From a candidate division WOR-3 bacterium (GTDB lineage Bacteria; Hydrothermota; UBA3072; B12-G15), in NCBI GenBank assembly GCA_965649055.1, contig CBFGJG010000059.1, positions 1 to 10,684 on the forward strand: 10,684 nucleotides of DNA, in the 5' to 3' direction. The notes under the pieces are model-generated. The model made no database searches. It was not told the origin of the DNA and saw nothing but the letters and a program-made list of their open reading frames with translations. The position numbers and the translations under genes are program-made. Below are positions 1-10,684 of this stretch, in pieces; position 1 is the first letter of the stretch; the number at the start of each line of letters is the position of its first letter.

Positions 1-78
1 TATATACCACCTATAATAATTGATGAGATTTATGATAAAATTTTTAGACAAAACTTAAATGTTAATTATAATAAATTG

Positions 79-99
79 TACCACCATGTCCCTGATCTT
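79..99 (-). repeat. Copy 1 of a 21-bp intergenic motif (minus strand AAGATCAGGGACATGGTGGTA)
   Basis: The reverse complement of 79-99 matches 10595-10615 at 19/21 positions. Lies just downstream of the 596-aa TPR gene stop. Confidence 0.75.
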
Positions 100-112
100 C
101 CCGAATTTAGAT

Positions 113-1903
113 TTATTTTGTTTTTGATTGAATCAAAAGATTGTTTAATTCTTTTATTTTCTCTTTTACATCTCCAAAATTTGGGTCAATCTTGATTATC
201 TCCTTAAATTCATTTATTGCTTCATTTATCTTGTTCTGGCTCGCATAAAGAACACCAAGGTGATAATGGAATGCCAGCAAAGGAATCGGGTTTTTACCTT
301 TTTCATTCTCAATTGTTTTCTTGTATATTATCTCTGCTGTTTTAAGTTCACCCTTCTCTTCATAGCATTTACCGAGCATTTCAAGTGATTTAAATTTTTC
401 CTTCTCACCTTTCATAGATATCTTGAACTGTGAGATTGCTTCGTCAATAAGCCCCATCTCTTTATAAGTAAGACCTAAATCATAATGGCTTGAATAATCT
501 TCTGCAGATATATTTTCAAATATCTTCTGTTTAAACTGTGTAAGCAGGTATTCTATATTTTCTTCGCCTGGAACCTTCTCTTCAATCTTTATAGATATCC
601 CTTTTTCTTCCTCTTTTAAAAGGTCCTCGAAGTTTATCCCAGCTTCCTCTTTCTTTACTTCTTCTAATTTTACAGTTTCTTCTTCCTTCGGTATTATCTC
701 TTTTAGAAGTGGATGTGAAGGATTTATTTTTATTGCTTTATCAAGTGCATTTTTTGCTTCTTCTTCAGCACCCCTTTTCATAAGACAGTTGTATAGTGCA
801 ACATATGCCTCAACCGCTTTATCCTTATCGTTTATCCTTAAAGCAATCTGGATCATCTTCTGTATTGGTCTTATTTCATAAGGTTTTATATCCGAAATCT
901 TCTTATAAATTTCTTCTGCTTTCACAAGGTCACCAGTATCAAAGAAATAATCAGCGGCTTTTGAATAATATTCAATTGCATCCTCGTTTGAACCGATCGA
1001 CTCATAAAGCTGTGCAACTGTAAGCCAGTCCATCCAGTCTGTTACTGATTTTTCAATAGATTTAATATCCGGTTCGGGTATCTCTCTTTCTTTCTTTATA
1101 TCTACCTTCTTTTCCTCAATACTCTCTTCAAGTGCCGAGATTATACTTATTTCTTCTTCCTCTTCTTCTTTCTTCACCTCTTTCTCTTCGGTCTCTTCTT
1201 TTTCCTTTTCTTTCTTCTTGACGGTCTCTACCTCTTCAGTGAAAACAGTTTTTGATTGTTCAAATACTATTTCTTCTTCCTTCTTTTCTTCAGGTGGTTT
1301 TTCACCTTTAACAGAAGCAATAGTATCTTGAATCCTATCTGCCTCTTCCACCCTTCCCTGTTCTTTATAAATATCATAAAGTATGTTCAATTGTTCAAGG
1401 GCATCTTCTTTCTTATTCTGTGATAAAAATATTTTAACAAGCTGTTCTCTTATATCTGTTTTTTTGGGGATAAGTTCCACTATCTTCTTATAAGTTGAAA
1501 GAACACCATTTATATCATTTTCTTTTGAAAATCTTTCTGCTATCCTGTAATATGCAGATGTTGCATCACCCAGAAGCCCCTGTTTGGCATAAAGGTCAGC
1601 AATTATCTCAAGCATCTGGAGTTCATCTTCACCAAGTTTTAATAATTTCTGTGCAATTGCGATCGCGTTACTATAGTAATCAAGGCTCTTGTATGAATCG
1701 AGAATTTTCCAGTAAAACTTTTTTGCAGTTGAAGTATCACCTTTCTTTACATATATCTCTGCAAGTTCTGTTAGTGATTTCAGGTCTTCAGGTGCAAGTT
1801 CAATTATCTTTTCATATAATTTTATTGCCTCATCATATTTATTCTTAAGGAGCACATTCTTTGCTTTTATCTTCAACTCGTTAATTTTATCCTGTTTTGC
1901 CAT
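113..1903 (-). CDS. Multi-TPR protein with acidic linkers and an SgmX-like C-terminal TPR module
   Basis: 596-aa ORF with many TPR-consensus helices (e.g. YDEAIKLYEKIIELAPED, LGKCYEEKGELKTAEIIYKK), Glu/Lys-rich low-complexity linkers, and a C-terminal block HYDLGLTYKEMGLIDEAISQF...YHLGVLY...DPNFGDV. Start overlaps the upstream stop (TAATG). No signal peptide or TM helix is apparent. The SgmX likeness is recalled family resemblance. Confidence 0.85.
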   Translation of the reverse strand: MAKQDKINELKIKAKNVLLKNKYDEAIKLYEKIIELAPEDLKSLTELAEIYVKKGDTSTAKKFYWKILDSYKSLDYYSNAIAIAQKLLKLGEDELQMLEIIADLYAKQGLLGDATSAYYRIAERFSKENDINGVLSTYKKIVELIPKKTDIREQLVKIFLSQNKKEDALEQLNILYDIYKEQGRVEEADRIQDTIASVKGEKPPEEKKEEEIVFEQSKTVFTEEVETVKKKEKEKEETEEKEVKKEEEEEEISIISALEESIEEKKVDIKKEREIPEPDIKSIEKSVTDWMDWLTVAQLYESIGSNEDAIEYYSKAADYFFDTGDLVKAEEIYKKISDIKPYEIRPIQKMIQIALRINDKDKAVEAYVALYNCLMKRGAEEEAKNALDKAIKINPSHPLLKEIIPKEEETVKLEEVKKEEAGINFEDLLKEEEKGISIKIEEKVPGEENIEYLLTQFKQKIFENISAEDYSSHYDLGLTYKEMGLIDEAISQFKISMKGEKEKFKSLEMLGKCYEEKGELKTAEIIYKKTIENEKGKNPIPLLAFHYHLGVLYASQNKINEAINEFKEIIKIDPNFGDVKEKIKELNNLLIQSKTK

Positions 1904-2718
1904 TATCCTATCTCCAGATCCTCACAAACCCTGTTTATAACAGCTTCGTCAACCGGATTCTTTTTTATTATTGAACCTTCAAGAAGTGCATTATCACAGA
2001 TAACATTTATCAACCTTGGGATACCTTTTGAATACCTGTAAATATATTCAACTGCTTTTGGTGTGAATACATCATTATCAACCCCACACTGTTTTGTTCT
2101 GAATTTTATATAATCCCTCGTTGAATTGAATGAAAGTGTTGAAAGCTTAATAATAGAAGAGATTCTCTGGAAAAGTGAACTATTTGTTTTCAGATTACTC
2201 ATCATAACAGGCATTCCACATAGTATAAATGTAATCAACCTTGAACCTGAAAGCTCAAGATTGAGTAGTCCCCTAATCTCTTCAAGCATAGCCTGTGTTG
2301 ATATGTTATTTGCCTCATCTATAATCAATATACAGTGTTTTCCTTCCCTGTGAACATTGTATAGATATTTTATAATAAGACCGATCATTTCTGATTTTGT
2401 AGACGAATTCACTTCTATTCCAAAAAGAACAGCAAGATTCTTCAGGAACCATTCAACTTCAAAATCTGAATGAGTTAAAATCATTAAACCAGAAATAAAT
2501 TTCTTATCCTTTGAAATCTCCGATAGGAGTTTTCTTGCAAGGGTTGACTTCCCGCATCCAACTTCACCGGTCAATATACCAAGACCTCTATTCCTCTTTA
2601 TCACATGGAGAAGTTTAATGAATGCCCTTGAATGCTCAGGACCACTATAAAACAATGATGCATCAGGTGTATCTGAAAAAGGTTCTTTTTTGAATCCATA
2701 AAAATTTTCGTAATCCAT
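1903..2718 (-). CDS. ExeA/GspA-family AAA+ ATPase (ATPase domain only)
   Basis: N-terminal YENFYGFKKEPFSDTPD family signature, Walker A GEVGCGKS, Walker B LIIDEAN, ILCG and FQRI motifs, C-terminal SKGIPRLINVICDNAL. SD AGGAGG at 2730-2725. No C-terminal TM or peptidoglycan-binding extension. Confidence 0.93.
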   Translation of the reverse strand: MDYENFYGFKKEPFSDTPDASLFYSGPEHSRAFIKLLHVIKRNRGLGILTGEVGCGKSTLARKLLSEISKDKKFISGLMILTHSDFEVEWFLKNLAVLFGIEVNSSTKSEMIGLIIKYLYNVHREGKHCILIIDEANNISTQAMLEEIRGLLNLELSGSRLITFILCGMPVMMSNLKTNSSLFQRISSIIKLSTLSFNSTRDYIKFRTKQCGVDNDVFTPKAVEYIYRYSKGIPRLINVICDNALLEGSIIKKNPVDEAVINRVCEDLEIG

Positions 2719-2728
2719 CTATATCCTC

Positions 2729-3727
2729 CTATATAAATATGATATTTTCTTCTTCTATTTTCGCTGGTTTTTCTAATTTCTTTTTTTCTATATGCTCAAC
2801 TTTCTCAACATTTACAGGTGCTGGCTCAACCCTTGCAGGTTTTACTTCCTCTTCTTTTTTTGGTTTTGGTGGTGAAACCCTATCTCTAACATCTTTATAA
2901 TCAGGTGAAATTGAAAATATCTTGTTGAATATCTGGAGTGCTTTATCTATCTTCCCTTCTTCTTGATATTTAAGACCAATATTATAAAGATATTCAAGTC
3001 TTTCATCACCCGAAAGAACCTCATCTATCATATTTATTGCGTTCTCATAATCACCTTGATAAATTGCGATATCTATCAATAATTTTGTCCCTTCCTTATA
3101 ATATGAGCCACCTATCTCCCTTACTTTATTTATCTCCTCAATACCTAATTCTTTTATCCCTTCCTTTAAAAGTTCCTTTCCAAGGTGATACCTTAATTCT
3201 GATTCTGTATCTTTCGAGATTGAAATCTGTATTTTCCGAAGCTCCTCCAGGATTTTATTATCTTCCCTTTCCAATTTAAAGTTTTGTATTTCCGGGTCAT
3301 CAGGATATTTACTTTTAATATTCTTCAGAATGCTTTCTGCTTTTTCTATCTCACCTTTAGCGGCGAATGCGGTTATAGCCCTTGTATAATTCTGTTTTGC
3401 ATCATCTGCAGAACCGATATCCCATAATAGATCTGCCATTTCAAGATAAGATTGTGCGTCAAATTCTTCCTTTGTATCGGATGGTTTAGTGTACTCTAAA
3501 ACTATGTTCCTAATCTCTTCAGGGAACTTGCCAATAATCTGCGGAAGATTTGAAGGAGAACCACCCTCATCCAGATACGAAATTAAAAAATTAAATGCAT
3601 CTGTTGTAAGTCCGTATTCAGAAAGGCTCATAGCAAGATAAAGCATATTCTCAGGTGTTTTTTCAGCAAGGTACATCTTATAGGCAATTATAACATTCTT
3701 CAATGTTTCTTCATTCAATTTCCTCAC
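2729..3727 (-). CDS. TPR-repeat protein, probable shortened paralogue of the 596-aa TPR protein
   Basis: 332-aa ORF with TPR helices (LYNIGLKYQEEGKIDKALQIFNKIFSISPDY) and a Pro/Lys/Glu-rich tail ending NIIFI. Start is GTG at 3727 or, better spaced from the GGGGGTG SD-like sequence, TTG at 3718. Both overlap the end of hutI. Confidence 0.8.
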   Translation of the reverse strand: MRKLNEETLKNVIIAYKMYLAEKTPENMLYLAMSLSEYGLTTDAFNFLISYLDEGGSPSNLPQIIGKFPEEIRNIVLEYTKPSDTKEEFDAQSYLEMADLLWDIGSADDAKQNYTRAITAFAAKGEIEKAESILKNIKSKYPDDPEIQNFKLEREDNKILEELRKIQISISKDTESELRYHLGKELLKEGIKELGIEEINKVREIGGSYYKEGTKLLIDIAIYQGDYENAINMIDEVLSGDERLEYLYNIGLKYQEEGKIDKALQIFNKIFSISPDYKDVRDRVSPPKPKKEEEVKPARVEPAPVNVEKVEHIEKKKLEKPAKIEEENIIFI

Positions 3728-4907
3728 CCCCTTTAATAATTTTTTTTACAGGATTTTCTCCAAACCAGTAAAATATCTCCCTGAAATCTCTGTATTTTGT
3801 TATGATTATATCCGCATCTTTACCAATTTCTATTGAACCTTTTTTATCCCCGGCATTTATTGCATATGCTGCATTTATTGTAATACCCGCAAGGACATCT
3901 TCAGGTGTAAGTCTTAAGTATGTTGTTGCAAATGAGCCTGCAACGGGTAAATACTTCAAAGGTGAAGAGCCTGGATTAAAATCGGTTCCTATAGCTATGG
4001 GTATTTCATTATCTTTTATTTTATCAACAGGTGCAGGATTCTCTCTTAAATAAAAAGATGTGAAAGGGAGAAGGACGGCTACTGTCCCTGCCCTCTGCAT
4101 CATCTTAAGTCCTTTATCAGATGGGTGAAGCAGATGGTCAGCAGATATACAACCAATTTCTCCTGCTATTTCTGAACCGCCCGAAGATTTTATCTCATCT
4201 GCATGAATCTTTGGTATAAGCTTGTATTCCTTTCCTTTCAGTAAAATTTTTCTTGATTCTTCTCTTGTAAAAACCGTTTCTTCACAGAAGACATCAATAA
4301 ATTCTGCAAGTTTTCTTTCATGGATTTCAGGTATCATTTCAAGAATTTCATTTATATAATCTTCTCTTTCCTTTTCCGGTGGAAAATCATGTGCACCGAT
4401 GAATGTAGGATAGACATTGAACTCTTTCTTCATATCATTTATAACTTCAAGCATTTTTAATTCATTTTCTCTATCAAGTCCATATCCAGATTTTATTTCA
4501 ACAGATGTCACACCCCATTTTAACATATCTTTTAATCTGTTTTTCAATATATTTATAAGTTCTTCTTTTTTCGCTTCCCTTGTTTTTTTCACTGTGCTCA
4601 TAATCCCGCCACCCTCTTTCCTTATTTCCATATAACTTTTTCCTCTGATTTTCATATCAAACTCATTAACCCTGTTGCCTGCAAAAAGTGTATGTGTATG
4701 CGGGTCAATAAAACCAGGAATCACAACATTCCCTTCCGCATCTATAATCTTCTTCGCATTTCCATCATATTCACCAATATATGATATCTTTCCATCTTTT
4801 ATCCCTATATCTCCTTTCTTTATAATCCCAAGGTCAAAATTTTTTCCCTTTTTAAGTCCGCCTTTCATTGTTATTATATATCCATTTTTTATCAGTAAAT
4901 CTATCAT
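3711..4907 (-). CDS. hutI: Imidazolonepropionase (amidohydrolase superfamily)
   Basis: Motifs [43 protein letters not shown] and [13 protein letters not shown] overlap with hutU. Confidence 0.97.
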
Positions 4908-6553
4908 TTAAGCATTGGCATCCTTATCTTTTTCTTTTTCACTGTGTTTATTGCGATTTCGTATCCTGCATCTGCATGCCTCACAACTCCAAGCCCACAA
5001 TCATTATTTAAAACCCTTTCAAGTTTCTTTTCCTGTTCTCTTGTTCCATCGGCTACAATCACCATACCTGCATGGATTGAATAACCAATACCCACACCGC
5101 CTCCATGATGGACAGAAACCCAGGTTGCACCTGAAGCAGTATTTAGTAATGCATTAAGAATAGGCCAGTCAGCAATTGCATCAGAGCCGTCTTTCATTGC
5201 CTCTGTTTCCCTGTATGGTGAAGCCACACTTCCGGTATCATGATGGTCTCTACCGATCACTATAGGTGCTGATACTATACCTTTTTTAACCATCTTATTC
5301 ATCAGTAAACCTGCTTTTGCCCTATCCCCATATTCAAGCCAGCAGATTCTTGCAGGAAGTCCCTGGAATTTTACCATTTTCTGGGCTGTCTTTATCCATT
5401 TTATCAGGTGCTCATCCTTGAAGTTTTCCATTATCATCTTATCAGTCTCATATATATCCTGTTTTTTACCTGATAAAGCAACCCACCTGAATGGCCCGCT
5501 ACCTTTTGAGAAGAGTGGCCTTATATATTTTGGAACGTATCCCGGTATTAAGAACGCATCATTCACACCTGCCTGTCTTGCCCTCTCCCTTATATTATTA
5601 CCATACTCAAATGACCTTGCACCCTTCTTCATAAGTTCAAGCCAGCCAGAGACATGAATAGCAATTGAATCGTATGCAAGTTTAAGATACTTATCAGGGT
5701 CTTTCTTTCTCAACTCAGCTGCCTCTTCTACTGAAAGACCTCTTGGAATATACCCATTCAACGGGTCATGTGCAGCGGTTTGGTCTGTAACAACATCAGG
5801 GACTATATCTCTCTTTGCGAGTTCAGGAATTATATCTGCTGCATTTGCAAGAAGTCCTATTGAGATTGGTTTATTATTCCTGATATGTTCATCTTTTATT
5901 CTCAATGCTTCATCGAGATTATCTGTCCATGTATCAAGGTATTTGGTATTAATCCTTCTATCTATTGCCCTCTTATCCACTTCTATTATAATAGAAACAC
6001 CATCATTCATAGTGAAGGCGAGTGGTTGTGCACCTCCCATTTCACCAAGTCCAGACGAAAGAACCCATTTCCCTTTTAGGGAACCGCCGAATTCCTCGTT
6101 TGCAAGTGAAAAAACAGTTTCATAAGTTCCCTGCAAAATCCCCTGTGTTCCAATGTATATCCAGCTACCAGCTGTCATCTGTCCATACATAGTCAATCCC
6201 ATCTCTTCAAGCCTTGTAAATTCCTCGAATGTCGCCCATTTGGGAACAAGCATAGAGTTGACAATAAGAACCCTTGGAGCCCAGGTGTGTGTCTTCCATA
6301 AACAAACAGGTTTACCGGACTGAATGAGTAATGTGTCGTCAACATCCATTTTCTTTAATGTCTCTATAATCTTGTAATAGCACTCCCAGTTCCTTGCTGC
6401 TTTTCCCTTACCACCATAAACAATGAGATTATCAGGGTCTTTTGCAACCTCTCTATCAAGATTATTCATAAGCATTCTCATAGGTGCTTCAATAAGCCAC
6501 GATTTACAGGAAATTTTATTTCCTCTTGGTGCTTTTATATTTCTTGTTTTCAT
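4904..6553 (-). CDS. hutU: Urocanate hydratase (urocanase)
   Basis: 549 aa with motifs [75 protein letters not shown] and HHGGGVG. SD GGAGG at 6563-6559. Confidence 0.99.
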
Positions 6554-6572
6554 AAGAACCTCCGTATTTAAA

Positions 6573-6600
6573 TTTATAATCAGAAAATAAAAAAAGTCAA
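6573..6600 (-). promoter_or_regulatory. Putative sigma70-type promoter of the hutU-hutI-TPR-ATPase-TPR operon
   Basis: Minus strand TTGACT (6600-6595), 16 bp spacer, TATAAA (6578-6573), about 20 nt upstream of the hutU ATG. Confidence 0.55.
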
Positions 6601-6664
6601 GAAGATAATTAAAAAATGTGGTTTACAATAATGATTAATTTCTATGACCTAACCCAATTTCTAT

Positions 6665-6692
6665 TTGACATAATACTTTGAAATGGTAAAAT
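6665..6692 (+). promoter_or_regulatory. Putative sigma70-type promoter of the rightward operon
   Basis: Perfect TTGACA (6665-6670), 16 bp spacer containing an extended-10 TG (6684-6685), TAAAAT (6687-6692). AAGGA SD-like sequence before ATG 6711. Confidence 0.7.
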
Positions 6693-6710
6693 TGTAAAAA
6701 AGGATTTTAG

Positions 6711-7334
6711 ATGGAAGTTGAGGTTGAATTAACAAAGATATTTGGATTAATCTTTTTCCTCGTTGTTGTTATTTTCCTTTTAATTGTTTTTATTGGAACA
6801 TTTTTAAATAAATCTAAAACAAAAAATGTCATAAATGGAAAGAAATTCTATGAATTAGTTTCTCTTTTAGATGATAAAAATCTAAGAAAAAATGCACTTG
6901 AAAGGCTTGCAAATATAAAAGATAAAAGGAGCATAGAGATTATAACATCTTTTATAGATTCACTTGATACAGGTGATCCTGATGATAGAAATATTATGAA
7001 TTATGCGTTTGACTTAATTTCTGAGATCAACGATAAAACAGTTCTTGATTTTATGATTACAACACTGCAAGGGAAAGAAATCCTGAAAAAATATTCGGCA
7101 TTAAAAAAGATCTCATATCTTGTTCAGGTGAAAAAAATTAAGGCTAAAGAATTTGTTATCCCGATTCTCTCTTTAGTTAAAGAATTGCAGGAACTAAAAT
7201 TGAAAAATTCCCAATCTTACAATAAGGAAATAGAAGAAATAGCAATAATTATATTAAACGAATTAACAGGGAAGGATTTTGGTAAAGATACTGAAAAATG
7301 GGAAGAATGGGTATCTCAGAATTTAAAAACATAG
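6711..7334 (+). CDS. Membrane-anchored HEAT/ARM-like repeat protein of unknown function
   Basis: N-terminal hydrophobic helix (IFGLIFFLVVVIFLLIVFIGTFL) followed by basic residues, HEAT-like units (LRKNALERLANIKDKRSIEIITSFI, AFDLISEINDKTVLDFMITTL) and a C-terminal LNELTGKDFGKDTEKWEEW cap. Confidence 0.7.
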   Translation: MEVEVELTKIFGLIFFLVVVIFLLIVFIGTFLNKSKTKNVINGKKFYELVSLLDDKNLRKNALERLANIKDKRSIEIITSFIDSLDTGDPDDRNIMNYAFDLISEINDKTVLDFMITTLQGKEILKKYSALKKISYLVQVKKIKAKEFVIPILSLVKELQELKLKNSQSYNKEIEEIAIIILNELTGKDFGKDTEKWEEWVSQNLKT

Positions 7335-7346
7335 AAAGGAGTTTGT

Positions 7347-7865
7347 ATGGAATTTTATGATGTTATTAAAAAAAGAAGGAGTGTAAGAAAATATAGAAAA
7401 GACAGGATACCGGATAATGTCCTGAGAAGGATACTCGAAGCGGGTCGTATTGCACCTTCTGCAAAGAATATACAACCATGGAAATTCATCGTTATAAAGG
7501 ATGAAGAAAGAAAGAAAAAGGTTGCAGATGCATGCAAGAAGCAGATGTGGATGGCAGATGCGGATGTTATAGTCTGTGGTTGTGCTATTGAAGAGATTGC
7601 ATATGGTAAAATGGGTGGATATATGAGTTCCTATCCGGTTGACCTTGCGATAGCAATGGACCATATAATACTTGCTGCAACAGATGAAGGGCTTGGAACT
7701 TGCTGGATTGGTGCATTTGATGAGAAAGAAGTAAAGAAGGTTTTAAATATTCCCGAAGATATTCGTGTTGTTGCATTGACACCTATAGGATTTCCAGCGG
7801 AAGAACCAAAGGACAGGGGTAGAAAACCATTTGAAGAAGTTTTTACATTCGAAACATATAAATAA
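7347..7865 (+). CDS. Nitroreductase-family FMN-dependent oxidoreductase
   Basis: FMN-binding RRSVRKY, APSAKNIQPWKFIVI and LAATDEGLGTCWIGAF motifs. SD AAAGGAG upstream. Confidence 0.95.
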   Translation: MEFYDVIKKRRSVRKYRKDRIPDNVLRRILEAGRIAPSAKNIQPWKFIVIKDEERKKKVADACKKQMWMADADVIVCGCAIEEIAYGKMGGYMSSYPVDLAIAMDHIILAATDEGLGTCWIGAFDEKEVKKVLNIPEDIRVVALTPIGFPAEEPKDRGRKPFEEVFTFETYK

Positions 7866-7868
7866 AAA

Positions 7869-8369
7869 ATGAAATTATACACAAGATTCACGACATCAAT
7901 CCTTATGACTGCACTTGCAATCTCTTTGGGATATCTGCTTTCATTCATCCCAAATGTAGAACTTGTTCTTCCAGCCATATTCATATCTGGTTTTATAACA
8001 GGATTCTCAGGTGGAATTCTAACAGGTATAATGACATTTTTAATCTATGGATACTTCAATCCATTTGGTCCATCACCTTTATTTCTTCTCCTTTCACAAA
8101 TTACAGGTGGCGCAATTGTAGGTATATCAGGTGGTATTTATAGAATTATAAATAAAAAAAATGTTTTCATCTGTGGAATACTGGGATTTACTTCAATATT
8201 ATTCTATGATATCATAACAACAATAACTGGTTTCATAATATTTCTGACAAAAAATACATTTATAGGTTATGTAATTGCAGGTTTACCTTTCATCCTTATA
8301 CATATTCTTTCAGGAACATTTGTATTTATATTTATAATATATCCATTAACAAGGCGGTTAAAAATATGA
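7869..8369 (+). CDS. ECF-type transporter S component (CbrT-like, probable cobalamin/vitamin substrate)
   Basis: 166 aa with about 5-6 hydrophobic helices, IPNVEL after TM1, Gly-spaced helices (GFSGGILTG), FNPFGPS loop and late GLPF...HILS motif. Coupled to a TonB-dependent receptor gene. Confidence 0.75.
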   Translation: MKLYTRFTTSILMTALAISLGYLLSFIPNVELVLPAIFISGFITGFSGGILTGIMTFLIYGYFNPFGPSPLFLLLSQITGGAIVGISGGIYRIINKKNVFICGILGFTSILFYDIITTITGFIIFLTKNTFIGYVIAGLPFILIHILSGTFVFIFIIYPLTRRLKI

Positions 8370-10039
8370 TTTTATTATTATTTTCACAAGAATACATTAT
8401 TGAAGGAATAACAATTAAAGGTGATATAAATAAATATTTTTCTTATGAATACATTGACTCAACGATGTTAAATTATTTTTCTGAGACAAACGAACTTTTT
8501 TTATCTTTAACAGAACTGAATCTTTTTTCCTATGGTTCACCTCTGCTTTTAAATCAGTTATCAATAAAATCAAATTCATCAAAGAATCTTATCTTTAATC
8601 TGAATGGTATCCCTGTTAATGATATAAAGACAGGAATATTTGATATTAGTCTCATTCCAATTGAAACAATATATAATGTTGAGATTTTTAAAAGTAGTTT
8701 CTCAATCTCTGAAGGTTCAATGGATGGTGTTATAAACTTAAATAAAAAAATAAAAAATAATATATCATTAACAGTTGGAAATCATAATGACTTAAGATTA
8801 ATCTTCTCAAAGGAGATTAAAGGAAAAGGGCTTTCAATTTATTTCAGGGATTTTGGTGGATACAGGAAAAATTCAGATGGAAGAATTTTTAATATTTCAT
8901 ACATTGACAGAAATATCTTCTTAGATTGGACATACAAGAAAACAGGTCTTCCCGGTCCAAAACCTTTTTCATTTATTCCGGAATTTGGTGATTCAGATGT
9001 TTACTCATTATATGATAATGAAAAGGATTATCTTTTTCTTTTATCTTATGATTTGAAAAGGGATAATATAAATATTTTACCATATATCTCCTATTCAAAA
9101 ATGATTCCATATTCAAGGTATCGTGATTATTTTACAGGGAACATTGTCGATGAAACAGATGATTACAGGGTATACACAGCTGGCTTAAAATTCTCTTTTG
9201 ATAAATTCTTTAATTTTAGTGTAAGATTTGATTCAATATATATGAAAGGGCTTGACACATTATGGGGAAAAGATAACTTTTCTATACTTTTATCACAAAG
9301 ATTTCAAAATAATATAAAAAATTTTATTATCAATATGGGTGCGAGTATAAACTATGATAAAATTACAGGATTTAATCACAACGAATTTATTGGTTTATCA
9401 CTGATAAAACCTATAAATCTATATATTTTATTAACAAAAGATTACAGGAAACCATCGTACAATGAATTATTCTGGCCAAATTATTCAAATCCTGAACTTA
9501 AATCGGAAAAATCAAACGAGATAATTATTGGATTAAAATTTAAAGAATATATTGATCTTTCATTCTTCAAAAAATGGATAAGAAATAAAATAAGCCTTAA
9601 TGAGAACTGGATACCTGATAATATTGATTCAGTATTCACGGAAGGTTTAAATCTAAGTTTATCTTTTAATCTTGAATTTCTTAAATTTAACACCATAATA
9701 AAATACACGGATGGGAAGGAGTTTCACAACACAAATCAATTTTTTCTCCAGCATATACCAAAAAATAGTTTCAAACTAAATCTTTTCATTTTTAAAGAAC
9801 CTGAAATATTCATTGGTTTTGTTTACAATGGAAATGTAAAAAAGATAAATTTTGATGATATACCTTCTTACTATATCATAAATACCGGTATTATTAAAAA
9901 TGTAAGGGATATAAAGATAAATTTTTCAGTGAATAATCTCTTGAACAAAAAATACTATACAAATTTTGGTTATTCTAATGGAGAATACTATCCCGGTGAA
10001 CCTTTCGGTTTGAAGGTAAGTGTTTCAAAAAAAATTTAA
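8366..10039 (+). CDS. Compact TonB-dependent outer-membrane receptor (BtuB-like)
   Basis: TonB-box-like EGITIKG, plug motifs LNGIPVND...FDISLIP.ETIYNVEIFK and GSMDGVINL, barrel motifs YRKPSYNELFW...NPELKSEKS and VNNLLNKKY...YPGEP. ATGA overlap with the S-component gene. Confidence 0.85.
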   Translation: MILLLFSQEYIIEGITIKGDINKYFSYEYIDSTMLNYFSETNELFLSLTELNLFSYGSPLLLNQLSIKSNSSKNLIFNLNGIPVNDIKTGIFDISLIPIETIYNVEIFKSSFSISEGSMDGVINLNKKIKNNISLTVGNHNDLRLIFSKEIKGKGLSIYFRDFGGYRKNSDGRIFNISYIDRNIFLDWTYKKTGLPGPKPFSFIPEFGDSDVYSLYDNEKDYLFLLSYDLKRDNINILPYISYSKMIPYSRYRDYFTGNIVDETDDYRVYTAGLKFSFDKFFNFSVRFDSIYMKGLDTLWGKDNFSILLSQRFQNNIKNFIINMGASINYDKITGFNHNEFIGLSLIKPINLYILLTKDYRKPSYNELFWPNYSNPELKSEKSNEIIIGLKFKEYIDLSFFKKWIRNKISLNENWIPDNIDSVFTEGLNLSLSFNLEFLKFNTIIKYTDGKEFHNTNQFFLQHIPKNSFKLNLFIFKEPEIFIGFVYNGNVKKINFDDIPSYYIINTGIIKNVRDIKINFSVNNLLNKKYYTNFGYSNGEYYPGEPFGLKVSVSKKI

Positions 10040-10536
10040 TCTTTTGATTTTATCTCTTCAAATATACCTGTTTTCTTATTCTTTCTCACATTATCATAGT
10101 TGAAGTATCTTCCATTCATTACAATATAGACTCCGTGAGGGAGAACCTGGACAAACGCAATAGAAGAACCAAGATTAAAAAGGCCATCTGAACTTCCAAA
10201 TGTGTATGGTATCATAGCACCTGTGAGAACGATTGTTTTATTCTTAACTTTTTCAGCAATAACCTTTGCTGTTTCAACCATTGTATCTGTCCCATGTGTT
10301 ATTATTATCCTGTCTTCCTCGCATTTCTGGCAATTCAATGCTATTATTTCCCTATCTTCGTCAGTCATATTAAGGCTATCTATCATCATTAAAGTTCTTA
10401 TTTCCACAGGGACTTTGCATCTTCCAAGTTCAAGCATCTGATGGATATGGGTCTCTTTAAAATAAAGTTCGCCTGTTAATTCATTATACTCTTTATCAAA
10501 TGTTCCACCTGTTATAAAAATCCTTATACTGTTCAT
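10036..10536 (-). CDS. ansA: Short-chain L-asparaginase (N-terminal catalytic domain only)
   Basis: Catalytic motifs ITGGTFDKEY, DSLNMT, ITHGTDTM, VLTGAMIP and SDGLFNL. 166 aa with no signal peptide and no C-terminal asparaginase domain. Confidence 0.92.
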   Translation of the reverse strand: MNSIRIFITGGTFDKEYNELTGELYFKETHIHQMLELGRCKVPVEIRTLMMIDSLNMTDEDREIIALNCQKCEEDRIIITHGTDTMVETAKVIAEKVKNKTIVLTGAMIPYTFGSSDGLFNLGSSIAFVQVLPHGVYIVMNGRYFNYDNVRKNKKTGIFEEIKSKD

Positions 10537-10541
10537 AGAAT

Positions 10542-10570
10542 TATTTAACAGATTAAATGAAAAAAGTCAA
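10542..10570 (-). promoter_or_regulatory. Putative sigma70-type promoter of the asparaginase gene, possibly leaderless
   Basis: Minus strand TTGACT (10570-10565), 17 bp spacer ending TG-T, TAAATA (10547-10542, lacks the consensus final T). Only 5 nt separate it from the ATG and there is no SD. Confidence 0.45.
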
Positions 10571-10594
10571 GAGCAAAGTCAAAAAATAATGGAA

Positions 10595-10615
10595 AAGATC
10601 ATGCACATGGTGGTA
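10595..10615 (+). repeat. Copy 2 of the 21-bp intergenic motif (AAGATCATGCACATGGTGGTA)
   Basis: 19/21 identical to the reverse complement of 79-99. Inverted relative to copy 1. Confidence 0.75.
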
Positions 10616-10684
10616 AGTTTTAATAGTGAAGATAGGGGTAATGAAATTGCAAAAAATAATTTTTTAAGTTAGGAAAAAGATGGT

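Follow-up and report, generated by a model that had tools for sequence, protein, structure and literature searches.

An SgmX-family scaffold and ATPase pair, duplicated in tandem and then reduced, in a WOR-3 bacterium, with a predicted hook between tail and ATPase

The window studied here, 10,684 nucleotides of DNA from a candidate division WOR-3 bacterium, carries three adjoining minus-strand genes that encode two repeat proteins and an AAA+ ATPase. In the explanation that we consider probable, this triad is what is left of a tandem duplication of a scaffold/ATPase pair: the last six residues of the first scaffold (copy A) are predicted to be what holds it to the ATPase, while the tailless second scaffold (copy B) is likely to be the lone MglA-controlled activator of type IVa pili. 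The preliminary description as two TPR proteins with an ATPase missed that the 332-aa protein is a shrunken paralogue of SgmX.

The open reading frames lie at 2729–3727 (332 aa), 1903–2718 (271 aa) and 113–1903 (596 aa), and the tight coupling noted at 2725–2731 and 1901–1905 is seen in the sequence in both places: the stop codon of the 332-aa gene (2731–2729) overlaps the AGGAGG ribosome site of the ATPase gene (together at 2725–2731), 10 nt ahead of the ATPase start, and the ATPase stop overlaps the start of the 596-aa gene by one base at 1903. Upstream on the same strand are hutI, encoding imidazolonepropionase (3711–4907, TIGR01224 above cut-off), and hutU, encoding urocanate hydratase (4904–6553, TIGR01228 above cut-off). 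As these two overlap each other (by 4 nt) and hutI overlaps the 332-aa gene, the transcription unit is likely to consist of five genes: hutU, which would come first, hutI, the 332-aa gene, the ATPase gene and the 596-aa gene. A weak promoter-like site precedes hutU (6670–6698, minus strand, 10 of 12 consensus positions); the sole argument for it is its placement and not its score, 33 sites of similar score being found against 25 expected. Promoter and terminator scans of the window were near chance, an Rfam search returned no matches, and the contig ends 112 nt beyond the 596-aa gene. All three proteins appear to be soluble, as proposed earlier for the two TPR proteins: their best 19-residue hydropathy stretches score 0.57, 1.35 and 0.82, none of them membrane-type (a membrane protein encoded elsewhere in the window reaches 3.58), and the same scan places the 596-aa protein, which lacks a membrane segment, in the cytoplasm.

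Copy B (113–1903) resembles SgmX at both ends. Its best NCBIfam match is NF052243 (118.7 bits), and it is the best-scoring open reading frame of the genome against a myxobacterial-type profile, with 184.7 bits compared with 80.8 for the next. An N-terminal repeat block (residues 1–200; 1304–1903, minus strand) matches NF052243 positions 9–200 and positions 6–198 of the myxobacterial-type profile (E 1e-23), which makes it homologous to the start of the SgmX domain whose role in pilus activation has been described (PMC9811614); it covers about 200 of the 295 N-terminal profile positions, the full pilus-activating domain of SgmX being TPR1–8 and its S-domain TPR9–11. The middle block (residues 286–405; 689–1048, minus strand), modeled with confident helices and flanked by two acidic disordered linkers, has a weak collinear match to profile positions 389–484 (E 1e-5), while positions 575–620, a short block before the M-domain, are unmatched in the protein. 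The C-terminal block of three repeats (residues 446–590; 134–568, minus strand) is homologous to the MglA-binding M-domain, matching NF052243 positions 875–1014 and the myxobacterial-type profile at E 3e-27, and it holds eight of the nine columns that are invariant in 49 family members. The architecture first claimed for the protein, an N-terminal array, acidic linkers and a C-terminal three-TPR block, agrees with its structure model, in which three confident helical-repeat blocks (about 1–200, 289–405 and 450–595) are separated by two disordered linkers of 35–39% D+E. The protein ends 10 residues past the match to the last repeat helix, and 25 close relatives are likewise tailless (P0003–P0028 minus one cut record). 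A frameshift masking a tail was considered and rejected, as no motif was found downstream in any frame. A search of PDB sequences with the 596-aa protein found generic TPRs only and no SgmX structure.

One alternative is that this likeness is no more than TPR consensus, that the tail motif described below marks proteins for degradation or is some other C-terminal signal, and that the linkage of the genes is inherited operon structure. Hydrophobic C-termini can act as protease signals. The NF052243 score is 7% of the 1800-bit equivalog cut-off; this cut-off is a narrow one, however, as an 805-aa myxobacterial-type relative scores just 700. Linkage in itself need not mean function, since hutI is a conserved neighbour of the cassette as well. 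Even so, the matches are collinear at both ends and score more than twice any other open reading frame in the genome, NF052243 is matched at E<=1e-15 by every one of the 49 relatives that were aligned, and, as set out below, the tail motif tracks the ATPase and complex-prediction controls reach at most 0.03. We regard this alternative as very improbable. The specific SgmX similarity that had been suspected is thus borne out by both profiles, and on the strength of these alignments copy B is to be taken as a true member of the SgmX family that is not filed as an equivalog. As for the hut genes, their linkage to the cassette is old, but the cassette has separated from them in several genomes, and no functional tie to histidine catabolism is proposed.

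Copy A (2729–3727, minus strand) consists of a degenerate M-like block, a charged linker and a conserved tail, and has no N-terminal block. Its start is probably the TTG at 3718, where most relatives begin, giving 329 aa. It is identified as an SgmX-family paralogue by a profile–profile match that spans 113 columns of copy B's C-terminal block (probability 99.8, a value inflated by TPR likeness), by longer copy-A relatives that match NF052243, by relatives of 580–657 aa in the equivalent position of the locus, and by the shared tail. The C-terminal 173 aa of the 332-aa protein itself gave no match to NF052243 at 1e-9. With both the N-terminal pilus-activating block and an intact M-domain signature missing, its sequence marks it as a degenerate SgmX paralogue and not a functional SgmX.

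The gene order across WOR-3 gives the origin of this arrangement. In many WOR-3 families two scaffold genes alternate with two ATPase genes in the order A–ATPase 1–B–ATPase 2, with copy A reaching 657 aa. This order and length, together with the split between ATPases 1 and 2, indicate that the triad is a reduced form of an old tandem duplication of the scaffold and ATPase pair. The window's family has lost ATPase 2, and no ATPase follows the 596-aa gene in it. A point against our reading is that ATPase 2 is located elsewhere in 16 genomes of family f2 and in one further genome (G035). A scan of 44 contig stretches gave one such locus, and gene order was compared over WOR-3 loci, where A–ATPase 1–B is kept in 23 of 42 (25 when two are added whose upstream gene clustered apart). 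The arrangement is thus not due to chance, and the conserved linkage expected between the ATPase and the TPR genes does exist. The pair also behaves as a unit: B with ATPase 2 occurs without A in two genomes (G029, G055), A with ATPase 1 without B in two others (G121, G128), and the two pairs stand at separate loci in another (G146).

A conserved hydrophobic motif of five residues forms the C-terminus of these scaffolds, being present in 120 of 120 myxobacterial-type matches compared with 3 of the 1671 open reading frames in this genome, and the tail of a WOR-3 scaffold aligns to position 1064 of the 1065 in NF052243. Copy A retains the terminal motif, whereas copy B is without it. In its strict form the motif lies directly upstream of 97 of the 113 cassette ATPases that have an adjoining upstream gene, as against none of eight other ExeA-type ATPases. 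Counted over 70 WOR-3 genomes, ATPase 2 accompanies 62 of the 63 B copies that have a tail and is lacking for six of the seven that do not. The exceptions are one genome, 95% complete, with the B tail retained and ATPase 2 not found (G025), and one with a decayed tail and ATPase 2 retained (G158). Motif and ATPase 2 have been lost jointly in two separate lineages, so that the co-loss amounts to two independent events only.

The ATPase of the window (1903–2718, minus strand) is a stand-alone member of the ExeA type (PF13401), scoring 190.6 bits against TIGR03015, whose cut-off is 324.5 bits, and falling below the cut-off of PF05621. Its Walker A motif occupies residues 51–58 (2545–2568, minus strand), with G51, G54, G56 and K57 invariant in 27 sequences; Walker B, arginine-finger and sensor-2 motifs are present as well. 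Quick trees, which separate ATPase 1 from ATPase 2 and are silent on which of them is nearer the myxobacterial proteins, place it in the ATPase-1 group. An ATPase in a chemotaxis locus on another contig (C4) was ruled out as ATPase 2 by the trees and by comparison of surface residues.

Complex prediction places the tail of the 332-aa protein on an edge strand of this ATPase with a score of 0.83, compared with 0.03 for the best control; the mark thus reached is also attained by 116 of 157 solved pairs and 2 of 215 mismatched pairs. The runs share at least 66% of contacts, with partner pLDDT of at least 47. These predictions used custom alignments and ATP/Mg, outside the calibration of the tool, and the fold of the partner is uncertain, its residues 327–332 being the sole part placed with low error. 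This hook (ENIIFI; 2732–2749, minus strand) includes I329, invariant among 23 copy-A proteins. The predicted binding surface spans ATPase residues 62–98, that is, edge strand 74–83 and its flanking helices (2425–2535, minus strand), and within it R62, L65, L78, H83 and W90 are conserved in ATPases 1 and 2 and not in nine other ExeA-type ATPases; these interface residues are also conserved in ATPases labelled Myxococcota. Gene order, motif and complex prediction together make the 332-aa protein the likely partner of the ATPase.

The suggestion that the ATPase serves the 596-aa protein does not hold up well, as copy B has lost its tail along with the ATPase that belonged to it. A single cytoplasmic complex of the ATPase with the two repeat proteins, in which the ATPase acts on the 596-aa protein, is nevertheless conceivable, if unlikely: the one-base translational coupling of the two genes and the preservation of A–ATPase 1–B in most loci would fit such a complex, and copy A could link the ATPase to copy B through repeat–repeat contacts. 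The absence of the tail from the 596-aa protein and the existence of pairs that occur singly or apart argue against it.

The genome provides the partners that pilus activation by copy B would need. The proposed search for them found two mglA genes and mglB, with mglA located beside mglB, and a type IVa set comprising PilB, PilT, PilC, PilM and a PilQ-type secretin; a search of the genome with PF03029 did not detect MglA. SgmX similarity, MglA and pilus genes, and linkage of the ATPase, on which the preliminary description depended, are thus all present. Of the 92 genomes that match the scaffold strongly, 90 contain MglA; of the 145 that contain MglA, 55 have no match of this strength. A rule of one scaffold for each MglA paralogue was rejected, as seven genomes (G067, G070–G074, G035) hold both scaffolds and one MglA match. 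A link to tamAB was not seen: clustering of the WOR-3 loci showed none next to the cassette, and the TamB genes of this genome are on contigs C14 and C17.

It could also be that tail and ATPase do pair but work outside the pilus system, for example in division, in assembly of the envelope or in DNA-linked positioning, SgmX-type pilus control being a myxobacterial specialisation. MXAN_5765, the putative secretion-system ATPase downstream of sgmX, can be deleted with pilus motility unaffected (PMC7668184, PMC11580455), and insertions in it leave development unaffected (10.64898/2026.08.28.747804). The one cultured WOR-3 strain is piliated, and movement was not observed in it (PMC12285271). The fold of the ATPase is closest to DNA-binding TnsC, MuB and Orc/Cdc6, tamAB lies downstream in Myxococcus, and copy A lacks the pilus-activating block. 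However, copy B conserves both the N-terminal and the M-type blocks, the genome holds MglA and the pilus components, tamAB is not beside the cassette in the clustered WOR-3 loci, and the ATPase has no DNA-binding domain, all of which leaves a non-pilus role improbable, if slightly less so than the three-protein complex.

Under the reading we prefer, a reduced duplication with a hooked copy A, a long flexible linker carries the tail, which is predicted to run beside the edge strand in the core of the ATPase. By analogy with the TnsB hook on the related ATPase TnsC (at a different site), the tail would recruit the ATPase to a scaffold located at the pole of the cell and would probably also tune the nucleotide cycle of the ATPase. 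As in M. xanthus, the C-terminal block of copy B would bind MglA-GTP and its N-terminal block would promote PilB-driven pilus extension, with the tail–ATPase pair an accessory and not a core part of the MglA–pilus pathway. More broadly, and with well under even confidence, we propose that a terminal hook of SgmX, conserved from WOR-3 to the myxobacteria, docks on a dedicated AAA+ subfamily of the MXAN_5765 type, which would add a second nucleotide switch to the control of pilus polarity by MglA; in the window's WOR-3 family the task would be split between a tailless activator and an ATPase adaptor. SgmX is known to connect MglA, a Ras-like GTPase, with type IV pili; if the proposal is true, the hook is a fourth, previously unrecognised functional element of it, and the ATPase family would gain a direct partner. 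The locus would bring SgmX-type control to a phylum of which a single cultured strain is described, and WOR-3 loci supply natural tailless, single-pair and split-pair variants. The importance would shrink should the ATPase prove to be a dispensable accessory, as the published deletions suggest.

Among known systems, ExeA/GspA and the PEP-CTERM ATPase (TIGR03015) have the ATPase domain family PF13401 in common with the 271-aa protein. In ExeA/GspA the ATPase is fused to membrane and periplasmic parts and works together with ExeB, in the setting of type II secretion; the 271-aa protein differs in being soluble, without a membrane or peptidoglycan-binding part, and generic ExeA-type members lack the H83/W90 surface of the cassette ATPases. 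TnsC and MuB are its closest solved relatives by sequence and among the closest by fold, and TnsB–TnsC offers the parallel of a flexible linker whose short, hydrophobic C-terminal peptide brings a partner to the ATPase. The hook of TnsB occupies the junction of core and helical bundle in TnsC, close to the ATP site (10.64898/2026.05.18.725949), whereas the site predicted here is the edge strand of the core, and, unlike TnsC/TniB, the window has no adjacent transposase, target-selector gene or mobile element. Bdellovibrio, compared by published descriptions, also has two nearby SgmX-like genes for MglA-tied repeat proteins, Bd2492 (SgmX1) and Bd2490 (SgmX2). Bd2492 had been put forward as a model for the C-terminal block, a role it does not suit, as both proteins align to the N-terminal part of SgmX only, Bd2492 weakly (E 0.042; PMC11025332), and no ATPase gene lies between bd2492 and tamAB (PMC3983030).

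The closest comparison is with SgmX (MXAN_5766) and MXAN_5765 of M. xanthus, for whose sequences NF052243 and Anaeromyxobacter-type matches served as stand-ins. SgmX has 1060 aa as against 596 aa here, and copy B has a shorter N-terminal block, no terminal tail and no match to the pre-M-domain block of the myxobacterial-type profile. The window differs from the sgmX locus in its extra shrunken paralogue upstream and its unlinked tamAB, and from the M. xanthus operon, in which the ATPase and then tamB and tamA follow sgmX, in that no ATPase follows copy B in this family. Most ATPases labelled Myxococcota carry long C-terminal extensions, while the window's protein is a bare domain and the first of duplicate copies. 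These ATPases nevertheless form one supported clade with ATPases 1 and 2 and have the R/L/L/H/W surface in common with them, from which we infer orthology of the cassette ATPases with MXAN_5765; the position of the ATPase relative to a tailed scaffold is also alike. The earlier statement that the myxobacterial locus has an adjacent ATPase gene proved correct for M. xanthus (PMC3983030). Both systems thus have a soluble repeat scaffold with N-terminal and C-terminal three-repeat blocks in equal order, encoded next to an ATPase gene in a host with MglA/MglB and type IVa pili.

The preliminary description likened the 596-aa protein encoded in the window (copy B) to SgmX, the Myxococcus xanthus activator of type IV pili that is bound by MglA-GTP, and this likeness stands: its end blocks give collinear matches, and it is the best candidate in its genome by two profiles. 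Its top NCBIfam match is the SgmX family model NF052243 (118.7 bits, runner-up 67.3, cut-off 1800), and when the genome was searched with this model in six frames, 3 of 26 candidates passed, the top two being the ends of the 596-aa gene, at profile positions 9–200 and 875–1014. With a profile built from 70 of the 120 matches of a search with a myxobacterial-type relative, the protein scores 184.7 bits through collinear matches (E 1e-23, 1e-5 and 3e-27), against 80.8 for the next best of 3319 genome ORFs; profile positions 575–620 have no matching part in it. NF052243 is matched at E≤1e-15 by all 49 relatives that were aligned, a subset picked for diversity from 120 listed relatives. The structure model is confident in three blocks and shows two acidic linkers as disordered. 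On these comparisons, the 596-aa protein is almost certainly an SgmX-family member. Bd2492, proposed as a counterpart of the C-terminal block, drops out of the comparison, as passages of PMC11025332 align it to the N-terminal part of SgmX only (E 0.042).

Re-reading the sequence confirmed three coupled minus-strand ORFs, encoding a 332-aa scaffold (copy A), a 271-aa ATPase (ATPase 1) and copy B, with a stop/ribosome-site overlap at 2725–2731 and a one-base overlap at 1903. Two further genes, hutU and hutI, lie upstream in the same orientation, and overlaps of 4 and 17 nt make a five-gene operon likely. The window is an entire contig (C59) of a 2.08 Mb genome with 31.6% GC and 93.8% completeness. 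Close homologues that bear a name carry the label candidate division WOR-3, which is taken here as the phylum. The association of its hut genes (3711–6553) recurs: hutI lies immediately 5' of an SgmX-family gene in many WOR-3 loci. Of the best 80 of 567 metagenome loci (L104–L183), most of them from a distant lineage of high GC content, 51 likewise have hutI directly 5' of the scaffold gene, and hutU and hutH often accompany it. The link between histidine catabolism genes and SgmX-family scaffolds is an old one.

The plus strand further encodes a 207-aa protein without Pfam or NCBIfam match (6711–7334), in which a single membrane segment at the N terminus is followed by a soluble part resembling helical repeats. 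After a nitroreductase gene, positions 7869–10039 hold a possible cobalamin uptake unit: a 166-aa membrane protein without Pfam match, which we take to resemble an ECF-type substrate component, and an overlapping gene for a 557-aa TonB-dependent receptor-like protein, nearest, weakly, to BtuB. No Rfam riboswitch was found in the window. A short asparaginase of 166 aa, N-terminal domain only, is encoded on the minus strand (10036–10536).

The adjacent ATPase gene that the preliminary description ascribes to the myxobacterial locus is borne out by passages of PMC3983030, which give the M. xanthus order as sgmX, the ATPase gene MXAN_5765, tamB and tamA. Linkage of the ATPase with TPR genes also extends across genomes, the usual order in most WOR-3 families being scaffold A, ATPase 1, scaffold B, ATPase 2 and a PHP gene. 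The window has A, ATPase 1 and B, and ATPase 2 was not found in its genome family (G000–G003). Copy A measures 580–657 aa in the majority of f15, f35 and f36 genomes and 260–530 aa elsewhere, and an alignment of copy-A proteins matches the copy-B C-terminal block with a probability of 99.8. A quick tree splits 25 ATPase-1 rows from 19 ATPase-2 rows, with support of 90 and 95; when outside proteins are included, the two ATPases form one group (support 100) with representatives labelled Myxococcales, Myxococcota or Deltaproteobacteria, excluding other ExeA-type proteins, the branching order within the group not being settled. We conclude that the scaffold–ATPase pairs are homologous and were duplicated in tandem. 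The pairs are lost or moved whole, with the B pair alone in G029 and G055, the A pair alone in G121 and G128, and the two apart in G146.

Some ATPase loci depart from this arrangement. In one (L230, G146:C1:2016521), a 921-aa frame begins with ATPase 1, a fusion unseen in other loci; another (L233, G222:C11:127854-130288) has three or four tandem ExeA-type ATPase genes, one broken, and no SgmX-type scaffold upstream. Most non-WOR-3 relatives of the ATPase (P0242–P0290) carry long Pro/Glu/Ala-rich C-terminal extensions, and in several short ones the C terminus is an acidic-hydrophobic, helix-like stretch, which may be a docking element in its own right.

Both scaffolds end, after a variable charged linker, in a short hydrophobic tail: N/K/R-I-x-F-L/I/V in copy A and K-I/V-S/T-Y-I/V/L/M in copy B. 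A WOR-3 tail aligns to NF052243 position 1064 of 1065. When the final 206 residues of a myxobacterial-type relative served as query, all 120 matches listed ended in N/K-I/V-G-Y/F-L/V/I; the motif in the query biases this count, although the alignments of many matches did not extend through it. As background, 3 of the 1671 ORFs in the window's genome that encode 150 aa or more end in the motif, and the 332-aa protein accounts for one of these. Of 137 ATPase rows surveyed, less one that probably duplicates a locus, 113 were cassette ATPases with a gene directly upstream, and this gene ended in the strict motif in 97 cases, in hydrophobic variants in 13 and in neither in 3; the motif was upstream of none of 8 other ExeA-type ATPases.

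Tail and ATPase 2 are lost together. Among 70 WOR-3 genomes with a readable copy B end (G003, with a cut contig, was left out), 44 have the tail and an adjacent ATPase 2. Another 18 have the tail but carry ATPase 2 elsewhere, an assignment that for 7 of them depends on score band only. Six lack both (G000–G002 and G067–G069), one has the tail with no ATPase 2 found (G025), and in one (G158) the tail has decayed and ATPase 2, though kept, is somewhat diverged. The two tailless families lie on separate branches, and the second was predicted before its DNA was examined; there, in G067–G069, the PHP gene directly follows the tailless copy B. In G158, copy B stops early, a motif remnant broken by stops follows (L220:4740-4830), and ATPase 2, which has a change after Walker B, falls below its sister-genome counterparts in score; this is possibly a loss in progress. 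In the 80 metagenome loci, mostly of one high-GC lineage, 2 have tails and ATPases and 78 have neither in the locus DNA covered, which extends less than 1 kb downstream in 18; a polyprenyl synthetase gene lies just downstream at 69.

The MglA and pilus genes that the SgmX reading called for were found in the genome: mglB-mglA on C23 (E 2e-87 to solved MglA), a second, 57% identical MglA on C4, two PilB over the cut-off and a third at it, five PilT/PilU, a PilC-like gene, PilM, a secretin next to these, and a Tad set. The search for tamAB turned up TamB genes on other contigs, away from the triad. Of 226 genomes of the phylum, 118 contain a match to this scaffold alignment at E≤1e-25 (with only 4 candidates scored in each, and weak matches may be generic TPR), and 145 have MglA. 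MglA occurs in 90 of the 92 genomes matching at E≤1e-40, related genomes whose counts are not independent, and in 55 genomes without such a match.

Further clusters lie elsewhere in the genome. The second mglA heads one (G000:C4:63849-72600; L102, L239, L028) with a DUF4388-TPR gene, cheR, cheD, a cheB-like gene, a TPR gene, two cheW and a third ExeA-type ATPase without the H83/W90 surface; upstream, pilT lies inside accB-accC. A chemosensory cluster (G000:C14:21980-33440; L020) comprises cheW, cheY, cheA, cheC, an MCP-domain/solute-binding fusion, an 874-aa TPR protein, DUF4388 and three tandem roadblock-domain genes, then tamB, with two pilT genes further down. A Tad/Flp cluster (G000:C31:8100-12500; L025) includes an ATPase with an N-terminal FHA domain.

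A complex of the ATPase (27-row alignment) with residues 300–332 of the 332-aa protein, ATP and Mg was predicted with a score of 0.83, the best of 3 controls reaching 0.03. The score passes a mark that 116 of 157 solved complexes and 2 of 215 mismatched pairs attain, counts that apply only approximately with our own alignments and ligands. Runs share at least 66% of contacts, with partner pLDDT of at least 47, and place only residues 327–332, along ATPase residues 76–83 in the region of strand 74–80, with 62, 65, 90, 94 and 98 nearby. R62, L65, L78, H83 and W90 are conserved in 99, 88, 81, 76 and 99% of 67 ATPase-1 rows and in 100, 100, 98, 100 and 100% of 53 ATPase-2 rows, and this surface is not conserved in 9 other ATPases. 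The top 50 representatives include 46 that retain at least four of these five residues, the next 50 include 25 and the last 50 include 7, a trend that is partly circular because the same family profile ranked them. The closest solved relatives of the ATPase are TnsC, MuB and Orc/Cdc6. The prediction is unlikely to be a copy of the TnsC–TnsB complex, because the TnsB C-terminal hook recruits TnsC at the core/helical-bundle junction, according to passages of 10.64898/2026.05.18.725949, whereas the tail site predicted here is the ATPase edge strand; the score may instead reflect memory of strand-addition complexes in general. The predicted binding of the tail to the ATPase is quite probable.

In the available literature, mostly open-access text without the supplements, whose SgmX domain figures could mark a tail, no report was found that places SgmX in WOR-3 or describes the duplication or the tail. 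The window contributes a scaffold that is naturally tailless, another, independent instance of co-loss and a complex prediction run against controls. As an adaptor, copy A would tether ATPase 1 and probably tune its nucleotide cycle, and copy B would be an MglA-GTP effector for type IVa pili working without an ATPase partner. We lean towards this model as a whole. Against it count the unaltered pilus motility (passages of PMC7668184 and PMC11580455) and development (10.64898/2026.08.28.747804) upon loss of MXAN_5765, and a cultured WOR-3 strain that, in passages of PMC12285271, is piliated and was not seen to move. Binding of MglA by copy B itself is fairly likely from its resemblance to M. 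xanthus SgmX, in which, according to passages of PMC9811614 and PMC7668184, the N-terminal repeats activate pili, repeats 9–11 bind FrzS and repeats 12–14 bind MglA-GTP. Compared with that protein, the 596-aa protein appears to hold counterparts of both the pilus-activating and the MglA-binding block, the N-terminal one being shorter.
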